This document shows positions 1 through 64,000 of a stretch of DNA of 64,000 nt, one piece after another. The position numbers were made by a program, and so were the translations under genes. Each line of letters begins with the position of its first letter. Position 1 is the first letter of the stretch. The notes beneath the pieces are model-generated. The model did no database searches. It had not been told where the DNA came from and saw only the letters and a list, made by a program, of their open reading frames with translations. Source of the DNA: a virus. The DNA lies in the IMG/VR virus record IMGVR_UViG_3300029822_000004, positions 10,241 to 74,240 of that record. One strand, given 5' to 3'.

Positions 1-6
1 ACTAAG

Positions 7-636
7 ATGAGCTACACGATCAAGTTCAAAAATGGATGTATAGGGAAGTTTGAAGCACTTCACCACGAAGATCTTAGTTATGCCGATCTTCATGGTGCTG
101 ATCTTAGTTATGCCGATCTTCATGGTGCTGATCTTAGTTATGCCGATCTTCAGGATGCCAATCTTCACGGTGCCAATCTTAGTGGTGCCAATCTTCACGG
201 TGCCAATCTTAGTGGTACCAATCTTTATGGTGCCAATCTTCACTGTGCCAATCTTCACGGTGCCAATCTTAGCAGTGCAGATCTTGGCCCTGCCAATCTT
301 AGTGGTGCCAATCTTAGCAGTGCCAATCTCAGTTGTGCAAATCTTCGTGGTGCAAATCTTAACAGTGCCAATCTTAGTGGTACCAATCTTAGTGGTGCTG
401 ATATTGATTTTTCTGTATGGCCTTTGTGGTGTGGGAGCCTCGGCGTTAAAACAGATAAACGCGTCGCCGCCCAGCTGCTCTATCACGCTTTAGATGCGAT
501 GGAGAACTGCACCGATGCTTGTGTTAGGGATATGGTGTTGCGCCATAAGGATTTGCTAGAGTTTGCTAATTCCTTCCATCGTGTGGTGGACGGTGATTGT
601 GCTTCCATTTGTGCCAAGACTAACAAGGAGGATTGA
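7..636 (+). CDS. Pentapeptide repeat protein
   Basis: Long run of A(D/N)LxG pentapeptides (ADLSY, ANLHG, ANLSG) with a unique C-terminal domain. Confidence 0.92.
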   Translation: MSYTIKFKNGCIGKFEALHHEDLSYADLHGADLSYADLHGADLSYADLQDANLHGANLSGANLHGANLSGTNLYGANLHCANLHGANLSSADLGPANLSGANLSSANLSCANLRGANLNSANLSGTNLSGADIDFSVWPLWCGSLGVKTDKRVAAQLLYHALDAMENCTDACVRDMVLRHKDLLEFANSFHRVVDGDCASICAKTNKED

Positions 637-639
637 ACA

Positions 640-1149
640 ATGGATAAGCAAAAGTATTACGTAATCTCATGCGAAGATGCCGCGCACGCAGACGCCGACA
701 ACGACTGGATGTATGTTTCAACCAAGCCAGCATACGGCAACATGGATAAGCAGCCGGTTATCTATGGATGGGCCGGTGCGACAAACGGCATCAGCGTGTG
801 TGGCCTTGGTGAGTTCAATTCTGTGGAATCAGCGCTTGAGTACATCCATGAGAACTTTGATTGTAGGGATGGTGATGAGAATGGCCTATATGACGACTTC
901 AATCAAGACCCCGACATCATCCACACCTTCAAGCTCGGACTGCTACACGTGATGGACAGACAGGAGACGGGTGATTATATGTGGGAGTGGCTAAAGGATA
1001 TCACAGGAAAGGAAAGTGATAGTGACCTTGACAAGATGTGGGACAATGCACAAGAAAATGCAAGGGACAACGGATGTCTTGTTGGTGGCGGAGGTCTTGA
1101 TATGCTTTATGCCAGGCGCGATGCAGTCAAGCACGAAAGAGAGGGATGA
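640..1149 (+). CDS. Hypothetical acidic phage protein
   Basis: 169-aa ORF with AGGAGG RBS, tightly packed in the operon. Confidence 0.7.
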   Translation: MDKQKYYVISCEDAAHADADNDWMYVSTKPAYGNMDKQPVIYGWAGATNGISVCGLGEFNSVESALEYIHENFDCRDGDENGLYDDFNQDPDIIHTFKLGLLHVMDRQETGDYMWEWLKDITGKESDSDLDKMWDNAQENARDNGCLVGGGGLDMLYARRDAVKHEREG

Positions 1150-1433
1150 CCATGTGTAGAAACAGAAATTGTGAAAACTTTAATGCGGAATCGGCTAAAC
1201 ATGATTATTGCGTCAAATGCATAAAGATGGCGAATGAAGTAATGTCAAATGCACGATGCGTCAAGACGGGAAATAGACCTGAGTTCGAACAAGCATTAAG
1301 AATCGCTGAGCACGCCTTGAAGATTTATCAAAATACCTATTCTTCACCTGAACAATTGGAATGGGCTACTATGATTTACCCATCTGGCTGGGCTGACTTG
1401 TTTGAAGGGAATAAAGAAGAGGTGAAGCCATGA
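1146..1433 (+). CDS. Hypothetical protein with N-terminal Cys cluster
   Basis: ATGA overlap with upstream gene; CxxxxC...CxxC. Confidence 0.6.
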   Translation: MTMCRNRNCENFNAESAKHDYCVKCIKMANEVMSNARCVKTGNRPEFEQALRIAEHALKIYQNTYSSPEQLEWATMIYPSGWADLFEGNKEEVKP

Positions 1434-1535
1434 GCAGCAATAATTTCCAGATGGGTGGTATGCTGAGGATTTGAAGCCGGTATTTGAGCGTGTTACTGGC
1501 TTGTACTTGAGTCTATAATACAAGGAGAAACGACA

Positions 1536-1790
1536 ATGAAGCAAACAAAAGTGACCATCCGGAGAGGTGAGTGCTACGGTGCTGGATATGTCTATAATGT
1601 CTATGGGCAGGATGGCATAGACAATGGCGAGCTGGTGGCAATCTATACCTCAGGCCCAAACGGATTCAAATTGCATGGCTCAGGAGGAGTTCGTGGATGG
1701 TACAAATGCCACCGGTTATTCAAATCATTTGAGGAGCTGGTGAAGGCTCGTGGGTGGATTGTGCTGGAAAATGGTAGCGTTGACATCTAA
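1536..1790 (+). CDS. Hypothetical protein
   Basis: AAGGAG RBS; 84 aa. Confidence 0.65.
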   Translation: MKQTKVTIRRGECYGAGYVYNVYGQDGIDNGELVAIYTSGPNGFKLHGSGGVRGWYKCHRLFKSFEELVKARGWIVLENGSVDI

Positions 1791-1804
1791 AGGAGTACCG
1801 AGCA

Positions 1805-2197
1805 ATGGACATGGAAAAACGTAAGCAGATCATGAACTTTATCATCGAGAACGGAATTGATGAATACGGCTGGTTGATTCGTGTATGGAACGAGTGTGTA
1901 CTTAGCGCTGAATTGGGGAACGAGCTGCTAATCTTCAATAATACACCGGATGCTTTTCTGGCTGCTAGGGCACACGGTAAAGGGCCAATAGCGGGTAATC
2001 GGATGGTTAAGTACGCAGCGAAGGATGATTATGTCTGCTTTGCTGGCAAGCAGGCAAGGTCGTTTAGCGATTTGCGAGAAACCGACTGCCCACTTGATTT
2101 GTGTTTGATGGTGGAGTGCCTGTGTGATATGGATGATGATGAACGCCGGAGCCTTGGTATCTATCTTGTGGACGAGGTAAGTCCTGATGAAGAGTGA
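1805..2197 (+). CDS. Hypothetical protein
   Basis: AAGGAG RBS; 130 aa. Confidence 0.65.
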   Translation: MDMEKRKQIMNFIIENGIDEYGWLIRVWNECVLSAELGNELLIFNNTPDAFLAARAHGKGPIAGNRMVKYAAKDDYVCFAGKQARSFSDLRETDCPLDLCLMVECLCDMDDDERRSLGIYLVDEVSPDEE

Positions 2198-2369
2198 TGT
2201 ATAGTATAGCGGCATGGCACTTTACCCTTGCTTTAAGAACGTGAATAAAGGGCCATTTTAGGGCACTACGGCACTTCACCCTATAGGAACCGCCCTTACA
2301 GCACAACGCCTTAAAAATGGCCTATTATGCAAAGGGAATAGGCCATTTACACAACCAATAACGGGAACA

Positions 2370-2870
2370 ATGACCATGACAAAGAAAACAAGGCACGACG
2401 TATTGAAGGAGTTTGTTGAATCACCAATCTTTAAGCGGCGCAATGATGATTCTGACTGGATGCTGAGGACTGACCCGTTGAAGGGCGTGGATACTCGCGT
2501 GACTATGGCCATGCTATCAAGAGGCAGCACACCAGAAAGTATCAAGATTCATATGTTGGTAGATATCTGTGGGGCCGTAAATGCAATGAAAACGGTGGTT
2601 ATCGACACTACGGATGACATTACATCGATATACGTTCTAGACAGCCGTTACCAATCCTTTGACCGTGAGCTGATTGATGTCGTCCGCAAGTGGCTCAATC
2701 AGGCACCAGAGGACGACATGATACATGATGAGAGCTTCTTGTCATCGATAGATGGCGACTCTGGTTACAAATATCTATGGTTGGTTGCGTGGGCAGGTGC
2801 ATCGGTATGCGTGGGCTTCTGTGTCTTTTGTACATGGTTGAAAGTAAGTGAGTTTTTTGCGGGGTTGTGA
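2370..2870 (+). CDS. Hypothetical protein with C-terminal transmembrane segment
   Basis: 166 aa; hydrophobic YLWLVAWAGASVCVGFCVFCTWL. Confidence 0.6.
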   Translation: MTMTKKTRHDVLKEFVESPIFKRRNDDSDWMLRTDPLKGVDTRVTMAMLSRGSTPESIKIHMLVDICGAVNAMKTVVIDTTDDITSIYVLDSRYQSFDRELIDVVRKWLNQAPEDDMIHDESFLSSIDGDSGYKYLWLVAWAGASVCVGFCVFCTWLKVSEFFAGL

Positions 2871-3190
2871 TGGATTACTTGACCATAGGTGAATTGCAAC
2901 GGTCGTTTGACACAAAGCCAATCGACGAGCAGATAAAGATTGCCGGTGAGCTTGGTGAGTGGTGTGTGCGGGCTATAGAAACCAACGGCCTACATCGACA
3001 TACGTACTGCATTCACCCTATGGAACTGCACATCACCAAGGCCATCGTCTACGGCATACCACTTGAAACATTCATCGCTCAATATGTTGGAGTGAACGCA
3101 AAGACCAACCCTAAAACAATCAGAAGGCATTGGCGACGCATTAAGGCCATTATTGACACGGTGGATAATGAACGAAAGGATTACCAGTGA
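2867..3190 (+). CDS. Hypothetical protein
   Basis: GTGA overlaps at both ends. Confidence 0.6.
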   Translation: MMDYLTIGELQRSFDTKPIDEQIKIAGELGEWCVRAIETNGLHRHTYCIHPMELHITKAIVYGIPLETFIAQYVGVNAKTNPKTIRRHWRRIKAIIDTVDNERKDYQ

Positions 3191-3840
3191 GAGGCCGTAG
3201 CAAACTTCTGGATATGATGCCACTTGTAAGCATGAGCGATGAAGAGCTAAGGGAACAGGTATCAAAAGCAAAGGCCGGAGATGATGAGGCCGTTGCCATT
3301 GTCCTATCTGCTGTCATGCGCCGTGTCTACTGGCTTGCACAACGATATGAGCGGGTAGACTTGCTTGACGACATGATACAAGAAGGTGCTATGGCTGTGA
3401 TGGAGGCTATTGACAAGTTTGATCCTGAGAGGGCAAGGGATTCTTCGTTTATATCTTACATGACGCTTTGGGTAAAATCTCGTATACGCGGCCATTTGAA
3501 GAAGGACGTGCAGATAAGGACACACGATAAGAGCGTTGAGTATGTAAGCATGGACGCGCCTATTGCTGATGATGAACGGGTGTGGCATGACGTACTGGCA
3601 GTGGATTCACAGTCACCGTACACGCAATGCCAACTGAGTCATGATGCAATAGTGATACGCGGTCTTGTGCATGAGCTTGACGACAAGGAACGCGATGCAA
3701 TTATTATGACATTTGGCTTGGGTAGAGAGCCTATGCCGAGAGATGAGTATGCCCGTCGGTGTGGTGTTACAGGCCAGACAATCTACAATCGAGTACAGAG
3801 CGGCATAGGCAAAATGAGAAAGATGGCAGGATTGAAATGA
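3187..3840 (+). CDS. Sigma-70 family RNA polymerase sigma factor (regions 2 and 4)
   Basis: DDMIQEGAMAVMEAIDKFDPER..SFISYMTLWVKSRI (region 2); C-terminal HTH ARRCGVTGQTIYNRVQSGIGKMR. Confidence 0.88.
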   Translation: MRGRSKLLDMMPLVSMSDEELREQVSKAKAGDDEAVAIVLSAVMRRVYWLAQRYERVDLLDDMIQEGAMAVMEAIDKFDPERARDSSFISYMTLWVKSRIRGHLKKDVQIRTHDKSVEYVSMDAPIADDERVWHDVLAVDSQSPYTQCQLSHDAIVIRGLVHELDDKERDAIIMTFGLGREPMPRDEYARRCGVTGQTIYNRVQSGIGKMRKMAGLK

Positions 3841-4064
3841 AAATGAAAGTAACAGTGGTATTTGATGAGGAGATAGCGGTAGAACGGGCCGTGGATTTTG
3901 TTGCGAGGATATTAAGGAACAGGATTGAGTACATTAAACACAATCGCGACCACACTATTGAGTATGATAACGGGATGCTTAAGGCCGACCTGTATCCATC
4001 GGCAAAAGTAAATAAAGATGATCTGTGGTTTAGTGTCACGCAAGCAACGAACGAAGGGGATTGA
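3837..4064 (+). CDS. Hypothetical protein
   Basis: ATGA overlap with sigma gene 1 and TTGA overlap with sigma gene 2. Confidence 0.55.
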   Translation: MKMKVTVVFDEEIAVERAVDFVARILRNRIEYIKHNRDHTIEYDNGMLKADLYPSAKVNKDDLWFSVTQATNEGD

Positions 4065-4747
4065 CACCAGTGAGCGAATCAAGCAAGTACATCATTGGCC
4101 ATCTTGGTACTGTAGACCTTGACGATGCCACACTACGCAAGGAAGTAATCAAAGCGCAGACCGGTGACGATTGCGCCATGAATACAGTAATATCGGCAGT
4201 CATCAAGCGCATACATTGGATAGCCTCTCGTTGTGGTCGTCCAGAGATGATGGATGACCTGGTGCAAGAGGGTGCGTTGGCCATAATGACAGCCGTTGAA
4301 CGTTTCGATGCCGAGAAGGCCGGGAACTCGTCCTTTGTGTCCTATGCGTCATTGTGGGCTAAATCACGCATGAGGAATGCCCTAGCGCTGGCAGAGCCGG
4401 TAAGGTCACAGGATAAGGGTACGGCATTTCTGAGCTTTGATGCCATGCTATATGAAGATTCAGACAAAGCCCTACATGAGACTATTCCATCGACATACCC
4501 AACCCCGTATGCAGCCTATCGACAAGAGGAGGATGTAAAAACCATGTACGAACTATTGGACAAACTGAGCCTAGAAGAAAAAGATGCGATCATGCGCGTG
4601 CTCGGTCTAGGCGATGGTGGCAAGGAGCGGAATATGGATGTGGCTGCGAGTTGTGGTGTTAGTAAGAACGCTATCACCAATCGTGTCAAGCGCGGCATCA
4701 AACGTATGCGGGCGATGGTGCAAACGAAGGAAGTGGGACAACTATGA
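4061..4747 (+). CDS. Second sigma-70 family sigma factor, paralog of 3187..3840
   Basis: DDLVQEGALAIMTAVERFDAEK..SFVSYASLWAKSRM; HTH VAASCGVSKNAITNRVKRGIKRMR. Confidence 0.88.
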   Translation: MTPVSESSKYIIGHLGTVDLDDATLRKEVIKAQTGDDCAMNTVISAVIKRIHWIASRCGRPEMMDDLVQEGALAIMTAVERFDAEKAGNSSFVSYASLWAKSRMRNALALAEPVRSQDKGTAFLSFDAMLYEDSDKALHETIPSTYPTPYAAYRQEEDVKTMYELLDKLSLEEKDAIMRVLGLGDGGKERNMDVAASCGVSKNAITNRVKRGIKRMRAMVQTKEVGQL

Positions 4748-5040
4748 AGAACGAAACAAATAAATCAGAATCTCGTACCTACACAACTGATGAGATGGTT
4801 GCACTTGTCAATAGATTGCTGGCGTACTTGGATGACAGAGATTGGAGACGCGTGGAGGATATATTTCCAGATGAATACGAAAGAGATATAGCTAGAAAGC
4901 TGACTGCTGGCTATGGTGAACTGACGCATTGTGCCATGTGCGGGCATTGGAAGTGGAATAAGGATATGTCTGGCCAGTGCTCGTTGCAGCTAAAAGGCAG
5001 GTGCGACAAGTTTTATAGAAAAGATCAGCAATGGAGATGA
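4744..5040 (+). CDS. Hypothetical protein, possible Zn-binding C-terminus
   Basis: ATGA overlap; CAMCGHW...C...C. Confidence 0.6.
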   Translation: MKNETNKSESRTYTTDEMVALVNRLLAYLDDRDWRRVEDIFPDEYERDIARKLTAGYGELTHCAMCGHWKWNKDMSGQCSLQLKGRCDKFYRKDQQWR

Positions 5041-5043
5041 ATA

Positions 5044-5100
5044 ATGAAATACATGGGCAGTAAAAAGGCGATCGAAAAACTGTTCAGATGTAAAATGTAA
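5044..5100 (+). pseudogene. Internally deleted remnant of a Dam/D12-class adenine methyltransferase
   Basis: Mini-ORF MKYMGSKKAIEKLFRCKM*: a typical N-terminus (MKYMGSK) joined directly to a typical C-terminal EKLF. Confidence 0.5.
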
Positions 5101-5109
5101 GGAGTAGCA

Positions 5110-5277
5110 ATGAACCCCACATGGAGAAATATATTACCGATTGCATATGCCGCAGTTCTGGTCGCTGTTAGGCTGGTTGCGCACAAATATGACATTCAAG
5201 ACCCATATATCAGCGCACTATGTACCATCTTGTTGATTGCGTGTGTGTTCTGTTGGTTCGATTCCTTTTTTAGTTGA
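5110..5277 (+). CDS. Small membrane protein (55 aa)
   Basis: AAGGAG RBS; two hydrophobic segments; hand-translated, below the ORF-track cutoff. Confidence 0.55.
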   Translation: MNPTWRNILPIAYAAVLVAVRLVAHKYDIQDPYISALCTILLIACVFCWFDSFFS

Positions 5278-5881
5278 TCCTCTTTATCTGCGGTGTCACA
5301 TCTTTCAACTCTCGTGGTCGTTCAGAGAAGTTGAACACCACCGACACGGCCTTTGATTCGCTCTTTTCCTTTTCCGTCTGAGCGAGTTTAGCCAGGCCAT
5401 CAATAGCCTTGAGTCGTGCCTGCGGGGCCATCTCGCCGTCGTCAGCAATTTCCTCATACATCGACGCCAAGGATAGCTTGTTTGGCTGCGTCACTTCCCA
5501 TTCAGTATTGATCAGATATTTGAGGCGTTCTCTGAATCGTGGCTTGCGCATCAATACACGCATGGAGTTTTTGTCTTGGAAGTGCTTTCCGGTGATGGTG
5601 AATCCGGCTTCCTTGTACAGCAGAAACAGATCATCGGATTTAGTTATACGGCGGTCGATTATGTTCAGTAAAAAGGTTTCTATCTTTTCGTCGTCTATGG
5701 GATCTTCTGGATTGCCTTCCACATCGGCTGCTGGAAATGGACTCGTTGGCTCTGTATCGGCGTGTATGGCAGCGAGCTTCTGTCCTCTGGTGAGCGCTAC
5801 ATCGGCAGGTGGATTAGTTGGGTCGATTTCCACTATTTGCATAGACGCATCAAGTAAGTTTTTTGGCATAGTAAACGACAT
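5270..5881 (-). CDS. Putative terminase small subunit
   Basis: C-terminal YEEIA..QARLKAIDGLAKL..VVFNF resembles TerS; lone minus-strand gene in the early region; start trimmed to MSFTMPK. Confidence 0.5.
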   Translation of the reverse strand: MSFTMPKNLLDASMQIVEIDPTNPPADVALTRGQKLAAIHADTEPTSPFPAADVEGNPEDPIDDEKIETFLLNIIDRRITKSDDLFLLYKEAGFTITGKHFQDKNSMRVLMRKPRFRERLKYLINTEWEVTQPNKLSLASMYEEIADDGEMAPQARLKAIDGLAKLAQTEKEKSESKAVSVVFNFSERPRELKDVTPQIKRIN

Positions 5882-5897
5882 TTTTAGTTTCTCCGGC

Positions 5898-5925
5898 TTG
5901 TATTTATAGCATTTAGTGCTATAGT
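5898..5925 (+). promoter_or_regulatory. Conserved phage promoter TTGTAT-N16-TATAGT
   Basis: GTGCTATAGTA motif repeated at 12189, 17464 and 25405 with the same 16-nt spacer. Confidence 0.7.
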
Positions 5926-6134
5926 ATATTATAGCGTAAAGAGAACGAAAGTCAAGCTCAAACAGGTGTGAGGTGCAATCGCCATCGGCGGGTTTTATCC
6001 ATTTTCCCCGCCAACCACTCCCATCACCCATCCAGTCTTCTCCTGCTGTGGGTGTGCAGGCCCTTGTTCCGTGTCCTGCCGTAATTGCATCGACGGAACG
6101 CTTTTTACACCACCACGAAAGCCCATAAATATTC

Positions 6135-7643
6135 ATGTATATCCACAACAACCATATTTATTTCGAGCACAAAGGCCAGACGCTAAAGTTGCCTTATAGC
6201 GAAAAAGCGTTGGATACCCTAAGTGCTCGCGGCATAGATATAACTCCGATAACGACAGTCAATGGCCGACTGAAACGGGAGTTATATCCATTCCAATTTA
6301 CGGCAATCCTCAAGTGTCGGGAACATGGCTGGAACTTGTTGCTTGCGGATCAGATGGGCGTTGGTAAGACCCTGACCGCCATCGCTTGTTCCGTGGCCTA
6401 TGGTGCCGAGAAAACGCTGTACGTGGTGCCTGCAAACGTGAAGTACCAATGGCAGGACGAGATACTTAAAAGCGTGTCTGGTGCGCCTATTGTCCATGTA
6501 TGCGAGGGCCAGACATTCACGGATGGGGACTTGCATTGGATAAGCCTTGCCAACCACATCATCATTAACTATCAAATTGTCAACTACTGGATAGAGGCAC
6601 TAACTACTGTCCATTACGACTTTATGATTCTGGATGAGGCGCACAAGATAAAACACCGCCAATCACAATGCGCCAAAGCCTGTCACACCATAAAAAGAAA
6701 TGCCGACCACGCCATCTGTCTGTCCGGTACGCCATTGACAGACCGCACAGCCGATATCTGGAATGTAGTGAAGTTCGTAGACCCTACCATATTCCCATCA
6801 GAGTTCGCCTTCCAGCAGAGATATTGCACGGGCCTCAGTAGTACATCGGCAACCGTGTCCGTGAACACCCTTGACCTGCATCGGCAACTGACCAATTCCG
6901 GTGTGATGCTCCGCCGCACAAAGAAGGACGTGTACAAACAGTTGCCAAAAGTAGTGACCGAGATTGTGCCATTGAGAGTATCATCATCGGCCCTCGCTGA
7001 AGCTGAACGCAAATCGGTAGGCATGATGAGGAACATGGTGCGGTCTATTGGTGCAGGTAGAAATACCATGCAGTTCAAGTTTCAGGCATCCATGGAAGAG
7101 TATATGCAGGAGGCCGTCAAAGCTAAGATGCCCCTTATGCTCAAGTGGATAGAGGACTTTCTTGAGGACAGCGATGAAAAGCTGGTGGTAGCTGTAGTGC
7201 ATCGTGAAAAGGCCGGCCATGTCATCTACCGGCACTTCAAGCATTGTTCTGTGCTCATTGATGGCGCTGTGACGGGCAAGAACAAGGTGAAGATGAAAGA
7301 GCAATTCCTGAAAGACCCGAACACCCGGCTGCTTATTGGCAATGTACAGAGCATTGGTACTGGCATTGACGGCCTGCAATCGGGTTGTAGCTCAATGGCC
7401 GTATGCGAATTGCCGTGGTCGCCGGCAGACTACCAGCAGCTTCTTGCCCGCCTAGATAGGAATGGCCAGAAGGAGACTGTCAATATCTTTGTGCTGTCCG
7501 TATATGGCTCAGTAGATGGCTATCTTGCCGGAGTGCTGGATCGCAAAGCCCGTGTTTTGCGTGAGGTCTTAGATGGCCGCCAGCCCGATGACGTAGAACT
7601 CATAACAGAACTAATGAAAGTGTACGATGCCCAAAACACCTAA
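6135..7643 (+). CDS. SNF2/SWI2-family helicase
   Basis: LLADQMGVGKT, ILDEAH, LSGTP, LRRTKKDV, QLLARLDRNGQ motifs. Confidence 0.93.
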   Translation: MYIHNNHIYFEHKGQTLKLPYSEKALDTLSARGIDITPITTVNGRLKRELYPFQFTAILKCREHGWNLLLADQMGVGKTLTAIACSVAYGAEKTLYVVPANVKYQWQDEILKSVSGAPIVHVCEGQTFTDGDLHWISLANHIIINYQIVNYWIEALTTVHYDFMILDEAHKIKHRQSQCAKACHTIKRNADHAICLSGTPLTDRTADIWNVVKFVDPTIFPSEFAFQQRYCTGLSSTSATVSVNTLDLHRQLTNSGVMLRRTKKDVYKQLPKVVTEIVPLRVSSSALAEAERKSVGMMRNMVRSIGAGRNTMQFKFQASMEEYMQEAVKAKMPLMLKWIEDFLEDSDEKLVVAVVHREKAGHVIYRHFKHCSVLIDGAVTGKNKVKMKEQFLKDPNTRLLIGNVQSIGTGIDGLQSGCSSMAVCELPWSPADYQQLLARLDRNGQKETVNIFVLSVYGSVDGYLAGVLDRKARVLREVLDGRQPDDVELITELMKVYDAQNT

Positions 7644-7938
7644 AGAAAAGAAGATAACGTACATCAAAAAGGGAACCAAGGTACGAGTCACAAACTGTAT
7701 CGGCAAAGAGCGCGTTGGCATTATGGAAGGCTGTAATGACGTATTGGGCCATATCATTTTAGGCGATGGCTTCAGATTGGCTTTTGGTTGTGATGCGAAG
7801 ATCGTCCCAGCGTCAAAGAATACGCCATTGTCTTTGTGTGATTATGTCATTGAGCGCGATAGATTCTGGGATGTAGTGAGTGGCGAACCGAGCAAGCGAT
7901 ACAAGGATGTCTATTATGGAGAGCATTGGTATAATTGA
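7627..7938 (+). CDS. Hypothetical protein
   Basis: 103 aa; fills the gap between helicase and primase. Confidence 0.55.
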   Translation: MPKTPKEKKITYIKKGTKVRVTNCIGKERVGIMEGCNDVLGHIILGDGFRLAFGCDAKIVPASKNTPLSLCDYVIERDRFWDVVSGEPSKRYKDVYYGEHWYN

Positions 7939-8833
7939 ATTGCTTGAGGAAAATGGAGTGCCGATGGCCAGCCGAAAGCACGAGCATTATCGCTATGGAT
8001 GGATACAGGTGTGCTGTCCCTTTTGCGGTGATGGCAATTTTCATCTTGGGTACAATGTCAGCAAGGGCTACTTCAACTGCTATCGATGCGGAAGTCACGG
8101 ATTGATTGAGACGTTGGCGCTGATTTGTGACGTGCGATACAACGAGGCAAGGCAATTATCGCAAAAGTACAAACTGAAGAATACGAACAACACCGAGTAT
8201 ACCACAGATACTATAGCCAAGAATCCATTCAAGATTCCAAGCTCAGGCGATATCTTGAAAGAACGCGTGCCTTATTGTTACCTACGGGAGCGCTTCAAGG
8301 CGTTGACAGAAGCGGCCTTTAAGAGCATGGTAAAGGCCAAGGGCATAACCTACACGGGCCTCGACTACAACGTGCGAGAATGGGCCGCTAGAATCGTTTT
8401 TCCGGCCTATTACGAGGGCCGAGCGGTGTCTTTTCAGGGCCGGTCATTTGCTCCACTGAGTAAAGCCAAGTATCGGACGGCAGAACCAGAAAATGAACTG
8501 ATGCATCACAAGACGTTCCTATGGGGCATTGATGACGTACCATACAACACCGCCATTGTCTGTGAAGGCGTTATGGATGCGTTGAGTATAGGTGATGGCG
8601 CTGTACATACTCACGGGATTGAATGGACGAAGGAACAAGCCAGGATGTTGACCCTATTTGATAAGGTATATATCTGCTATGACAATGAGGACATAGCATA
8701 CAAGAAGGCGGCCAAGTTGAAGGCTGAGATAGGTCATAGGACAAATGTTCACATCGTTAAATTATCCGCGCACGATGTGAATTCCTGTAGCCAAGATGAA
8801 CTAGCGGAACTGAAGGGATTGTTAGATGCGTAG
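7907..8833 (+). CDS. DNA primase (Zn finger plus TOPRIM)
   Basis: CPFCGD...FNCYRCG zinc ribbon; IVCEGVMDAL and ICYDNED TOPRIM motifs. Confidence 0.9.
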   Translation: MSIMESIGIIELLEENGVPMASRKHEHYRYGWIQVCCPFCGDGNFHLGYNVSKGYFNCYRCGSHGLIETLALICDVRYNEARQLSQKYKLKNTNNTEYTTDTIAKNPFKIPSSGDILKERVPYCYLRERFKALTEAAFKSMVKAKGITYTGLDYNVREWAARIVFPAYYEGRAVSFQGRSFAPLSKAKYRTAEPENELMHHKTFLWGIDDVPYNTAIVCEGVMDALSIGDGAVHTHGIEWTKEQARMLTLFDKVYICYDNEDIAYKKAAKLKAEIGHRTNVHIVKLSAHDVNSCSQDELAELKGLLDA

Positions 8834-9125
8834 CAATAAGGATTACGAGCAGAGCGAAGCAGGCAAGGCGGCCAAACGACGGTACTATCTCAAACACCGA
8901 GAGGAGCGTATTGCCAAACAGAATGAGTTCAACGCATCCGAGGCAGGAAAGGCCGCACGGAAGCGATACTACGAGAAGAACAAAGAGAAGCTGAAGGAAC
9001 GGATGCGCGAATACAATCAACGACCGGAAGTCAAAGAACGCCGAAGACAGCTACAGAAGGAGTATCGTGAACGCATTAAGGAGTATGCTCGCAAGTATAT
9101 GGATATGATGAAGGAGGACAGCTAA
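8826..9125 (+). CDS. Basic helical repeat protein
   Basis: Repeated SEAGKAA(K/R)(R/K)RYY; highly charged. Confidence 0.6.
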   Translation: MRSNKDYEQSEAGKAAKRRYYLKHREERIAKQNEFNASEAGKAARKRYYEKNKEKLKERMREYNQRPEVKERRRQLQKEYRERIKEYARKYMDMMKEDS

Positions 9126-9126
9126 C

Positions 9127-10419
9127 ATGGACGGTGATGTAAGTTTTGGTGCGCTCACGAAGTGCCCTACGTGCAAGGATGATACTACTGGCGTATGTTT
9201 TGATTTCAATGATGGGCTACGAATTGTTACGCCAGAAGATGATGTTGTGTGGCAACTTAGGGTGTGGAATTATCAGACGGGTGATTTGCTCGCTGAAAAA
9301 ACCATACCATCAAACTCTTTCTGGAGCAGTCCCAAAAAATACTTTGTGCCATACCATTTCAGAATCACCGACAACAAAGGCCGGACGCTTGAACACACGA
9401 TGAATCTGCGTGACATGAAAGTAGTCATAAAGATGCCACTTAGGACACTCGGTGATCCCATTGCGTACTTCAGCTACTTTCCAGAGTTCCAACAGCTTCA
9501 TCAATGTAAGCTCGAAGTACACACCAGACCGCACATCATTGATATGTTCGAGGGACTGTATGAAAACATATTGCTTAAGAATATTGATGATGCCGAGGTT
9601 GGGGATGTTTATGCGACGTACTATATGGGATTGTTCTTCAATGCCGAATATGCCACATCACACCAGCCTTACGATTTCAGAACGTATGGCCTACATCAGC
9701 AATCGGCACACATCCTTGGATTGTCTGACATTGGCTATCCGACGCCACCAAAGATAAACAAGGGCATCAGTACAATATCTGGCAAGTACGTCGTCATATC
9801 CTATTCTGGCTCCAAACAGTGCAAGATGTGGAATAACCCCGCTGGATGGCTTGGCGTGGTGAGGCATTTGCGTGAAATCGGCTATGACGTGTATTGCATT
9901 GACAAGGAGCCGGTGATGGGCGTTGGCAACACGTGGAACTATGCGCCTATCGGGGCCATCGACCTGACCGGCAACATACCCATTCGCGACAGAGCGGCAG
10001 TCATATCCGGCGCTGATATGTTTATTGGCATGGCCTCTGGATTGTCGTGGGTGGCGTGGGCTTGCAATGTACCTGTTATTATGATTAGTGGCTTCAGTCT
10101 GCCCTTTGCCGAGTTCCCTTGCTTTCGTGTCATCAATCCATACTGTGAGTGTATCGGCTGCTGGAATGACACTCGGATTAACTTCAGCCATCACAACTTC
10201 ATGTGGTGTCCGCGCATTGACGCAAAGATTGATCTCAAACAAGAGGCGATGCGAAAGACCACAGACGAAGAAGAAATCAAGCTACTTAAAGAGCAGATAG
10301 CGGAACTTGAAAACGAAAAGTTCATCTGCACAAAGTCAATCACGGCATCACACGTCAACGCTTATATCGACAAGGTTGCGCGAATGATAGCCAAAAAGAA
10401 AGAGGGCAAAAATCAGTGA
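9127..10419 (+). CDS. TibC/Aah-like autotransporter O-heptosyltransferase (BAHT, GT9-like fold)
   Basis: SPKKYFVP, TLGDPIAYF, YATYYMGLFF, QPYDFR.GL, KMWNNP.GW, FIGMASGLSWVAW, ISGFS..AEF and CxxCWND...WCPR...FICTKSIT cysteines. Confidence 0.85.
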   Translation: MDGDVSFGALTKCPTCKDDTTGVCFDFNDGLRIVTPEDDVVWQLRVWNYQTGDLLAEKTIPSNSFWSSPKKYFVPYHFRITDNKGRTLEHTMNLRDMKVVIKMPLRTLGDPIAYFSYFPEFQQLHQCKLEVHTRPHIIDMFEGLYENILLKNIDDAEVGDVYATYYMGLFFNAEYATSHQPYDFRTYGLHQQSAHILGLSDIGYPTPPKINKGISTISGKYVVISYSGSKQCKMWNNPAGWLGVVRHLREIGYDVYCIDKEPVMGVGNTWNYAPIGAIDLTGNIPIRDRAAVISGADMFIGMASGLSWVAWACNVPVIMISGFSLPFAEFPCFRVINPYCECIGCWNDTRINFSHHNFMWCPRIDAKIDLKQEAMRKTTDEEEIKLLKEQIAELENEKFICTKSITASHVNAYIDKVARMIAKKKEGKNQ

Positions 10420-11120
10420 AGCCGTACTACAATGACAAGTGGGTGACGCTGTATCATGGCGGCTGTACAGAGATAGTTCCTGCCCTTGGTATGTTCGATC
10501 TTGTATTGACAGACCCGCCATATATCCTTGATCCGTCACCACAGGGCAGATCAGAGTTTTGCACTGAGGTGAAGCGACTAAAGACCGACGACTACATCAA
10601 GCTCACGGATGGTTTTGATGTCGATGGTATTATGAGCGGATGGCAGAAGCATATGGCGCTATTCAATGCCTTCTGCTTTTGCTCAAACAAACAGATACCC
10701 GACATCATGAATTGGGGAATAAGCAAGGGATACATAACGACATTGCTCATCTGGAACAAGCCCAACGTCCCGCCGTTTGCCAATAATGTATGGCGCGGAG
10801 ATGCTGAGTTCTGTGTCCATATAAGGCAATCTGGGGCGTATTTTGAGGGCGATTCCGAGCAGAAGAAGAAGGTGGTAGCGATGCCGAGGCTTGCAGGCAC
10901 GGAGCATCCTACAGAAAAGCCACTTGATCTCGTGTCGCGGTATGTACAGATAGGCACAAAGGTACAGGACATCATACTTGACCCATATGCGGGATCGGGC
11001 ACAACCGGCGTGGCAGCCAAACGCCTAAATCGCCGTTGTGTGTTGATTGAGATGGAAGAGAAGTATTGTGAAATTGCTGCAAAGCGTTTATCTCAGGGCG
11101 TGCTAACTATAGATTTCTAA
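10416..11120 (+). CDS. N4-C/N6-A DNA methyltransferase (beta class)
   Basis: LTDPPY, HPTEKP, ILDPYAGSGTT, IEMEEKYCEIA. Confidence 0.93.
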   Translation: MKPYYNDKWVTLYHGGCTEIVPALGMFDLVLTDPPYILDPSPQGRSEFCTEVKRLKTDDYIKLTDGFDVDGIMSGWQKHMALFNAFCFCSNKQIPDIMNWGISKGYITTLLIWNKPNVPPFANNVWRGDAEFCVHIRQSGAYFEGDSEQKKKVVAMPRLAGTEHPTEKPLDLVSRYVQIGTKVQDIILDPYAGSGTTGVAAKRLNRRCVLIEMEEKYCEIAAKRLSQGVLTIDF

Positions 11121-11131
11121 AGGAGTAAAAG

Positions 11132-11380
11132 ATGGGTTTTGTACATGAAACAATCATCCAGCGACCCAATAAAACCTACGGATGTTATCTGTGCGGGAAA
11201 GAAATCACCGGAGAGCACATCAAGGTGTTTTTCGTCGATGGTGGAATGGGGCACAGCTACAGGACGCATAAGGATTGCTACAAGGAGGCGCAGAAAATGT
11301 GTGCTGATTGTGACTACTGCTATGACTGCCAATATGATGTAGCCGAGTGCTTTTACGAAAAAATGAAAGATAAGGAGTAA
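11132..11380 (+). CDS. Small Cys-rich protein
   Basis: AAGGAG RBS; CYLCG..HKDC..CADCDYCYDC. Confidence 0.6.
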   Translation: MGFVHETIIQRPNKTYGCYLCGKEITGEHIKVFFVDGGMGHSYRTHKDCYKEAQKMCADCDYCYDCQYDVAECFYEKMKDKE

Positions 11381-11383
11381 AAG

Positions 11384-12169
11384 ATGTCAGAACTGATCAA
11401 AAAACACCTGCTGGAAGATGTGCCTGTGGTGTACTTTGACTTGGAAACCACCGACGCCGATCCAGACTACTGCCGGACTGTGACACTATCCGCATGCAGC
11501 AATGGCGTATGGAAATCGTGGTTGTTTGATCCATGCGTATTGATCAGCCCAGGCGCGTCCAAAGTACACGGATACATTGACATTGACGTGATAGGCAAAC
11601 CAAAGTTCTCAGATTGCGTTCAGGACATATACCCGCTGTTTGATAGGGCGTATTGGTGCGCTTACAATGGCCATGCTTTTGACTTCAAGATCATCAAGAG
11701 GGAGTTTGAGCTTGCTGGACATAAGCAACCGGTGAGCCTGGGGAAGATTGATCCCTACCGGATATTTCTGAAGTATTATGGTAAGGCTGGAAGGGGCCAG
11801 AGGACACTATCAGCCGCATATAGACAATACTGCCAGAAAAAGATGGTCAATGCCCACGATGCAAAAGCCGACACCAGCGCCATGATTGAGATACTGTATG
11901 GCCAAATTGAAGAACATGGCATAAAGGACATGGACACACTGATTGAGGCGTCTGTGTTCTATGACAGGAAGGTAGACAAGAAGGGCTTTTTCATCTTCAA
12001 GGGCCGGTCATTGATGGCGTGCGCGGGCTATGGCAGATTCTCCGGTATGCCCATGAATCAGATACCGGCGAGTTACTACAAGTGGATGATTGCGAATAAC
12101 TTTCCAGACGATGTAAAAGAGATAGCGAAGAAGGCAATCATGGGGTACTTTCCACGGCGACCTATCTAA
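11384..12169 (+). CDS. DEDDh 3'-5' exonuclease (DnaQ/epsilon-like)
   Basis: YFDLETT, AYNGHAFD, AHDAKAD; C-terminal YGRFSG..IPASYYKW extension. Confidence 0.9.
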   Translation: MSELIKKHLLEDVPVVYFDLETTDADPDYCRTVTLSACSNGVWKSWLFDPCVLISPGASKVHGYIDIDVIGKPKFSDCVQDIYPLFDRAYWCAYNGHAFDFKIIKREFELAGHKQPVSLGKIDPYRIFLKYYGKAGRGQRTLSAAYRQYCQKKMVNAHDAKADTSAMIEILYGQIEEHGIKDMDTLIEASVFYDRKVDKKGFFIFKGRSLMACAGYGRFSGMPMNQIPASYYKWMIANNFPDDVKEIAKKAIMGYFPRRPI

Positions 12170-12188
12170 CTTTATTTTTCATAGTGGC

Positions 12189-12216
12189 TTGAAAAACGCA
12201 TAAAGTGTGCTATAGT
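12189..12216 (+). promoter_or_regulatory. Conserved phage promoter TTGAAA-N16-TATAGT
   Basis: Intergenic, upstream of the C5 MTase; GTGTGCTATAGTA. Confidence 0.72.
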
Positions 12217-12269
12217 AAAGACCGTTGCAGAGAAAAGCGTAAAGAGCAAGTAAACAAGGATGTGGGCGT

Positions 12270-13337
12270 GTGAACTACTACAACGACTTTGACAAAAAAG
12301 CATGCGCATGGCTTCGAGAGCTGATTAAAGCTGGTGAAATACCAGATGGAATTGTTGATGACAGGAGTATAACAGATGTTACAGCAAATGATCTTCGTGG
12401 ATTTACTCAATGCCACTTCTTCGCAGGGATCGGGGGGTGGTCGCTGGCCTTGCAACTCGCCGGATGGCCAGAATATAAACCAGTCTGGACGGGAAGCTGT
12501 CCATGCCAGCCTTTCAGCGTCGCAGGAAAAGGGGACGGAAAATCAGACGAAAGACACCTCTGGCCTGCTTTCGCCAGGCTCATTGCAGAGTGCAGACCTC
12601 CAGTTGTCTTTGGCGAACAGGTTGAAAGCGCGATTAAGCACGGGTGGATCGATGATTTACAGGCAGACATGGAAAGAGAAGATTACGCCGTCGGGTTTGC
12701 GGTATTGGGCGCACACAGCGTCGGCGCGCCGCATATCAGACAGCGATTGTATTGGGTGGCCGACGGCCTCGTCACGGGACGGGAAGGGAGGATATTTGGG
12801 GGGGAGGATACGGGACGGGAAAATCAGCACCGACGTGTTGGATGTAACGGCGCAGTTATCGGGCTGGTCGACTCCAATAGCGAACAAGCAGTCGCCGCAG
12901 ACCAGAGAAGATTTTACCCCAAATCTCTCTGCGATAGCGATTACAGCAGGGTGGCCGACTCCGGATTGCTCGGATCGTCGCGGTCCGGGAAGCAAGCAGC
13001 AGGGGGTGAAAAATGTTGCGGAATTGGCGGGCTGGCCGACACCGACGGTAACGGATTGCAGCCGAGGGAACGGGACAATACGTCCGCAGGACACGGGGAT
13101 ACCCTTGCCGCAGCGGGTTGCAATGATCGACAGGGATCAACCTGCCAGACTAACAGCCTCTGGGCAGCTCCTGACTGGCTCTTCTGCCGGGATGGAAAGT
13201 GGCGGCCAGTTGAATCCGGCACATTCCCGCTGGCTGATGGGATACCCGGCAGAGTGGGATTGTTGCGGGGCTATGGCAATGCAATTGTGCCGCAAGCCGC
13301 GGCGGAGTTTGTAAGAGCATTTATGGAGGTGTTCTGA
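12270..13337 (+). CDS. C5 cytosine DNA methyltransferase (alpha chain; motif IX not evident)
   Basis: HFFAGIGG (I), GSCPCQPFS (IV), EQV (VI), HIRQRLY (VIII), GYGNAIVP (X). Confidence 0.92.
12376..13314 (+). CDS. Nested alternative-frame ORF; probable MTase beta chain carrying motif IX (true start uncertain)
   Basis: 312 open codons in the +1 frame; C-terminal [18 protein letters not shown]; four GWxT(P/A) repeats. Confidence 0.65.
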
Positions 13338-13789
13338 TGGCTGTTAATTATGGTAATATGGACGGCAAGAGATTCAAAGTAGATTGTGGCTGTATGGAAA
13401 AGAAGGAAAAGAGGCATCAGATGGCAAGCAAAGTAAGGCGGGTTGAGTGTGGTTGGGGGGGTCATTTTATTTGTGCCGACATGTGTTTGTTTCGTCGGAA
13501 TACTCACTTGGAAAAGGATGGTGTTTGGGTTGTGGTATCGACTGTTGGAAATATGTACATGCCCAACAGCAACAAGGCATCTGAGATCAGTGTTGGTAAG
13601 TTCTATGAGACGATGGTTTTTCTTTCGGACGTGGATGACAACAAATACCATGATGCCGACGTAAGTAAGTGTATACCGACGCAAGGAAGATGGTGTATAG
13701 ACAAACCGAATTGTGACAACGAGGCTAATGATATGCATGAAGCCATTGTTGCGGAAATCACTGAACGCATGGAGAGCGGTGCTATCTAA
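13337..13789 (+). CDS. Hypothetical phage protein
   Basis: 150 aa; VSTVG..FYETMVF..EANDMHEAIVAE. Confidence 0.65.
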   Translation: MAVNYGNMDGKRFKVDCGCMEKKEKRHQMASKVRRVECGWGGHFICADMCLFRRNTHLEKDGVWVVVSTVGNMYMPNSNKASEISVGKFYETMVFLSDVDDNKYHDADVSKCIPTQGRWCIDKPNCDNEANDMHEAIVAEITERMESGAI

Positions 13790-13807
13790 CAAGAAAGGAA
13801 GTGTCAG

Positions 13808-14110
13808 ATGGAAGATGAACGCATCAAGATATTAACAGATCGCATAGAAGAACTTGAAAACCTTGCCGATGAGCGAGACAAGTTTGTTGACAGTTTAGCC
13901 AAAGAGCTATCAGAAATGCAGGACTTATACGAGGATGCACTAAAAACGATCGAGGTAGAGGCGTTTACAAGGGCAGTGCTGGTAGATAAGTGCAAACGTC
14001 TCAAAAAGGCTGCGCTAGGCGTGCGTAAACTGGCAGAAGATATCTCTGAGGAGCCTGATACTCTGGCAAAAGATAAAGCATACCAAAGGCTTAACAAGGA
14101 GCTTGAATGA
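13808..14110 (+). CDS. Coiled-coil hypothetical protein
   Basis: AAGGA RBS; heptad pattern. Confidence 0.6.
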   Translation: MEDERIKILTDRIEELENLADERDKFVDSLAKELSEMQDLYEDALKTIEVEAFTRAVLVDKCKRLKKAALGVRKLAEDISEEPDTLAKDKAYQRLNKELE

Positions 14111-14397
14111 TCCCGCACAACCACAACCGCAAGCCCAGACGCCCGCGCATGGTGGCGATACGACGAAGGCAGCCATGCAACCGGATGTCAGCATACTGCT
14201 TCATTCCCCGCAGCTATAGGCACCCTAAAGACCTTAGATGGGCAGATTCAAACGATGCTTTCTGGTCTGCGACGCTCTATGAAGACGAGTTTGGCAATCT
14301 CTTTAGGCGCTGTAATCCAAAAGGAGATACGCCGCCAAGGCATGTACGATTGAGGAACGGCCCTGACCCGATTGTGCTGAGTTCGATAAGTATTTAG
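14107..14397 (+). CDS. Hypothetical protein
   Basis: ATGA overlap. Confidence 0.5.
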   Translation: MIPHNHNRKPRRPRMVAIRRRQPCNRMSAYCFIPRSYRHPKDLRWADSNDAFWSATLYEDEFGNLFRRCNPKGDTPPRHVRLRNGPDPIVLSSISI

Positions 14398-14436
14398 GAA
14401 AACAAGGATGACGGAACTAGAAAGCGAGCATGAAAA

Positions 14437-14628
14437 ATGATTTACTTTGTAGCGGCTGGATTTTGTATCGTGGCAATCATGTTCTATATCGTGATGACAA
14501 TACTTTGCCATCTTTACGCCAAACAGGAGCACTTGGAAGAAGGTGTAAAATTGGCACTTGAAACAATTAAGGCCATGATTGATGCGGACGTAGCCAAAAG
14601 GAATCTGGACAAATGCAAGAACAAGTAA
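14437..14628 (+). CDS. Small membrane protein
   Basis: N-terminal hydrophobic helix. Confidence 0.5.
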   Translation: MIYFVAAGFCIVAIMFYIVMTILCHLYAKQEHLEEGVKLALETIKAMIDADVAKRNLDKCKNK

Positions 14629-14804
14629 ACAAAGACCAGATGCTCGTATTGCAGTGCTATGACGATTCTAAGGAGGAGTGGTGTGATGTATCGTATTCTA
14701 GAAGCAGAGATGAGTTAATCCAAGAGATCAACCAGATATGTAAAAATAGCTATTATATAGATGATGATTTCAGGATCATACAATACTACACCACAGAGGA
14801 ATAG
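14613..14804 (+). CDS. Hypothetical protein
   Basis: 63 aa within the operon. Confidence 0.5.
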   Translation: MQEQVNKDQMLVLQCYDDSKEEWCDVSYSRSRDELIQEINQICKNSYYIDDDFRIIQYYTTEE

Positions 14805-14807
14805 ACC

Positions 14808-15056
14808 ATGCAAAAACGGAAAGTAGGACGACCGGCCTTGGAGCTGGATATGGATATGGTCATTGGCCTGTACAAGAAGCACTGGTCGATTGAGGCCATT
14901 GCCGCCAAGATTGGTGTAAGTCAGATGACCGTGTGGAGAAAACTCAAAGAGATGGGGGTGCTAAAAAATGACAACGCAGGAAATAGTAAGCGCAATCGGG
15001 AAGGCGGTACTCAAGCCACTAGTGCAACCACGGGGAACGAAACTCCAAATCTGTGA
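14808..15056 (+). CDS. HTH DNA-binding protein
   Basis: GRP..SIEAIAAKIGVSQMTVWRKLKE. Confidence 0.75.
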   Translation: MQKRKVGRPALELDMDMVIGLYKKHWSIEAIAAKIGVSQMTVWRKLKEMGVLKNDNAGNSKRNREGGTQATSATTGNETPNL

Positions 15057-15903
15057 GGCGTACTTTGAGCGATTCAGCGACCAGCAAATCAATCTGTTTC
15101 TTGATAAATTGAAAAAGAGTGAGTGGGTCAACAACGGTTCTTTTGGTCTGGATGAGCTTGTAAAACGCGATCTGGTGAATGTACTGCTATCGGGTTCACG
15201 GAAAGTGCTCAATGTCAGCAAGCACTACAATCCAGTTGTCATTGCGGGGCCAAGAGATAGCCACCCCATCACACTAGGCTCTCTGACAACAGGCAAGACG
15301 TGCGGTGAGTGTCATGCGCCCATGTCGTTGACTGTATCGCTGTTTGAGGACAGGGCGAGCAAAGAGCTACTTTGTACTGCATGCAATAGTAACATATATC
15401 AAGCCGCCATCACAAAAACAAGTGCCATAGTGGCCAAACGAATGCAGGAAGGTGGTGTACCTAATAGATATATTGACTCATACTTAAGAACACAGGATGC
15501 CCCAAACGACACGCTTACTGAAAACAGGATGCTACCGCGCGGTGTATACTTGTTTGGTGAATCAGATACAGGTAAATCACACGCACTAGCTGGCTGGATG
15601 CGCCTGATGTTGTCATTTGGGCATAAGTGCGTTTGGTTGAACTGGTCTGACGAGTGCTGTAAACTCCACACCGATCAGAAGTATTTTACTGAGCTGGTGG
15701 GAAAGATTAGTGGCAAAGTGGTGTTTATTGACGACTTCGACACGACAGACAAGTTCCTGACGGTGTATATTTACAATCTGGTCGATATGTTCTACAGAAA
15801 CAACGTGCCAGTATTCTACACATCCAGCGCCCTGCCCGACAATGACAAGCTGGCTATGCGCATCGGCAAGACCACCACGCAGATTGAGTTCGTAGGGGCA
15901 TGA
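14968..15903 (+). CDS. DnaC/IstB-like AAA+ helicase loader
   Basis: CGEC..CTAC; GVPNRY; YLFGESDTGKSH; VFIDDF; immediately upstream of DnaB-like gene. Confidence 0.78.
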   Translation: MTTQEIVSAIGKAVLKPLVQPRGTKLQICEAYFERFSDQQINLFLDKLKKSEWVNNGSFGLDELVKRDLVNVLLSGSRKVLNVSKHYNPVVIAGPRDSHPITLGSLTTGKTCGECHAPMSLTVSLFEDRASKELLCTACNSNIYQAAITKTSAIVAKRMQEGGVPNRYIDSYLRTQDAPNDTLTENRMLPRGVYLFGESDTGKSHALAGWMRLMLSFGHKCVWLNWSDECCKLHTDQKYFTELVGKISGKVVFIDDFDTTDKFLTVYIYNLVDMFYRNNVPVFYTSSALPDNDKLAMRIGKTTTQIEFVGA

Positions 15904-15907
15904 CAAA

Positions 15908-17452
15908 ATGGAAATTGTTGATGATACCACAACCGCGCTTGAACGTCGCATTGTCTATCTGTATTGCACGAACAACGAGTTCGCCAATGAGATAAGCGCC
16001 TTCTATCGCTCTGGTATGCTTGAGGGCAAGTACCTGTCCAAACTTGCCGACATATGCTTCAAGTTCCACGAGAAGTTCAACAGCGCGCCCGGTGACAAGA
16101 TTGATCGCTTCATAGAAAATGCCACGGCCCTCAAAAAGATGGATGCCGATACCGCCGCCGAACTCAAGCTCATTGTCAGCGGGTTTACATCAGAAGCTCC
16201 AGCCGATGATGTGTCTTTTGAGATTGGTGAGGCCATGCGGTACTTGGCTGGTACTGCGATGTCTTTGGCCATGGATGAAGCAAAGGCCCTGCTGGCAAAG
16301 GGCAAGGTGACTGAGGCGAGGGATTTTCTTTCGGCTCTGGATATTGTCAGGGAGAGGCGCCTTACGGGTGGCGACATCATGCAGGAAGATGTTGATTACC
16401 TGTCTGAGTTGTTTGCTTTCAATGCCGAGCCGATCTTCACATTGCCGCAGGAACTTGGCAGGCTGATGAACAAGACCCTCACCAAAAACTCGCTGGTGGC
16501 ATTCTTGGGCAGGAACAAAGTAGGCAAATCGCATTGGCTGCTGTACTTGGCGCGCATGGCAAGGAATCAGGGCAAGTTCGTCATATACATCAGCGCCGGC
16601 GACATGACCAGAAAACAATGCGAGAAACGAATATTGCAGTCTGATGCGCACACCACAAACTTTAAGGATGATCTGGACAAACAGCGCATACCCTATATTG
16701 ACTGCAAGAAGAACCAGATGGGGCAATGCCTGGACTGCCCAACAACCATCACACTGCTTAATGAGTTTAACGAGCTAGCAGAAGACCCCGAGATGAAGGA
16801 TGGTTATGAGCCGTGTACCAAGTGCCATGACAAGAGATTCGAGCAGACCGTTGTATGGAAGAGGGTAGAGCGGCCATTGATGACTGAGGAATTGGCCATG
16901 GAAGTGCAGGACAAGTGGCGAAAATCAGGCAAGACCGGCATTCTCCATGTAGAGTCGCGCCCAAATTCATCTCTTACTTGCGATGAGTTCAAAAGCATTG
17001 TGAAGCTCGCATGCCGTCAATACAAGAAACCCAACCCAGATGTCATTATATTGGACTATGCAGACATCATGGCCAACGAGGAAAGAGACCCACGGGAATC
17101 GACCAACAAGAAGTGGAAGTTCCTGCGGGCGTGTGCTGATGATTTCGAGTGCCTAGTGATTACCGCTACGCAACCCAATGCCGACGCCTTTAGCTTTGAT
17201 GACCTGACGCAGCAGAACTTTTCAGAGGACAGGCGCAAGTTCGATCACGTCACGGCCTTCTACGCAATCAATCAAAAGCCGGAAGAGCGCCTCAAGAGTA
17301 TCTGGCGTATTGCTGCCCTGAATATGCGCGAGTTCTCATTTCAGGAAAGCCACCAAGCGCTTTGTTATGGATGTCTTGCTTTGGGTACGCCGCATCTTGC
17401 ATCAACCTTCCACTATGCACCACCGCCACCACCAAAAATCTTCAAGAAATAG
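15908..17452 (+). CDS. DnaB-like replicative helicase
   Basis: GRNKVGKS, IILDYADIM, VITATQ, SEDRRK; Cys-rich insertion. Confidence 0.85.
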   Translation: MEIVDDTTTALERRIVYLYCTNNEFANEISAFYRSGMLEGKYLSKLADICFKFHEKFNSAPGDKIDRFIENATALKKMDADTAAELKLIVSGFTSEAPADDVSFEIGEAMRYLAGTAMSLAMDEAKALLAKGKVTEARDFLSALDIVRERRLTGGDIMQEDVDYLSELFAFNAEPIFTLPQELGRLMNKTLTKNSLVAFLGRNKVGKSHWLLYLARMARNQGKFVIYISAGDMTRKQCEKRILQSDAHTTNFKDDLDKQRIPYIDCKKNQMGQCLDCPTTITLLNEFNELAEDPEMKDGYEPCTKCHDKRFEQTVVWKRVERPLMTEELAMEVQDKWRKSGKTGILHVESRPNSSLTCDEFKSIVKLACRQYKKPNPDVIILDYADIMANEERDPRESTNKKWKFLRACADDFECLVITATQPNADAFSFDDLTQQNFSEDRRKFDHVTAFYAINQKPEERLKSIWRIAALNMREFSFQESHQALCYGCLALGTPHLASTFHYAPPPPPKIFKK

Positions 17453-17463
17453 CATTGTGTGAC

Positions 17464-17491
17464 TTGAAAAGGTTACATTGTGTGCTATAGT
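17464..17491 (+). promoter_or_regulatory. Conserved phage promoter TTGAAA-N16-TATAGT
   Basis: Intergenic; TGTGTGCTATAGTATT. Confidence 0.72.
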
Positions 17492-17540
17492 ATTGAACAG
17501 TAAAGCCGCCTATACACCACACCACCAAAAGGACACCACC

Positions 17541-17990
17541 ATGTCAAATGCGAACGAGCTACAACACGCAGTCGATGAACTGAAGTTCAAGGGCCTGGTC
17601 AAAGAAAAACTGGGCGAGAATCTTACCGAAACCATAACACGATTCGCACGAACAGCACCGGCACTGTCATTCTTGTATCTGAGTGAGCATACCCGGAGTG
17701 TGATCGAAAATGCAGTAAAGAGCGTCGAGTTGTGTAAAGAGTACCGAGAGATCACCTTGGATGAGGCATGCATCATTGCCATCATCCGCCAGCGCACAAA
17801 CTTCGGTGCGAGCACTATCGCCATATATGCGCAGGGAATATACGAAAGCATAAACAAGCATCCCGTGGGCGATAGCGAGGCGTTGATTGCCGCTTCCCAA
17901 ATTGTGTCCATGATGAGCAATCCCAGTGTTGGTTTGCTTATTGAAACGAATGACCGCTATACCATCAATCCCAATGTAGAACTCAACTAA
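17541..17990 (+). CDS. Hypothetical protein
   Basis: AAGGA RBS before MSNANEL. Confidence 0.6.
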   Translation: MSNANELQHAVDELKFKGLVKEKLGENLTETITRFARTAPALSFLYLSEHTRSVIENAVKSVELCKEYREITLDEACIIAIIRQRTNFGASTIAIYAQGIYESINKHPVGDSEALIAASQIVSMMSNPSVGLLIETNDRYTINPNVELN

Positions 17991-18001
17991 AGGAAAAAGA
18001 A

Positions 18002-19042
18002 ATGGCAGAAACGATTGACAAAAAAGAATTACAGGCGGCCATTGCGTTGGTAGTGGATTGTATTGAGCCTTCCGATGCATCAGCGCCCAGTACCTACACC
18101 ATCTTTCAACGGGGAAGAGTGCATGGCTTCAATGACATCTCTGGTGTGAGTGTGCCATTGAGTGTCGTATTGCCGGATTGCGCAGTGGAAACCAAGCTGC
18201 TGTATGACTTCGTTAGAAAGGCGCCAGATGAACAGCTCATTGTCGGCCTGAGCAACGGCAATCTGAAAATCGTGGGTGCGTCAAAGAACATCAACGCCGA
18301 GTTTGCAATCCGTCAAGACCTCATATATCCAGAAGAGTGGATTGTGACAGACCCATCAAGCCTTATGATGCTTCCAGAGGCGTTTCAGGCGGCGCTGGTA
18401 TCCGTCGCTCCCGCCTGCTCTGAAGACAAACCGCAGTACCGCAACGTCATCTTCAAGGACGGCAAAGCATATGGCGTAAGTCCTGATTACATTGCTTTGT
18501 TTGACCTTAATGACCCCGAGCTATTCAAGGACATGCTTTTTATCTCACCAAAGGCAACCAAGTTCGTCAACAAGTACCTGCCCAAACGCTACAGCTCCAA
18601 TGACGGGCTTGTCCATCTGGTGTCTGAGGATATGCAGGTCTATACGACACGGACACGCAGCGACATTGCGGAGTCCATCAATCTTGGATTTCTGGATGCG
18701 TACTTTGGCAGTCCAGAGCTTTCGACATTCCACTTTCCGACATCAATGGATAAGGTTCTGGATCGATGCAATCCCTTCAGTGGCAAGAGCGTCAAAGCAA
18801 AACGCCTGAGCTTCAATCTGCATGACGGCATGATGGAAGTTTCGGCGGTGCGTGAAGATGGCTCAAAGATCAAGGAACGCTGTCTTGGCATTGAGTGCAC
18901 AAATCCCATCACATTCACCACGGGCTTCAAGTTACTATCCACGGCTCTACCCCTTACCACTGATTGTTCCGTGTGTGATGGCATGCTGTTGCTACGGGGT
19001 ACGCAGTTCACCGGCATCATTCCATTAGCCGAGGAGGTTTAA
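18002..19042 (+). CDS. Divergent beta sliding clamp-like protein
   Basis: 346 aa; IDKKELQAAIALV N-terminus, CAVETKLLYDFVRKAPDEQL, three-domain alpha/beta pattern; replication context. Confidence 0.6.
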   Translation: MAETIDKKELQAAIALVVDCIEPSDASAPSTYTIFQRGRVHGFNDISGVSVPLSVVLPDCAVETKLLYDFVRKAPDEQLIVGLSNGNLKIVGASKNINAEFAIRQDLIYPEEWIVTDPSSLMMLPEAFQAALVSVAPACSEDKPQYRNVIFKDGKAYGVSPDYIALFDLNDPELFKDMLFISPKATKFVNKYLPKRYSSNDGLVHLVSEDMQVYTTRTRSDIAESINLGFLDAYFGSPELSTFHFPTSMDKVLDRCNPFSGKSVKAKRLSFNLHDGMMEVSAVREDGSKIKERCLGIECTNPITFTTGFKLLSTALPLTTDCSVCDGMLLLRGTQFTGIIPLAEEV

Positions 19043-19045
19043 GCC

Positions 19046-19195
19046 ATGAAAGACACAAACGTTTGGCTCTTTATTCTTTGGGCAGCTACTTTGGCCGGCA
19101 TGATACTGCTTGTCAATCTGCGTGTCAGTGTCCTAGAAGAGCGCCTTAACTCGATCGAACCAGCATTGCATATCCCCAAAGAGATATCAAAATGA
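19046..19195 (+). CDS. Small membrane protein (49 aa)
   Basis: GGAGG RBS; VWLFILWAATLAGMILLV; ATGA overlap with next gene; hand-translated. Confidence 0.5.
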   Translation: MKDTNVWLFILWAATLAGMILLVNLRVSVLEERLNSIEPALHIPKEISK

Positions 19196-20412
19196 AGTTT
19201 GCCCTACCACAAACTCAACTCAAAGAACGCATATCAAATTGTGAGGCTTGCGGACTCAACAAATCCTCTAAAATACCCGTTTATGGCTCTGGTGGTATGG
19301 GATTATTGATCGTGTTCGATGGCCAAGACTCGCTTCAGCAACAAGTGAAATCATTTGGTATTGGCTTTAGATTTGAGTTTGTGCGCAGGGCATTGAAGGA
19401 ATTAGGTATTGACATAACGCATGATTGCTGGGTCACGTCGCTGATACAATGCTACAGCAACGACTACACCAATCAGCAAGGGTCGTACTGTCTGGCCAAT
19501 CTACACAATGCTCTTGATACACTAAAGCCAAAAGTCGTGCTGTTCTTTGGTGAAGCGTGTCCGAGGGCCGTACTAAAAGACACCATCAAGGGCATTTATC
19601 TGGATATGGTTCGGGGCATTGTTCACAACTCGCGGATGTTCGGTTGCAGGATGGTCTTTACACTGTCACCCTTTCATCCGGCCAGTCAATCAGAAGAGGC
19701 GGTTATCAAAGTCATTCACCGTGATATTGCCATAGCCGCGAACTGTCTTGCGAGGCCATATAAGCAATACAAGGCAGAAGAGGGCTGTATTGAGCTAATG
19801 AACCCCCGTAATGCGGCGCTGTGGCTCGAACGTGAGGCCGGCCATACTCAAACACGGTGGCAGGCCTTCGACTATGAAACGAACAGTTTAAGGCCCTATA
19901 ATGACACGGCTGAGTTAGTGTCCTGCGCCATAGCCGACACGCCAGATCACGTTGTATCCTTCATGATTGACGATGTTACCACCGGGCCACTAAAACGCTG
20001 GCTGACATCACGGCATATAAAGAAAATTGCACACAACACGGCATTTGAGAGGGCGTGGTCAATCGTCAAGCTCGGTGTGGCTCCAGAGATGCTTATTGCT
20101 GACACGATGCTGTTATTTCACGCCATGGACAACCGCAAGGACAAGGTACGGTCAATCAAGTTCCTGGGGCCGATGCTCACGGGCTGTCAAATATGGAATG
20201 AGCATATTGAGGGATACCTTGAGGGTGACGCGGAGGGCAGCTATGGCATTAACAAGGTCAGGCAGATACCACAACGACAACTGCTGATATACAACGCCAT
20301 GGATTCGCTGATTGAGTTTCGGGTATTCGATGTGCTGACGGAGCAACTTAAGGACTACAAGAAGACATTCGCGCTGGCAAAGGAGCTGAAAAAAGAAAGG
20401 GATCAACAATGA
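19192..20412 (+). CDS. Family-4 UDG-like domain plus 3'-5' proofreading exonuclease (N-terminal part of a split PolA)
   Basis: CEACGL..VYGSG..DCWVTSLIQC..LKPKVVLFFG..FHPA; exonuclease motifs AFDYET, HNTAFE, YNAMD. Confidence 0.8.
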   Translation: MKFALPQTQLKERISNCEACGLNKSSKIPVYGSGGMGLLIVFDGQDSLQQQVKSFGIGFRFEFVRRALKELGIDITHDCWVTSLIQCYSNDYTNQQGSYCLANLHNALDTLKPKVVLFFGEACPRAVLKDTIKGIYLDMVRGIVHNSRMFGCRMVFTLSPFHPASQSEEAVIKVIHRDIAIAANCLARPYKQYKAEEGCIELMNPRNAALWLEREAGHTQTRWQAFDYETNSLRPYNDTAELVSCAIADTPDHVVSFMIDDVTTGPLKRWLTSRHIKKIAHNTAFERAWSIVKLGVAPEMLIADTMLLFHAMDNRKDKVRSIKFLGPMLTGCQIWNEHIEGYLEGDAEGSYGINKVRQIPQRQLLIYNAMDSLIEFRVFDVLTEQLKDYKKTFALAKELKKERDQQ

Positions 20413-20630
20413 GCAGTAACGACTTTAAGCAGGGCGATATTGTACAGGTCACGAACATCCATCATCCGTGGTTTCCTGCCTTGTTGGTTGTACAGCACAC
20501 TACAGAGGACACAATATCTGCAAATGCGGTGATCCCAACCAATGACGGCGTTCAATATGCACCAATCCAGCTATCAGACTATATGGGCTGCAAGTATGTT
20601 GGGCGGTCTTACATTTACTTGGAGAAATGA
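20409..20630 (+). CDS. Hypothetical protein
   Basis: ATGA overlap; FKQGDIVQV. Confidence 0.6.
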   Translation: MSSNDFKQGDIVQVTNIHHPWFPALLVVQHTTEDTISANAVIPTNDGVQYAPIQLSDYMGCKYVGRSYIYLEK

Positions 20631-20642
20631 AAGGATAACATC

Positions 20643-21134
20643 ATGCCAAAAGAAATCACAATCCAAAAAGATACGTATTATAGCTGCAAACATTGTAAGG
20701 CACTATTCGAACATTTTACGGATGCTGTAGAACACGAAAAACGCTACCACAGCGCAGAAATTTGGCACACAGAACCAATGCCAAAATATTTTATTGGTGA
20801 TCTTATCGGCTTTGGTGGACATATGTACATCATAAGAGACCTTGAGCTATGCCAGAACACCAACATGAATCTTTATTCTATTAGTGCTTACCGTGAGTTC
20901 TATACAGGAACAAAGGACGCTGAAGGCCCATTCATGTTTGAAGATAAAACAATCAAGGTATATGAAGATGACATCACCGGAAGGATTAACAAGGGCAAGC
21001 TGCTTGAGGTCACGAGAAGGTTACTTAAAGTATACCCCTTTACGCAGGCAAAGGTTCAGGTCATGTCGGGATATGGTGATACGACACTCACGGAACTTCT
21101 TCCAGTAATAAACCTTGGATTGGGGAACGAATGA
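20643..21134 (+). CDS. Hypothetical protein with N-terminal C2H2-like finger
   Basis: YSCKHCKALF....AVEHEKRYH. Confidence 0.6.
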   Translation: MPKEITIQKDTYYSCKHCKALFEHFTDAVEHEKRYHSAEIWHTEPMPKYFIGDLIGFGGHMYIIRDLELCQNTNMNLYSISAYREFYTGTKDAEGPFMFEDKTIKVYEDDITGRINKGKLLEVTRRLLKVYPFTQAKVQVMSGYGDTTLTELLPVINLGLGNE

Positions 21135-21490
21135 TGACCATAGGAAAGCTAATCAAAGAACAACGTGAATGGCTGAACACTAATGGCGAGTTTTCTATCC
21201 GAAAGGTCGCCAAGCGGTGCGGATTCAGCGCTACCTATTTGAGCAAGATTGAGCGGGGTGTAGAAAATTGCCCCACCATGAAAGTAATCAGCGCACTGGC
21301 AGAAGACTTACAGATGAAGGAAGATGAACTCTGTCAGGCGGCTGGACGATTGCCAGACCATCAAGTAGAGTGGTTGGCATCAAAACAAACCCTGCTCATT
21401 GGTCTGCTGACGTATGGTTTGTATCTAACTGACAAAGAATTGGAAAAGATAAACAACTATGCACTAAATCTCTTGAGAGAAAGGGAGTGA
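21131..21490 (+). CDS. XRE-family HTH regulator
   Basis: SIRKVAKRCGFSATYLSKIERG..P. Confidence 0.85.
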   Translation: MMTIGKLIKEQREWLNTNGEFSIRKVAKRCGFSATYLSKIERGVENCPTMKVISALAEDLQMKEDELCQAAGRLPDHQVEWLASKQTLLIGLLTYGLYLTDKELEKINNYALNLLRERE

Positions 21491-21491
21491 T

Positions 21492-22862
21492 GTGTTAACG
21501 CCCACTACGTCTGATGCGTTCAAGTTACTCATGCGCGGTGAACAGGCCCTTACCGCCATGAGCATAAACGGCATGAAGATTGACCGTGACTACTATGCAG
21601 GTCTTGAACCAGAAATCATAAATGAAGCGGCAAAGTTGGAAAATGCAATACTTAACAGCACCGAGATTGGTTCCGTATGGTCTGGCATGTTCTCGACGGC
21701 TGCCAATCTTGACTCTACTGACCAACTCAAAAAGGTGCTGCTGTCCACGGGCTTTGATAGATTCAAGACAACGGAAAAGGGCGGGTTAAGTGCAGATAAG
21801 GAAGTCATTGCAAAACTCCCTTACGAATTCTCAAGTCGCTATCTCAAGTATAAACAGCTCAAGAAAGCGTGGGGGAGCATCATTCAGCCCATGCTTCGTG
21901 AGTGTGATGACAAGGGCTTCATTCACCCATTGTTCAATCTCCACACCGTATCGACCTACAGAAGCTCCGGTAGTGACCCCAATCTCCAGCAGGTAAGCAA
22001 ACACGACAAGCTGATGAAGCGTTTGGTGCGTACTGGCTGCATACCACGGACACCAGACAGGCAGTTGCTGGAGATTGACCTAAAATCGAATGAAGTGTCG
22101 GTTGGTTGTTGCCTGCACAAAGACAAGCAGATGCTCAAATTTCTGCAAGACCCCGATGCCGACATGCATGAAACAGTAGCAAAGAAATACTACAGATTGA
22201 GAGCGGACGAATTCACACGGGACTTGCGAACATCTGTAAAGGGCCGGATTGTCTTTGCGTCGTTTTATGGTGCTGGATACGAGAGCATGGCGAACAGCCT
22301 CTGGGAGTACATAACCGAAGAGAATCCCAAACTGGCTACGGGCGAGGAGCTGAAGATACATATGCAGCGCCTTGGTCTTAACAGCTTTGAGGATTGCAAG
22401 ACGTATACCGAGAAGTTCTATGATTGGTACTGGCACACGCTGTTCAAGGATTATGACCAATGGAAAACCGACATTTGGGATCATTATACAAAAGTCGGCT
22501 ATGTTGATTTGCCTACGGGCTTCAGGGCAGTAAGCGCCATTGGCAAGACGCAGCTAATCAACTTGCCAATACAGGGTGCGGCTTTTCATGTGCTGCTGGC
22601 TACCGCGATTGGCCTTGTAAACCGCATGAAGCACTATAAGCTAAAGTCGGTCGCCATAGGACAGATTCATGACTCTGTGTTGCTTGATATCGTACCAGAA
22701 GAGCTACAGCAAATCGTTGAAATGTACATGGACTCGCAGGACGACGTTCGGAAGATGTGGCCTTGGCTGATATACCCTATCGGCGCTGAGGCTGATATAT
22801 CAAAAGTGGGTGGAAACTGGTGTGATATGGAAAGTATTGGTCTTTTACAACGTGCAGCATAA
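21492..22862 (+). CDS. DNA polymerase family A, polymerase domain
   Basis: TYRSSGSDPNLQQ; motif A EIDLKSNE; motif B RTSVKGRIVFASFYG; NLPIQG; motif C QIHDS. Confidence 0.93.
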   Translation: MLTPTTSDAFKLLMRGEQALTAMSINGMKIDRDYYAGLEPEIINEAAKLENAILNSTEIGSVWSGMFSTAANLDSTDQLKKVLLSTGFDRFKTTEKGGLSADKEVIAKLPYEFSSRYLKYKQLKKAWGSIIQPMLRECDDKGFIHPLFNLHTVSTYRSSGSDPNLQQVSKHDKLMKRLVRTGCIPRTPDRQLLEIDLKSNEVSVGCCLHKDKQMLKFLQDPDADMHETVAKKYYRLRADEFTRDLRTSVKGRIVFASFYGAGYESMANSLWEYITEENPKLATGEELKIHMQRLGLNSFEDCKTYTEKFYDWYWHTLFKDYDQWKTDIWDHYTKVGYVDLPTGFRAVSAIGKTQLINLPIQGAAFHVLLATAIGLVNRMKHYKLKSVAIGQIHDSVLLDIVPEELQQIVEMYMDSQDDVRKMWPWLIYPIGAEADISKVGGNWCDMESIGLLQRAA

Positions 22863-22871
22863 GGAGTTTTT

Positions 22872-23063
22872 ATGGCAGATATAACGTACTGCGCCAATGT
22901 TGATTGTTTTTTCGCCACGAGGTGCTTTAGAAGCATCATTCACAAAGAGAAGCCGGATAGCCCTTGGATAAGCGTGGCGCTTTTCGGGCCAGATAAGGAT
23001 GGGCATTGTGACAACTTCATTAAACTGATAAAGGAAAGGAACAAACGATGCAAGAAGAATTGA
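22872..23063 (+). CDS. Small Cys-rich protein
   Basis: DITYCANVDC....CFR..C; paralogous to the N-terminus of 23252..23656. Confidence 0.6.
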   Translation: MADITYCANVDCFFATRCFRSIIHKEKPDSPWISVALFGPDKDGHCDNFIKLIKERNKRCKKN

Positions 23064-23520
23064 TTACGGACGCGGCCATGCAATACCACACCATCAATGA
23101 GTACATCAATCATTGTTCGCAAGGACGGCGAATTGACCCTTACAACCGGCGATGAGTTCTTTGATGACGCATTCAGGCTCTTTGCCTCGGCCAGGAATCA
23201 CCTTGCCGTAATTGCCGAGTTTACCCAATACACGGAAGGAGTATGTGAATCATGCAGGCTATGACCGACATGACCTATTGTACCAACGATTCATGCACGA
23301 TTGCCAAAAAATGCCGACGGAATTTTGATAATTACACCGTTGATGATTTTGGGTGCGATAAGCCTTATAGCTTCTGCAACTTTGAACAGGATGGCACTGG
23401 CGATTGCTATATGTACATTGGACCAGGAGAGGAAAAGAAAATGCAAGAAGAGTTGAATGATTGGCTGATTACTGACGCGGCCATGCAGTGCCACACCATC
23501 AATGAGTACATCAATTATTG
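23048..23520 (+). repeat. Imperfect direct repeat of ~70-80 bp (about 23048-23115 and 23441-23520)
   Basis: Shared ATGCAAGAAGA...GACGCGGCCATGCA.T.CCACACCATCAATGAGTACATCAAT.ATTG. Confidence 0.8.
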
Positions 23521-23656
23521 GGCGCGTGTAAGCAAGAGGGCGGCAGCCGATGGTGACTACAATTTACAGAATAGCGCGGCAGCCATCATCACTGGACTAT
23601 CTCGGGCAGCCTATGCGCTTGATGAAGTGTTTGACAAGAAGGATGAAGTAAAATGA
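23252..23656 (+). CDS. Hypothetical protein with Cys-rich N-terminal domain
   Basis: DMTYCTNDSC....CRR; AAGGAG RBS. Confidence 0.6.
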   Translation: MQAMTDMTYCTNDSCTIAKKCRRNFDNYTVDDFGCDKPYSFCNFEQDGTGDCYMYIGPGEEKKMQEELNDWLITDAAMQCHTINEYINYWARVSKRAAADGDYNLQNSAAAIITGLSRAAYALDEVFDKKDEVK

Positions 23657-23859
23657 TGTACGAAGGAAAGAGATATATAAATTGCACAGAATGCTTTTAT
23701 TGCGGGGTATTGCTGCACAGTGGTATTGTGTGCTTGCATGAAAAAGCCAGATTAGAAAATGGGAACAAACGCAAGCGGGTGTTTAAGACATATTTTGAAA
23801 TGCGTAATCCGCGTGGCGACTGTGGATTGGAAGCAAAGCTATTCGAGGTGCCAAAATGA
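23653..23859 (+). CDS. Small Cys-rich protein
   Basis: CTECFYC..CLH..CGLEAKLFE. Confidence 0.55.
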   Translation: MMYEGKRYINCTECFYCGVLLHSGIVCLHEKARLENGNKRKRVFKTYFEMRNPRGDCGLEAKLFEVPK

Positions 23860-24066
23860 GTGAGCAAACACCGATGGAAGCAAAGGACAAAGGCAATGAA
23901 CAAAAATGACGAAAAACAATCCTATGAGAGCAGGGCCGGCAAAAAGCTCAACGACTCAATGCACAACCTTGTGCTCAGTGTTATCTGTCTGCTGGTTGTA
24001 TTCATGGCCCTTGTAGTATATAGATCAATCCAAGCCCTGTCGTTTATCTCAAACACCACACCTTAA
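23860..24066 (+). CDS. Small membrane protein
   Basis: LVLSVICLLVVFMALVVY. Confidence 0.5.
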   Translation: MSKHRWKQRTKAMNKNDEKQSYESRAGKKLNDSMHNLVLSVICLLVVFMALVVYRSIQALSFISNTTP

Positions 24067-24076
24067 CGGAGAAATC

Positions 24077-25039
24077 ATGTCACTCTATACCGACTACCGC
24101 CCACAATCGTTCGATGATGTCTTTGGCCAAGATGAGGCCGTGAAGCTGATGAAGGCCATACTTAAGCAGCCACACAAAGACCGCCCGAAGGTATTCTTGA
24201 TGGAAGGCCCTGCCGGATGTGGAAAAACCACCATGGCCATGCTCTTTGCAAACGCCATAGGTTGTGATACGTCCATCGCAGGTCTGGACTTTCAGGTCCT
24301 GGACTCCAGCAAAGATCGGGGCATTGACAACATCAGGGCCATTGCGGATGTCATGGGTGCTCGTCCTATGGCAAAGGACTGTGATGGGCGAGTGTGGCTT
24401 TTTGATGAGGCGCATAGCCTGCTCAAAGCATCACAAGAAGCCATGCTCAAAATCTGCGAGGATGTGCCACCAAGTACATACATCTTTATTGCCACCACCG
24501 AACCGCAGGCGTTGGGGAAGGCTCTGAAAACACGATGCAAGACCATAGCCATCAAGCCCATGACCCTCGCTGCGGCTTATCACACAATCCTTAATGTCGC
24601 TAATCGTGCTGGCATTGCCATTACTGAAGACGCCGCTAAGGCCATGGCGTCAAAGTGTGATGGCTCTGCGCGGATTGCTATACAAATACTTGAGAACTAC
24701 ATGCTCAATGGCGGCGATGTTGAAAAGGCCATCAGCATGCAGATAGGTCAAGGGGCGAAGCTGGAGGCTGATACACGAACCCTGTGTTACCATATCGCAA
24801 GAGGTACTGTCAAGTGGGATACTATGGTCGTGCCTTTCTGTAAAAACTACACGGGTCAGGCTGAGATGGTGCGCCTCGCTGTACTTGGATATTTGAAAGC
24901 GTGCATGCTCGGAACGGAGGATGCTCCACGCCGCAAGCGCCTAATCGGCTTGATGGAGTGCTTCATGCAACCATACTTCGGCGGCGGTACAGATGCGTGC
25001 CTCGTATACAGCCTTGCTTGCGCATGCGACATCCAATAA
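24077..25039 (+). CDS. DnaX-like (gamma/tau) clamp loader AAA+ ATPase
   Basis: LYTDYRPQSFDDVFGQ, GPAGCGKTT, LFDEAH, ATTEP..LKTRC. Confidence 0.9.
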   Translation: MSLYTDYRPQSFDDVFGQDEAVKLMKAILKQPHKDRPKVFLMEGPAGCGKTTMAMLFANAIGCDTSIAGLDFQVLDSSKDRGIDNIRAIADVMGARPMAKDCDGRVWLFDEAHSLLKASQEAMLKICEDVPPSTYIFIATTEPQALGKALKTRCKTIAIKPMTLAAAYHTILNVANRAGIAITEDAAKAMASKCDGSARIAIQILENYMLNGGDVEKAISMQIGQGAKLEADTRTLCYHIARGTVKWDTMVVPFCKNYTGQAEMVRLAVLGYLKACMLGTEDAPRRKRLIGLMECFMQPYFGGGTDACLVYSLACACDIQ

Positions 25040-25365
25040 CCATCACCAGCTCATATGAGGATATTCAAGAAGCCATGCCAGAGATGTACTTGACCGAGGT
25101 AATACGCTTCATAGTCATTACATCCGAGGACATACTGCTTGAATATCCGCACAAGCTCTTGCCCTATGAAAAAAGAATGCTGAAGCGCTTGGCTGGTAAA
25201 AGCATAAAATGGGCAATGGGCAGGAATAAGGACATAGGTCAATGCCGGCGCAGAATAGGCGCTATTTTAAGCGACGTGTTGTTAGTCGTGCAGAGGCTCC
25301 CGCAGGCAGCAAAAGCCGTCATAAACGCCAATTTAAGCGAAACGGCAATAGACCATGAATTGTAA
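25024..25365 (+). CDS. Hypothetical protein
   Basis: ORF filling the gap after the clamp loader; start uncertain. Confidence 0.45.
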   Translation: MRHPITITSSYEDIQEAMPEMYLTEVIRFIVITSEDILLEYPHKLLPYEKRMLKRLAGKSIKWAMGRNKDIGQCRRRIGAILSDVLLVVQRLPQAAKAVINANLSETAIDHEL

Positions 25366-25404
25366 ATAAAACTACCAAAAACGCTATAAAACAACCAAAA
25401 GCGT

Positions 25405-25432
25405 TTGACTTTTACCCTTTGTGTGCTATAGT
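25405..25432 (+). promoter_or_regulatory. Conserved phage promoter TTGACT-N16-TATAGT
   Basis: Intergenic; TGTGTGCTATAGTATT. Confidence 0.75.
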
Positions 25433-25490
25433 ATTTAACAGTCGCCAAACAAGCGACAAGCCCAGTAGACACCACCGAAAGGAGATCATC

Positions 25491-25829
25491 ATGGACAAGC
25501 AGACACGGACACTTCTAATTGATGCGCAACTGAAACTCGCTGATGCCGTGCATGCCGCGTGTATTGCAGGCGTGCAATCCGACATGGCTAAGCACAGCGC
25601 CCGTCTTAATCTCTACAAGGAGAAGGAAGCAGGTCGAAAGATTACCGAAGAGGCCATCCGCAGCGAGGCATTCGTTCTCTGCGGTGAAAAGTTGCTTGCT
25701 GCACAAAAAGCATCAGCAGAGCTAGAAATTGCCCGTGCGTACTTCAAGACCGCGTTGGCGATTGCGCAAGGTACTGGCCTATGTACCTGCGAAAGTGACC
25801 CCGAACCATCCACCGACACCGAAATCTGA
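25491..25829 (+). CDS. Hypothetical helical protein
   Basis: AAGGAG RBS; KITEEAIRSE. Confidence 0.6.
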   Translation: MDKQTRTLLIDAQLKLADAVHAACIAGVQSDMAKHSARLNLYKEKEAGRKITEEAIRSEAFVLCGEKLLAAQKASAELEIARAYFKTALAIAQGTGLCTCESDPEPSTDTEI

Positions 25830-25840
25830 AAGGGCTGATT

Positions 25841-27007
25841 ATGTACAACATTGAAAAACTCCGAGCCAGACGCGCTGCACGCCTTGCCGATACCCGAAGT
25901 GCGGCAGAGGGCAATGATTTTGAGATACTTAACACCACCTTTCTGCCGCAGGGTGTGAATCTGTGGTTCCCAGCCGAACAGTGCCAGGTGATGATGCGCG
26001 TGGTGCAGTTCGAGGTTACGCAGAAGAACAACATCGACAACAACGAGATTGGCGATTATGTGGCTGCCCGCTCGTATTACCTGCATCGCCTGCCTGGCCG
26101 GAAAAAGCCGTTCATCTGCCCATCCACCTATGGCAAGCCCTGTCCCGTGTGTGAGCGCTTCTATTCATTCAGCAAAGAAGAGCGCGGAAACTTCAAGGGG
26201 CCGGCCAACGCGTTCAAACCACGTCAGATGGTTGTATTCAACGCTCTGTGCAAGATTGCCAGCGAGGACGGCACTACCAAGACAGTGATGCGCGTTGTTC
26301 GTGGTGGCCATTTCAGTACCTACGGCAAGATTCTCGAGGCTGTAAAAAATACCGCCACGTTCAATCCCAAGCGCGCCGATGATATCTTCCAGTTTGAGGA
26401 CTTGGAACTGGGCTACTGGCTGCAAGTTGGGTTTGCCAAGGCCGCATCTATCTCTGGCGCTGGTGGCACGCCCTTTATGCAGATCGTGGTATGCAATCCC
26501 ATGTGGCAGGAGCAGCGTGTGGCCATCAGCGAAAAGGTATGGGCGAAAGTGACCGACCTTGATCGCCTTATCCCGCAAGCACCGTCCATTGCTGAAATCA
26601 ATGAGATGCTTGGGGATGGTGTCAGCGACTTCTCAAAAGAGGTCGAGGATGGCGGTGATGATCTCGGTGATGACTTCTCTGATAATGTGAAGGGCATTGC
26701 TCCTGCTGTCGTAGACCCTGCACCAGCACCCGCCCCAGCACCCGCCCCAGCACCCGCCCCGGCTCCAAAAGATGGTGACGACATTGCGGACGACGATGTA
26801 CAGACAGTAACCGCCCCGCCAGAGGATGACTTTGGCGATATCGGTGCTGAGACTGTTCCTACAGACGCCGTTCCCGTATCTGATTTCGAGCAGTCGGTAC
26901 CAGCCGCACCAAAGTCCGCACCAAAGTCCGCACCGAAGCCCGTGGCACCTAAGCCAGCTCCGGCATCCACGCTTGGCGCTGATGACTTTGACTCATTCGA
27001 TTTCTAG
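25841..27007 (+). CDS. Single-stranded DNA-binding protein (gp32-like)
   Basis: YYLH...FICPSTYGKPCPVCE zinc motif; long acidic, Pro/Ala-rich tail ending DDFDSFDF. Confidence 0.75.
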   Translation: MYNIEKLRARRAARLADTRSAAEGNDFEILNTTFLPQGVNLWFPAEQCQVMMRVVQFEVTQKNNIDNNEIGDYVAARSYYLHRLPGRKKPFICPSTYGKPCPVCERFYSFSKEERGNFKGPANAFKPRQMVVFNALCKIASEDGTTKTVMRVVRGGHFSTYGKILEAVKNTATFNPKRADDIFQFEDLELGYWLQVGFAKAASISGAGGTPFMQIVVCNPMWQEQRVAISEKVWAKVTDLDRLIPQAPSIAEINEMLGDGVSDFSKEVEDGGDDLGDDFSDNVKGIAPAVVDPAPAPAPAPAPAPAPAPKDGDDIADDDVQTVTAPPEDDFGDIGAETVPTDAVPVSDFEQSVPAAPKSAPKSAPKPVAPKPAPASTLGADDFDSFDF

Positions 27008-27015
27008 TAACTGGT

Positions 27016-27045
27016 GGTGGCCGGTGTAGTGATATGCCGGCCACC
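27016..27045 (+). terminator. GC-rich hairpin after SSB gene (terminator or processing site)
   Basis: GGTGGCCGG...CCGGCCACC; U tract is weak. Confidence 0.5.
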
Positions 27046-27052
27046 TGAATTT

Positions 27053-27302
27053 GATGTTATAGAAAGGTGGGCTTAGAAGTAGCCATCCTATAATGAGCAG
27101 GAAGAACTACCATTGGCGCTAAAAGGTCACTACTATCTAGGACAGCATATAATCTCTAGAAAGAGGATAAGGGCTGTCTGCAAGGTGGCTATGACTGATG
27201 TGCTGATGGGAAAATAGGAGTAAGTGGAGTTAAAGACTTCCACCCAGGTTAGATAATACTATGGGGTAGTTCCTCTTGGTGTAAAAACACATCTATAACA
27301 TC
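27053..27302 (+). ncRNA. Structured RNA resembling 23S rRNA GTPase-associated centre with a large insertion
   Basis: 11-bp terminal helix GATGTTATAGA/TCTATAACATC; GGTGGGCTTAGAAGTAGCCATCC matches H43; GTGTAAAAACAC hairpin at the H44 position. Confidence 0.75.
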
Positions 27303-27345
27303 TTTTATTCATGCAGGCATCAAACAGCATCATAAATCGCACACT

Positions 27346-27558
27346 ATGATCACACCGAGTAACGTACTGTTGAACTGGATTAACGAGTTGAGTGCAAGGC
27401 GTGATGCACTGATACTCGCAACAGAAAAGATCAGCGACAACGAAAAGCGTATGGAGTCAATGGATGAGGCATATAACATAGGAGGGCAGATAGCCAGAGC
27501 AAAGGACATGCTCGCAGACATAAACAGAGAAATAACAAACCCTAGAGGCTATCGATAG
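27346..27558 (+). CDS. Hypothetical protein
   Basis: 70 aa; helical. Confidence 0.5.
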   Translation: MITPSNVLLNWINELSARRDALILATEKISDNEKRMESMDEAYNIGGQIARAKDMLADINREITNPRGYR

Positions 27559-27567
27559 GAGTAAACC

Positions 27568-27795
27568 ATGGCAAGCCTAAACATAGCAATGACCACCATC
27601 ACCTTCAGGCGCACTAGGCAGGTCAAGGAGTACGAAAGCGCCACCATTGAGATTTCCACCACCGTACCCAAGCACCCAGAAGACGTTTCTGCCGATATTG
27701 AAAAGCTCGAACTGATTGTGGATGCGGAGCTGGACGACTATATCAATAAGCATAAACCAAAAGACATGAGTTGGGAGGTGAATCTAGACGAATGA
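27568..27795 (+). CDS. Hypothetical phage protein
   Basis: AGGAG RBS; RTRQVKEYESATIE. Confidence 0.65.
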   Translation: MASLNIAMTTITFRRTRQVKEYESATIEISTTVPKHPEDVSADIEKLELIVDAELDDYINKHKPKDMSWEVNLDE

Positions 27796-28097
27796 GGATG
27801 CTCAACAAGCTAGCTGAAGCCAACAAGAAGCTGATAGAGATCACGGCAAGCCCCCTAGACGCCAAGATGACGGTAGAGCAAGTGCAGGAAATTGCCGACT
27901 ACAACATGGCCTACCGGTCGTTTTATAGAAAATCAGGACTCACCGAGAAGGCGTGGAGTAAAATCCTCGGCGTCCCTCAGTGCAAGCATCGGGAATATGA
28001 GACTTTCACAACGAAAGTACCTGCTCACACGCTAAATAGGGCTGGAAGAATCGACAGACTCATGAGATCAGTAAGACGAAGGATGAAAGACAAATGA
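27792..28097 (+). CDS. HTH-like protein
   Basis: RKSGLTEKAWSKILGV....REYE. Confidence 0.55.
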   Translation: MRMLNKLAEANKKLIEITASPLDAKMTVEQVQEIADYNMAYRSFYRKSGLTEKAWSKILGVPQCKHREYETFTTKVPAHTLNRAGRIDRLMRSVRRRMKDK

Positions 28098-28987
28098 CAC
28101 AAACATTATTTCCTGAAAACGTGGCACCGAACGCAACCAAGCTACTTGTAGACAGCAAAAACGTGGCCTATCATGCTTATTCGTGGGCGCTCAAAGCCTA
28201 CGACGGCGAAGATGTCCAAGCGGCGTACTTTGTCTGCTTCTGGGCCAAGATCAAGTTCGCCGCCCGCCGCTGTCGCACTACCCGCATTGCCTTTTGCTGG
28301 GACAGCGACAACTCCAAGCGAACGGCTCTCTATCCTGCGTACAAAGCACAGCGGAAGGTTGCCGATGACCCCGAACGCGCAGAGATGTTCAAGACTTTCG
28401 ACCACACCCGCGATGTCGTATTGCCTGCTCTGGGATTCAAGAACAGCTACCTGCTGGACGGCTTTGAGGCCGATGACATTATTGCCAAATTGGTTGAACA
28501 GAACAAAGATAAACGCGTGCCACTGGTTATCTATTCCACCGACAGCGACTTGTATCAGCTTCTCGGCAACAACGTCTACATGATCAATGCGCGGATGGCA
28601 AGTGACTATGGACGCCTCAAGCCCTTCACTGCGGCATCCATGCGTGAAAAGTACGGTGTGACTCCTGCTGATTGGCCTATGGTAAAGGCTATCGCCGGCT
28701 GCAACTCCGATAACATTCCTGGTGTTCGGGGCATTGGTGAAAAGATCGCCTCTGCGTATATTCGTGGTGAGGCAAAGCCCATGGCCGTTGCAAGGATTGA
28801 AGCTAGCATGGACACAATCAAGGAAACGCTGCGGCTAGTCAAGTTGCCATTCGAGGGTACGCCTGATCTTGAATTCGTGCCGGATGCCCTGAACTACGAT
28901 GCGTTCATGCGGATGTCTGCCGAAATTGGCGCCATTAGCCTGAGTGATGATGGGTACTGGAAGCGTTTCTTCAATGGAGAGGTGTAA
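28094..28987 (+). CDS. 5'-3' exonuclease / flap endonuclease (PolI N-domain-like)
   Basis: LLVDS, YPAYKAQR, FEADDII, STDSDLYQL, SDNIPGVRGIGEK. Confidence 0.93.
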   Translation: MTQTLFPENVAPNATKLLVDSKNVAYHAYSWALKAYDGEDVQAAYFVCFWAKIKFAARRCRTTRIAFCWDSDNSKRTALYPAYKAQRKVADDPERAEMFKTFDHTRDVVLPALGFKNSYLLDGFEADDIIAKLVEQNKDKRVPLVIYSTDSDLYQLLGNNVYMINARMASDYGRLKPFTAASMREKYGVTPADWPMVKAIAGCNSDNIPGVRGIGEKIASAYIRGEAKPMAVARIEASMDTIKETLRLVKLPFEGTPDLEFVPDALNYDAFMRMSAEIGAISLSDDGYWKRFFNGEV

Positions 28988-28989
28988 CG

Positions 28990-29451
28990 ATGGCCGGCGT
29001 CTTTAGCATATTCATCCCATGCACACCAAAGGCCGTCCAGTCGGTGCGGTCTTTCGTGGCTGGCAAGAAAATTATGCACTACCAACCCAAGGACGTGGTT
29101 GACTGGAAGACGTACATCCAAGTAAGTATCCTCAACGCCCTTACACCCGCATGGACGCCACTTGAATGCCCCGTGTCCGTTGATGTGGTCTATATATTCT
29201 CTCCACGGAAGAGCGAAAAAAAGACCATCCTTGCGGAAATTGCTGACGGCGCGTGGTACTACAAGACGACAAGGCCCGACATGGACAATCTTGGCAAGGG
29301 CCTCTATGATGCATGTACTGGCGTGCTGTGGGCTGATGACTCGCAGATCGCAGAGAAACACGAGGTGAAAGTCTACGGAAAGAAAGAAGGCATAATGATA
29401 TGCGTAAACAAACTGCCAACGAGCATACAAAGCTCTACCAGTATCTCCTGA
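28990..29451 (+). CDS. rusA: RusA-family Holliday junction resolvase
   Basis: RPDMDNLGKGLYDA...WADDSQI. Confidence 0.9.
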   Translation: MAGVFSIFIPCTPKAVQSVRSFVAGKKIMHYQPKDVVDWKTYIQVSILNALTPAWTPLECPVSVDVVYIFSPRKSEKKTILAEIADGAWYYKTTRPDMDNLGKGLYDACTGVLWADDSQIAEKHEVKVYGKKEGIMICVNKLPTSIQSSTSIS

Positions 29452-29639
29452 AGAACCTGATTGATCCTACTGCGGTAGCCAAGCTGCTTCGATGTTCGCG
29501 ACAGACCATGCGTGTGTACACGTTGCAAGGCCCGCCGAGCTATCTGGTGGCATGCGCAATAGCCTATGTACTTGGTTGCACGCCAGAGGACATCTACAGC
29601 AAAGAGGAAAGCAGAAAGGCCAGAAGGAATGCTCTCTAA
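29400..29639 (+). CDS. HTH regulator
   Basis: VAKLLRCSRQTM...IAYVLGCTPEDIY. Confidence 0.6.
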   Translation: MRKQTANEHTKLYQYLLKNLIDPTAVAKLLRCSRQTMRVYTLQGPPSYLVACAIAYVLGCTPEDIYSKEESRKARRNAL

Positions 29640-30828
29640 AATTACATTGAAGAACATCCAAGCCCACGAGGATTTGACCTTGGAGTTTGGGCCGGGCCTC
29701 AATGTAATCCACGGCAGTACCGATAGTGGAAAGACTGCGGTACTGCGTGGTTTATTGTGGTCTGCACTGAATGATGGCAATGGCGACAAGTTGCTCAAAA
29801 ACAACAACGGATCAAAAGAGTGCTCAGTTGAATTGACGCTTGATGGCCACACTGTACGACGCTCATGGTCGAAGTCTGCCAACACGTATTCAATGGACGG
29901 TGTGAACTTCTCAGCCTTCAGGACATCGGTTCCTGCCGCAATCGCTGAAGTAGTGAACATGGACGCAATCAATGTCCAAAGGCGGCGTGATGTGCCCTTT
30001 ATGGTCTACTGGAAAGCCACCGAAAACGCCAACCAGTTCAGCCAGATGCTCGACATTGATGAAATCGACCGTTCTATCAATGCTATCAACAAAGACGTGC
30101 GAGAAGGCCAGCAGGCGGTAAACACCATTGAGGACAATCTACTGCTATCCAAACAAAAACTGGATGCCCTCGGGTGGGTTGATGGGGCCATGGAGGAGTT
30201 CAAGCATCTGGAAACGCTGAATGCCACCATAGACGACCACAAGGCAAAACTACAGGTTTATACACGTTTATACGACGATTACCGTATAAATGCCAACGCC
30301 GCAGAGGCCATCCAAGATTCGATGGCGGCCCTTGAAGATGTCACCGCCATCATAGAAGCGTATAACAACGTTGTACAGCTATCAAAGGACAAACAATGGC
30401 TATCAAAGACGTGTGAAGTGTATACCGCAGAATACCGACGTTGTACTGCGCTTAAATCTGCCGAAGATGGTTACACTGAGCTTGTAACTCTGCTTTCCGA
30501 TGTTACCAGAGCAAAGAATATAGCGGTAGAACGCGCGGAGCTCAACACGCTATACAAAGGCCATTTAGCCGCCGAGACCAACGTTACCAAGTATTCATAT
30601 GGCAAGGACAGCTTGACGCAAATTATGGCTGTTTGTGTGCTCGCTGAGGGCCTTCCAGAGCTACGAAAGAGCGTCACTTCACTACAGGCGGCACACAGGC
30701 AGTACCAGACACAAAAACAACACTACATCAACGCAAAACAGCTACAAGAACGCACAAAGGCACAGTTCGATGCTGCAATGCCGGATGTGTGCCCATTGTG
30801 CGGCTCAGAAGGATGCAAACACCAATGA
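29629..30828 (+). CDS. SbcC/Rad50-like ATPase, N-terminal half
   Basis: ITLKNIQAH, GLNVIHGSTDSGKT (Walker A), coiled coil, terminal CPLCG zinc hook. Confidence 0.85.
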   Translation: MLSKITLKNIQAHEDLTLEFGPGLNVIHGSTDSGKTAVLRGLLWSALNDGNGDKLLKNNNGSKECSVELTLDGHTVRRSWSKSANTYSMDGVNFSAFRTSVPAAIAEVVNMDAINVQRRRDVPFMVYWKATENANQFSQMLDIDEIDRSINAINKDVREGQQAVNTIEDNLLLSKQKLDALGWVDGAMEEFKHLETLNATIDDHKAKLQVYTRLYDDYRINANAAEAIQDSMAALEDVTAIIEAYNNVVQLSKDKQWLSKTCEVYTAEYRRCTALKSAEDGYTELVTLLSDVTRAKNIAVERAELNTLYKGHLAAETNVTKYSYGKDSLTQIMAVCVLAEGLPELRKSVTSLQAAHRQYQTQKQHYINAKQLQERTKAQFDAAMPDVCPLCGSEGCKHQ

Positions 30829-31721
30829 AACTACTCTGCATAGCCGATGTCCACTTGAAGGAAAAGAAACCCGAATGCCGCCTTGCCGAAGAGGATTGGC
30901 TACAGGTCATTGAACAAAAGATGGCCTGCATTGGTGAAATCGCTTCGGATGCCAATGTAGACGCCGTGGTAATAGCCGGTGATGTATTTGATGGCTGGCG
31001 TGGTGTATCATTCGAGTTCTTCAATCGCTGTGTGGTGTGGCTGAATTACATCAAAGCCAACACCAAGGACAAGAAGATATACACCATCGCAGGAAACCAT
31101 GATCTTCCTGAGCATCTCTATGAGCAGATTAGCAGGACGCCCTATCAAGCGATGTGTGTATCTGGCGTATTCACAGACATCTATGCCGATGATACCTTGC
31201 CCTTTACCTGCATGGCCTACACCGATCAGAGAATTACAGCGTCAAAAGACATTCTGGTTGCACACAAGGGCCTCTATCTGGAAAACAAGATATTCCCAGG
31301 CGTAAATGAAAATGCGCAGGTGGGGAACTTTGTTAAGAACTGCATACCGCCCAACGTCCGATTGGTCATAGCGGGCGACTTTCACAAACCGTTTACAACC
31401 ACCATCGGAAGTACACTCGTTGTCAACTGCGGGAGCATCTTCAGACTCCGTGCAGACCAATGCGAGTTCCAGCCTGTCGTACATATTGTCGATACCGATA
31501 TGATGACAGTCGTTAGCAAAAAGCTACCATTGTCAAATCCAATCCGTAGGGACTACATCGATGACCGCAATGACCGCAAAGAAGAGCTGAACGAAATCAT
31601 TGGCAACATCGATGGCGACTTCGAGATTACACTGAACTACCGAGACAATTTCAAAAAGTTAACAGAGGCACTACCAAACCGATCCGTCATCAACTCCATC
31701 TTTGAAAGGACACTGCAATGA
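30825..31721 (+). CDS. SbcD/Mre11-like metallophosphoesterase nuclease
   Basis: IADVH, AGDVFD, AGNHD, VAHK, AGDFH, NCGS. Confidence 0.9.
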   Translation: MKLLCIADVHLKEKKPECRLAEEDWLQVIEQKMACIGEIASDANVDAVVIAGDVFDGWRGVSFEFFNRCVVWLNYIKANTKDKKIYTIAGNHDLPEHLYEQISRTPYQAMCVSGVFTDIYADDTLPFTCMAYTDQRITASKDILVAHKGLYLENKIFPGVNENAQVGNFVKNCIPPNVRLVIAGDFHKPFTTTIGSTLVVNCGSIFRLRADQCEFQPVVHIVDTDMMTVVSKKLPLSNPIRRDYIDDRNDRKEELNEIIGNIDGDFEITLNYRDNFKKLTEALPNRSVINSIFERTLQ

Positions 31722-31969
31722 TTGACACCAACGAACTACTGACCCTCAAGAAAAAAGCAGAAGCAGCCGTAACCGAATACAATCAGGCGGTGGGGCGATT
31801 GTCTGCCATCAAGAACCAGATTAAAGAAGCGGGGTTCAACTCCATACTCGAAGTTGAGGCAGAGATTTCACGCCTGTCAGAACTTATCCAACAAACAGAA
31901 GCAGATGTCGAATCCCGCCTGAATGAGTGGAAGGCCAAATATTCGTCACTTATCAACCGGAGCTTGTAA
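31718..31969 (+). CDS. Small coiled-coil protein
   Basis: Heptad pattern; lies between SbcD and the SbcC C-terminal half. Confidence 0.65.
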   Translation: MIDTNELLTLKKKAEAAVTEYNQAVGRLSAIKNQIKEAGFNSILEVEAEISRLSELIQQTEADVESRLNEWKAKYSSLINRSL

Positions 31970-32571
31970 TGGACATCGATACATGTAAACAATCCTTAAT
32001 CGATGTGTACTATCGCAGAAAAGGCTATCTTGATGACATAGAGAGAGATACAAAACGCCTTGAAACGACGAAGGTCAATCTTGAAAATCTCCTATTGACA
32101 CAAGGACTCATTCAAGAAGCATCGCAAATGACCCTTGAGTGTATCAGCATTCGCATTAACAACATCGTCACAAAGGCGTTGGCTGCCGTATTGCCAGAGC
32201 CGTATACATTCGAGTTGAGCTTCCGCATCACTTATGGGAAGTTAAGTACGGATATGCGGTTAAAAAAGGACGGCAGGCTGTATGCACTTACGGATAACGT
32301 GGGTGATGGCGTTGTTGACATTGTGGCCTTGGCATTGCGTGTGGCCATATTGTGCCTAGACAAGCGCAAGTTACGGCGTTTGCTGGTGCTTGACGAGCCT
32401 GTAGGGGCCTTGAGCGTAGACTACCAGCCTTTAGCCGGCAAAATGCTTGAGCACCTGTCTAAGGCCCTCAATATGCAAATCATCATGGTGGCGGCGCACG
32501 GTAGCAACTACGAATTTACGGACGCCGAGGTCTTTGACTCAAGTAATTTCAGAAAAAAAATAAAAAATTGA
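31969..32571 (+). CDS. SbcC/Rad50-like ATPase, C-terminal half
   Basis: VGDGVVDIVALALR (signature-like), LLVLDEP (Walker B), QIIMVAAH (H-loop). Confidence 0.82.
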   Translation: MDIDTCKQSLIDVYYRRKGYLDDIERDTKRLETTKVNLENLLLTQGLIQEASQMTLECISIRINNIVTKALAAVLPEPYTFELSFRITYGKLSTDMRLKKDGRLYALTDNVGDGVVDIVALALRVAILCLDKRKLRRLLVLDEPVGALSVDYQPLAGKMLEHLSKALNMQIIMVAAHGSNYEFTDAEVFDSSNFRKKIKN

Positions 32572-32600
32572 AGAGTTCGTGTGAACTTTTGCTTTTCCAT

Positions 32601-32610
32601 TGCTATAGTA
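32601..32610 (+). promoter_or_regulatory. TGCTATAGTA -10 motif upstream of the large ncRNA candidate
   Basis: Same -10 word as the four other promoters; -35 is weaker. Confidence 0.55.
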
Positions 32611-32615
32611 TACTT

Positions 32616-33380
32616 GTCGGAGACCTAGAGGTTAAGACCGAACTCCGGGATTACACGACAGCGGCAACGTAGCGCTGTTCACACTGATTAAGGGGTATGC
32701 TGGCGGGCTAGGTGGCGTCTCAAAAGTGCATATTCCCGAGATACTGGTAGGCCAGTGGCGTGGTTCCCCAGACGAACCGGGTGACAACCTGACAGTTAGT
32801 TTGAGCATACTTAAAAGCTCCGTGATTGCTCTTTTACATCTTGGTTTCGAGTAAGGAGTCTGAGTAGGAGGCGAAAGCTAACCTACAGTAGCCAAATCAG
32901 AGAAAAATTGCATGCGAAGTTCGGACGGTTCGCTACAATCGGGCATGCAGCCAATGGTCAATAACGTAAGGGTATGCGCAGCCTAAAGCCAGCAATGGCC
33001 ATGGCATAAGTTGGTAGGGCCGCCAACAAGATGCATACAGCGGGTGAGAACCCCGCCAACAGGGAGCCACACAATTCAGCTCAACCAGTTGACACTTCAA
33101 GGTAACGACAGCCTGACGATGAAACAAGTGTTGGCGTAGCGATTCCAGCGCCGGACACGACCAAGATGTAAAAGCAAGCAACCGTTAATGCGGTTTTGCC
33201 TCCTGCGTGAAAACGGGATAGACTGTAGAGGTATGGTCTATCGGTGATGTGGGTGTCTCTTTCATGGTGCAACCACGCCATGTCTGCCACACAATGAAAG
33301 CGCTTGGAAGGACGTTAGGCAAAACTAGATTTTAGTCCACCAAGGGATTATTGTGCCTTTTATGGTTTTTAATCTTGGTT
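32616..33380 (+). ncRNA. Large, highly structured non-coding RNA candidate (boundaries approximate)
   Basis: About 940 bp with no credible ORF; 15-bp long-range helix 32831-32845/33160-33174; 9-bp helix 33193-33201/33317-33325; many local hairpins with GAAA/GCAA loops. Confidence 0.75.
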
Positions 33381-33510
33381 TCGCGGACAGGTAACGCAAC
33401 AAAAGAGCCTCCAATTAGCTAACCATTATACACTTCTTTCTTTTAAGAGGTGTTTACGTTTTCAGGCTTTTCAAGCCTTAAACAAAAACACAAAAACAGG
33501 TATTATCGGC

Positions 33511-34305
33511 ATGAAGTATCTCCATCCGGGTTCACTTGGTGACATAATTTACTCAATGCCCTTCATGTTAAGCAACGAGGGTATATTTGAACCAGAAGAG
33601 CTACCAAATGCCGACATACATTTGCTTTTGGATACTACTGGCTATGGCAATGCCCGATATGACGTTTTTCCGATTGTGACATCCATGGCGGCATTTTTAA
33701 ATACACAGCCATGCATCAAAAGTGTCAATGCCCAAAGAAGTTTCAATAACGACGAAAAGAGAACCTGTATTAACCTCGGGGCTTTTCGTGATGGCCGTGT
33801 ACAAATTGGCAAGGGCGATTGCATGCTCAGGTACAGGTATTTGAAAAGAATGCCCATGTACTACAATTTGGAAGCGCCGTGGCTCGAAGTACCCAAAGAG
33901 GATAAGTACAACCATCTGCAAAACAAGATCGTCGTATTCAGGAGCCACCGTTACCGCAACCGTCGTATGAGTTATGCACCATTGAAGCCCTACGCCGACA
34001 TAATGGTGTTTATAGGCTTCGAGAATGAATACCAGGACTTTTGTACCAGAACAGGCATAAAGCCCCAATTTCAGCCTATTACGGGCATTACTCAAGCCGC
34101 CGCAATGATCCGCAATGCCGCATTTGTCGTAGGGAACCAAACGTGTTTCTTTGCGCTGGCTGAAGGCATGAAGGCCCCACGGATACTTGAAATGAGTAGC
34201 GATCTGCCAGACGTAATTCCAAAGGGCGACTGGTCTTTTGATGCCGTGGATGACACTGATCTTGGTAACTGCCTGAAGCTCTGCGTGGCGACGTTCTTAC
34301 ACTAA
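33511..34305 (+). CDS. GT9-like (ADP-heptose transferase fold) glycosyltransferase
   Basis: HPGSLGDIIYSMP; VFIGFENEY; AAMIRNAAFVVGNQT..ALAEGMKAPRILE. Confidence 0.7.
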   Translation: MKYLHPGSLGDIIYSMPFMLSNEGIFEPEELPNADIHLLLDTTGYGNARYDVFPIVTSMAAFLNTQPCIKSVNAQRSFNNDEKRTCINLGAFRDGRVQIGKGDCMLRYRYLKRMPMYYNLEAPWLEVPKEDKYNHLQNKIVVFRSHRYRNRRMSYAPLKPYADIMVFIGFENEYQDFCTRTGIKPQFQPITGITQAAAMIRNAAFVVGNQTCFFALAEGMKAPRILEMSSDLPDVIPKGDWSFDAVDDTDLGNCLKLCVATFLH

Positions 34306-35235
34306 TGCCTTTGTAAGAATCTCAGTGTATGCGGCTTTAGTAATCGCCTTGTGTTCAGTCAGTTCTACATGCCGATTGAATAACGACTGCTGGTTGATTT
34401 GATCTAGTTGGCTTGGATTGAATGACAGGAAGCCATCTACTGCACCAAGGCGGAAGTCGTCCACCAATGTACACAAAGAAGGTATGGCCATTGATGCAGC
34501 TAGCCCACAACCATGTATTCTTGGCGACACAACAAAGCCATAGCGCCAATACAGTTCAACCAAGTCATGCCAATCATAACAGTAATGCACGGTGGCTGTA
34601 GGGAAGCGTTTTTTGGCCAAAGGAAGCTCATCACAGCGGTGACAGACGACATCAAAGGCCATGCGGTCAGCAAAGTAGTCAAAGCACATATCCGCTACCA
34701 TGGCATTCTTTTTACCGATGCCCTGCCAGCCCTCTTCCTTGTCATACACAAAGAGCGCCTTGTCAACTACCAAATCTGCACGTTGTCTATCAGCTACAAA
34801 CAATGCTGGACAGGGCATACACTTCACGCTGCGGCCAAAGAATGACGAGTATCTCTCAATGAGGTCTTCTTGGCGCACGGTGATGAGCTTGGCGGAGTTG
34901 GCCATCTCAGATACTGTCGTGAAGTCAATGTCGCCAGCACCAAGAATAAGCAACGGAATCTTGTTGTTGTTCACGATTTCGTAGAACGTCCGCATACGTT
35001 GTGTGAAGGTCTCGGGCGTTCCTGCTATAACCGCCAAATCGATTATGGAGGGATCGTAGTCACCAAAAACGCTGTCATCTCGCTGTACGCTCTTACGGTT
35101 TATGCTCGGATGACAATTATACAGTATGGCGTTGTGTTCACCGATTGTGGATTTGATCAGATTTATGGTGCCACGAAGAATCAGCTCGTCGCCTATATTC
35201 CATCCGCGTGTGGTCTTGTACAGCACGGTCTTCAA
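34297..35235 (-). CDS. Polysaccharide pyruvyl transferase family protein
   Basis: GWNIGDELI, LILGAG, LITVRQ, MPCPALF, VVSPRIHG...AIP; TTG start overlaps upstream stop. Confidence 0.78.
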   Translation of the reverse strand: MKTVLYKTTRGWNIGDELILRGTINLIKSTIGEHNAILYNCHPSINRKSVQRDDSVFGDYDPSIIDLAVIAGTPETFTQRMRTFYEIVNNNKIPLLILGAGDIDFTTVSEMANSAKLITVRQEDLIERYSSFFGRSVKCMPCPALFVADRQRADLVVDKALFVYDKEEGWQGIGKKNAMVADMCFDYFADRMAFDVVCHRCDELPLAKKRFPTATVHYCYDWHDLVELYWRYGFVVSPRIHGCGLAASMAIPSLCTLVDDFRLGAVDGFLSFNPSQLDQINQQSLFNRHVELTEHKAITKAAYTEILTKALV

Positions 35236-35567
35236 TCTTCTTTCCAGTCCTCTCGTTGGCGGGCGTTGGCCCTGTCTGCGGCCTTGACTAAATCGGCCTT
35301 TACTTCCGTGAGAGTGCAATTCATGTTCGATAGCTGCGTCTCAATCGCCGTGAGCCTGACTTTGATATCGAGTTGCATCATGGAGGCCCGTCGTTCTTCT
35401 TCAACGTCAGCAGCGTTCAGGCGCAAATAGCCGCTAATGCCAGCAGTCACCAATCCAGCATAAGCGAGCCACAGCCACAAAATATGACTCGCGATGTTGG
35501 TAATCTGGTCGCGTGGTGCTGGCGGCGGTGGTGATATCGTCCCTGGGTGCATTGTACCTCGTTCCAT
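35232..35567 (-). CDS. Membrane protein with one TM and a coiled coil (holin-like position)
   Basis: ILWLWLAYAGLVTAGISGYL followed by heptads. Confidence 0.5.
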   Translation of the reverse strand: MERGTMHPGTISPPPPAPRDQITNIASHILWLWLAYAGLVTAGISGYLRLNAADVEEERRASMMQLDIKVRLTAIETQLSNMNCTLTEVKADLVKAADRANARQREDWKED

Positions 35568-35692
35568 ATAGATTTATCCATGTTTTATTGGTCTTGGCGT
35601 CATCTGTAACATACCATAAAACAACGCCAAAGCAACACCGTATGCTATATTATGCACAGACACACCTTTAAAAGATTGAAAGGATTCAAGAC

Positions 35693-36289
35693 ATGGCTAT
35701 CGCTGTAGTATCATTGAAGACACCGGAGATTGATAGTTACGCAGTATATACCACGGAAACAAACCGGCTGTATTGTCAAAAGCACAATCTGCAATATTTC
35801 TGTTATGGCCACACGCTAGACAACACCAAAACTCCCCACTGGTCTAAGCTGCTTGCACTCAAAAATCACATTATGGATTATGACTGGCTGATGTGGATAG
35901 ATGCTGATGCTGCATTTGCCAACCACACTACGACCATTGAATCCATTATTGAAAACCACTCAGCGATGATATTAATGAGCAAAGGGCGGCTGTATGGCTG
36001 GAATTCTGGCGTGTTTTTATTGCGTGGTGGACAAGAGAGCGAATCTTGGCTTGATTTTGTATTTGGCTTACATGGTACTATTTCTGGGCCATTCTATGAA
36101 CAGGATGCCGTTGTGCACAGCTTTGGTCTTCCACTATATAAAGACAAAGTGATTGAGGTACCAAAGCGACTAATCAATGTATCAATAAAAGATTACACGG
36201 CTGGGGATTTTATAGTTCACGCGCACGGTACTGACAACAAGAAAAGAGAGTCGTTCTTTAAGTCGCTGCGTCAGTCTTTGCCATCATAG
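35693..36289 (+). CDS. GT34 (GMA12/MNN10-like) glycosyltransferase
   Basis: YCQKHNL..WSKL..DWLMWIDADA..WNSGVFLLR..YEQDA..GDFIVH. Confidence 0.85.
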   Translation: MAIAVVSLKTPEIDSYAVYTTETNRLYCQKHNLQYFCYGHTLDNTKTPHWSKLLALKNHIMDYDWLMWIDADAAFANHTTTIESIIENHSAMILMSKGRLYGWNSGVFLLRGGQESESWLDFVFGLHGTISGPFYEQDAVVHSFGLPLYKDKVIEVPKRLINVSIKDYTAGDFIVHAHGTDNKKRESFFKSLRQSLPS

Positions 36290-36735
36290 ACGTGGTAGTT
36301 GCCATCGTCTTCACTTGGTGTGTGGGGCTTCTGCTCATTGCGCTTTGCATTGTAATTCCAAGCAGCCCATCCACCAATGCGCAATCCACAGTAGATAGCC
36401 CTGCGACGCGCACCGCTTACACGACCTTTGAGCATCTCATATAGCACCCTATCTGCCGTTGCTCTATCCACGTCCTGATAGCGGTAGAAGTAGTCGTGCA
36501 GTATCGCCTCATACAGGTAGGCATGATCAAATGGATGCCCCAATGCCCTCCAAGCAAAGCGCGGCATGGAGCACCCATCTGACACAAAGCCCCTAGGAAC
36601 CAACACATCACCAATAGGCGTGTTGAGGTACAGGATGTCCTTCAAGAGCCTAATGCCGGTCTGACCATTGGGTAATTCAATGATCTCAACCGGCAGGCCC
36701 TGAGTCTTTTGCGAGTATGTATACAAATCAGGCAT
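36271..36735 (-). CDS. DUF1353-like phage protein
   Basis: VPRGFVSDGCSMPR..AILHDYFY..ADRVLYE..IYCGLRIGG. Confidence 0.85.
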   Translation of the reverse strand: MPDLYTYSQKTQGLPVEIIELPNGQTGIRLLKDILYLNTPIGDVLVPRGFVSDGCSMPRFAWRALGHPFDHAYLYEAILHDYFYRYQDVDRATADRVLYEMLKGRVSGARRRAIYCGLRIGGWAAWNYNAKRNEQKPHTPSEDDGNYHVYDGKD

Positions 36736-36742
36736 AGGCTAA

Positions 36743-37243
36743 TTACTTGTTCGGGTAGGTGATGCCCGTGGCTTTTTCAAGTGCCGCCGCTTCCGCAGGA
36801 GATAATGCCAGGCACTCCGGGCATTCGATGTATGACGCCTTGAGTAGCTTCCATTCTGACAGGCTCATATTCAATCCAGCAGGCACGGTTTCTGTTTTGT
36901 CCTTATCGACCATGCCATAGAGTTTAGACAGCACCGATTGCGTGATGCTTGCTCCGGCGGCTTGTGGGAGAGGAAGCGTAACCGTGTCGTTGTCGGCAAT
37001 ATCCCCACCGGCCTTGTTTTTGGCCACGTCGCCCCTAGTGCCATCATACGTCATAGCACCCTCAGTCCATGAAATCAGCGGAGTGCCAGCAACAGGCTCA
37101 ATGCCAGTAAGCTCAATGTAGACGCTTACGGTTTTTGTTTGTTGTCGCGCCGATGCCATGCCAACAGGCGATGTCAGGCCCGTACAGCCACAAAGAGTCG
37201 CCAGTAGAATCACCATGCACACGGCCATTAGAAGTTGTTTCAT
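36743..37243 (-). CDS. Putative lipoprotein
   Basis: Signal peptide with lipobox LCGC. Confidence 0.6.
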   Translation of the reverse strand: MKQLLMAVCMVILLATLCGCTGLTSPVGMASARQQTKTVSVYIELTGIEPVAGTPLISWTEGAMTYDGTRGDVAKNKAGGDIADNDTVTLPLPQAAGASITQSVLSKLYGMVDKDKTETVPAGLNMSLSEWKLLKASYIECPECLALSPAEAAALEKATGITYPNK

Positions 37244-37486
37244 TGTAGTGTCCTCTTTATTGCTTTTCTGTTTATGGCCTTACACACATCGCCTTTGTAG
37301 CACTTTTCGCCACAAAATATACAATAGCCCTTGCTTGATTCGATTACAATCAGCTCCCAGAAGGGACAGCCATCGCCGCAATTGACATCACGAGCCGTAG
37401 TTTGTGTTGGTTACATTTGTTGATTTCATATAAAACTTTCAGCTTGTGTTTGTATTTATTAGTTTCAGGGATATATTATCTGTATT

Positions 37487-38041
37487 ATGAAACTATCTAA
37501 ATGGGCAACTCAACAAGGTATCCATTACCAAACAGCTTGGCAATGGTACAAAGACGGGCGCATAGCAAACGCCTATCAAACATCCACCGGATCAATTTTT
37601 GTACCTGATCCGCATCCCTCTAAAGATGAGCGTGTGGTTGTGTACGCAAGGGTTAGTAATCGGGAACGCAAAGAGTCCTTGCAGTCCCAGGCAGATCGAT
37701 GCGTTACGTTTGCCAACGCCAATGGGCTGTCGGTGGATAAGGTCTATACCGAAATAGCATCCGGTATGAATGATACCCGCCGAGAGCTTTGGCGTATGTT
37801 GGATAGTAAACCAACCGTGGTTATCGTAGAAAACCGTGACCGTCTTACTCGATTCGGCTTTGAGTATCTTAACCGGCTGTTGAAACAACAGGGGTGCACG
37901 GTGCTCGTACTGAACCAAAGCGAGACGGATACCCAGGATTTATTAAGAGATCTCACCAGTGTAATCTACTCCTTCTGCGCACGGCTGTATGGAAGACGCA
38001 GAGCAATGAACCGATTAAAAGACATCAAAAAATGCCTATAG
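37487..38041 (+). CDS. tnpA: IS607 serine transposase TnpA
   Basis: N-terminal HTH (WATQQGIHYQTAWQWY); VYARVS; EIASGMND; DRLTRFGF; FCARLYGRR. Confidence 0.93.
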   Translation: MKLSKWATQQGIHYQTAWQWYKDGRIANAYQTSTGSIFVPDPHPSKDERVVVYARVSNRERKESLQSQADRCVTFANANGLSVDKVYTEIASGMNDTRRELWRMLDSKPTVVIVENRDRLTRFGFEYLNRLLKQQGCTVLVLNQSETDTQDLLRDLTSVIYSFCARLYGRRRAMNRLKDIKKCL

Positions 38042-39303
38042 TCCGCACATCACCGGTACTGCTGTCCAAAGCCAATGAAGGCAAACTGGATATATTGCAC
38101 GGATTCCTTGAAGAGTACCGTAGAGTAGTCCAGTGCACTATTGACCATGCCTGGGATAATCGGCTGATTTTTGGCGAGCGCGTTTTAGACATTCAAAACG
38201 ACCGCTTGGAGCTTCCCTCCTTTCTCCCCGTTGCCTGCTTACCAGAAATGGACACTCCTTTATCTGGGCGGGCGATTAAATGCGCTACCACACAGGCAAT
38301 GTCTATGCTTAAGGCTGCTTTGAAGCGACGGGTAAAGGACATTGCCTGGCTCTCCAAGCTTGATGGTACTCCTGCGCCAAGGATTCTTATGCAACGGCTG
38401 AGCAGGCCGCTAGTAAAGCCGTCAGCTGCCGGTGTGTCGGCAGAGCTTAACTCCATTTGCGCTAAACTTGTCTGGACATCTGAAACCTCCTTTGATGGGT
38501 GGCTCGTGCTTTCATCGTTGGGGAAACCGTTTGGTAAGCTGCATCTGCCCGTCAACAGGCACCGGCATCTTAACAGGCTTGCTGTCGGCACACAACTGGC
38601 CAGTTTGCTTATTAGCGAAACACGGGCGGATGTGCGTTTTGCCATGGAATCAAAAACAAAAAGTTCTTTGGCGGTTCGTGTGGTAGGGGCGGACACCGGA
38701 CTCAAAACCGTCCTCTCCTTATCTGACGGTCAGACGACCCCTGAGATCGATTGCCACGGACATTCGTTACAGAGTATATGCCACGAACTAGCCAGAAAGA
38801 AAAAAGGATCCAAGGCGTTTGGCCAGGCTCAGGATCACCGCAAGAACTTTATCAACTGGTCCCTTAACAGGCTCAATCTCTCCACCATTACAGAGATTCG
38901 TCTGGAGAGGGTTAAACACATTAACTATGGACGTAGATCTTCCAGGTTTATGCAAGCCTGGACAAATGCAGACATCCAGCGCAAGGTGCTAATGATGGCA
39001 GAAGATCAGAATGTTTCTGTGAAACTCCAGTCAAGTGCCTACCGTAGTCAGCGCTGTTCGTGCTGCGGAATGGTAAGGAAAGCAAACAGGAAGGGGAAAG
39101 TCTATTCATGCAAGGGATGTGGATTCGTCTGTGATGCAGATTTGAATGCCGCACGCAACCATGAACAAGATCTTCCCCCCATCCCTGATGCTTTCTTTAG
39201 GACGGGTAAGAACACTGGCAAAGGTTTCTACTGGAAATCTACTGGCTGCTCTTTATCGACCGGGGTGGAGTTTGCAGTCCCATCTTCCAACTGTCAAGCC
39301 TGA
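38032..39303 (+). CDS. tnpB: TnpB RNA-guided nuclease
   Basis: RuvC-I VGADTG, RuvC-II IRLE, zinc finger SQRCSCCG..CKGCG, RuvC-III DADLNAARN. Confidence 0.9.
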   Translation: MPIVRTSPVLLSKANEGKLDILHGFLEEYRRVVQCTIDHAWDNRLIFGERVLDIQNDRLELPSFLPVACLPEMDTPLSGRAIKCATTQAMSMLKAALKRRVKDIAWLSKLDGTPAPRILMQRLSRPLVKPSAAGVSAELNSICAKLVWTSETSFDGWLVLSSLGKPFGKLHLPVNRHRHLNRLAVGTQLASLLISETRADVRFAMESKTKSSLAVRVVGADTGLKTVLSLSDGQTTPEIDCHGHSLQSICHELARKKKGSKAFGQAQDHRKNFINWSLNRLNLSTITEIRLERVKHINYGRRSSRFMQAWTNADIQRKVLMMAEDQNVSVKLQSSAYRSQRCSCCGMVRKANRKGKVYSCKGCGFVCDADLNAARNHEQDLPPIPDAFFRTGKNTGKGFYWKSTGCSLSTGVEFAVPSSNCQA

Positions 39304-39345
39304 CTTATATTTACTGAGTCAATAGGCAACTGTCATTGTCTTCAT

Positions 39346-39792
39346 TCATAGTCTGCACCTTTCTAGTATGTCGTTGGCATCTACATTGAGGATGCCTATC
39401 AGCAGCTCCTTGGTCGCCATGAAATCGGGATGGTCGCTCGATAGGTCTTGCGCCAAATCGAAAGCACGCCACTTGCCATACTGGGTCAATGTCGTCTCAA
39501 AGGTGTCCCACATACCCAAAGCAGTAAGCTCTTCATATAGACGGAGCTTGCTGTACCGCTGCGGCGGCGGGTTGTCATCGATGACCCATTGGCCCTGCGG
39601 TACGCTCACGCCGTCCACAAGCGCAAACGGCGGCGTGCTCGCTTGCCACACCATGCCTGCTGATGGTGCTGGAGGCTGCTGCGCTACGCGGTGGTAGCCC
39701 TGCGCGTTGAGCCATGCGTCCGATGGGTGATTGCCTGCGCCGGGTGGGATGCCTGGGCGCTGATAGGTGTTGTCGTGGTAGAGGTGGTACAT
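39346..39792 (-). CDS. Tail fibre-associated hypothetical protein
   Basis: Downstream of fibre genes; RYSKLRL..AQDLSSDHPDF; GGAG RBS. Confidence 0.55.
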   Translation of the reverse strand: MYHLYHDNTYQRPGIPPGAGNHPSDAWLNAQGYHRVAQQPPAPSAGMVWQASTPPFALVDGVSVPQGQWVIDDNPPPQRYSKLRLYEELTALGMWDTFETTLTQYGKWRAFDLAQDLSSDHPDFMATKELLIGILNVDANDILERCRL

Positions 39793-39800
39793 GGTGGCTC

Positions 39801-40553
39801 CTAGTTTGTGCTGACGGTAGCCCACTTGTTAAATCCGACGCCTAGCGAGTCATTGAGCAGCTCGTAGGCGATTTCTCGGCCTGGCGTGGATGATGATACT
39901 GGTGGCGATTGGCAGGGCTGGAACGTGCCAGATGGGGCGGCGGTGCCTGTACCGGAAATGTTGATCGTGCCGTTGGTACGTGTGCGAGGGGCGATGGACG
40001 CCAAATAAAGACCACGCAGGATACTATCTATTTGAGCCTGCCCCAGCGAGCATCCCACCAGCGTTAAGGTATACAGCCCCGTATATCCAGAGAGCGATTC
40101 TTGCGTGATGGTAAAAACGGCCAGAGGAATGTTGTTGATTTGGATGTTAGTGGGTCGCCAACCGGAAAGGTCTGATAAGTCGATGGTTGCGGCTGCGGTT
40201 GGTGCGCTGATAAGATTTAGTGTGGCAATGTTGACCATCGGTGCGAGGTTTTTGCTGTCCAGCACTAGCGCCGCGCCGTTGTCGCGTAGGTCTAAGTAGG
40301 TCACGTTACCCGGCTGCATTATTTTGATAGTGTAGGTTCCTGCGGCGATATATTTGCGCGATCTTGAGCCGCTGCCTGTGGTCTCCTGCTGATAGCCGTC
40401 GCCCCAATCTAGCGTGGTAGCCGCCGAGACGGTAAGCCCATGTATTGTATGTGTCTGCCCAGCCGCGACCGTGACCTGATAGCTGGCTACGTTTTCACGC
40501 TGGCTCAATAGGTGCGCCATCATGCGTTGTGTATCTGCGTGCGTTACTCTCAT
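39801..40553 (-). CDS. Putative tail fibre/RBP protein (PKD-like DWGDG plus LRR-like repeats)
   Basis: LDWGDG...YIAAGTYTIKI; LGQAQIDSIL. Confidence 0.55.
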   Translation of the reverse strand: MRVTHADTQRMMAHLLSQRENVASYQVTVAAGQTHTIHGLTVSAATTLDWGDGYQQETTGSGSRSRKYIAAGTYTIKIMQPGNVTYLDLRDNGAALVLDSKNLAPMVNIATLNLISAPTAAATIDLSDLSGWRPTNIQINNIPLAVFTITQESLSGYTGLYTLTLVGCSLGQAQIDSILRGLYLASIAPRTRTNGTINISGTGTAAPSGTFQPCQSPPVSSSTPGREIAYELLNDSLGVGFNKWATVSTN

Positions 40554-41521
40554 GCCAGCCCTCCAGCACTCACGACCAGATAGGTGCCGTCATCCTCTAT
40601 CAGCGCCTTGGATAGTGCCGTAGCCACCCCATCCCAAGCGCCCTCAGCCAGCAACTTGCTCGTGCGGCCAGTCATCGATGGTTGCGCAACGGCCAGAGTC
40701 CCCACATTGGTCAGCGTGATTGAGCACAGGCCTGGACGCGTGAAGGCCACCGTGAAGCTGGTAATCTCGACATTGACGGTGGCGGTGTAGGCTGCGCCGG
40801 GGATCAGTGCGAGGGTAGGCGTTGCTCCAAGGTTGCCAAGCGCGTAGGCCGCCTCGTAGCTGATGCACGTCCAGCCAACGCCATCGTGCATGTATACTCC
40901 TGGTGCGGCCTTTGCGGCGTCGTCTGCGGCGGTGAGGCGGATCATCTGGCCAGCAACAGTCACAGTCGGCAGAGTCGCTACTTCCTTGATTGGGCCGTGT
41001 AACTTATCATCTTCGTCACTCAGTTCATTCAAATCAGAAGGTACTACGATTGTGGCAAGGGCTGCTGCAATGGCTGCGTCGGTCTGCGCTGCTGTATAAA
41101 AGGCCGCTATTGGCGTGGGTATGGTGCTGCTGCCATCTGGTATAATGTTGCAGAGCGTCACCCAGAAACTCACTGTAAGCGCGGCGGTGGTCTGTCCTGC
41201 CTTGAAGCCCCGTAATTGCGCCACGGCATTTCTTTTCATCCGTGAGCCGAGGTAATCAGCCACTTCCTCGGTGTTGGTAATAAGGTCGAAGCTGACTGTC
41301 TTGTTGTTGACCGTAAAGCCAGAATCAACAAACAGCATTGGCGTAGTGTCTTGGCTATGATTTTCTGCAACGGTGAATGTCCACGTCGTAATGCCGGTAA
41401 AATCAGCATCATCAGACACTATTGCAAGAGCCATGGGTAAATTGGCCATCCGAGGCAGTTGCGGTATGGATTGCGTACCTGCTTCGACCTTCATTGGCAA
41501 CTGTGTGAGGGTGATGTTCAT
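40550..41521 (-). CDS. Putative tail fibre/baseplate protein
   Basis: 323 aa, beta-rich; YTAAQTDAAIAA linker; tail module position. Confidence 0.55.
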   Translation of the reverse strand: MNITLTQLPMKVEAGTQSIPQLPRMANLPMALAIVSDDADFTGITTWTFTVAENHSQDTTPMLFVDSGFTVNNKTVSFDLITNTEEVADYLGSRMKRNAVAQLRGFKAGQTTAALTVSFWVTLCNIIPDGSSTIPTPIAAFYTAAQTDAAIAAALATIVVPSDLNELSDEDDKLHGPIKEVATLPTVTVAGQMIRLTAADDAAKAAPGVYMHDGVGWTCISYEAAYALGNLGATPTLALIPGAAYTATVNVEITSFTVAFTRPGLCSITLTNVGTLAVAQPSMTGRTSKLLAEGAWDGVATALSKALIEDDGTYLVVSAGGLA

Positions 41522-41536
41522 ATCATTTCACCATAG

Positions 41537-42709
41537 CTATATAACCAAAAACGCAATAGATAAATCATAGCCAGCAAAACATCTAGTAAATGTCGTTCCG
41601 GTGTTTATTGTCTTGAATATGTATGAGCCATCGTCATCAATCCCAGTGCCTAGCCCACCATACGAGTTGCTACCACACCCAAGGAGAGCGCCTGTAGATT
41701 TTACTGCCAGACTGTGCGCATTTCCTGCCGCAATGTCCACCCAGTCCGTATCTGTGCCTACTTTAGTCGGAGATAATATGTCAGTACCTCCAGTGGAACC
41801 ATTCCCAAGCGCCCCGTAGCCGTCGCTGCCCCACGTATATAGCTCACCTGTTGTTTTAAGTGCAATTACATGGTCGTAGCCAGTAGATATCTTAAGCCAG
41901 TCGGTGTCGTTTCCTATTTTAATAGGTGAGTTTTGTTGTGTAGTACTCCCTATGCCTAGTTTTCCATACGTATTATCACCAAAAGAGTATAGTTCTCCAT
42001 TGGCGTTTTTTGCTACTGTGAACAGTGTCCCACACCATACGTCAGTCCAGTTTGATTCCGTGCCCAGCTGCACAGGTGATGGCCTATTATCAGTATCTCC
42101 AAGCCCTAGCTGCCCACTTGAGTTATTTCCCCACACCCACATTTCGCCTAGGCTGTTGATTGCGGCACTGTGCGTTGCTTCCGCTGGTGCCGTTGATGCT
42201 GTTATCCAGTTCGATGCAATGCCTAACTGTGTAGGCGAGAGCCTGTTGTCAGTATCTCCAAGCCCCAGCTGCCCGCTTGAGTTATATCCCCACACAAGCA
42301 ATCTACCAGCAGTATCTACCCCAACACTGTTATTCCACCCACAGGAGATCTTTCTGAATGTAATGTTTGGTATTAGTGTGGGTGTGTACTTATCTTCCGT
42401 CGAGCCGTTGCCCAATTCGCCGTTATAGCCATTGCCACAGCCGTATGCATACCTGGACTTGTTAAGTAGGATGGTATGGGTAAGCCCGACTGCACAGTCT
42501 GCCCAATCCTCTCCAAGTACATTAGTCCAGTCAAAATAATATCCACCAAACCCAATACCAGACTGTCCATCTGTATCATGCCCAGTAGCTTTGGCATTGT
42601 ATCCAACAAGCGGAATCTCTTGTATATGACGTAGCCCAGCATCGGATAGCTTTCTGTATCTGACAAGAGTACCCCTGTTGGTTCTTTTAGTTGTTCTGTA
42701 TACTGCCAT
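41537..42709 (-). CDS. RCC1-repeat beta-propeller protein (tail-associated)
   Basis: Repeated WGxNxxGQLGLG..SPxQ..W...G..H motifs. Confidence 0.9.
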   Translation of the reverse strand: MAVYRTTKRTNRGTLVRYRKLSDAGLRHIQEIPLVGYNAKATGHDTDGQSGIGFGGYYFDWTNVLGEDWADCAVGLTHTILLNKSRYAYGCGNGYNGELGNGSTEDKYTPTLIPNITFRKISCGWNNSVGVDTAGRLLVWGYNSSGQLGLGDTDNRLSPTQLGIASNWITASTAPAEATHSAAINSLGEMWVWGNNSSGQLGLGDTDNRPSPVQLGTESNWTDVWCGTLFTVAKNANGELYSFGDNTYGKLGIGSTTQQNSPIKIGNDTDWLKISTGYDHVIALKTTGELYTWGSDGYGALGNGSTGGTDILSPTKVGTDTDWVDIAAGNAHSLAVKSTGALLGCGSNSYGGLGTGIDDDGSYIFKTINTGTTFTRCFAGYDLSIAFLVI

Positions 42710-42710
42710 G

Positions 42711-43013
42711 TTATATCTCTACAAGGGACGCAGACACCATGACACTCATTCCGCTAGCGTCTGCTTTTGCTGTAAGTTTGTATCCTGTTGTTAAAAATAT
42801 CTTACTGTCTATAAAAACAGTGTCATCTGCTTCTATTGCTAGTTTTGTTGCCCACGCGTCATAACTGCCATCATTGACGGTGAGCACAAGAGCGCCGCCG
42901 GAAGAGCCACCAGATGCGGAGATATTGATGATTGCCAGCTCATTTCCAGCAGGAACCTCAACAAGCTCTTGCGGTGTGTTAGCTACTGTAACGCAGTTGT
43001 AGTTCTTTAACAT
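42711..43013 (-). CDS. Hypothetical virion-associated protein
   Basis: 100 aa beta-rich; KIFLTTGYKL. Confidence 0.6.
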   Translation of the reverse strand: MLKNYNCVTVANTPQELVEVPAGNELAIINISASGGSSGGALVLTVNDGSYDAWATKLAIEADDTVFIDSKIFLTTGYKLTAKADASGMSVMVSASLVEI

Positions 43014-43022
43014 AGTAATCCT

Positions 43023-44018
43023 TTAGCCAAAAATTAGAGCCTGCATTTGTGCCATCTTTAATGTGGTTGCGTTTGTTGTGCTATCTAACGTATGCGCCAC
43101 AACATCGCCAGACGAGTCAACGATAAGCACTTTCCCAGCATCCGCGCTGGTAATGTTTGGTAGAGTTAGGTCTAAAGTCTTGACATTCCAATTTCCTTCC
43201 TCATCTACTGTAAGAACTTTCCCTGCGTCTTCAGCAGCCACAGATGGTAATCCAGCACCGTCAAGGCCCGGTGGCCCATAGGGAACGGCTTTTGGCAACG
43301 ACCACGGCATATCAAGACCAGCTAGACGCATCTTGAAATACGTGTCGGTCGGCGTAATGAGTTCCGTGTGCCAGCCATCGCCACTGTCAGAGCTATCAAA
43401 CAGAAACTCAAATCTGTTGTTAAGTGCGCTTTTGACTTGTGATACGACTTCAGTACCCGGATTTGGCGTATATTGAGCACTAGACCAATCGCGGATGGTA
43501 TTGCAACCAGTAAAGTTCAGCCAAGCGATTGTACTAGGATTCGCAATGCCCGATGTGTACTGCTTGACGTTGATGTACAGGCCGCTATAGATACGGTCAT
43601 AGTCGCCCATTACGGTGGAAAACTTGACCGTATCGTTGTTTACCCGTACTGATAGTTGTCCGAGAGTGATGTCAGCCGTAGTGCCATCAATCCAATCACC
43701 CTCAATTTGCATCATGTTGGAGTTGTGGTCGGATTCATCAAAGGGCACGGACGACTGCAACGACTTCAGCATCAAGTTGTCATCGTCCTCAAAGTTGTCA
43801 TCAGCAACAAGCAGATAAGAATGACCAGCACCAAAGGACACAGGCGATATAGTAACGATTCCTGCATCGTCCTCATCCACGCTGACAAACTCAATACACA
43901 GCACTTGCCATTGTCCGCGCTCAAGCTCAGGATATAGTGCAGTTCTGTCTACCGGCTGGCCATTGGGTTGAACATGGCGGCGGGTCTTTACATCGATGTA
44001 TATGTGTGTTTTTTGCAT
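43023..44018 (-). CDS. Putative tail fibre/baseplate protein
   Basis: GPPGLDGAG and repeated DAGKVL(T/I)VD fibre motifs. Confidence 0.55.
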   Translation of the reverse strand: MQKTHIYIDVKTRRHVQPNGQPVDRTALYPELERGQWQVLCIEFVSVDEDDAGIVTISPVSFGAGHSYLLVADDNFEDDDNLMLKSLQSSVPFDESDHNSNMMQIEGDWIDGTTADITLGQLSVRVNNDTVKFSTVMGDYDRIYSGLYINVKQYTSGIANPSTIAWLNFTGCNTIRDWSSAQYTPNPGTEVVSQVKSALNNRFEFLFDSSDSGDGWHTELITPTDTYFKMRLAGLDMPWSLPKAVPYGPPGLDGAGLPSVAAEDAGKVLTVDEEGNWNVKTLDLTLPNITSADAGKVLIVDSSGDVVAHTLDSTTNATTLKMAQMQALIFG

Positions 44019-44079
44019 TCATTTATCCTTAAGTTACCACGTAATAATATACAACGAATACGGCTATTGTAAAGGGGTG

Positions 44080-45024
44080 CTAGTCTGGTATATCGACACG
44101 CACGCTTGCATAGAAGTTAAAAACGACCTTACGCAAGATTGAAATATAATCAGAAGTCCATTTAAGCCAACGCTCGTCTTCAGCCCCCAGTGTTTCTATT
44201 ATATGTACATCGTAGTTATCATTAATCCATGATTTTAGCCCCTCAACAAGGGTAGAGACTGTAGCATATGTCATTGACCCAGAGTCATCAATAAAGATTC
44301 CAACATTAAAATATCTATCCTTTATCTCTGGATACTGGTTTCTTAATTCAACAAATGCCGATTTAAGGGAATCTAAATCAGCACTGTAGTTTTCTCCGTA
44401 TCTAGCACAGGTGTACTGCAACACATTTGGAGGTACAGTACCGATATTACTTCCGAAGTTCCCCTCCTCTACGTGGAATAGCGCCACGTTGTCTTTAACA
44501 TTTTCATCAAATTCAGCCCTATCTGATGCATAAGGTTCTGGCGTGGCTACATACACAGGATCTGCCTCATCAATGAAAACAAACGGCAACACAATTCTTT
44601 CCATCTCAAGCAGATTTACAAATTTGTAACTCTGCCATAGCCACCGGGCATCAAGAAAATATGGATTTGTAGCGTATTCTTCGGTGTCGCCTATTGCAAT
44701 GAGTGCATTTTGTAGTGTCCATATTGGTTTATCAGGTTTTCTTATGTCGTGGTATTGTGTGAATAGCCATCTAATTGTATTGTGTATAGTTACTTCCATT
44801 TTCTTATAGTCTTCATTTGGTGTGAATCCATACAGTATTTTACTCACATCCTCCGGTATATAAGATTCCGCAGTATCATATATTGCAAACACTCGCTCTC
44901 TTGTAGCCTCCCATAGTGCCCAACCATGTCGTATGGGGTATGCCAGAACAGGAACACCATCCCATGTCGCACTATTTGAAGTCCATACTGTCGGCTTTTC
45001 TATGATTGAATTCTGTGTTTGCAT
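44080..45024 (-). CDS. Tail-region protein with vWA-like domain
   Basis: VGIFIDDSGSM (MIDAS DxSxS). Confidence 0.55.
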   Translation of the reverse strand: MQTQNSIIEKPTVWTSNSATWDGVPVLAYPIRHGWALWEATRERVFAIYDTAESYIPEDVSKILYGFTPNEDYKKMEVTIHNTIRWLFTQYHDIRKPDKPIWTLQNALIAIGDTEEYATNPYFLDARWLWQSYKFVNLLEMERIVLPFVFIDEADPVYVATPEPYASDRAEFDENVKDNVALFHVEEGNFGSNIGTVPPNVLQYTCARYGENYSADLDSLKSAFVELRNQYPEIKDRYFNVGIFIDDSGSMTYATVSTLVEGLKSWINDNYDVHIIETLGAEDERWLKWTSDYISILRKVVFNFYASVRVDIPD

Positions 45025-45632
45025 TATGAATATCTATTATTGTATAAAACACCGTCGTTATATATCTGTTTTATGCTAGATATCTTTCCACCTTCAACCG
45101 CAACATAGCCAATAATGGCCACAAAAGATGAAGATGTTAGTGCTGGTATAGCAGGTGATAGTGATAACCATATAGTCCAATATGCTGGGGTTTCTCCAGT
45201 CAGGGGTGTGTATGTCGCATTAAAGAGTACATAACTTGATGTGGTTACAGGTAGAAGCGCCTCATTTGCATACACCGCATCAATTCCAGATACAAATAAC
45301 CCACACCTCCCATTACCTAGCGTTTCAGTACCATCAACTACCTTAATCTGTAGGCCAGCCTCCTCTGTACTTGCATCTATAATATGAAAAAACCCGTGGT
45401 ATCCCTCAGCCGCGCTACTCTCTCCACCCTCATCAACAGTAAAACCTTCACCGCCACCCATCTTCCCAGTATAGTACGCCCTCATACCATTCTGATCTTT
45501 TTCCCAATGGATGGACGCAGTGTCGATGGGCTGTACCGATTGCAACTCTTGACGGATTGCAGTCAGAATATCAGTAAGACTAGACCATGCACCAGTTCGT
45601 AACCACTTTAGCATTATTTGTGCTCCACCCAA
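45024..45632 (-). CDS. Hypothetical tail protein
   Basis: 202 aa in tail operon. Confidence 0.6.
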   Translation of the reverse strand: MGGAQIMLKWLRTGAWSSLTDILTAIRQELQSVQPIDTASIHWEKDQNGMRAYYTGKMGGGEGFTVDEGGESSAAEGYHGFFHIIDASTEEAGLQIKVVDGTETLGNGRCGLFVSGIDAVYANEALLPVTTSSYVLFNATYTPLTGETPAYWTIWLSLSPAIPALTSSSFVAIIGYVAVEGGKISSIKQIYNDGVLYNNRYS

Positions 45633-47491
45633 GAACCATCGTCATACACACTAGACCAATAGCCATATCTGAGGGCTATGATGGTACAAGTTACGGCAGT
45701 CCATGTTTTGCCACGGTTGTCTTTTGTTTCCGAAGTCGATATGCCCGCGCCCTTGTAACTCGTAAAGCGGCTATTCTTAATCTTGGCACAGGCGGCTTTG
45801 TAATAGTTGCTGAATGATTTGGCCAAGACGGTCTGGGCGGTACCAAGATAATTCAATGTCACTTGGAATGACATATAAGGTACGCCGTATTTGATGAACT
45901 TTTTTTCAAATGGCGCATCATAGGGCGTGCCGCTTACTTTTGGATAGTTTGACAATGATGCTCTTGTTGGATAGATTGGCGCAGACTCGGATGCCTTCCA
46001 TTCCTTGAAAACACGCTGGATCGCTGTGTCATTCTTATTCTTCTCGTTTGGTTGCGCATAGACATAATCCATAAGGTGCAAAGAGACAACCTTACTTAGA
46101 GGCAGCGCATTCCAGTATTTATATGGTAGCCACTTTTGCTCATCGCTATCAAGGCCCACAACAACAGAATACCCTATCCTTCGTGACAATATAGCAGATG
46201 CCACAGCAGAGCTAGACCAGCCATTATCCATTAGCTGATTTGTGTCCATCGTATATGTAAATGTGGTCTTTGGAGGGTCATTGATCTTAATATAGTCCAC
46301 ACCAGAAACAGCCGGCATCCATCCAATATGCTCAGGCTCAAGAATGAATTTACCATCCGATGAGCTGATAGAGCAATAAGCCTTCATGATGGATTGAGAA
46401 CCACCAGTAGGCCCCCACGAACCAGTATTGTCATCAACTAGGCGCAATATCACTTCCCACTCATTGACGCCCACTTGCCTGCGATTAACACTTTTGATGG
46501 TGTAGCCGCTATAGCCATACGCCGATGCCTCTTTACCATTATCAGCCAAGAAGTCATCTTTGTACTGCGCGGTGGTCTGGTATGTCAACGTCACTTCACG
46601 GATGTCACCATAAGCCTGATCTTCATAATTGACATCGGCCTTCACAAACACTTTTGATACATGCTTGGCTGTAATCTCAAGATTGTAACCAAGAACACCG
46701 ATGTTGTTAGCCTCTACACCAGTGACAATGTACCCAGAAGCGCCAGTAAGACCCAACCACGACGTAGCATCAGAACCAATGGCAGGCTTGACGTATCCAC
46801 TTGATTCATATGTGGCTTTGCTTACTCGCCATGTGGTCTTTGCCGTCTTTTGGTTATAGCTGTCGGTTGAGTAAGAAGGAATGCCCATCTGTTTGGTGGT
46901 CATGTCCTTAAGCGTAAAACTCAATAGGTAGCTCGTCAAAGACTCAGCAGTATAGGACGACGACTCAATGAGGTAAGATGTGCCCAGTTGCGTAAGGTAA
47001 TCGCCACTATTCATGAAGTGCGTATCGATGCCATCATAGTCGGGCAAACCAGCGGAATCCAAAGGTACTTGCACTCGATAGCTGAGGGTCTTGGTGCGCT
47101 GATTCACGTCATCAATGCTGGCAGATGCGTTACCTATGGCCTTTATCACCGAGTTGTTTTGTAGATTGGTGTAAGTGACCTCGCAGTGCGTCCTGTTTAC
47201 TGAGTTGACAGATACATTACCAACAAGGAACTCCGTGCTTTCTGTAAAGGCCGTGCATTGACCTTGACCACCAGCACCAGAATTTACAGTGGGCTTCTTC
47301 CACTTGTCACCAACACCGCCAGCCCATGCAAGTACATCATCTTGAAACGCCAACCACCTGAACGCCGTGTTGTCCTGCGTGTTGTCATAACATATCCACG
47401 TGGTCACACACTCAAGCGTGCCGTCATTTGCCAGTGAGTATACAGGCGTGCCCTTCAGCACATACGATACTTTTGTTGAATCACCCGCCAT
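45614..47491 (-). CDS. Tail tip/hub protein
   Basis: 625 aa beta-rich, directly after tape measure. Confidence 0.6.
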   Translation of the reverse strand: MAGDSTKVSYVLKGTPVYSLANDGTLECVTTWICYDNTQDNTAFRWLAFQDDVLAWAGGVGDKWKKPTVNSGAGGQGQCTAFTESTEFLVGNVSVNSVNRTHCEVTYTNLQNNSVIKAIGNASASIDDVNQRTKTLSYRVQVPLDSAGLPDYDGIDTHFMNSGDYLTQLGTSYLIESSSYTAESLTSYLLSFTLKDMTTKQMGIPSYSTDSYNQKTAKTTWRVSKATYESSGYVKPAIGSDATSWLGLTGASGYIVTGVEANNIGVLGYNLEITAKHVSKVFVKADVNYEDQAYGDIREVTLTYQTTAQYKDDFLADNGKEASAYGYSGYTIKSVNRRQVGVNEWEVILRLVDDNTGSWGPTGGSQSIMKAYCSISSSDGKFILEPEHIGWMPAVSGVDYIKINDPPKTTFTYTMDTNQLMDNGWSSSAVASAILSRRIGYSVVVGLDSDEQKWLPYKYWNALPLSKVVSLHLMDYVYAQPNEKNKNDTAIQRVFKEWKASESAPIYPTRASLSNYPKVSGTPYDAPFEKKFIKYGVPYMSFQVTLNYLGTAQTVLAKSFSNYYKAACAKIKNSRFTSYKGAGISTSETKDNRGKTWTAVTCTIIALRYGYWSSVYDDGSWVEHK

Positions 47492-47493
47492 TG

Positions 47494-50400
47494 TTACCTC
47501 ACTACGATTGAACTACCAGACCTAAGCGTACTATATATGTTCTCTACCGTTGTTGCCAGTCCTGCTTGACGGTATTGCTGTGACATAATATAGGCATCCA
47601 GCGCACGAGCAACTCCGGCCTGAGCATTTGCCGCATTCTTGAAGTTAAGGGCTTCTGGCACCGCTCCTGTGGGCATGGTGGGCGATCCAAGCAATCTTTC
47701 AGGCGGGGCCAGTCTTGCCATGAAGTTAATGCTGTGATAGAGCGACGTGGCAGTCAAATCACCACGTGGGTCTTTCATGCCAGAGAGGGATTGTACACCA
47801 CCCATGATACCTTGCTGATTCATATCACGGGCGAAATCCATACTCTTTGCGAAACTCCTTGTTGCTAGTGTTGCCTTGTCAAGATTGGTCGCAAACTCAG
47901 CGATGTCTGTTGGTGTAAAGATGCTGTTTTCTCCATTGGCTTGGTAGTCTTGGACAGCTTTGTTATATAGCTTTTTGGCTTCCATCTCTATATTCTTAAG
48001 CATTGCTTGCTGTATCTTACGATAGGCTACACCACCGATCTTGCCCATTTCCTTCCCTATGTCAGCGCGCTCCATCTGCATTTGGAAGATACCGATGCGT
48101 TGGCCTGCGATGCTCTTTTCATAGTTGGCTTGTTGATCACGTGCGTCATTGAAGGCTTTTTCTGCCGCTTCTTGCTTTTTCCTTTTGGTTTCAAGGTCTG
48201 CGGCTTTGTTAGGATCAGCAGGAGCCGCATCCACAGCCGCTTGTGCCGCCTGTAATTCCTTTTGCGCTTCCAAAAAGATATCTTGAGCTTTTTTGAGATT
48301 CTCGCTAGGTGCGGCACGGCCCGTCCTCAAGTCCTTTTGTGCAGCCGCCAACGCCGCTTCCGCATCCTTGACAGCCTTTCGCAGCTCTGGATTTTCTTCT
48401 GCGGTTGCTAATTCAGCGCGCTTTTCATCCAATGTCTTTTTGGCGTCAGCAATCCTTTTCTGAGCGGCCCTTTCAGCTTCCTCTGCCTTGGCTTGGTCAT
48501 TGAGTGCGCGGCCCAAGTTGTTCTGTGTGTCCTTATTCGGATTGAGATCATAGGCCTTCTGTGCTCTTGCTACCTCCAGCTTGCGTTGTGCAATAAGATT
48601 ACGTGCCTCGCCGCGTTCTCCTTGTGCAGCGTCATATTCGGCTTCTGCATCTTTTACAGCGGTTTCGGCGGCAAAGCGTGGATCATTCTTCATAGCATCT
48701 CTAGCTTTGGCCAACTCCTCCTGTTTAATCTTCACGTTGTCCTCAAGCATGGAGCGTTCGTTGAGTTGTTCTTCCCTCAGCCTCTTTTGCGCTTCGTACA
48801 GTATTTCTTTTCTCCTCTTAAGCCAAAAGCGCTGTTCTTCGGTGCCTTTAGACCCCTCTAGCTCTTCACTTGCAGTAGCCAATTCGCTTCGCGCAGTATC
48901 AAGACTCTTTGCAGCCGTACGTCTAGCAGTTTCTGTAAATCTTAGTTGTCGCGCGCCCAAACGAATATCCGCACGACCAAGAAGTGCCGGACTCAACCCG
49001 CTTGCCCGTTCTGCTGCTTCCAATATGGTTCTTCCGAGATTTGCCTGCCACTTTGCTAGAGAATCGTACACGCCCTTTTCTGCGGTGCTCATCTTTGCAA
49101 AAGCCGCATTTAGCCGATCCTTTGCGGCAGACATATTGGACTCAAGCTCCGCGCCCTTCATGCCTTTGTCTGTCCACTCTTTCAGTTGGCGATTGTACTC
49201 TTCTCTGATCAGGTCTAGAGTCTCCCTTGCCTTGCCGTAGGCACCCTGCGCCCTATCCATTGCGGCCTCAGTGAAGTTCTCAGAACCAAAGCCCTCATAT
49301 TGGTCAATCATCTCAAGACCAAAGTCCCGCATGGCGTTATCAAAATTTTCTTGGTACTCATCTAGCTTGTTTACAAATTTTATTCTCTGCTCATCGGTAG
49401 TACTCTTTGCCTCGACATTTTTCAGGGCTTTTTCTATATCAAAGATTTCCCCCGCATCAACGGCACCAAATTCGGCACCGGTAATGATGTCCTTGACCAC
49501 TTGTTGTTGGTACTTGCTATAACCACCAAGTCCGGCTGCCTCAAAATCACCGGCTTTCACATTGGTATAGAGCTTCCCAAAGTCGTCACCTGTAACGGCT
49601 TTCTGTAACATTTGTATGGCGTCTGAGCGCTCTTTTATGCGTTGCTCTTTCTCCTCGTTCCTGAACCTTGTAGCGTCTGACTTACCATATGCCATCGCTT
49701 CTGCAAATGATATTGGTTCGTCTTTTCTTAGTTCCTTTATCTCCTGTTCTTTTGTATACCTATCTATTGCGCTGCCAATCACCGCTGTACGAGATGGAGT
49801 TGCAATGCTAAGTGGCGCAGTTTTCATCCGTTCGCGGAACTCTTCTAGATCTTTTTTAGCCTTATCTACAGCCTCTTGCGCCAGCTTAAGTTGCTCACTA
49901 CGTTCTTCAGCCGGTGTGGTGCGCTGATTGATGAGGTCGCGGTACTCATTGTTGATTGCAATTCTGGTTTCTTCATCTGGTGCGCTGGCTATGCGCTTCT
50001 GGAGCTCCATCCTCTCCACGACATTCAGTTTCGGGCCTGTGGGGTTGGCAAGGTCTCTCTCAATTATCCGTGTTGCGTTGGATGCCTGTGCTTGCATGCC
50101 TTCTGCTGTCTGCTGTGCACGCATAACACCAGCGCCAGTCCATCTATCGGACACCTTATCAGATACGCCAAATCTCGCATCTAGTGCCTTACCAAACTGA
50201 TAGCCCATCTGTGCAACTTGGATAGCGAGCAAGACATTGAACGCCTTCTCCATGCCCGTATCGCCTAGGCTGAATTTCTTGGCCGTGCCGCCAACGCCAC
50301 CAACACCACCAACTCCGGGCATCCCTGCTGTGGCGTTGGTTATGCTCTTAGCTATATCGCCCGTGTTCTTGATCTTGATGCCATCTTTATCCAACCTGCC

Positions 50401-52941
50401 AAGGAGTTTAGCTGCGTCATATTCTCCAAGATGTGTAATTGGAGCGTCTTTGCCTGTAAGATTGGCTACAGCATCTTTGCCAAGGACTTTAGATACGTCA
50501 TCACTACTCAACGCACTGAAGTTATGTGATCTACCAAAGAAGCTAATACGCTTGCCAGTATAGCTGTCCTGTGTACCGACTGGATAAGTGGAAAACGGCC
50601 CAGGATGGTCTGGTATTCGTTGCTTTAGTCTGCTGGCAGGTATTTTTGGCCCAGTGAATCCATCATATAGTGCAGAACTACCACCAACAACCGCTGGGGC
50701 GAGCATAAAAGAAGCAGACGATCTCCATGGTATCTTTGTTCCAGTTGGCTGTGGTGTCGCGCTTGTCGGCGCGGTGCTGATGTTCGTTACGTTAGTAAAT
50801 CCAGCATCAAGACTAGTAGCACCGCCACCAGATACGGGAGCAGGAAAGATGGTATTGACAAAGCGGCCCTTGGAATCCCTTTGCGTGTACCTCTTGTTAT
50901 TTACAGCTTTAGGTTCAGGGCCAGCACCAAAGAAGAACTCACGCTCTAGCTGATTCTCGTAGCTGTAATTTGGTATGGCCTTGTTGACATAATCTCTGTA
51001 TAGCCTGTCCTCGTAGTTGCCATAACTACCGGCAGCATCAGACACTCTTGGCGATGCCGCATTGCTTCTTGCCGTTGCGGGAGTAACTGGTTTGCTGGTA
51101 GGGGTAGATGTTGGGCCGCCGGTAAGCATTGCCCTTGATGTTTGCAATAGCGCAATCTGCTGTGTGAGCGCATGATTCGTAGCGGTTATGGACGCCGTAT
51201 GGGCAGCATATCCGGCATTGACAAGCGCCTGCTCAACACGGATAGCTGCTAGGTTGGATAAGGTTAGCTTCAGGCCTAGATTAGTAGATGTTACAGCACT
51301 GCCAGCGGCGGTCATTTCGGTAGTGATGACAGCGGCGAGCTTGGACACGTCACTGAGTGCAGTCTTTAGTCCAGTAACCGCCGTTGTAAATCCAGACGCA
51401 GCGGCCTTTGCAATGTTTATTTTATCGTCAAGGGTAATGACTTCGGTGGCGATGGCCTTTACTGATGCTTTAATGGACACAAAGGCATCACTAAGACCAC
51501 GAACAGCCGGACTGACCTGTGTGGTTATAGTCGTGGTCATCCGTTTCAGAGCCGCGTCCGTAGCATCAATGGCAACAGCATCCTTGGCAAATTTACTTGT
51601 TGGCGTTCGTGGTGTCTTTGGCGTTTTACCATCCCCGCCACCCGTAGGCCCGCCAATGTCCCCACGGATGTTTGCCAAGGTGCTGCTTATCTTGGTGAAA
51701 TGGTCGCTAATGCCTTTGTAAGCCCGCAGAGCGCCCATCAAGTACAGCGTCCAGCGGCTGAAGTATTTGATTTGTTTGTCCAGCTCTTCGGGTATCCTGG
51801 CCGTGGTACCCAGCAGATCATTCACGTCACTAACAAAGTCACCAATGCCCGATGACGAACTCCTGAATGACTCAAGCAATGATGAGCCGAATTGCGCTAG
51901 GGTGGTGGTGACGACTTCCGTGTCTTTGCCGACGGTGATGAATGCCTTGGTGACTTCGTTCTTGAAGCGCTCGGTTTCGGCACGCATGGTGTTCATCTGT
52001 TTCTTGAACGCCTCTTCAGCGGAACCGGACTTGCCCCTCATCTGATCAAGTACTTCTATGTATTCATCAAACTGCGTACCGGTCAACGCCAAGACAGCAC
52101 GGCCAGCTCGGATGTTACCAAACATGGCTTCAAGGGCTTCTACATTGCCACCGACCTTATCTCTTAACTCACGCAGTACACCAGCGAGGCCCTTGGTCTG
52201 TATGGCTGTCGCGCTTATCTCCACGCCCCACTTTTTGGCGGCGGCTTGGGCTTCCATGGTTGGTTTGATGATGGCATTGAGCATCTGGTTCAAGCCAATC
52301 ATGGACTGTGACGCAGATTGGGTACGGCTAAGGATGGCCACGGCTGCAAACAAATCATCAAGCTCAGTGCCCATAGCGGATGCGGTGGCTGTGACTAAAC
52401 CGAATGTCCGAGCGAGTTCATCACCGTGTGCCTTACCTTCGCGGACGGTAATAAACAAGCCGTCCATGATGTCTTTGGCGTCTGTGGCGGCTATTCCCCA
52501 CGCATTCATGATGGTGGTCATTGCGTCGCCGGTAGATACAATGTCAGCACGAATTACGTTAGCAGTCTTGCCGATGATTTCAGTAAGATCTGCTATCTCT
52601 TTGTTCGTGCCATCAATACCAGACGAGAATACCTCATACATGGTATTGGCTGAACCCAGGGCGGTGCTTATGCGGCTGTCAATATCAAGAAGGAGCTTGT
52701 CTACATTTTCAAGAGGCTGACCAGAAATAGCGCCAATGTCCGCGACGGCTTGGTAGAACTTTCCAGCCGCATCTGCTGCTCTGGCGAACGTTCCAGCAAC
52801 GCCAGCCATACCAAGATATTGCTTGGCGGTATCATATATGAGCGCAAAGGAATCTGCCGATTTCTTGGCAGCGTTGTCCATGGCGCTGTTGAATCCACTT
52901 GGATCTGCATTGAGCGCTACGCCTAAGTTGAAATCAGCCAT
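47494..52941 (-). CDS. Tape measure protein
   Basis: 1815 aa; TP901-type N-terminal core (TVREGK, EALEAMFGNIRAGRAVLAL, GSAEEAFKKQ); Ala-rich coiled coils. Confidence 0.92.
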   Translation of the reverse strand: MADFNLGVALNADPSGFNSAMDNAAKKSADSFALIYDTAKQYLGMAGVAGTFARAADAAGKFYQAVADIGAISGQPLENVDKLLLDIDSRISTALGSANTMYEVFSSGIDGTNKEIADLTEIIGKTANVIRADIVSTGDAMTTIMNAWGIAATDAKDIMDGLFITVREGKAHGDELARTFGLVTATASAMGTELDDLFAAVAILSRTQSASQSMIGLNQMLNAIIKPTMEAQAAAKKWGVEISATAIQTKGLAGVLRELRDKVGGNVEALEAMFGNIRAGRAVLALTGTQFDEYIEVLDQMRGKSGSAEEAFKKQMNTMRAETERFKNEVTKAFITVGKDTEVVTTTLAQFGSSLLESFRSSSSGIGDFVSDVNDLLGTTARIPEELDKQIKYFSRWTLYLMGALRAYKGISDHFTKISSTLANIRGDIGGPTGGGDGKTPKTPRTPTSKFAKDAVAIDATDAALKRMTTTITTQVSPAVRGLSDAFVSIKASVKAIATEVITLDDKINIAKAAASGFTTAVTGLKTALSDVSKLAAVITTEMTAAGSAVTSTNLGLKLTLSNLAAIRVEQALVNAGYAAHTASITATNHALTQQIALLQTSRAMLTGGPTSTPTSKPVTPATARSNAASPRVSDAAGSYGNYEDRLYRDYVNKAIPNYSYENQLEREFFFGAGPEPKAVNNKRYTQRDSKGRFVNTIFPAPVSGGGATSLDAGFTNVTNISTAPTSATPQPTGTKIPWRSSASFMLAPAVVGGSSALYDGFTGPKIPASRLKQRIPDHPGPFSTYPVGTQDSYTGKRISFFGRSHNFSALSSDDVSKVLGKDAVANLTGKDAPITHLGEYDAAKLLGRLDKDGIKIKNTGDIAKSITNATAGMPGVGGVGGVGGTAKKFSLGDTGMEKAFNVLLAIQVAQMGYQFGKALDARFGVSDKVSDRWTGAGVMRAQQTAEGMQAQASNATRIIERDLANPTGPKLNVVERMELQKRIASAPDEETRIAINNEYRDLINQRTTPAEERSEQLKLAQEAVDKAKKDLEEFRERMKTAPLSIATPSRTAVIGSAIDRYTKEQEIKELRKDEPISFAEAMAYGKSDATRFRNEEKEQRIKERSDAIQMLQKAVTGDDFGKLYTNVKAGDFEAAGLGGYSKYQQQVVKDIITGAEFGAVDAGEIFDIEKALKNVEAKSTTDEQRIKFVNKLDEYQENFDNAMRDFGLEMIDQYEGFGSENFTEAAMDRAQGAYGKARETLDLIREEYNRQLKEWTDKGMKGAELESNMSAAKDRLNAAFAKMSTAEKGVYDSLAKWQANLGRTILEAAERASGLSPALLGRADIRLGARQLRFTETARRTAAKSLDTARSELATASEELEGSKGTEEQRFWLKRRKEILYEAQKRLREEQLNERSMLEDNVKIKQEELAKARDAMKNDPRFAAETAVKDAEAEYDAAQGERGEARNLIAQRKLEVARAQKAYDLNPNKDTQNNLGRALNDQAKAEEAERAAQKRIADAKKTLDEKRAELATAEENPELRKAVKDAEAALAAAQKDLRTGRAAPSENLKKAQDIFLEAQKELQAAQAAVDAAPADPNKAADLETKRKKQEAAEKAFNDARDQQANYEKSIAGQRIGIFQMQMERADIGKEMGKIGGVAYRKIQQAMLKNIEMEAKKLYNKAVQDYQANGENSIFTPTDIAEFATNLDKATLATRSFAKSMDFARDMNQQGIMGGVQSLSGMKDPRGDLTATSLYHSINFMARLAPPERLLGSPTMPTGAVPEALNFKNAANAQAGVARALDAYIMSQQYRQAGLATTVENIYSTLRSGSSIVVR

Positions 52942-53239
52942 TACTTTCGCCTCTCATTTTCTTCAATATCTTTTCTGCGCGCTCGTTGGCCTTGCGCTTG
53001 TTTTCTTCCGATAATACCTGCCTCATTGCGTCCTTATCGTCAATTATGGCCTCGGTTTCGACTGTCTGCAATCTCTCAATCAATGTCTGGTCGTGCAATG
53101 CCGCTGCGCTCACTGTCCCGTCAAGCCTCGTGAGAGTCTTTGCTTTCTGTGCCAGATCATACAGGTACATTACATGACAAAAGGGCGTTGACATCAGTTT
53201 ATCCATGTCATACGCCCCAAAGTACGTCAAAATTAGCAT
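52934..53239 (-). CDS. Tail assembly chaperone, frameshifted (gpT-like) segment
   Basis: Open in the -1 frame from the A9 run at 53283-53291. Confidence 0.75.
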   Translation of the reverse strand: MLILTYFGAYDMDKLMSTPFCHVMYLYDLAQKAKTLTRLDGTVSAAALHDQTLIERLQTVETEAIIDDKDAMRQVLSEENKRKANERAEKILKKMRGESNG

Positions 53240-53271
53240 CAGTACATACTTGATATCAAGATATTGTGGTA

Positions 53272-53808
53272 CTAGTCCGAACTTTTTTTTTCACCTTCAG
53301 GCGCTTCAGGGGCATCTTCGGGTTCCTTGAATGCGTCCTTTCCGTAAATCATGCCTTCCAGAATCTTGAAAGTGGAGGCGTCTTGCTTGGTCTTGAGGAC
53401 GGATACGATATCATCCATCTTCGGGTACTTCGACATGAACTTATGTGCCAAGTCGGTAATCTCATGAGTCTTCTCAATCAGTTTGCCGACCTCGCCTTGC
53501 AACTTCATGATAAAGTCTGCCGTGTCGCTGAGGGCCTGGTAGTCCTCATCCTTTGGCGCGACATTTTCGTTTTCGAGATAACCATCAGCGAGCTGCTCAC
53601 ACTGCGCCTTGCGGTTTTCCATGCGGGCCACGGTGAGATTCCACTGGTTTTGAATGTTGCTGAATTGCCGCAGAAGCAAGACTGCCTGTGGGACATCACG
53701 CAACGTCAACAACGGTAACTCAACAACTGTATCCTTGTCAAGCTGTATGGTAGCGGATTCCTTGTACTCTTCAAGGCTACTGAAATCAATGTCTGCAATG
53801 CTTTTCAT
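53272..53808 (-). CDS. Tail assembly chaperone (gpG-like)
   Basis: Between major tail and tape measure genes; ends GAA AAA AAA AGT. Confidence 0.75.
   Translation of the reverse strand: MKSIADIDFSSLEEYKESATIQLDKDTVVELPLLTLRDVPQAVLLLRQFSNIQNQWNLTVARMENRKAQCEQLADGYLENENVAPKDEDYQALSDTADFIMKLQGEVGKLIEKTHEITDLAHKFMSKYPKMDDIVSVLKTKQDASTFKILEGMIYGKDAFKEPEDAPEAPEGEKKSSD
53283..53291 (-). other. Programmed -1 ribosomal frameshift site (A AAA AAA / A AAA AAG)
   Basis: A -1 slip gives ...EKK-KFGLVPQYLDIKYVL-MLILTY with no stop. Confidence 0.8.
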
Positions 53809-53845
53809 CTGTTTAGTCCTCCGAGGGCTTTACGGGTTGTTGTGA

Positions 53846-54340
53846 TTAGGTAGCACTGGTTTCGGAAAAGGTCATGTAGTTGCCGCCAGCCGATTCAACA
53901 TAGGCGCGGAAAACAAGCTGGAGACCTTGTGGGGTGGTACGCTGGAAAGGCACAGGGCCATCCATCAGCGGGGATGCCTTGGGGAACGTCCAAGCAATGC
54001 CGTTGCCAGCCTCAAGCGGGGTGACAATGAGTTCCTTGGCCACATCCAGAAGGTCGATGCCCACGGGGTCTTTACCTGCACCGCCAGCGACACCAGGTAT
54101 CAGCGCAAGATTGGACGAACTGACTTCACCGAGCGTCATGGTGACAGTCACTTCAAGATTCGTGATAATGTCCTTGACTGGCAACGACGCCTGATCCGGC
54201 AGGATGGGCGTGCTGGTCATGTTGACATTGATTGCCACCGAGTCGTTCAAGGTGTACCCAAGATTGTTACCGTTGAATGTGATGGATGCAGGCCCCATGT
54301 GTAGGGTTGAGGGATCGCCAGTAAAAGTTGCTTCAGCCAT
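53846..54340 (-). CDS. Major tail tube protein
   Basis: LHMGPASITFNG..LGYT..VTVTMTLGE..FPKA..F.A. Confidence 0.8.
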   Translation of the reverse strand: MAEATFTGDPSTLHMGPASITFNGNNLGYTLNDSVAINVNMTSTPILPDQASLPVKDIITNLEVTVTMTLGEVSSSNLALIPGVAGGAGKDPVGIDLLDVAKELIVTPLEAGNGIAWTFPKASPLMDGPVPFQRTTPQGLQLVFRAYVESAGGNYMTFSETSAT

Positions 54341-54342
54341 AA

Positions 54343-54825
54343 TCAGCCTCCGATATCACTTACAATTACTTTCAGGTTTACGGATACGTGCCACACTGGC
54401 ATCGTACCACTCATCATTCTAGTCGGCCCGCTGATTGGATAATTCTTCGCCATAACGCAGAGGCAATCAGCAAACTCTACGTTATACAATGGAAATATAG
54501 TACACAATTTGCTGGCTGTCAAGATGGCCTCGCTACGATCTTTTTGTATCGTGTCGATGGTCATGCGGACAGTAATCGTTCCGTCTTGGTCATCAATGCC
54601 GTCAGAGATGCTATTGCATGACACGGAGCGGTAGGGTGCGCCATCAGCCAGCGTAAATACTTTCATTGTGGTTACGCCGTCACTGAACTCCGCATCCAGC
54701 AACTCAGTCATGCCATCTTCAATAGCCTTAATCAAGTTAGACACAGATTGCTCCTTAGAATGGAAGTTCGTTATCGTTGTCATAATCGCCACTTGGTATG
54801 GAATCTTCCGGGCCTGGGGGGCCAT
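54343..54825 (-). CDS. Tail completion/terminator-like protein (start probably further downstream)
   Basis: Position upstream of major tail gene. Confidence 0.5.
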   Translation of the reverse strand: MAPQARKIPYQVAIMTTITNFHSKEQSVSNLIKAIEDGMTELLDAEFSDGVTTMKVFTLADGAPYRSVSCNSISDGIDDQDGTITVRMTIDTIQKDRSEAILTASKLCTIFPLYNVEFADCLCVMAKNYPISGPTRMMSGTMPVWHVSVNLKVIVSDIGG

Positions 54826-55462
54826 TTATTGCCAAGTCGCCAGCCTTTTTTATGGTAAAGCCAACGGGGTTCCTATCAGCAAAGCCAGCGCGATAGAACT
54901 CTTCGGCCATCTCTCCAAGTTCCCACATCTGCTCTTCATAGGCCCGAACCAAGAACAACTCACCTACGCGGCGGCCAGTACGACCGCTCTTTCGTTCTGC
55001 TCTGTCATACGCCCATGGTGTACCCTTTGGAGATACAAAACTCCCCCAGTTATTGTGAATGAACACCGCAAGCCACGGCGATGACACCCCCCACGGAGGA
55101 TCTTCTTTGGTGTTGGCTTGAAAATCGGCATCAAATGAACTCACCCAATTTGGATCAATACCAACAGCGGCCTTGACACGGGTACTGCGGTTGGTTGGGC
55201 CGCCTATCATGGTCGTGCCTGTAGTCTGGATAGCATTGGTCAAGTCGCCACCGTAGTCTGGACATCTTTTGCGTGCCTCTTCTTGTATATATGCAGCCCA
55301 TTGCCGCATCAAATCACGCGAGGCAAACACGGCCTTTCGCTTTTGGGCCTCTGTCCACTTCTTGAACTCGGTCTTATTCCACTTGATAGACATCGAATAG
55401 CCAGCGACGCGATATTGCATCGTGTCGCCGCTTGAATATGTCTTTGGTGTATAGCCTATCAT
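54755..55462 (-). CDS. HK97 gp10-like neck protein
   Basis: EEARKRCPDYGGDLTNAI; FLVRAYEE. Confidence 0.6.
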   Translation of the reverse strand: MIGYTPKTYSSGDTMQYRVAGYSMSIKWNKTEFKKWTEAQKRKAVFASRDLMRQWAAYIQEEARKRCPDYGGDLTNAIQTTGTTMIGGPTNRSTRVKAAVGIDPNWVSSFDADFQANTKEDPPWGVSSPWLAVFIHNNWGSFVSPKGTPWAYDRAERKSGRTGRRVGELFLVRAYEEQMWELGEMAEEFYRAGFADRNPVGFTIKKAGDLAINGPPGPEDSIPSGDYDNDNELPF

Positions 55463-55806
55463 CTATCTCGCACCTGAGTACTGCAAAGAAGGACATAGCC
55501 AACAAAGTTCCCATGGATGTCATACTGCTGGCGAACACCACCAATGTGATACTCAGAGCCTTGCCATACCGCGATCATGTTGATATTTGGAACTCCACCC
55601 GCGTCAAGGGTCTCTGCATAATGCGCCACGACAAGCGCGTGACTGAACTTGGCAAATGCAGCGTTGGCCAACTCCTCGTTGCTGAGTGTCCGTGCAATGC
55701 CATAGCCCGTCCCGACAAGTACCTCACCGACCACATCATGATCGCTATTGAGTACCGGCTTCACAATCTTAATGCGGTTTCCAGACGTTTTTAGATGGTT
55801 TAGCAT
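55459..55806 (-). CDS. Head closure/adaptor protein
   Basis: 115 aa in head-tail module. Confidence 0.5.
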   Translation of the reverse strand: MLNHLKTSGNRIKIVKPVLNSDHDVVGEVLVGTGYGIARTLSNEELANAAFAKFSHALVVAHYAETLDAGGVPNINMIAVWQGSEYHIGGVRQQYDIHGNFVGYVLLCSTQVRDR

Positions 55807-55807
55807 A

Positions 55808-56221
55808 TTACCTGGTGATGGTTAGCGATTTAGATAGCGCCGCAAGAAACTGGCCAGCACGGGAGTATTTAAGGGCCTGCATATAGGCTGCGCTTGATGC
55901 TCCGCTGTAGTTCTGTGCGGCGACATACTCCTCTCGGCCAATATTATCAACTTCAACAGCAGATACGCCACTGGTAGATCGCTCCAGCACGGCTTCGAGT
56001 AGTTCTTGATTCTTTTCAATGTACAACGCCCACTCAAATACAGCCATTTGGTACACGGTGAAGGGCGCGACGGTATTTATGGCCTCAGCGGCGTCAGTAG
56101 TGCCTAAATAAGCGTTAACGTCATTCTCTGCGGTAGTGAGTAGGGTAGTCTTGCGTTCGTCCGTCAAAGCGCCCCAAACGCCGCTACCAAAGGCGTTCGT
56201 GGCAAAGTATGAATTAGCCAT
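55808..56221 (-). CDS. Head-tail connector protein
   Basis: ANSYF..W..L...K..LL.TA...; AVFEWALY. Confidence 0.6.
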   Translation of the reverse strand: MANSYFATNAFGSGVWGALTDERKTTLLTTAENDVNAYLGTTDAAEAINTVAPFTVYQMAVFEWALYIEKNQELLEAVLERSTSGVSAVEVDNIGREEYVAAQNYSGASSAAYMQALKYSRAGQFLAALSKSLTITR

Positions 56222-56720
56222 TGATATTGTATTTAGCACGGCGATTCTTCCTTATGTTCTTCTTCACAAAATCGTCTGGCTGTGCATTTTCTATCTTGAG
56301 GAATGCTTCTTTTTCGTCTTTGATGCGTTGCTCCTCTAAGCGCTGCTGTTCTAGATTTTCCTTAACAAGCCTCTCGGCCATCTGTTTACAAAGCTGCTTG
56401 TAATCATCGAAAGGCTTGGTGATTGCGCGTTCTCGTAGATACTGTTTTGCTACCGACAGACCCATCTTGGTGTAGTCAATAACGCCACCGTATATCTCAA
56501 CAGGGAACGATCGCTTGTGGATGTCAATAATGTGATTGAATGTAGCATCACCAACAACAAAGTATACCCGCGTGTAGTTATGTTGTGATGGTTGCGTCTG
56601 CTTGAACTTGAGATAAAACCGCAAGTTCTCGGCGTGTACTCCATGCACTTCCGCATAGAATCGCGCTTGCGGAAATTTGTCACCGTCAAAAAGTATTACT
56701 TCGTTTTTGTACATGATCAA
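56214..56720 (-). CDS. Hypothetical protein
   Basis: 168 aa after capsid terminator. Confidence 0.55.
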   Translation of the reverse strand: MIMYKNEVILFDGDKFPQARFYAEVHGVHAENLRFYLKFKQTQPSQHNYTRVYFVVGDATFNHIIDIHKRSFPVEIYGGVIDYTKMGLSVAKQYLRERAITKPFDDYKQLCKQMAERLVKENLEQQRLEEQRIKDEKEAFLKIENAQPDDFVKKNIRKNRRAKYNING

Positions 56721-56778
56721 AAATCAGGGGGAGGCCGGAAGCCCTCGGGGACACCACACCCGACCGGCCTCCCCCTGA
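56719..56778 (-). terminator. Rho-independent terminator after major capsid gene
   Basis: 15-bp stem TCAGGGGGAGGCCGG/CCGGCCTCCCCCTGA followed by TTTTT on the minus strand. Confidence 0.75.
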
Positions 56779-56785
56779 CAGTCCT

Positions 56786-57826
56786 TTAGGAAACGATCTT
56801 GACGTTAATGGGCGTTGCTTCAGCGTCAATGTCGGCGGCACTCTTGATGACCACGCCGGCAGTCAGCTTCACGCTGTTGACCCACTGTTCCCAGTTAGCC
56901 GGATCGGCAAGAACCGACATGGCCGGATTGCTGGCGGGATTAGCGGTGGACTTGAGCTGATAGCCTTTGACGTAGTTCCACATATCGCCCTCAGCCTGCA
57001 AGAGGGTTTTCATGTTCTCAAAACCAAGTTTGTCCTGCAATCCCACCTTGGTTTCGCCATTATCACGAATGGTGACAGCGCCAGGACTCAGGAACAAGGT
57101 CTTATACAGGGGCGTGACGTTATCATCGGCCAGATAGACCAGCTCAGGCGCATCAGTCACTACCACCGGCTTGTTCATGGTAGCAGGGGTGCCGCCATAC
57201 AGGACGATGCCCGCGCCGGTATCAAACTGGTAATTGACCATCTGATTCTTGACCATGGCGAAGTACACCGCGCTGTGCATGACCAGACAGCTCAGATTGG
57301 ACGCCTGATCACCGAACTTGGCCTGGGCATTGACCAACTTGTCAACAGTCAGGCTCTTGCTGGCTGAAGCCAAATCAAGAACCGTGGACGTGCCGTTGGA
57401 TTCAATGGCCGCAGCAGCGATGCTGATAGCCTGATTGATGTTGTAGAGGGTCTTCTTTTCGGCCAGCTTGCGAGCGATCATCATCACGACTTCCTCATTG
57501 CTCATGCCATCGCTGGTCTTGAACGCCGTCCACATCCATTCAACGGGTTCAAACTTCCAGAAGGTCTTGAACGCCGTGTGTTCGGCACGCTCAATCTTGT
57601 GGCTGGTCTGCGCCGAGTCGACGGTGATATCCCGCCGGCTGATGGTACCAAAGTCCTTGAAGAACGCGGTATTCTTCTTGGTGCCGGTAGTGTTTTCGCC
57701 TTCAAGCAGGATAGTGCCGTTGGAGCCACCATTGAAGAGGTCAATCATGTGATTGACGCCCTCAATGTAGCCCGTGCGGAAATACTGCTCATAGGGGATA
57801 AGATCGGAAAGTACGGTAAGTGCCAT
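56786..57826 (-). CDS. Major capsid protein
   Basis: 346 aa after scaffold; FNGGSNGTI, AKFGDQ..LVMHSAVY, KPVVVTDAP, VKLTAGV; strong RBS. Confidence 0.85.
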   Translation of the reverse strand: MALTVLSDLIPYEQYFRTGYIEGVNHMIDLFNGGSNGTILLEGENTTGTKKNTAFFKDFGTISRRDITVDSAQTSHKIERAEHTAFKTFWKFEPVEWMWTAFKTSDGMSNEEVVMMIARKLAEKKTLYNINQAISIAAAAIESNGTSTVLDLASASKSLTVDKLVNAQAKFGDQASNLSCLVMHSAVYFAMVKNQMVNYQFDTGAGIVLYGGTPATMNKPVVVTDAPELVYLADDNVTPLYKTLFLSPGAVTIRDNGETKVGLQDKLGFENMKTLLQAEGDMWNYVKGYQLKSTANPASNPAMSVLADPANWEQWVNSVKLTAGVVIKSAADIDAEATPINVKIVS

Positions 57827-57838
57827 AGTAAAAACTCC

Positions 57839-58486
57839 TTACTTTTGCAGAGGCGGTTGTTCGGCTGTAAGTTTCATGTAAGCAGCCTCGCCGTTGGTCT
57901 TGATGTATTCAACTTTTTCCCTGTCAGACCAAAGACTCGTGTGTTTGGCCGTCTGCATCTGTGAGGTGTTCGGGGGTTGGCCCGTACCTGCCCCAGACTT
58001 GACAGCCACCATAAACAATTCAGGTTCGTTGTTCTTCAGATTCTCAATATACGCATCGACCTTATCAGCCGCTGCGATGTCCACGCCGTCATTCTTCAAT
58101 CGGTAGGCTAGATAATCGGGGTTCTTGATGATGGCTCCGGCCTTGTTTTTGGTGGCAATTCCGACTACTTTCAACTTGTAATCCAAATCAGCGCGTTCCT
58201 TGGCGAGTTGTTCCTTCTCGGTAGACAGGGTTTCAACTTTACCAGACAACGCCGACAACTGCTCCTTGATTTGGTCTTCCATGGTCTGTTTTACCGTGGA
58301 TACCTCCGCTTGGAGCTTCGACAATTCATCCTCCTTGGCCTTCAACTGCGCTTGAGCTTCCCGTGCCTTGTTGCTCACCTCATTGAAGCGTGCAGTCGGT
58401 CGCGTTTCTTTCTCAAACTCAGTGATGTCCTCGGCGGTGAATGCTTCGCCCTTCTTAATCTTCGCCAGCAAATCTTCATACGACAT
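57839..58486 (-). CDS. Capsid scaffolding protein
   Basis: RFNEV, coiled coil, ELF..KSGAGT, EKVEYIKTNGEAAY. Confidence 0.75.
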   Translation of the reverse strand: MSYEDLLAKIKKGEAFTAEDITEFEKETRPTARFNEVSNKAREAQAQLKAKEDELSKLQAEVSTVKQTMEDQIKEQLSALSGKVETLSTEKEQLAKERADLDYKLKVVGIATKNKAGAIIKNPDYLAYRLKNDGVDIAAADKVDAYIENLKNNEPELFMVAVKSGAGTGQPPNTSQMQTAKHTSLWSDREKVEYIKTNGEAAYMKLTAEQPPLQK

Positions 58487-58560
58487 AGTGGACTCCTTTG
58501 TTACTCATTTGTTGTCGCGGTTTAGTCCGCTGATAGAAAGTATATGCCGTAAATATCACA

Positions 58561-60204
58561 TTACAAGCGCTCAGACCTGCTTACGGACGCTTTTTTTGAT
58601 TTTTGGTAATCATTTCTAGCTTTAACACCATCTGGACGACTACCGCTTGCATCCGTGACGTGCTCTGCCTGCGCCTCGAAAGTCATGGGGTCTTTTGCTT
58701 CCTTTCCAGCATCAATGTCCCTCATGATTTCTTCGTGATCTTCGTCTGTAATATGGTGCAAGGTATCCAGAACGTGCGTCAATGTGCGCCTGACCTGCTT
58801 TTGATAGCTGTCGGAGACATTGAAATTACCAAGCTCGACAATAGCCGCGATGACTGCTTTGAGTTCGTGGATATCGTAGTCCTGATTGTAGCGGATTTCA
58901 GGCACTTTTATACTGCTATCGAACCTATTAAACAGCTCCCAGATACGCTTTTCCAGTTCCTCAAGCCCAGCCGCAAGTGCGCGGAGCTGTGCTGATAGGC
59001 TGATGTTGTCCACGGATTTGCTTTCGGCTGATTCGCGTTGGGTGGTATGCACGCCGACAAGGAATCCATATAGCTTCATCATCATAGTCACAAGGCGGTC
59101 ATCATGGTCTATAATGGATTGTGTGGTAGCGCCCGTGGGTTGGATGTACCGCGAGATGCCCTTTTCCTCGCTATCTTCCTTGATGGCCTTGGTTCGTGAC
59201 AACTGCTGATTGACTTCCACCATGATAGCTTGTTCTACGTCTGGGGCGTTCATGTCGATATCGGGGTTTGTGGCTGAAATGCGCCGCTTGATCTTTGTCA
59301 CGATGTCACCAGCCGAAGCAGGCAACACAAGCTGACCATACGTCTGTTTGAGGATGTTGGTCAGGAGTTCCGATTCACCAGCCAATACCGCATCATGGAT
59401 AGTCAGCAAGTCGTCAATGCCTGGATGGTTGAAGTGCGCATTGAACAAACAGTTGCTGTATGGAATGGCGGTCACTACTCCGGCTGGATTGGGATACTGA
59501 ATGCTTGCCGTGACGCCTGTGGCCATCTGCATATCATGTGACTGCGTAAGGTCAATGCATTGCTCAAATCGCTGCCAGTAGTCCTTTGTAATGAGCGTGC
59601 GGCGTTTGATGACTTTATTGGTGACGAACGGATTATCCTTGTCAATCACTATTTCCTGCAAGATAATCCACTGCAATTCACCAAACTCGTCAAAGCACCA
59701 ATCGGGAACGTCAAGGGGCGGATGGACATGGCACCACGGCCTGATTTTCTGTTCTGCCTTGGTCTTTAGGTCGATTGTGTCACCTTCAAGAAATGGCATA
59801 TCAACGAATATCCACACGAGATTGAAGATAGTGTGGTAGTCAAATATCTGTCGCATGATGGTATTGACGCTTCTTTTCATCCTGTCGAAGTCGTCAATAA
59901 TCTCTTTGTTGCCGCCACTTCTACGCGGGGCCTTTGAGAAGATATAATCACCAAAGCGGCTTGTGCTGTACTTGATGAGGTTGATGTTGTAGCTTGATGC
60001 GACACGGGCGTTGTATTCCTCCGTAGTTTCGCTCGGGTGCTGCAACAACACCTGCTGGAGATAGGCCCGACCGCCGTTGTATGCGTTCTTGGCTTTCGTC
60101 CATAGCGCCTTGTTTTTGAAGTAATAATCGCTCTCCCGTTCAAATACGGCTTGATGGGGATCGCAGCTGAGTGCTGGTAGCATTTGCAGTAACGGTTGTG
60201 TCAT
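58561..60204 (-). CDS. Portal protein
   Basis: Follows TerL; YNGG..YL.QHPSE..EEY.AR...YNIN; ESAESK. Confidence 0.8.
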   Translation of the reverse strand: MTQPLLQMLPALSCDPHQAVFERESDYYFKNKALWTKAKNAYNGGRAYLQQVLLQHPSETTEEYNARVASSYNINLIKYSTSRFGDYIFSKAPRRSGGNKEIIDDFDRMKRSVNTIMRQIFDYHTIFNLVWIFVDMPFLEGDTIDLKTKAEQKIRPWCHVHPPLDVPDWCFDEFGELQWIILQEIVIDKDNPFVTNKVIKRRTLITKDYWQRFEQCIDLTQSHDMQMATGVTASIQYPNPAGVVTAIPYSNCLFNAHFNHPGIDDLLTIHDAVLAGESELLTNILKQTYGQLVLPASAGDIVTKIKRRISATNPDIDMNAPDVEQAIMVEVNQQLSRTKAIKEDSEEKGISRYIQPTGATTQSIIDHDDRLVTMMMKLYGFLVGVHTTQRESAESKSVDNISLSAQLRALAAGLEELEKRIWELFNRFDSSIKVPEIRYNQDYDIHELKAVIAAIVELGNFNVSDSYQKQVRRTLTHVLDTLHHITDEDHEEIMRDIDAGKEAKDPMTFEAQAEHVTDASGSRPDGVKARNDYQKSKKASVSRSERL

Positions 60205-60205
60205 C

Positions 60206-61501
60206 TTAGAATAGTCCTCCACCGGCCTTGTCACGACCATAGACCAGATAGCGCAAAGGATCAACCAAGTCATCATCCTGTTTGATGGGCGAGTCCTTGT
60301 CTGATACTTCGCTGTTTGATTCGTGCCATGAGTAGTTCATTATTTCATCTATCAACGCTGTACAGGTACTAAATATCTTGAGACGTGGTTGCTTGATGTC
60401 CTTATCCACCATCATGCGCCGCCTGACTGCCGATATGCCAGACAGGACATCTTTTTTGGCAGGGGAGGTATATATGCCCTGCTTCTGCAAAAACTTCCGG
60501 TCAGACAAATCATGATCTGCCCACGTCTTTTCGTAGAACTCATTATGCTTCTCCATGACATCATTTAACATTTGGCCTATCTCATCAATAGTTTTTCCCG
60601 ATTCTTTGAACTCTCTGTAAATATATATGGTATCAGTCACATAGTCATACGCAGACCACAAAACACCACAGGGATGATTGTAACCGAAGTCGATAGCCCG
60701 CTCCAAGGCCCATGACTTTGGTATATGAAATGGCTCTATCACGTGCAGCCTTTCGGTGAACTCCCTGAAGATTGCACCAGCGCCACCACACCACTTGCCC
60801 AAGAGCATCCGTTCGCGCATCTCGTATGGCAGGTTGTCGAGCTGCTGTATATATCCTTCTGGCAAGTTCTCAATATTGTCATAAGGCGTCCAATGCAGCG
60901 AGGCGAACTTCTCCGGGTCTTTGATGGGCTGTAGTGGCTTCGTGGTGGGGTCTTTGTGATCCAGCGCCCATATCTTCAACCAATGGCGGGGATTTCGTGG
61001 ATTACAGTCAAGAATGAGCTTGTTGACCGCCACAAATTCTCCATTAAGATCATACACTTTTTGAGCAAGGCGGGTAATCAGCGTGTTAATGGCATCAAAC
61101 TTCAGCTCGGTGGCCTCATTACAGAAAATGGTGATGAACTCAGTGCCTAGAATCTTCTGCATCCTGTCCAAATCATCCAAGCCACCACACAGTATCTCTG
61201 AACCATTCTTGAACACCACCCGTAGTTCTGTCTGGTACATGGTGTATTCATCATCCGGTATGAACTTGGTGAGGTAGCTCTTGAGGGTGTCATGCCACAT
61301 GGATGTCCGCACATCCGTCATAGCCCTGCGGAAGATACCTTGTCTTGAGCCTGGGAATTGATAAGCGCGGCCAATAAGAAACTCAGTTATCAATGCGGTT
61401 TTGCCAGCACGACTACCACCCGTGAACAATATGCGTGTCTTGTCGGGATCACCCAATATCGCCAAGCCCTGTTTCTGCTTCTCGGTCAGCTTAAGTGGCA
61501 T
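60206..61501 (-). CDS. Terminase large subunit
   Basis: GGSRAGKT, CNEATE, DCNP, IDFGYNHP, DDLVDPLRY. Confidence 0.93.
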   Translation of the reverse strand: MPLKLTEKQKQGLAILGDPDKTRILFTGGSRAGKTALITEFLIGRAYQFPGSRQGIFRRAMTDVRTSMWHDTLKSYLTKFIPDDEYTMYQTELRVVFKNGSEILCGGLDDLDRMQKILGTEFITIFCNEATELKFDAINTLITRLAQKVYDLNGEFVAVNKLILDCNPRNPRHWLKIWALDHKDPTTKPLQPIKDPEKFASLHWTPYDNIENLPEGYIQQLDNLPYEMRERMLLGKWCGGAGAIFREFTERLHVIEPFHIPKSWALERAIDFGYNHPCGVLWSAYDYVTDTIYIYREFKESGKTIDEIGQMLNDVMEKHNEFYEKTWADHDLSDRKFLQKQGIYTSPAKKDVLSGISAVRRRMMVDKDIKQPRLKIFSTCTALIDEIMNYSWHESNSEVSDKDSPIKQDDDLVDPLRYLVYGRDKAGGGLF

Positions 61502-61938
61502 CAGTCATTATCCTTGTCATCATTGGCCGAAGTCGTTTCTATGATCTGCATGACCGGCGCATCCAGTATAAAACGCTCGAAGTCGTCCCTGTCCTCAATA
61601 TGCTCAATCAGCCGCGCGGAATCAAACACTTCCAAGCCCATCAAATAATCCAACGCCGCGCACACTTCTTCATAATCAAAGAAAAGCATAGACGTATCCA
61701 AGTCTTTCCTGCCAGTTATTCTATTGCCCGTGAAGCGTATATGCCTGAAACGCACATCGCCTTTTTTCCTGGCCGACACACTCCACACCCTTGTTCTGCC
61801 ATGCTTTTCCAGTACCTTGTCTATCAATTCTTTGTGGATTTCCCTGCCCGTGCTGAAGTGCTTGTAGGCGTCGCTCCCACATCGCACCAGCACCACATCC
61901 GGCTGTATCCACTTGTCATGTTCTATTTGTATGGCCAT
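61501..61938 (-). CDS. Hypothetical protein
   Basis: TGATG coupling to TerL. Confidence 0.55.
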   Translation of the reverse strand: MAIQIEHDKWIQPDVVLVRCGSDAYKHFSTGREIHKELIDKVLEKHGRTRVWSVSARKKGDVRFRHIRFTGNRITGRKDLDTSMLFFDYEEVCAALDYLMGLEVFDSARLIEHIEDRDDFERFILDAPVMQIIETTSANDDKDND

Positions 61939-62007
61939 GTTTCTGCGTTATAGTTTGTAGTGGCTCTTCGCCTATAACATAACACCACAACACAGGAAAG
62001 CCAAAGC

Positions 62008-62331
62008 ATGACCACACCACGCACCAATGGCACTAAATCACGCCCTAAAGCCCATCCCCATGACTACACCCACCCGTTGACTCAAGCCGCATGGAAACGC
62101 CTTTATGACGAAACGCGGGCCATGGTGGATGTCGTTGAGGCCGAATCACGACACTACGAAGACAAAGCCGCCAACGCTTTCGCTTCTGGCATTGACGATC
62201 CCTCTTTGGAACAGCGAGCAGAGGCCACATCAGCACTTTTGAACACCGCATCTTCTTTGGAGGACGCATTATACCGAATCATGTACCCTGAACTAGAGCA
62301 ACAAGACCAACAGAAAGGACAGTATGAGTAA
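62008..62331 (+). CDS. Hypothetical protein
   Basis: 107 aa; helical. Confidence 0.55.
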   Translation: MTTPRTNGTKSRPKAHPHDYTHPLTQAAWKRLYDETRAMVDVVEAESRHYEDKAANAFASGIDDPSLEQRAEATSALLNTASSLEDALYRIMYPELEQQDQQKGQYE

Positions 62332-62653
62332 CGACAACATCAATCACCCAAAACACTACACCGACACGCCATTTGGTCTTGAAGTCATTGATATCACCGA
62401 GCACTACAATTTCTGTATTGGCAACGCTCTAAAATACATCATGCGGGCGGGATTGAAGTGCGAAAAAGGCATGACGCAAGAAGAGAAAATGATGGAGGAT
62501 TTGGGAAAGGCGGTGTGGTATCTCAATAGGGAAATGCAGAGACATAAAAAGCTATCTGAAAAGCACGCCAGAGAGCTAGCCAAACGCCGCAAACGAGATC
62601 AGGAACGCCGAAAAGCCAAACAACAGCCACAAATCCAGAAAGAAACACCATGA
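62324..62653 (+). CDS. DUF3310-like protein
   Basis: INHPKHY..FCIGNALKYIMRAG.K..EDLGKAVWYL. Confidence 0.85.
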   Translation: MSNDNINHPKHYTDTPFGLEVIDITEHYNFCIGNALKYIMRAGLKCEKGMTQEEKMMEDLGKAVWYLNREMQRHKKLSEKHARELAKRRKRDQERRKAKQQPQIQKETP

Positions 62654-63177
62654 CCACCATTGAAATCGAAAAATTGACCGACGAACACTTGCTGAAACGC
62701 GTCATCCATCACGTCTTTGGGGCCTATTCGACTACTACGCTGGAAAAATGGTACCAATCACAGCACTCGCCCATCCGCACCCAGCTCTTTGCCATCTTTA
62801 TCACGGATTTGCGGTACTCGGTGGCCATGCAGCTACGAACCCATGAAAAAAATGGTGCGCTTATCCTCATTGAGCCAGGCCGTCCCGATACTGGCACCAA
62901 ACGCTGTAAAGAAGCCATGCACAGCGACGACTACAGAGGCCAGAAACGCAACGCCTTCGTCCTCTGCAATGCCCAACACCTGATAGATTGGAGCCACAAA
63001 CGACTCTGCAACAAGGCCGAATCACACACCGTTGAGTTCTTTGGACAGTTGAGGGATGCCGTAGCTGGTGTGGATGCTTCCTTGGCCGCTCAAATGGTGC
63101 CTATGTGTGTCTATCGCAATGGCATGTGTAGTGAGTTGCGACCTTGTGGACTGATGGAGGGGGTAATGGAGGGGTAA
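62650..63177 (+). CDS. ThyX-like flavin-dependent thymidylate synthase (short, divergent)
   Basis: HSPIR, VAMQLRTH, NAQHLI...RLCNKA, VPMCVYRNGMCSE. Confidence 0.65.
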   Translation: MTTIEIEKLTDEHLLKRVIHHVFGAYSTTTLEKWYQSQHSPIRTQLFAIFITDLRYSVAMQLRTHEKNGALILIEPGRPDTGTKRCKEAMHSDDYRGQKRNAFVLCNAQHLIDWSHKRLCNKAESHTVEFFGQLRDAVAGVDASLAAQMVPMCVYRNGMCSELRPCGLMEGVMEG

Positions 63178-63231
63178 TTTTGTTAGAAGATATTTGAGAT
63201 ACGGTATATTTTTGACTAGATGCTGAAAAAG

Positions 63232-63271
63232 AAAGACCACCAGAGCCGATTATGACTTTGGTGGTCTTTTT
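63232..63271. terminator. Probable bidirectional terminator
   Basis: AAAGACCACCAGAG...CTTTGGTGGTCTTTTT between convergent units. Confidence 0.75.
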
Positions 63272-63349
63272 GATTGAATGTGCCAGCCAGGTTAGGTCTG
63301 ATTGCCCCTTTTTGGAACTTTTCTCCGGTTAAAGAGAACTGACACAAAT

Positions 63350-63438
63350 TGGTGCCCCTCCGTGGAATTGAACCACCCGACAGCCTCATCACAATTTCTA
63401 GTCAATGGATTTACAGTCCACCGTGATGATAGAGAGGC
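63350..63438 (-). tRNA. Atypical tRNA-Tyr(GTA)-like RNA without D-arm
   Basis: Acceptor GCCTCTC/GAGGGGC plus ACCA; anticodon arm GTGGA-CTGTAAA-TCCAT; T-arm GTGG-TTCAATT-CCAC; extra helix TCATCAC/GTGATGA. Confidence 0.6.
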
Positions 63439-63452
63439 CAAGACTAGATAAA

Positions 63453-63529
63453 TAGTAGCGGGGATGGGATTTGAACCCACGACCTACAGAATATGAATCT
63501 GCCGGGCTACCTGACTGCCCTACCCCGCA
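63453..63529 (-). tRNA. tRNA-Met(CAT), initiator-like acceptor
   Basis: Cloverleaf TGCGGGG..GGGCAGTCAGGTAGCCC..GCAGA-TTCATAT-TCTGT..GTGGGTTCAAATCCCAT-CCCCGCT-ACTA. Confidence 0.85.
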
Positions 63530-63699
63530 AAAGCAAGTGGTCTGGAATTTAGGCTTACTTGTAGAGGCCCCAGACCCGTGTATCCATATAATAACACACA
63601 AAAGAGAAAAAGCAAAGTAGAGAGAAAGAAAAAGAGGACAGAGAGGAACAAAACAAAGATAAAGAGACAGTAAAGGGGCGGTAAAGGGGCAAGAGGGGC

Positions 63700-63815
63700 G
63701 ATAAGAGAGGGATAAGAGAGGGATAAGAGAGGGATAAGAGAGGGATAAGAGAGGGATAAGAGAGGGATAAGAGAGGGATAAGAGAGGGATAAGAGAGGGA
63801 TAAGAGAGGGATAAG
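63700..63815. repeat. Tandem repeat of GATAAGAGAGG, 10 perfect copies plus a partial
   Basis: Exact 11-bp periodicity from 63700 in a purine-rich non-coding tract. Confidence 0.95.
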
Positions 63816-63918
63816 GGGTGGAATAATGTTAGGAGATAAAAATTAGGATGAGCGTGAAGGGGACTCTTACAAGGCCATACATTCATCATTAGCCGATCTG
63901 GTGCTGGTCTACTGCGAC

Positions 63919-63951
63919 AAAAAACCCCACCAGTTTCCTAGACCGGCGGGG
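63919..63951 (-). terminator. Rho-independent terminator (minus strand)
   Basis: CCCCGCCGGTCTAGGAAACTGGTGGGG followed by TTTTTT. Confidence 0.6.
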
Positions 63952-64000
63952 CGATTGTGACAGATTTATTTTTTCGGAATTGAAATTAGTGGCTTTTGAC

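Follow-up and report, generated by a model that had tools for sequence, protein, structure and literature searches.

A self-closed phage RNA that mimics the GTPase-associated centre of 23S rRNA: comparative evidence for a widespread viral family

A 250-base non-coding RNA is carried by an uncultured, 74-kb phage (IMG/VR record IMGVR_UViG_3300029822_000004) at positions 27053–27302 of the + strand of the 64,000-nucleotide stretch analysed here, referred to as the window. The two ends of this candidate RNA together rebuild the GTPase-associated centre (GAC) of 23S rRNA, where protein uL11 binds and the translation GTPases make contact, and a large folded domain lies between them. Comparative analysis strongly supports the view that the element mimics the GAC as a stand-alone, self-closed unit instead of being a piece of rRNA that was captured; the same comparison suggests that the region codes for a stable non-coding RNA belonging to a phage family which is large and apparently undescribed. 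The structural assignment, namely that the RNA very probably folds as a GAC mimic, draws on the identity of the core, on the covariation of the helices and on two covarying tertiary or junction interactions of the rRNA type, together with a reciprocal model match on E. coli 23S rRNA, the lack of other rRNA in the phage, and the finding that resident copies are unlike the GAC of their own hosts.

The closing helix P1 of 11 bp, formed by GATGTTATAGA (27053–27063) with TCTATAACATC (27292–27302), takes the place of the H42 tip and directly flanks the copies of H43 and H44; the sequence TTTTATT follows its 3′ strand. Aligned to covariance model R1, the H43 copy with its junction (27064–27097) corresponds to E. 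coli 1056–1089; the inserted domain of 177 nt (27098–27274) enters at 1089/1090 in the 5′ strand of H44, and the H44 copy (27275–27291) consists of a CUUG linker followed by the hairpin 27279–27291. No open reading frame of at least 40 aa overlaps 27030–27329 on either strand. The + strand of the element folds with −85.5 kcal/mol, compared with −60.2 ± 5.0 kcal/mol for shuffled sequences (z = −5.0; none of 200 as good), and the − strand yields z = −3.9. The flanks consist of a protein gene and small open reading frames. Directly 3′ of the stop codon of the ORF at 25841–27007, a G+C-rich hairpin (27016–27045, +; GGTGGCCGG / CCGGCCACC) can be read from the sequence; it is located outside the mimic and may be an mRNA end or processing hairpin. 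A terminator scan did not call it, because it has no T run, and in relatives its change 27021 C>T retains a G-U pair. Prediction of promoters and terminators beside the element on the + strand gave none. On the downstream side, an ORF of 70 aa (27346–27558, +) is separate from the RNA and has no PHROGs or Pfam match; it is missing from close relatives, where contigs of three runs join 27342 to 27566 and skip 223 nt.

An earlier note, prepared from the letters of the window, had described the 11-bp helix enclosing GAC-like ends and had proposed a mimic of the L11-binding centre which, given its non-rRNA-like flanks, was no simple captured fragment. Every string quoted there is present in the sequence, and these proposals have held up well. 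Model R1, built from a seed of 27 copies from other phages with the window copy excluded (model length 156), matches the window at 27056–27299 with 80.5 bits (E 1e-18) over its full length (1–156), while its sole match on the E. coli rrn locus is the GAC itself, with 49.5 bits. Neither the window nor the whole phage record contains an LSU rRNA match, so that the continuous 23S flanks H41/H42 and H45 are absent; true rRNAs continue with ...GCUCACUGGUC... past H44.

Within the core, 35 of 47 positions are the same as in E. coli (26 of 34 in the H43 copy and 9 of 13 in the H44 copy), and of the 12 that differ, seven belong to three compensated sets (1058/1080, 1082/1086 and 1072/1092/1099). The outer pairs of H43 are A1057:U1081 and G1058:C1080 in the window; U1060 corresponds to 27068, A1067 to 27075, position 1072 to U27080, G1087 to 27095 and A1088 to 27096, and the pair 1082:1086 is represented by A27090:U27094. 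On the H44 side, G1091 is found at 27279 and U1092:A1099 at 27280:27287, enclosing the loop GUAAAA (27281–27286) with A1095 at 27283, followed by C1100 (27288), C1102 (27290, which pairs with G27095) and A1103 (27291). Among the nucleotides that contact the C-terminal domain (CTD) of uL11, 14 of 17 are identical to E. coli and the remaining three reside in compensated pairs, according to the contact list in the accessible part of PMC1802607.

The covarying homologues that the earlier note had asked for were found in number. Across the family, 95.1% of the cells are paired, compared with 65.6% after shuffling, and the covariation score amounts to 0.601 versus 0.146, with none of 500 shuffles as high; both sides have changed in all 11 pairs of P1. 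The outer stem pairs of H43, 1057:1081 and 1058:1080, covary as well, both being Watson-Crick in 76 of 78 copies in seven combinations. For the base triple 1072·(1092:1099), C·(C-G) occurs in 70 copies and U·(U-A) in 15, with one real exception (L066; n = 86), and the window copy displays the minority state U·(U:A). Conn, Gutell and Draper reportedly described in 1998 that this triple exists and covaries in rRNA. The pair 1082:1086, the lone pair that closes the UAA turn in rRNA, is U:A in 44 copies, C:G in 19, A:U in three and non-standard in 12 (n = 78, leaving out eight copies with a junction one base shorter). At shorter evolutionary distance, two double changes in P1 of close relatives, 27055 T>G matched by 27300 A>C, and 27057 T>C matched by 27298 A>G, are compensatory; in one relative sequence, L251 (identical to L236), the 5′ changes occur without their 3′ partners and are uncompensated. 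Within the RNA, close relatives have six substitutions, each of which is compensatory or else preserves or adds a base pair, whereas the 90 nt upstream alone hold six, a pattern which suggests that the RNA is under purifying selection.

The structure of the insert was derived from 11 related sequences, including five that are near-identical, by means of RNAalifold and pair counts. In the resulting consensus 94.5% of the cells are paired and 31 of 57 pairs have changed on both sides, with none of 500 shuffles reaching this level; on this comparison the insert is a conserved seven-helix domain. It is closed by P-ins (AGGAA 27099–27103 / UUCCU 27270–27274), the base of which covaries in four of four pairs in the family and four of five in the subfamily. 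Pa (27110–27119 / 27200–27209) and Pb (27125–27129 / 27192–27196) come next, then Pc (CUAUCU 27133–27138 / AGGUGG 27183–27188), with 100% of the cells paired and the pair 85:140 found as C:G, A:U or G:C, and the variable hairpin Pd (27141–27146 / 27173–27178); Pe (GGAGUU 27226–27231 / GACUUC 27235–27240) and Pf (27242–27245 / 27264–27267) complete the set, all on the + strand. The folded domain noticed earlier is therewith retained, while about half of its original drawing needs correction. The closure GAACTACC/GGTAGTTC has no compensated change and 77% of its cells paired and gives way to P-ins; the helix TATCTA/TAGATA, whose TAGATA side is missing in five of 11 sequences, is not conserved and is replaced by Pc. 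The hairpin drawn as GTGGA/TCCAC is real, in the shifted register of Pe, and GACAGC/GCTGTC stands as the variable hairpin Pd.

Throughout the family the insertion site lies between GAG(U) (1087–1090) and UUUGG (before 1091), into which the window insert (27098–27274) fits, and the inserts differ widely in length, from 41 to 346 nt. The internal loops of the window-type insert are strongly conserved, and the motif pair GYGC-NAWAWG ... UGAUGUR is shared by 13 of 86 family members. The insert changes the 5′ strand of H44, which may bear on the fold. As to the nature of the insert, another piece of rRNA was considered and rejected: ten inserts, aligned locally to E. coli 23S rRNA, matched no better than shuffled sequences (score 20 for the window insert, compared with 21.0 ± 2.2), and the three best matches, near 23S 2720–2750, were treated as chance because they come from non-homologous parts of the inserts. 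A K-turn reading of the internal loop (GYGC-NAAAW / UGAU-GUGC), assessed by eye, was likewise discarded, as the G-A/A-G positions do not fit. The pattern TTAGATAATACTATGG picked up 107 loci; among the 80 with sequence it led to no new relatives of the window insert, the only model-positive locus being on the same contig as L073.

The family comprises at least 118 loci in IMG/VR, 96 of the 100 tested being model-positive, and members are also present on prokaryotic contigs from many phyla. Cultured phages with a copy include Pseudomonas phage pf16 (KU873925.1, at about 29,415–29,605), Xanthomonas phage XacN1, Cronobacter phage GAP32 and Serratia phage BF, and there are carriers among the cultured Aeromonas phages as well; a prophage-like copy resides in Flintibacter muris DSM 110149. 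In four of five GenBank phage records examined the locus is an unannotated gap; in the fifth, Aeromonas 4_4572, the model covers just the 5′ portion of the blast match. A blastn search of GenBank phages with the element and its surrounding 15 kb found no match. Rfam 15 reported one tRNA for the whole window at gathering score, four chance matches of 12–16 bits for 26950–27400 at E up to 10, and tRNAs only for 20 family loci; no match to LSU rRNA, a ribosomal-protein leader, GOLLD, ROOL or a group I intron was obtained for the element, and the full-length Rfam hit that would have removed its novelty did not appear at either level. A literature search found no description of a phage GAC-mimic family. 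According to the accessible part of PMC10690425, a catalogue of ≈ 10,000 candidate structured RNAs from viruses, none of the candidates overlapped a predicted rRNA; the motif is not in the six supplement files searched, and that source may contain it as an unnamed entry.

A natural minimal copy without insert exists in L015, which argues that the conserved functional unit is the core. P1 is free in sequence and varies in length from 4 to 26 bp; there is hence no conserved H42-type site, and a ligand of H43/H44 proper is indicated. The H43 loop of the family reads UUAGAAGYA, and the H44 loop is GUAANA in most H43-anchored copies. In copies collected without reference to H43, A1067 is kept in 24 of 28 and replaced by G in four, which means that selection is not the same as on rRNA.

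Along these lines, the RNA would be made from the + strand and fold like the rRNA domain. Its 5′ end (27053–27097) and 3′ end (27275–27302) would meet and rebuild the GAC (E. coli 1051–1108) in the order P1 for H42, H43, the 1082:1086 pair, H44 and the 1072·(1092:1099) triple, with the seven-helix domain projecting from the 5′ strand of H44. The + strand is taken to be the coding one on two grounds. A tRNA gene lies within 600 nt in 59 of 85 other copies, on the strand of the mimic in all 59, and on the opposite strand the invariant G-U pairs of Pa, Pb and Pc would turn into A-C mismatches. In four metatranscriptome runs, contigs of relatives span the element at a depth no greater than that of the neighbouring genes and could be DNA; a very deep bin at 27063–27113 represents true rRNA from other organisms.

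The favoured reading, to which we assign a probability of about 0.55, is that the RNA works by binding one or more GAC ligands away from the ribosome, so drawing off a component of the host translation machinery as a sink or decoy. The first candidate would be uL11, since its C-terminal domain alone binds the isolated, compactly folding rRNA domain; that uL11 is the main partner can be put forward tentatively, with the odds rather against it. The uL11 protein is very abundant and mostly ribosome-bound, hence a sponge RNA would need a high copy number. Less uL11-dependent signalling, such as RelA activation and RF1-dependent termination, would be one possible outcome; alternatively, the true GAC might be protected. 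Titration of uL11 or of GTPases, damping of the stringent response and a toxin decoy, all suggested at the outset, may be regarded as conceivable roles. In its broadest form, which we regard as possible at somewhat less than even odds, the proposal would be that a portable version of the GAC, able to fold by itself, is borne by phages of many lineages as a trans-acting weapon against host translation control: uL11, RelA or a translational GTPase would be captured, with the stringent response blunted or termination changed, or ribosomes would be shielded from GAC-directed toxins, and lineage-specific inserts would add partners. If true, this would constitute a new class of viral counter-host RNA which mimics a functional domain of rRNA. 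The window provides no functional hint through its context, as translation-related genes are lacking in this phage and its single tRNA is distant.

Other explanations have to be weighed against off-ribosome ligand binding. By analogy with phage tRNA genes, which are thought to stand in for tRNAs that defence nucleases have cut, the mimic could be a decoy or substrate for a GAC-attacking toxin, deployed by host defence or by a competitor, so that the effector is soaked up and ribosomes are spared. This appears unlikely, although the family usually lies within tRNA arrays (for 44 of 85 copies a tRNA on the same strand is no more than 60 nt away) and some loci adjoin RNA-repair genes. In a neighbour search covering 1,263 ORFs from 80 loci (± 5 kb, clustered by blastp, with the 12 largest clusters annotated), PNKP and the HAD domain of 'Swiss Army Knife' RNA repair proteins were each found at three of 80 loci and a metallophosphoesterase at seven; a 2′-5′ RNA ligase adjoins the XacN1 copy. 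Each of these neighbours is present at fewer than one in ten loci, however, and none in the window. A toxin that modifies H44 of the GAC does exist, Tre23 (PMC8661411), but it left purified 23S rRNA and non-translating ribosomes unmodified, so a naked mimic would not be its substrate. The literature search found no GAC-directed anti-phage system. An equally improbable role is that of a stable, nuclease-resistant scaffold or processing module, with the working part being the variable insert or the neighbouring tRNAs. The great diversity of the inserts and the conservation of the window-type insert itself would fit such a role, as would the compact, ion-stabilised fold for which the isolated 58-nt rRNA domain, which binds the uL11 CTD alone, is known from the accessible part of PMC1802607. 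It is opposed by the insert-less L015, by the 26 of 85 copies, the window's included, that have no tRNA nearby, and by the exposed nucleotides of the ligand loops, A1067 and the GUAANA loop of H44 among them, which are largely kept even though the search left them free.

Its position in a 338-nt gap 5′ of the same-strand ORF 27346–27558 would also be compatible with a cis-acting leader that binds a ribosomal protein and thereby controls the gene downstream. Such control is very unlikely: close relatives retain the RNA without that ORF, the neighbours elsewhere are mostly tRNAs, no blastp cluster of neighbouring proteins occurs at more than seven of 80 loci, no ribosomal-protein gene lies near the window element, and no Rfam leader family matches. 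Least credible of all is the reading of the element as a functionless piece of host 23S rRNA, captured or degenerate, or as a product of chimeric assembly. Region 27064–27097 does share 90% identity or more with true rRNA that is abundant in metatranscriptomes, but the phage has no other rRNA, covariation and compensatory changes oppose decay, a helix of free sequence closes the element on itself, the same architecture recurs in hundreds of unrelated phages, and the element is present in sequencing runs from 14 studies. Moreover, in all four genomes in which both could be read (G001, G002, G003 and G005), the resident copy differs from the host GAC. By these comparative data the fragment reading is already contradicted.

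The literature search found no description of a free-standing viral RNA that faithfully copies a functional domain of rRNA, and such a copy would be a new phage route for tampering with translation, beside tRNAs, ribosomal-protein genes and alarmone enzymes. This is a large family, old enough for abundant compensatory change, and its presence in cultured phages makes the question bench-testable now. It also represents a natural library of GAC variants, with the swap of the 1072·(1092:1099) triple and many H44 inserts, usable for studying the tertiary folding of the GAC and its recognition by uL11 and thiopeptides.

Among known systems, the T4 species 1 and 2 RNAs are likewise stable, non-tRNA RNAs within phage tRNA clusters whose role is unexplained; we know of no sequence relation to the GAC-mimic family, and T4 is absent from the 53 phage records matched by a family member. 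To our knowledge, the only RNAs known to mimic ribosomal-protein binding sites are the cis-acting leaders of cellular ribosomal-protein operons, among them the rRNA-mimicking L10 leader (RF00557). Both these leaders and the phage RNA imitate a stalk-region binding site off the ribosome; the leaders, however, are cis-regulatory, cellular and loose mimics that precede ribosomal-protein genes, whereas the phage RNA is free-standing, adjoins no such gene and is faithful down to the tertiary signature pairs. 6S RNA and CsrB are protein-sequestering RNAs, and the phage-encoded pseudo-ToxI RNA reportedly mimics an antitoxin. The proposed logic is shared, an RNA imitating a natural ligand in order to titrate a protein; target and fold differ, these RNAs copy no rRNA domain, and sequestration by the GAC mimic would be the presumed counterpart. 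Closest of all is the 23S GAC itself (tip of H42, H43 and H44; E. coli 1051–1108; the 58-nt uL11- and thiostrepton-binding domain), with which the phage RNA has in common the three-helix layout, the loops of H43 and H44 including A1067 and A1095, and, across the family, the covarying 1082:1086 pair and 1072·(1092:1099) triple. Unlike the GAC, the phage version is phage-encoded, closed on itself by a helix of arbitrary sequence outside any rRNA and, in the window copy, interrupted in the 5′ strand of H44 by 177 nt; the family has a shorter H44 stem (GY...RC plus ACA, compared with AGC...GCUCAC in rRNA), and its copies are usually co-oriented with tRNA genes.

The element at window positions 27053-27302 (+ strand, 250 nt) consists of a closing helix, P1 (27053-63/27292-302), a copy of helix H43 (27064-27097) and a copy of H44 (27275-27291) of the GTPase-associated centre (GAC) of 23S rRNA, and an insert between the two (27098-27274); the strings quoted for it in the earlier note were all recovered at their places. 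Compared with the GAC of E. coli, 35 of the 47 core nucleotides (1056-1089 plus 1091-1103, E. coli 23S numbering) are identical, and seven of the 12 differences fall in three co-varying sets, namely 1058/1080, with U:A in E. coli and G:C in the window, 1082/1086, with U:A replaced by A:U, and the base-triple positions 1072/1092/1099. Of these, the base-triple set carries the most weight; in rRNA, nucleotide 1072 reportedly forms a base triple with the pair 1092:1099, and all three positions are said to covary (Conn, Gutell and Draper, 1998).

The Rfam comparison proposed early on was carried out and left the element without a match to any Rfam 15 family, both in the window and in 20 family loci: at the gathering score the whole window contained one tRNA only, the segment 26950-27400 gave merely four chance matches of 12-16 bits at E up to 10, and the 20 loci returned tRNAs only. 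With an 18-base motif of the H43-like part as search pattern, one position being free, at least 118 IMG/VR stretches were matched, and nearly all matches listed share the consensus [helix]-GGNNGUN-GGCUUAGAAGYAGCCAUC-NNYUAARGAGU-[variable insert]. Full elements were extracted by a script that looks for the H44-like hairpin and then for the complement of the 5' flank; among the matches listed it returned 89 distinct elements of 105-416 nt, reduced to 86, window included, by removal of the mis-called loci L006, L050 and L051. The rRNA-type structure was written onto an alignment of 27 of the shortest elements, without the window, in which 95.1% of the cells are paired (65.6% shuffled) and the covariation score reaches 0.601, compared with 0.146 for shuffled alignments, none of 500 shuffles being as high and slid partners reaching at most 0.147. 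Both partners have changed in all 11 P1 pairs, in two of six H43 pairs, in all four basal pairs of the insert helix and in one of two H44 pairs; the inner H43 pairs are uninformative because they were fixed by the search pattern. The covariance model built from this alignment, R1, scores 80.5 bits (E 1e-18) on the window element, absent from its seed, over 27056-27299; the second-best match in the window scores 6.9 bits (E 2.9). Of the 100 pattern loci L005-L104, 96 reach at least 37 bits with R1 (27 of these are its own seed, and L105-L122 lie outside the set), with no match in L050, L053 and L100, and 21.7 bits only in L044. The element belongs to a large RNA family absent from Rfam.

Two signature contacts of the GAC are kept in most members of this family. 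The triple 1072·(1092:1099) reads C·(C:G) in 70 elements and U·(U:A) in 15, including the window, and the sole real exception is locus L066 (the three mis-called elements set aside). At the lone pair 1082:1086, the 78 elements counted comprise 44 with U:A, 19 with C:G, three with A:U and 12 with a non-standard combination; eight elements with a one-base-shorter junction are left out of this count. Watson-Crick pairing at both outer H43 positions is found in 76 of the 78, in seven combinations. As the H43-anchored set is biased for judging H43 itself, copies were re-collected via a 3' motif; the resulting set comprises 57 loci of prokaryotic contigs, with scores of at least 67 bits in 28, and in these 28 the H43 stem shows compensated changes while the loop is nearly constant, position 1067 being A in 24 and G in four. 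The comparisons show a conserved element, under selection at the RNA level, that reproduces the GAC helices together with two signature long-range or junction interactions. Conversely, when R1 was run on the E. coli rrn locus (L123), its single match was the 23S GAC (49.5 bits, E 6e-11). In PMC1802607, 17 nucleotides are given as contacts of the C-terminal domain of uL11; 14 of these are the same in the window as in E. coli, and the remaining three lie in compensated pairs. The E. coli rrl reference (L123 2199-2205) reads GCCGTGGGATG immediately 5' of H43 and is two bases longer there than the 60-nt reference RNA of PMC1802607; the extra bases may reflect variation in H42 between strains or gene copies.

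The insert departs from the core after G1087-A1088-G1089 and re-enters it before G1091. Its length in the family is 41-346 nt (median 137.5), and 177 nt in the window, where comparison with E. coli 23S gave nothing significant and Rfam no match. Recognisable relatives are found in L073 (a 441-kb contig) and L107, and in metagenomes, four near-identical and four more distant. An alignment of 11 sequences, five of them near-identical, was folded by RNAalifold into 57 pairs, with 94.5% of the cells paired and 31 pairs changed on both sides, counts that lean towards this structure because the same alignment was used for folding; the covariation score is 0.458 versus 0.185 shuffled (0 of 500 as high). 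P-ins (27099-103/27270-74) is accompanied by a long arm of Pa (27110-19/27200-09), Pb (27125-29/27192-96), Pc (27133-38/27183-88) and Pd, a variable hairpin (27141-46/27173-78), by the hairpin Pe (27226-31/27235-40) and by Pf (27242-45/27264-67). The four insert helices drawn in the earlier note fit this alignment in part (79.1% paired, score 0.137 versus 0.104): GACAGC/GCTGTC is acceptable and GTGGA/TCCAC is off by one register, while the 3' side of TATCTA/TAGATA is absent from five of the 11 sequences and GAACTACC/GGTAGTTC has no compensated change in any. The motif pair GYGC-NAWAWG ... UGAUGUR, flanking Pa/Pb, occurs in 13 of 86 elements and thus marks a recurrent insert class.

The element is neither rRNA nor a recent capture. 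An LSU rRNA search of the window and the whole phage record found none, the same search being positive in 13 of 14 control genomes. In true rRNAs caught by the patterns, the 23S sequence continues past H44 and there is no insert. In five copy-bearing genomes R1 finds the copy at 82-104 bits and, in four of them, also the resident 23S GAC at 40-60 bits; copy and host GAC differ at variable positions, and in the L297 genome the host junction is one base longer, the copy being without the extra base.

Near-identical DNA is present in runs of 14 studies (fermenters, landfills, wastewater, digesters), and contigs of four RNA libraries span the element with 90-99% identity. These relatives (contigs X15 and X17, and X18 for the 3' part) carry six substitutions inside the 250 nt. 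Four of them match up within P1 as compensatory double changes (27055 T>G and 27300 A>C; 27057 T>C and 27298 A>G); of the other two, 27194 A>G converts a U:A pair of Pb into U-G, and 27181 C>T converts an A-C mismatch into A:U. The 90 nt directly upstream also hold six substitutions, and one metagenomic locus, L251 (identical in sequence to L236), has both 5' changes of P1 without their 3' partners. In relatives from three metatranscriptome assemblies, 27342 is joined to 27566 with one G between, 27343-27565 being absent; the 70-aa ORF 27346-27558 is thus dispensable, whereas the RNA persists. The missing stretch is an indel adjoining the conserved RNA. The folding energy of 27053-27302 on the + strand is -85.5 kcal/mol (200 dinucleotide shuffles: -60.2 ± 5.0; z = -5.0), z on the - strand being -3.9, and the invariant G-U pairs of the insert (columns 70:153, 77:148, 88:137) would become A-C mismatches if the - strand were transcribed. 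Neither a sigma-70-type promoter nor an intrinsic terminator was predicted on the + strand; in the RNA-library contigs the depth of the element equals that of the adjacent genes, and a very deep bin at 27063-27113 stems from rRNA of other organisms, not from the phage.

The source is a tailed phage, its IMG/VR record (74,240 bp) being rated 100% complete, of which the window covers 64 kb. A + strand early/replication block encodes helicases, primase, methyltransferases, a split family-A DNA polymerase, clamp loader, 5'-3' exonuclease, RusA and SbcCD-like proteins, and includes two sigma-factor-like genes (3187-3840 and 4061-4747; phrog_351, E 1e-30 and 2e-26); terminase, portal, major head protein and tape measure form a - strand structural block. 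The polymerase region (19192-20412, 20643-21134, 21131-21490, 21492-22862) comprises a 3'-5' exonuclease part of 406 aa, a polymerase part of 456 aa and two small ORFs between, one with a weak DUF7128 match, and could be a split gene or hold an intervening mobile element. Between the early block and the tail genes, at 37487-39303, lie two overlapping reading frames, a serine-recombinase-type transposase of 184 aa (phrog_6620, E 5e-46) and a transposase-like ORF of 469 aa (phrog_12300/phrog_506), which together resemble an insertion sequence. The element sits in a 338-nt gap between ORF 25841-27007 (388 aa, without family match) and ORF 27346-27558, and no ORF of at least 40 aa overlaps 27030-27329 on either strand. 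The 388-aa protein, read from the DNA, has many Ala-Pro and Lys-Ser-Ala-Pro repeats and an acidic tail, DDFDSFDF, which we take to resemble the C-terminal tails of single-strand DNA-binding proteins.

Elsewhere in the family, tRNA genes are frequent neighbours: 59 of the 85 other elements have one within about 600 nt, always on the same strand (59/59), and in 44 it lies at most 60 nt away (20 upstream, 24 downstream). The other 26 have no nearby tRNA, as in the window, whose sole tRNA (Met, CAU) lies on the opposite strand at a distance of 36 kb. Two tRNAs with anticodon CUA (called tRNA-Pyl, amber-reading, by ARAGORN) lie within 600 nt of family members; as there are only two, no link to stop-codon recoding is drawn. 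Among 80 loci no conserved neighbour protein was found, the largest cluster occurring in seven. A small RF-1-domain protein (L377:7330-7686), a polynucleotide kinase-phosphatase (L387:8077-8910), a HAD domain of 'Swiss Army Knife' RNA repair proteins (L366:9228-9731) and a 2'-5' RNA ligase (L411 831-1481) are encoded near family members, each in at most three of the 80 loci or in one named phage. Two copies occur in one phage in L054 (601-618 and 919-936, 318 nt apart with a tRNA between) and in L358 (1226-1243 and 5001-5018, 3.8 kb apart). Model-positive copies in contigs assigned to Bacillota, Bacteroidota, Bdellovibrionota, Chloroflexota, candidate phyla and others, including the isolates Flintibacter muris DSM 110149 and 'Bacterium D16-76', are presumably prophages or binned phage contigs. 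In GenBank, 53 phage records were matched by a family member, some through rRNA contamination; R1 scores 95 bits in Pseudomonas phage pf16 (between tRNA-Asn and tRNA-Pro), 89 in Xanthomonas phage XacN1 (directly after a 2'-5' RNA ligase gene), 80.7 in Cronobacter phage GAP32, 71.6 in Serratia phage BF and 48.5 in Aeromonas phage 4_4572, where R1 covers the blast match in its 5' portion alone. In the first four the element lies entirely within an unannotated gap.

The RNA would be expected to fold like the rRNA domain and may be recognised by the same partners; the isolated 58-60-nt rRNA domain folds alone and binds the C-terminal domain of uL11, as described in PMC1802607. P1 is without conserved sequence, in contrast to H42, and a partner needing H43/H44 alone, uL11 foremost, therefore fits best. 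An abundant free copy could leave less uL11 on ribosomes or compete for factors. An attractive alternative is a decoy for toxins directed at the GAC, in line with the tRNA and RNA-repair neighbourhoods of the family and with the existence of an H44-targeting toxin, Tre23, although this toxin ignores naked rRNA, according to PMC8661411. That the GAC-like core is a mere stability scaffold is less likely, given an insert-less copy (L015) and the conservation of the exposed loops.

Full-text literature searches returned no description of this GAC-mimic family, and it is unmentioned in the searched portions of the text and supplement of a catalogue listing some 10,000 candidate RNAs of viruses (PMC10690425). 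RNA mimicry of an rRNA protein-binding site is already known, and the element would be a further form of it; if a trans-acting decoy were proven, it would represent a new kind of phage counter-host RNA.

Follow-up and report, generated by a model that had tools for sequence, protein, structure and literature searches.

A candidate free-standing, ~850-nt non-coding RNA of an uncultured phage, abundant in metatranscriptomes and so far known from one narrow phage lineage

The locus and its neighbouring genes

The source phage is uncultured, has a 74-kb record and is present in digesters and landfills; the window analysed here is a stretch of 64,000 nucleotides of that record. A gap at 32572-33510 contains no ORF of at least 85 aa and, in a greedy ORF map, is the largest across the 74-kb record, bar one artefact of the overlap rule. 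The earlier note on this DNA had described the largest ORF-free stretch of the genome at this place; the gap was verified, and small minus-strand ORFs of 58, 82 and 69 aa are present within it. The gene upstream encodes the C-terminal half of an SbcC-like ATPase and closes the preceding operon, and the gene downstream is GT9 (heptosyltransferase)-like; the top Foldseek matches of the model of the latter are the GT9 heptosyltransferases 3tov, WaaC and WaaF. The stretch thus bounded lies directly 3' of the SbcCD-like genes, where the replication block of the plus strand ends, and some 30 kb from the single tRNA gene of the window (tRNA-Met, 63455-63529). Its composition is not AT-rich and has no sharp skew feature. 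The repeat arrays of the window are at 71-398 and 63691-63815, and the RNA stretch itself holds no iterons or tandem repeats.

A 22-mer scan of metagenome contigs found one related locus (L035), which is 94% identical overall and serves as the comparison throughout. There, the RNA stretch and the GT9-like gene remain together, and homology to the window stops at 34305. The features of the locus are collected in Table 1.

Table 1. Features of the RNA locus and its flanks (positions in the window)
Feature	Position	Strand	Remarks
Upstream gene, SbcC-like ATPase, C-terminal half	31927..32571	+	PHROG ATPase, E 4.5e-19; 70 homologues
Promoter	32581..32609	+	-35-like GTGAAC (32581-86), 17-nt spacer, extended -10 TGCTATAGT (32601-09)
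Transcript 5' end zone	32617..32632	+	RNA contig starts 32625, 32628, 32632
5' domain, most conserved part	32620..32744	+	not thermodynamically unusual
Conserved RNA body, ~807 nt	32622..33428	+	16/807 positions differ from L035, ~11 events
Predicted 19-bp long-range helix, 5' strand	32745..32765	+	pair probabilities 0.96-0.97
Predicted perfect 15-bp helix, 5' strand	32831..32845	+	pair probability 0.97; duplex -27.1 kcal/mol
Central multi-hairpin region inside the 15-bp helix	32846..33159	+	motifs verified
Anti-box, forming the 3' side of the predicted 15-bp helix	33160..33176	+	inverted repeats I1, I2
Predicted 11-bp hairpin, two G.U pairs	33217..33242	+	pair probability 0.98; unchanged in L035
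Predicted 19-bp long-range helix, 3' strand	33271..33289	+	unchanged in L035
Predicted extended hairpin (8 + 5 + 4 bp)	33290..33355	+	pair probabilities 0.96-0.99; unchanged in L035
18-nt box copy 2	33366..33383	+	89% identical to copy 1; unchanged in L035
Terminator-like site	33430..33478	+	hairpin with T-rich tail 33430-33463, then second hairpin 33464-78
Downstream gene, GT9 (heptosyltransferase)-like	33511..34305	+	AF2 pLDDT 76, pTM 0.79

Promoter and transcript

The motif TGCTATAGTA at 32601 is part of a promoter consensus of the phage, cTTGAAAAac..gtgTGCTATAGTAtt, of which the 74-kb genome carries eight copies. The other plus-strand copies with a clear ORF lie 43-200 nt upstream of it; from the promoter at the RNA locus, the next ORF is 892 nt away. 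The promoter is retained in L035, where the 18 positions that begin with the -10 element and end at the start site are all unchanged and 7 of the 32 nt upstream are changed. A Bacteroidota-type promoter reading was dropped because most genes of the phage carry Shine-Dalgarno sites.

Transcription of the stretch is established by RNA contigs from three metatranscriptomes of three different studies, which start at 32632 (X16; adapter-like letters stand in front), 32628 (X18) and 32625 (X19), that is, 7-15 nt past the expected start site. A DNA contig (X2 record 20, 31617-33581) passes unbroken through the same zone. The word depth of the RNA contigs is 52.5 (X16), 223.7 (X18) and 60 (X19), as against 2-4, 4.5-19 and 0-3.5 for flanking phage contigs of the respective runs; this is a 12-25-fold difference, found also over the upstream SbcC-like gene, but each depth is one mean per assembled contig in a run picked for holding the stretch, and depth differences and uncovered flank parts are hints only. 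The contigs carry no information on the transcribed strand. Of the 24 runs listed, 20, from 16 studies, contain the stretch, and six of these 20 are RNA runs.

At the 3' side, the RNA contigs end at 33501 (X19), 33764 (X16) and 33929 (X18), and termination is therefore incomplete. The earlier note had proposed a non-coding RNA with its own promoter at 32616-33380. The promoter family, the contig starts, the depth and the conservation described below back this claim; the 3' end, however, lies beyond 33380: conservation continues to ~33428 and the RNA contigs reach 33501 or further.

The partial co-transcription of the GT9-like gene, which two of the three RNA contigs enter, raises the possibility that the stretch works in cis, as an extended 5' leader (~890 nt) of the glycosyltransferase transcription unit that controls read-through into, or translation of, this gene by attenuation or an antitermination-type mechanism, in which case the abundant species would be a terminated or processed leader. 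Several observations are in keeping with it. The next same-strand gene starts at 33511 without a convincing promoter of its own, the contigs of X16 and X18 run 250-420 nt into it, and between it and the RNA body stands a terminator-like hairpin whose tail is T-rich. Furthermore, the other plus-strand promoter copies with a clear ORF head protein-coding units, and the RNA and the gene have been kept together in L035 up to the point where homology ends. Nevertheless, we consider a leader unlikely. It would be 4-20 times as long as the other leaders of the phage, and the X19 contig stops at 33501 and leaves the gene uncovered, while the depth in X18 falls from 224 to 17.5 ahead of the gene end. 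No riboswitch, T-box or leader family of Rfam matched at E values up to 10. Distant homologues of the GT9-like gene were also inspected at 80 loci, 60 of them usable: the ORF-free distance upstream is at most 555 nt (median ~53), exceeds that value at none of the 60, and similarity to the RNA is found at 0 of the 80, although these homologues are only 23-35% identical and a leader specific to the lineage would be compatible with this result.

Known RNA families and homologues

The earlier note had suggested either a divergent member of GOLLD or ROOL or a new class of large RNA. When both strands of 32400-33600 were compared with the Rfam models by cmscan under permissive filters, there were three matches at E values up to 10, all at chance level; in a search at gathering scores the stretch had no match. 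GOLLD and ROOL had no match at this threshold, nor had OLE, HEARO, raiA, group I and II introns, RNase P, tmRNA or 6S RNA, and ARAGORN found no tmRNA. The first suggestion was thus not borne out, and the second is consistent with the data, there being no match to any known family. A cow-rumen-1 RNA match of 17.1 bits (gathering score 53.4, E 0.76) was judged to be chance: in six of six viral contigs, the tail pattern of this RNA lies inside long open frames, and these contigs have no Rfam match and nothing else in common with the RNA.

Homologues of the RNA were sought in several collections, and the negative results apply to the collections searched rather than proving absence. A blastn search of GenBank phages in distant mode gave no match to the RNA, and BLAST against five related virus records gave a best E of 0.1. 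Patterns of 18-39 nt had 0, 0 and 8 matches in viral contigs, the eight sharing the pattern alone. Among 401 genomes from the order of a Paludibacteraceae MAG there was no match; among 401 from the order of an Acutalibacteraceae MAG there was one marginal match (E 5.2e-4), rejected because it lies inside a 525-aa ORF. A covariance model of the 5' 181 nt (R1) had no match in four related virus records and one MAG, and across 26 sources it matched the window and L035 only. Relatives of the upstream ATPase with 53-69% identity (ten viral loci and two MAG contigs) have neither a gap nor the RNA at the same position. Closer protein relatives were P0001, P0002, an ATPase with 84% identity, and P0071-P0073, of which P0073, a GT9-like protein, is 79% identical. 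A 2.6-kb ORF-poor region of a related genome (G002) was also considered and rejected, as it is rich in repeats and iterons and has neither an Rfam match nor similarity to the RNA. Literature searches turned up no account of this RNA.

Predicted secondary structure

All of the motifs listed in the earlier note are present, at the place given or within 1 nt, and the perfect 15-bp helix (32831-45/33160-74) was recovered independently by an inverted-repeat search. Folded as a whole, the plus strand is more stable than its dinucleotide-shuffled versions (z -2.77; 0 of 20 shuffles equal), and the minus strand is not (z 0.02). Together with its closing helix, the central domain has a z of -3.76, below every one of 40 controls, which were 355-nt windows taken from the same phage (mean -0.08, sd 0.97, minimum -2.55). 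Without the 15-bp helix, the central interior gives z -1.67 on the plus strand (8 of 100 shuffles equal) and +0.93 on the minus strand; the 3' part (33175-33430) gives -0.90 and the 5' 211 nt (32620-32830) give +1.19. The plus-strand signal is mainly due to the perfect 15-bp helix and to a second, 19-bp long-range helix.

For a perfect 15-nt inverted repeat, simple arithmetic gives ~4e-4 expected occurrences in 900 nt. The predicted 19-bp helix is made up of segments of 8 and 11 bp, includes a 2-nt bulge and has three G.U pairs; owing to the G.U pairs, its duplex is 5 kcal/mol stronger on the plus strand (-31.2 versus -26.3 kcal/mol on the minus strand). Ten nucleotides of it were also recovered as inverted repeat I4. 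By the same kind of arithmetic, the 9-bp pair GTTTTGCCT/AGGCAAAAC and the hairpins of 5-7 bp are no larger than chance would give in 900 nt. The hairpins of the central region include a GAAA-capped one at 32864-86 and a GCAA-capped one at 32988-99.

The 5' strand of the 15-bp helix overlaps the first copy of an 18-nt box (32832-32849). The anti-box, which forms the 3' strand of this helix, could alternatively pair with the second copy, the predicted duplex with 33363-79 having -17.0 kcal/mol. The 12-nt core of the box, ATCTTGGTTTCG, occurs twice in the RNA stretch; with at most one mismatch, it has three matches in the window against 0.26 expected, a number that 0 of 100 shuffles reached.

Comparison with the one relative and with a second haplotype seen in four runs showed, among ~11 variant events, no compensatory change; the long helices are invariant in both. 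The predicted helices that contain the substitution 32900 G>A and the clusters at 32919-30 and 32685-90 are weakened by these changes. Of ~13 changed positions, about 4 fall in high-probability helices, which make up about one third of the body, so these helices enjoy no visible protection. The structure called "ornate" in the earlier note is supported in part: its motifs exist and two long-range helices exceed chance expectation, but the other helices and the domain interiors do not, and the detailed fold is unproven.

Sequence conservation and coding capacity

The RNA body diverges from L035 by 2.0%, less than the first and second codon positions of the neighbour genes, whose third codon positions differ by 6.5-15%. 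The adjoining spacers differ by 22% upstream and by 8.5% in the 3' tail, a fast-evolving segment in which 7 of 82 positions (33429-33510) are changed. Four runs together show ~10 differences within 32622..33428. Body stretches of 175-268 nt have no change listed in these runs and are almost unchanged in L035; the longest, 32632-32899, covers most of the 5' domain, within which L035 has one small cluster, at 32685-90. A variable patch at 32900-32930 lies in the central region. This comparison supports sequence constraint on the RNA body, which appears to be conserved well below the local synonymous rate.

Constraint would not be needed if the stretch were a neutral spacer or a decayed gene, fortuitously transcribed and kept similar by recent recombination between strains. 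The phage is a mosaic in divergence, and part of the low divergence of the RNA could indeed reflect recent recombination, because the coding region 30900-32200 is similarly conserved (~2 differences per 100 nt from L035). The domain interiors, which fold no better than many shuffles, and the lack of homologues outside one narrow lineage in the searched collections would also suit such a spacer. We nevertheless regard it as improbable: divergence rises in sharp steps at both borders of the body, long stretches of the body are free of listed changes, the RNA reaches very high levels in three studies behind a consensus promoter, and a perfect 15-bp long-range helix is unexpected by chance.

A further reading makes the stretch an mRNA for small proteins, one or several, or an RNA with both functions. 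The candidates are a 42-aa plus-strand ORF (32726-32854), which has AGGTGG 10 nt before it, and the minus-strand ORF of 69 aa (33081-33290). Two features speak for such products: a 73-codon stop-free frame runs through the most conserved part, and the 69-aa ORF is still open in L035, where one residue differs. The 42-aa ORF, however, is unchanged in L035 and has no change listed in the four runs, and since nearby third positions change by 6.5-15%, the constraint acts at the nucleotide level. The minus-strand ORFs of 58 and 82 aa are shifted out of frame in L035 by a deletion of 2 nt and an insertion of 1 nt, so that non-triplet indels disrupt two of the three largest ORFs. None of the five small ORFs matched a PHROG family, a homologue search with the 82-aa ORF found none, and the 42-aa ORF had just two marginal matches, both within long unrelated proteins. 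The candidate ORFs also cover less than a quarter of the conserved body. A coding role is thus very improbable, and the non-coding character claimed in the earlier note is supported, although the 69-aa ORF is intact in L035; no conserved ORF is established in the stretch.

Least credible of all is a replication-related transcript, an origin-activating or primer RNA such as ColE1 RNA II, which is of comparable size and folding: the long inverted repeats fit it, as does the site next to the SbcCD-like genes, where the replication block ends, but the stretch lacks iterons, tandem repeats (the arrays are elsewhere in the window), AT-richness and a sharp skew feature, the G.U pairs favour structure at the RNA level on one strand, and a primer would not need a high steady-state abundance. 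Two regulatory functions were rejected: a CsrA-type sponge (11 GGA against 16.3 expected) and an antisense regulator of the phage's own genes, to which complementarity is no longer than 13-14 nt.

Proposed model and significance

We favour, with moderate confidence, the reading that the stretch encodes a stand-alone plus-strand non-coding RNA of ~840-880 nt that is under selection, highly expressed, of a new class and narrow in its distribution. Transcription proceeds from one of the eight consensus promoters, which are of the sigma-70 type with an extended -10 element, and begins at ~32617-32625; the RNA accumulates far above the neighbouring phage mRNAs. In the predicted architecture, the nested 19-bp (32745-65/33271-89) and 15-bp helices enclose a multi-hairpin core, and the two box copies may compete for the one anti-box. 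Leaky termination at the hairpins at ~33430-33480 would let a minority of transcripts enter the GT9-like gene. During infection the RNA would most probably work in trans, as a molecule that is stable and structured, and its role could be that of a scaffold, assembly or sequestering RNA, as is now suspected for GOLLD and ROOL.

A bolder extension, which we hold to be possible though somewhat doubtful, is that the RNA is the first known member of a new giant-RNA class of phages: a stable, abundant RNA of ~850 nt, made from a consensus phage promoter, whose nested helices build a large closed architecture, in which the boxes and the anti-box drive switching or link multimers and which acts in trans on the host or on the glycosylation programme of the phage itself. 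Its abundance in metatranscriptomes of digesters and landfills worldwide would then open it directly to structural work.

Large non-coding RNAs of bacteria and phages fall into very few known classes. An unrelated one of ~850 nt, with a promoter of its own, constrained sequence and very strong natural expression in several independent communities of microbes, would enlarge this set and be a fresh target for structure determination and for the study of what such RNAs do for phages. The narrow known distribution is the main weakness and blocks covariation analysis for now. The position before a heptosyltransferase-like gene leads to the hypothesis of a link to phage-directed glycosylation.

Comparison with known systems

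EAR, LoaP-type leaders and JUMPStart/ops are long 5' leaders of polysaccharide and glycosylation operons that steer read-through. The present RNA differs from them in being several times longer, in having no match to an Rfam leader and in that distant homologues of the GT9-like gene have no long upstream gaps. It resembles them in standing directly before a glycosyltransferase gene, with which it is partly co-transcribed, and in being separated from this gene by a terminator-like hairpin.

ROOL has a size of ~580 nt, so the present RNA is longer; it also has no Rfam match to ROOL, and is not near tRNA genes, and any pseudoknots or kissing loops in it are hypothetical. Both are large non-coding RNAs of phages or prophages for which the function is unknown and no dedicated protein partner is expected.

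With GOLLD, the differences are again the absence of an Rfam model match and of a structure supported by covariation, the confinement so far to one narrow phage lineage, and the distance of ~30 kb from the sole tRNA gene; a place beside tRNA genes in phages and prophages is described as typical of GOLLD, not strictly defining (Kretsch et al., bioRxiv 10.1101/2024.12.08.627333). Recent cryo-EM work on GOLLD, ROOL and OLE has shown RNA-only cages and dimers, with function still open (10.1101/2024.12.08.627333). GOLLD and the present RNA are alike in being phage-encoded, non-coding, ~800 nt or more in length and of unknown function. They also share GNRA-capped hairpins and long-range helices, which in the present RNA are predicted. 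Finally, GOLLD expression is reported to rise in phage lysis (10.1101/2024.12.08.627333), and the present RNA is likewise very abundant in metatranscriptomes.

Transcription and promoter

The gap at 32572-33510 is best read as encoding a non-coding RNA of a new class that stands alone, is abundant and is under sequence constraint. The stretch is present nearly word for word in 20 of the 24 public runs listed (16 studies), drawn from landfill, wastewater, bioreactor and digester samples, and six of these runs are metatranscriptomes. Contigs from three RNA runs of three studies (X16, X18 and X19) and from one DNA run were compared with 30000-36000. In each of the three RNA runs one contig starts just 3' of the promoter motif, whereas the DNA contig (31617-33581) crosses the start zone uninterrupted at a depth of 9.9, similar to its neighbours. 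Since three studies share a start where the DNA continues, and since word depth steps up 12-25-fold (rough ratios, with one mean per contig and runs picked for presence of the stretch), the contigs speak for a real, abundant transcript rather than DNA carry-over. Strand is not readable from the contigs; the plus strand is assigned via the promoter and the folding.

The promoter motif that the earlier note had assigned to the RNA, TGCTATAGTA, is not isolated but belongs to a recurrent phage consensus, cTTGAAAAac..gtgTGCTATAGTAtt, of which the 74-kb genome has eight copies, seven in plus-strand orientation. Members of this family apparently lead the phage's transcription units on the plus strand. 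An ORF that clearly follows a copy begins 43-200 nt downstream of it; for the copy at 32601, the next ORF of at least 60 aa comes only after 892 nt. The -35 element of this copy is weaker (GTGAAC), its extended -10 element is retained in L035, a related 12.7-kb metagenome contig, as TGTTATAGT, and the motif was not found in distant relatives. The minus-strand copy is followed by ~766 nt without an ORF of at least 60 aa. The consensus promoter would drive the RNA, and termination would be leaky, letting some transcripts run on into the glycosyltransferase gene; the main rival to a stand-alone RNA is that the transcript acts as a cis leader.

Features of the RNA stretch and its surroundings (window positions unless stated; differences are relative to L035)
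Feature	Position	Measure	Remark
Promoter consensus copies	5917, 12208, 17483, 25424, 32601 (+)		near-identical
Promoter copies outside the window	~5487, 9265 (+), 3754 (-) of the full record		near-identical
SbcCD-like module	upstream of RNA		AAA_23 ATPase N-terminal part, metallophosphoesterase, 83-aa ORF, 214-aa ATPase C-terminal part
Spacer	32572-32603	7/32 differences	22%
-10 element to start site		0/18 differences	0%
RNA body	32622-33428	16/807 differences (~11 events)	2.0%
3' tail	33429-33510	7/82 differences	8.5%
Four neighbouring genes, third codon positions		6.5-15.1% different	
Four neighbouring genes, first and second codon positions		1.0-4.8% different	
15-bp helix	32831-45/33160-74	-27.1 kcal/mol	robust; unchanged in L035
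19-bp helix	32745-65/33271-89	-31.2 kcal/mol plus, -26.3 minus	robust; unchanged in L035
11-bp hairpin	33217-42		robust; unchanged in L035
Extended hairpin	33290-33355		robust; unchanged in L035
18-nt direct repeat	32832-49 and 33366-83	89% identical	either copy able to pair with 33160-76
10-nt complement	32756-65/33271-80		perfect
X16 contig	32632-33764	word depth 52.5	adapter-like letters in front; other phage contigs 2.1-4.4
X18 contig	32628-33929	word depth 223.7	other phage contigs 18.9 (5.3-kb, covers 30000-32418), 4.5 (32440-32609)
X19 contig	32625-33501	word depth 60	other phage contigs 3.5 (single 192-nt contig)

Conservation and coding potential

Conservation was measured against one relative, L035, which matches the window at 94.3% identity across 27566-34305; L035 and the RNA-run contigs share essentially one and the same second haplotype. 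At the local third-position rate of ~7%, our own arithmetic gives ~56 expected changes in the RNA body. Because divergence steps sharply at both ends of the body, these comparisons speak in favour of the RNA itself being constrained, and a neutral spacer is less likely. Recombination mosaicism may contribute to the low divergence, since the coding flank 30900-32200 also differs from L035 by only ~2%. A terminator-like hairpin and a T-rich tail lie 3' of ~33428 and are fast-evolving; the alignment suggests that the functional body ends near 33428.

No ORF of at least 85 aa occurs in 32572-33510. Of five small ORFs, three run on the minus strand and the other two, each 42 aa long, on the plus strand; none matches a PHROG family. 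In L035, the 58-aa minus-strand ORF is frameshifted by a 2-nt deletion (32687-88) and the 82-aa one by a 1-nt insertion after 33061, whereas the 69-aa one is still open. The 82-aa ORF has no homologue among 5.8 billion proteins, and a 42-aa plus-strand ORF gave two marginal matches, each within a long unrelated protein. The segment of that 42-aa ORF carries no nucleotide change and is more conserved than the surrounding coding sequence, which places the constraint at the nucleotide level. A small-protein mRNA is therefore a less likely reading.

Predicted folding

All sequence elements named in the earlier note were found within 1 nt of where it placed them, and the perfect 15-bp inverted repeat was recovered independently by a repeat finder. 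The same tool added the 18-nt direct repeat and the 10-nt complement, both absent from that note; pair-probability analysis extends the latter to the 19-bp helix, with three G.U pairs. Because the second 18-nt copy can pair with 33160-76 (duplex -17.0 kcal/mol), a switch or an intermolecular contact could be envisaged from the model.

Taken as a whole, the stretch is more stably folded than its shuffles in plus-strand orientation only (z -2.77; minus strand 0.02). The central domain together with the helix that closes it (z -3.76) lies beyond all 40 control windows from the same phage. Once the long helices are removed the fold signal is weak: for the interior 32846-33159 the plus-strand z is -1.67 (a value reached by 8 of 100 shuffles) and the minus-strand z +0.93, and 33175-33430 has z -0.90. 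The 5' 211 nt have z +1.19. Among the natural variants (L035 and the second haplotype of the RNA runs) there was no covariation. Four variants (33061, 33070, 33189 and 33253) fall in predicted loops or junctions; 32900 G>A and the clusters at 32919-30 and 32685-90 weaken helices of the minimum-energy model, and by our reading the 32919-30 cluster lengthens a local hairpin at 32914-33.

Genome setting and distribution

The virus record (74,240 bp, complete by CheckV; the window corresponds to its bases 10241-74240) resembles a tailed phage and contains the RNA stretch in single copy. Its portal-like protein is 22-26% identical to those of cultured phages, and Shine-Dalgarno-like sites precede most genes. 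The plus strand up to ~34.3 kb carries early and replication genes, and a long minus-strand gene block contains a 1815-aa ORF. A replication transcript is a less likely explanation of the RNA than the stand-alone reading. Upstream, an SbcC-like ATPase is apparently split (29566-32571) into two genes, one for the N-terminal part (420 aa, AAA_23) and one for the C-terminal part (214 aa), with an SbcD-like phosphoesterase and the 83-aa ORF between them; the 214-aa part on its own has 70 homologues of ~200 aa each. The 264-aa protein downstream has no Pfam or PHROG match, and its AlphaFold model (pLDDT 76, pTM 0.79) is closest in structure to GT9 heptosyltransferases. Homology with L035 stops abruptly at the stop codon of this GT9-like gene (window from 34305, L035:12113-12704), with 70 differences in the bin from 34300; therefore the downstream glycan-modifying genes seem exchangeable among close relatives.

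Other ORF-poor or repetitive regions were also noted. A 338-nt gap lies at 27008-27345, and the 217 nt after it (27349-27565) are missing in L035, where the alignment skips from 27348 to 27566. An 11-nt unit (AAGAGAGGGAT) repeated 11.3 times at 98% identity (63691-63815) adjoins the phage's only tRNA (Met, 63455-63529) and may represent iterons or an origin; a 15-nt unit recurs 21.9 times at 71-398. The related virus record G002 has a 2.6-kb ORF-poor region (L037:11262-13870) with several kinds of direct repeat, including an 18-nt unit present ~7 times, and resembles an origin or partition region; Rfam gave no match there, nor is this region similar to the RNA of 32622-33428.

DNA, pattern, profile and covariance-model searches of GenBank phages, IMG/VR, 802 bacterial genomes, five related virus records and 80 loci of GT9-like homologues found the RNA solely in the window and L035. 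The syntenic gap is absent in relatives whose ATPase is 53-69% identical, and upstream spacers of the distant GT9-like homologues are short (maximum 555 nt, median ~53 nt) at the 60 usable loci, 15 of the 80 being left out as the match stops short of the N-terminus and five as having <1200 nt upstream. Because neither the searches, the syntenic relatives nor these loci yielded a further copy, the RNA is, by sequence comparison, restricted to one narrow phage lineage, which is widespread geographically and ecologically in engineered anaerobic systems.

Comparison with known RNA families

Rfam 15 gave no match in the stretch at gathering scores and just three, all chance-level, at E up to 10. 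The proposal of a divergent GOLLD or ROOL member thus found no support even at that relaxed threshold, nor did OLE, group I and II introns, RNase P or tmRNA, for which the earlier note had called for cmscan, or HEARO, raiA and 6S. Cow-rumen-1 was pursued as a lead and then rejected, and literature searches turned up no account of the RNA. According to Kretsch et al. (bioRxiv 10.1101/2024.12.08.627333), GOLLD and ROOL are phage and prophage RNAs frequently close to tRNA islands, GOLLD is frequently >800 nt and increases in lysis, and both build RNA-only nanocages.

Follow-up and report, generated by a model that had tools for sequence, protein, structure and literature searches.

We report that the minus strand of a viral genome, at positions 63350 to 63438 of the window (i.e., the whole stretch of 64,000 nucleotides analysed here, from IMG/VR record IMGVR_UViG_3300029822_000004), probably carries a phage-encoded tRNA-Tyr(GUA) that belongs to a conserved and previously unrecognised architectural class and that most likely works in translation. 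All copies of this re-wired tRNA have one architecture, with an 8-bp acceptor stem, a 4-bp T stem, a helix A-A' and a second covarying helix B-B'; A' and an invariant GG sit in the loop of B-B', and the two helices together constitute a pseudoknot. Both non-canonical helices, A-A' and B-B', covary, and the family is widespread and missed by the standard tRNA finders ARAGORN and Rfam.

To our knowledge, nearly all tRNAs outside mitochondria are cloverleaves with a D hairpin. A family that is widespread and covarying, and in which the D stem is rebuilt as a pseudoknot, would represent a new way of reaching the L shape. Such a family would also test what RNase P, the CCA-adding enzyme, the synthetases, EF-Tu and the ribosome truly require. 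Moreover, the failure of ARAGORN and Rfam to detect these genes makes phage and array tRNA sets seem to be without Tyr, and some arrays without Cys, which distorts studies of codon usage and tRNA complement. Finally, an isoacceptor with a structure of its own is an obvious candidate for getting past defences directed at tRNAs, and the re-wired tRNA is a candidate orthogonal scaffold for genetic-code engineering.

The re-wired element in the window

The features of the element, all on the minus strand, are as follows.

63350..63438 (-), re-wired tRNA-Tyr(GUA) gene, whole; 89 nt, G1 at 63438, encoded CCA at 63350-63352; 77.4 bits with the covariance model R1, this copy being one of the 50 sequences from which R1 was built
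63431..63438 (-), acceptor stem, 5' strand of 8 nt; partner 63354-63361, all 8 pairs covarying in homologues
63423..63429 (-), strand A at the D-arm position; partner A' at 63386-63392, continuing into the anticodon stem via G17 (63422)
63405..63421 (-), anticodon arm, 5-bp stem and 7-nt loop; anticodon GTA at 63412-63414
63401..63404 (-), strand B, 5' side of a short helix where the variable arm would lie; partner B' at 63378-63381
63393..63400 (-), A/U-rich connector from B to A', likewise A/U-rich and 6-10 nt long in homologues; a linking role is presumed
63386..63392 (-), strand A', within the loop closed by B-B'; placed by swap control and covariation
63384..63385 (-), GG immediately 3' of A'; candidate equivalent of G18-G19, which may dock on the T loop
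63378..63381 (-), strand B', 3' side of the variable-arm-like helix; placed by family parse and partner swap
63362..63376 (-), T arm, 4-bp stem and TTCAATT loop, read from the sequence
63353..63361 (-), acceptor stem 3' strand (63354-63361) and discriminator A73 (63353), the latter A in 101/102 GUA members

The minus-strand reading of 63350-63438 in the original prediction, which had described a tRNA-Tyr-like RNA without a D-arm, was confirmed letter for letter: the element has a GUA anticodon, a TΨC-type loop, A73 and an encoded CCA, and a D hairpin is absent. In common with canonical tRNAs it has the acceptor stem, an anticodon arm whose 7-nt loop includes U33, and a T arm with the loop TTCNANN. 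The segment from the 8-bp acceptor stem to the anticodon stem is just 9 nt long and contains no D-arm hairpin; strand A within this segment is perfectly complementary to A' (7/7 pairs), and B-B' is formed by TGAC/GTCG. The acceptor stem has 8 pairs, two of which are U-G, and the T stem is GTGG/CCAC. The identity set of bacterial tRNA-Tyr comprises G34-U35-A36, A73, G1-C72 and a long variable arm presented to the C-terminal domain of TyrRS, and the anticodon, A73 and G1-C72 are all present in the element.

The tRNA finders had been expected to return a pseudogene call or none, and ARAGORN and Rfam were indeed silent: ARAGORN gave no call for the element, only the neighbouring tRNA-Met at 63455-63529, and Rfam had no match at 63350-63438 at the gathering score. 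The sub-threshold Rfam scores were 23.6 bits for tRNA-Sec (RF01852; cut-off 47) and 20.9 bits for tRNA (RF00005; cut-off 29). Over the family, ARAGORN recognised a single one of the 51 viral copies and none of the 68 cellular ones. Folding of the single sequence was not significant (MFE -28.4 kcal/mol, z = -1.37, with 18 of 200 shuffles at least as stable) and was therefore not used as evidence; the proof comes from the homologues instead.

Family size and distribution

The viral pattern scan returned 114 stretches; 70 matches passed the acceptor-pairing filter, representing 54 distinct sequences, four of which were dropped as chance matches to leave 50. The sequences of the anticodon loop and the T loop were fixed by the search pattern, so that their invariance is no evidence and family-wide counts are biased towards this subtype. 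When R1 was run on 92 viral loci, 66 matches scored 60-100 bits and the next best 41 bits. The corresponding genome pattern scan gave 83 stretches, 64 of which held 68 R1 matches at 60-89 bits. The family thus comprises approximately 50 distinct copies on viral contigs and 68 copies on cellular contigs. The window copy is about 67-75% identical to other members, except for one near-identical copy (L088) with a single change that turns a U-G pair into U-A. A blastn search with the window element and a typical member (L025) gave no match among 50,697 phage records, and a 301-nt query gave matches to its tRNA-Met part only.

Planctomycetota account for 51 of the 61 cellular loci with visible titles, and the copies there lie within long accessory tRNA arrays, with up to 39 tRNA genes in an 8-kb locus. 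The distribution within the phylum is sporadic: under strict filters at least 6 of 151 sampled Planctomycetota genomes, the starting genome included, have an R1 match, which is a lower bound. We also considered whether the re-wired form is the housekeeping tRNA-Tyr of Planctomycetota; this was rejected, as in Schlesneria sp. T3-172 a canonical tRNA-Tyr of 82 nt is encoded within a Thr-Tyr-Gly-Thr cluster. The re-wired copy of this genome sits in an array that packs 33 of its 83 RF00005 matches.

Covariation and the pseudoknotted fold

A search for the same topology, and for covariation of the extra helix, in other viral genomes had been proposed along with the original prediction; it yielded the approximately 50 viral copies, and their pairs covary. 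In the viral MAFFT alignment 90.1% of the cells are paired, compared with 66.0% after shuffling (0/500 reach the observed value) and 45-55% with slid partners; the cellular alignment gave 96.2% paired, compared with 80.4% shuffled (0/500) and 44-62% with slid partners. RNAalifold, unaided, recovered the acceptor, A-A', anticodon and T helices.

A perfect 7-bp helix between the D-arm segment and the far side of the anticodon arm had been proposed, and six of its seven pairs are conserved and covarying; the outermost pair (T10-A) is found in only 6/50 homologues. Among the 50 distinct viral copies, pair 13-57 is CG in 22, UA in 14, AU in 6, GC in 5 and UG in 2, and pair 15-54 is AU in 31, GC in 11, UA in 5 and CG in 2. 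In 63 distinct cellular rows A-A' is 97.8% paired, and four of the six pairs show changes on both sides. A swap control pointed the same way: a copy's own partner was complementary at 6/6 positions in 42/49 copies, compared with 249/2218 swapped partners.

While the extra helix was right, the second helix (63401-63404/63378-63381), which makes the fold a pseudoknot, had been overlooked. B-B' is 3-6 bp long in the family and lies at the variable-arm position, with its loop engaged in the pseudoknot; its strand types covary (GCC/GGC, GAC/GTC, GGC/GCC, GTC/GAC, ACC/GGT and others), and the own partner gave at least 4 bp in 46/49 copies as compared with 746/2150 swapped partners. Both MAFFT and the model-based alignments mis-registered B', where two subgroups differ by one linker nucleotide; the B-B' rows of the alignments thus understate pairing, and we therefore used our own parse together with the swap control. 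RNAalifold offered an alternative in which columns 16-36 and 17-35 pair to give a 7-bp anticodon stem in place of B-B'. It was rejected because 16-36 has no two-sided change, whereas a change of G36 to A is accompanied by one in its B' partner. Both residues of the GG after A' are invariant in 50/50 viral copies, and no search pattern required them. The usual tertiary partners in the D loop and the variable loop (A14, R15-Y48) are without obvious counterpart in the re-wired fold.

The stem lengths first assigned, seven pairs for the acceptor and five for the T stem, were not borne out. The acceptor stem has eight pairs, the eighth (8-87) being formed in 50/50 viral copies (GC 40, AU 5, UG 4, UA 1) and holding in the cellular set as well. 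The T stem has four, of which the two inner pairs are invariant and the outermost is often U-U (non-standard in 22/50 viral copies). The anticodon stem is 100% paired in the viral set, with four of five pairs changed on both sides.

Anticodon variants and the discriminator base

An architecture confined to Tyr was rejected, as descriptor scans also gave members with the anticodons GCA (4), UAU (4) and UCU (4). The discriminator is A73 in 101/102 GUA members, U73 in 4/4 GCA members and A73 in 4/4 UAU members, and G1-C72 is present in 102/116 scan members, counted over all anticodon types together. U73 is a determinant for CysRS. A discriminator that changes with the anticodon fits the identity rules of the synthetases, which favours a decoding role. 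The viral scan gave 0 members among 6 stretches for anticodons with G34 and a base other than U35, and 0 stretches for GUB anticodons; two descriptor matches (L133 and L103) were judged false. Additional UCU and UAU copies below the filter were seen by eye.

The Tyr slot in tRNA arrays

Among viral loci in which the tRNAs called by ARAGORN represent 14 or more amino acids, Tyr is absent in 13/14, while any other amino acid is absent in at most 3; for cellular loci covering at least 14 amino acids, Tyr is absent in 23/24. In these viral and cellular arrays the gap is filled by the re-wired element. Specifically, at one locus with 27 canonical tRNAs for 19 amino acids it lies between Asp and Ser, and another record encodes the Gly and Cys tRNAs missing from the locus in a second cluster, such that Tyr is the sole isotype without a canonical tRNA there. 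A pattern check of five whole viral records, in which rows were mostly judged by eye and four loci by ARAGORN, listed no other in-register match with a UGUAAA anticodon loop. Long (90-96 nt) ARAGORN calls of tRNA-Ile(UAU) in the arrays were considered as re-wired forms and rejected, these being normal cloverleaves whose variable arm is long.

A canonical class II tRNA-Tyr accompanies the re-wired form in 5/51 viral loci and in the Schlesneria genome. This co-occurrence implies that the re-wired form is redundant in some settings, where it could serve another purpose. The phage of the window has two tRNA genes only, and the array argument applies to the window copy via homology alone.

Proposed fold and function

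We suggest that the 8-bp acceptor stem stacks on the 4-bp T stem to give the usual 12 layers for EF-Tu, as would be expected from the established 7/5 rule and from the published 8/4 allo-tRNAs. Strand A would start 1-2 nt past the acceptor stem and continue into the anticodon stem like the 3' strand of a D stem, the D hairpin itself being absent. A', which follows the anticodon arm in the loop of B-B' (the position of a class II variable arm), would then complete the D stem as a pseudoknot, and the invariant GG after A' might correspond to G18-G19 and dock on the T loop to form the elbow. The net effect would be that the 5' strand of the D stem and the D loop are relocated into the variable loop, and the whole is predicted to adopt an L-shaped three-dimensional fold. 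Processing by RNase P, 3' maturation and charging by the host TyrRS would be expected to follow, as would use on the ribosome, to which the array slot and the identity rules point.

On the sequence evidence, a functional non-canonical tRNA-Tyr rather than a decoy would be the best reading. Decoding as tRNA-Tyr is favoured by the array slot (13/14 and 23/24), by the covariation of discriminator and anticodon, and by the retention of the 12-layer acceptor/T stack. As to what the altered core might be good for, our leading guess is that a tRNA so built is spared by the host factors that recognise or cut its housekeeping counterpart. A broader proposal, to which we would give roughly even chances, is that this family is the first class of translating tRNAs known to have a pseudoknotted core, in which the D stem is formed in trans from the 5' connector and the variable-arm loop; that it has spread horizontally among phages and accessory arrays; that it has come to serve at least four identities (Tyr, Cys, Ile-AUA and Arg-AGA); and that it may be kept because host factors which recognise, modify or cleave housekeeping tRNAs fail to act on the altered body.

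Alternative readings

As suggested in the original prediction, the element could instead be a decoy or sponge, i.e., a look-alike of tRNA-Tyr that offers its GUA loop to anticodon nucleases or other tRNA-targeting toxins, or titrates the synthetase, without a role in translation. Nucleases directed at tRNA-Tyr exist, the anticodon loop and the acceptor end are intact while the core differs, and the co-occurrence with canonical tRNA-Tyr noted above would suit a decoy. We nevertheless consider this unlikely, since there would be little reason for a decoy to stand in for the canonical isotype in nearly all large arrays, its discriminator need not change with the anticodon, and it need not keep the 12-layer stack, A73 and CCA. 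Furthermore, a comparison of the seven neighbouring window ORFs with Pfam revealed no nuclease, inhibitor or aminoacyl-transferase gene.

The last of these gene types bears on the possibility that a charged tRNA is used off the ribosome as an aminoacyl donor, or that the RNA is a regulatory tRNA-like molecule, its odd core serving to avoid EF-Tu and the ribosome. The core is indeed non-canonical, and irregular 8/4 tRNAs that are charged but unused in translation are described in the main text of Mukai et al. 2017 (PMC5389517). The original prediction had named an aminoacyl-donor role among its options; it is not supported, as the array slot and the identity rules speak for decoding, and we regard it as rather improbable.

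A third reading is that the variable-arm-like helix makes the RNA a substrate of SerRS or another synthetase, so that UAY is read as an amino acid other than Tyr, as proposed for allo-tRNAs. This seems very unlikely to us, given that B-B' has only 3-6 bp with its loop tied up in the pseudoknot, and that the Cys-anticodon variants carry the CysRS determinant U73. The allo-tRNAs, as described in the text of PMC5389517, do have the 8/4 geometry and a helix at the variable-arm position in common with our family, but most of them carry G73 or U73, in contrast to the almost uniform A73 of the GUA members.

Lastly, a decayed tRNA pseudogene or a set of chance hairpins, which would account for a single-sequence fold no better than shuffles and for the silence of ARAGORN and Rfam, is extremely improbable in view of more than 100 distinct homologues with compensatory changes in every helix, including the two non-canonical ones; the argument of the original prediction against simple decay thus stands, the covarying extra helix being a selected feature of a distinct, conserved tRNA-like class.

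Comparison with known systems

Among the closest published RNAs are the (8/4) allo-tRNAs, reported together with 8/4 tRNA-Ser and tRNA-His in phages and with tests of allo-tRNAs in E. coli translation (Mukai et al. 2017, Nucleic Acids Res, PMC5389517). According to the main text of that paper, they too split the 12-layer acceptor branch 8/4 (the allo-tRNA criterion being 8/4 or 9/3), have a D-type helix of about 6 bp, occur in phage and metagenomic tRNA clusters, and were overlooked by standard finders. They differ in that they keep a long-stem D hairpin with a tetraloop within a normal cloverleaf, whereas the strands of the re-wired D stem are separated by the whole anticodon arm and pseudoknotted. 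The main text has no Tyr member and 0 occurrences of "pseudoknot"; the figures and supplements, including the "E-loop" 8/4 tRNAs, might overlap with our family.

Bacterial class II tRNA-Tyr likewise has GUA in a CUGUAAA loop, A73, G1-C72 and a helix between the anticodon and T arms, and in some phage loci the re-wired genes adjoin canonical class II tRNA-Tyr genes whose T loop is likewise TTCAATT. In contrast to the re-wired form, the canonical one splits acceptor and T stems 7/5, has a D hairpin as well as a closed variable stem-loop, and is called by ARAGORN and Rfam. tRNA-Sec, the best sub-threshold Rfam match, shares an extended acceptor, a 6-bp D-type helix and an extra arm; the re-wired element differs from it by GUA instead of UCA, 12 instead of 13 acceptor/T layers, no D hairpin, and a score far below the cut-off. 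Mitochondrial tRNAs lacking the D-arm (e.g., nematode mt-tRNA-Ser), as covered in the text of PMC7609411, also have no D hairpin between acceptor and anticodon stems, but they are shortened and flexible with an unpaired connector, while in the re-wired RNA, which exceeds a standard tRNA in length, the connector pairs with a distant strand in a conserved 6-bp helix.

The long accessory arrays (L-arrays) that hold the cellular copies resemble those in Santamaria-Gomez et al. 2021 (PMC8421152) and Tran et al. 2016 (PMC4758250), whose main texts list Planctomycetes among the array-bearing phyla, discuss horizontal transfer and phage links, and do not mention an unusual tRNA-Tyr. Tran et al. (PMC4758250, main text) found Tyr among the rarest array isotypes, as would be expected if the re-wired form goes undetected. 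Our literature search, based on main texts, gave no published description of the re-wired fold, although PMC5389517 and PMC10690425 may, in their figures and supplements, contain material relevant to its novelty. In the latter study (Fremin et al. 2023), candidate structured RNAs from IMG/VR, i.e., DNAVirus_1423 (Tyr), DNAVirus_2961 (Arg), and DNAVirus_215 and DNAVirus_8881 (Cys), sometimes overlap ARAGORN calls and are termed in the main text "tRNAs or tRNA-like, perhaps non-canonical". The overlap with calls of tRNA-Tyr, tRNA-Arg and tRNA-Cys concerns some copies only, just as ARAGORN called a single viral copy of the re-wired family. The text of PMC10690425 gives no pseudoknot, 8/4 split or array-slot argument for these motifs, which we compared by description only and which might be the same RNAs.

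Locus context

Two further features of the locus were annotated.

63455..63529 (-), canonical tRNA-Met(CAT), 16 nt upstream on the same strand; ARAGORN, Rfam 62.4 bits
63225..63269 (-), terminator-like hairpin followed by a U run; the fold of 63215-63349 gave -44.4 kcal/mol, z = -5.26

The tRNA-Met(CAT) and the re-wired tRNA-Tyr probably share one transcription unit, and the hairpin at 63225-63269 is its probable end. A terminator pattern scan of 63100-64000 called two other sites and not this hairpin, and a promoter scan of the same region called none. The RNA-library data consist of contigs only, which do not show ends and may derive from DNA, and neither their uncovered parts nor their depth is proof on transcription; they were hence used for boundaries and otherwise as a weak hint. 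Among these, one contig bridges 63279-63476, and a 274-nt contig (depth 119) from a biogas metatranscriptome matches 63353-63438 with one difference, its flanks being unrelated.

The element and its surroundings

The element is a tRNA-Tyr(GUA)-like gene that lacks a D hairpin. Direct re-reading of the minus strand from 63438 to 63350 gave the sequence exactly as drawn in the original prediction. The features of this region are as follows.

63691-63815: tandem repeat, 11-nt unit x 11.3 (98% identity), shortly 5' of the tRNA-Met/tRNA-Tyr unit
63398-63889 (-): 163-aa ORF crossing the 11-nt repeat and both tRNAs, probably spurious
63455-63529 (-): canonical tRNA-Met(CAT) (ARAGORN, Rfam); first acceptor pair non-standard (cmscan mark), encoded CCA absent
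63350-63438 (-): the element, starting 16 nt downstream of tRNA-Met
63279-63346 (-): trailer (3' of the CCA end, 5' of the terminator), a compact multi-hairpin domain in the fold
63215-63349 (-): strong fold (z = -5.26), ending in a terminator-like hairpin and a U run

The tRNA-Met(CAT) gene is the sole tRNA called by ARAGORN across the 64-kb window and the sole Rfam match at gathering score. As had been anticipated, the element was missed by both, scoring below threshold on the tRNA-Sec model (23.6 bits; cut-off 47) and on the general tRNA model (20.9 bits; cut-off 29). Folding of the 89 nt as a single sequence returned the predicted structure, yet not above shuffled sequences (z = -1.37), and the case therefore rests on homologues. 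The source record (74,240 bases, of which the window covers 10241-74240) was rated complete by CheckV. The products of genes near the element (a DUF3310 protein, a large terminase and a Gp13-like major capsid protein) identify the source as a tailed phage. Parts of the stretch occur in public wastewater, digester, biogas and aquatic metagenome runs.

Identification and distribution of homologues

Viral contigs were scanned for the anticodon loop and T-loop motif 28-42 nt apart, a spacing too wide for a normal tRNA-Tyr, which yielded 114 stretches. Acceptor-stem pairing kept 70 matches (54 distinct sequences), and removal of four chance matches left 50. The covariance model built from these copies (R1) was made without the predicted extra helix; on 92 loci it matched 66 places at 60-100 bits, the next best scoring 41 bits. 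A scan of representative prokaryotic genomes gave 83 stretches, 64 of which contain 68 R1 matches of 60-89 bits.

Of the 61 positive cellular loci with titles shown, 51 belong to Planctomycetota as judged from those titles, among them Schlesneria, for which the phylum was checked, Thalassoglobus, Bremerella and Bythopirellula. Among 151 genomes sampled evenly across this phylum, at least six have R1 matches (starting genome counted; strict filters).

The window copy is most similar to the one at locus L088, which is 99% identical and differs only in having U-A in place of an acceptor U-G pair; the next closest is 75% identical. A contig of a Melioribacteraceae MAG (L118) and a viral contig (L017) are both 177,804 nt long and carry an identical element, and the former probably comes from a large phage that was mis-assigned to the bacterial MAG. 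At three viral loci (L005, L012 and L039) C1-G72 replaces G1-C72 and no CCA is encoded. C1-G72 with A73 is the tRNA-Tyr identity pair of archaea and eukaryotes, and the hosts of these three may not be bacteria.

Shared architecture and covariation

The members share one layout, in which A-A' denotes the predicted extra helix and B-B' a second helix at the position of the variable arm.

Architecture of the family, 5' to 3'
Acceptor stem: 8 pairs
Single nucleotide after the acceptor stem: U in 80 of 116
Next position: U, mostly unpaired, preceding strand A
Strand A: 6 nt, followed by one purine (G in 97 of 116)
Anticodon arm: 5-bp stem and 7-nt loop, after the purine
Strand B: 3-6 nt, directly 3' of the anticodon stem
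Connector: 6-10 nt, A/U-rich, between B and A'
Strand A': followed by U or A, then GG, then 1-3 nt
Strand B': followed by 1-2 nt before the T arm
T arm: 4-bp stem and loop
3' end: acceptor 3' strand, discriminator and, often, encoded CCA (44 of 57 viral and 9 of 59 cellular copies)

In the MAFFT alignment of the 50 viral copies, the six inner pairs of A-A' form in almost every copy, and double changes are frequent; the outermost pair of the original prediction (T10-A) occurs in six copies only. For the whole structure, 90.1% of cells are paired in the viral set, vs 66.0% in shuffles (0/500 reach the observed value) and 45-55% with partners slid. The cellular set, an independent replicate, gave 96.2% vs 80.4% (0/500), with A-A' paired at 97.8%. 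Decay, which had been considered unlikely to create such a helix, cannot explain it: A-A' is kept and covaries in viral and cellular homologues.

Because both alignments place B-B' out of register (there are two subgroups, one linker nucleotide apart), this helix was parsed directly. At least 4 bp form with a copy's own partner in 46/49 copies, vs 746/2150 with swapped partners, and the strands covary (GCC/GGC, GAC/GTC, GGC/GCC, GTC/GAC, ACC/GGT, GCGC/GCGC and others), with 57 distinct combinations among 116 members. A' is enclosed by B and B' and A is outside them, so the two helices constitute a pseudoknot whose first loop contains the anticodon arm. The GG following A' shows no variation across the 50 viral copies, and no search pattern demanded it.

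Proposed fold and comparison with known tRNAs

Strand A leads directly, through one purine, into the anticodon stem on its 5' side, in the way that a D stem's 3' strand does via residue 26, and A' with the following U-G-G resembles the 5' half of a 6-bp D stem plus the T-loop-docking guanines of the D loop. Judged from sequence, the D stem, the GG elbow contact and the 12-layer acceptor/T stack (8+4) all seem to be retained, and the change would be in how the chain is connected, with the D arm's 5' half now in the variable-arm loop.

In its 8/4 split and 6-bp D-type helix the element recalls tRNA-Sec and the allo-tRNAs described in the text of Mukai et al. (PMC5389517), which come from phages and metagenomes and some of which are active in E. 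coli; unlike the re-wired family, these allo-tRNAs retain an ordinary D hairpin. Going by text description, the 'E-loop' 8/4 tRNAs in the same paper may be related to the family, and the viral candidate RNAs in the text of Fremin et al. (PMC10690425), which sometimes overlap ARAGORN Tyr, Arg or Cys calls and are described there as possibly non-canonical tRNAs, may be the same genes. The element is a tRNA whose core topology we did not find in print: no description of a D stem made with the variable loop was found in full-text literature including the texts of PMC5389517, PMC7609411, PMC8421152, PMC4758250 and PMC10690425. In the 2020 review of non-canonical tRNAs (PMC7609411) neither 'phage' nor 'pseudoknot' occurs.

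Occurrence and probable role in tRNA arrays

Most members are set in dense tRNA arrays. At 14 of 51 viral loci the canonical tRNAs cover 14 or more amino acids; Tyr is absent in 13 of these 14, and any other amino acid in at most three. Among the cellular loci, 24/64 reach this coverage and 23 of the 24 lack Tyr. One phage locus has 27 canonical tRNAs for 19 amino acids, with the element placed in the array between those for Asp and Ser. In another phage record Gly and Cys, absent from the locus, are supplied by a second cluster, and Tyr is then the sole isotype that no canonical tRNA represents. Both forms can coexist, as 5/51 viral loci have a canonical class II tRNA-Tyr as well.

The discriminator follows the anticodon, in agreement with established synthetase identity rules.

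Anticodon and discriminator in family members
GUA: A73 in 101 of 102 copies
GCA: U73 in 4 of 4 array copies (cellular arrays L120, L129, L145, L168)
UAU: A73 in 4 copies; UCU: G, A or U in 4 copies (viral loci L211, L212, L239, L252, L223, L224, L226, L236)

With several such types on one scaffold, the scaffold has been re-used for several identities; more UCU and UAU copies were seen by eye, below the filter. An RNA that never undergoes charging could hardly account for such anticodon-linked discriminators. Together with the filling of the Tyr slot, this disfavours the roles first proposed, a decoy or an aminoacyl donor, and we consider it likely that the element functions as a tRNA-Tyr and belongs to a re-wired tRNA class that spreads horizontally.

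That the re-wired form is the housekeeping tRNA-Tyr of Planctomycetota was rejected in view of its sparse occurrence among the 151 sampled genomes and of the complete genome of Schlesneria sp. T3-172, in which 33 of 83 tRNA-model matches, with low scores, lie within 826.3-830.8 kb together with the re-wired copy; the canonical 82-nt tRNA-Tyr is elsewhere, in a Thr-Tyr-Gly-Thr cluster. This cellular setting matches the long, horizontally acquired tRNA arrays of Tran et al. (PMC4758250) and Santamaria-Gomez et al. (PMC8421152), whose main texts make no mention of an unusual tRNA-Tyr; the former reports Tyr among the rarest isotypes in arrays.

By ARAGORN, Met is absent in 17 and Cys in 12 of 24 large cellular arrays, which the 8-kb loci may truncate. 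Further non-canonical tRNAs may be hidden in the cellular arrays (L116-L198), where some ARAGORN calls are 93-95-nt 'tRNA-???' genes whose anticodon has 4 bases (e.g. L130:2993-3087, L122:4597-4689).

RNA-library contigs

The evidence from RNA libraries consists of assembled contigs, from which RNA ends and transcription cannot be read, and gives a weak hint of transcription of the element. A biogas metatranscriptome contig (274 nt, depth 119) matches exactly the stretch from G1 to A73 (63438-63353), with one difference, and diverges on both sides, with another tRNA's 3' end upstream and no CCA downstream. A digester metatranscriptome contig (198 nt) extends from within the 3' portion of tRNA-Met across the element into its trailer (63279-63476). 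Together the contigs delimit the conserved unit to the tRNA body. In a related contig from run X1, 63272 is joined to 63348 and 75 nt of trailer are hence absent, an insertion or deletion among relatives.

Unusual neighbours in viral arrays

Directly downstream of a Tyr-type copy (833-924) in viral locus L028 lies a second re-wired element (724-826 (-); R1 41 bits). It keeps the A-A', B-B' and GG layout and has the T loop TTCGATT; its anticodon arm is replaced by a 6-bp stem with a loop of ~17 nt, and it may be a non-decoding derivative. Phage arrays holding the element also contain 90-96-nt UAU tRNAs (L025:960-1051, L021:2788-2877, L029:4695-4786, L061:3090-3184 and others) with a normal cloverleaf and a long variable arm, unusual for tRNA-Ile, which recall the UAU allo-tRNAs in the text of PMC5389517.
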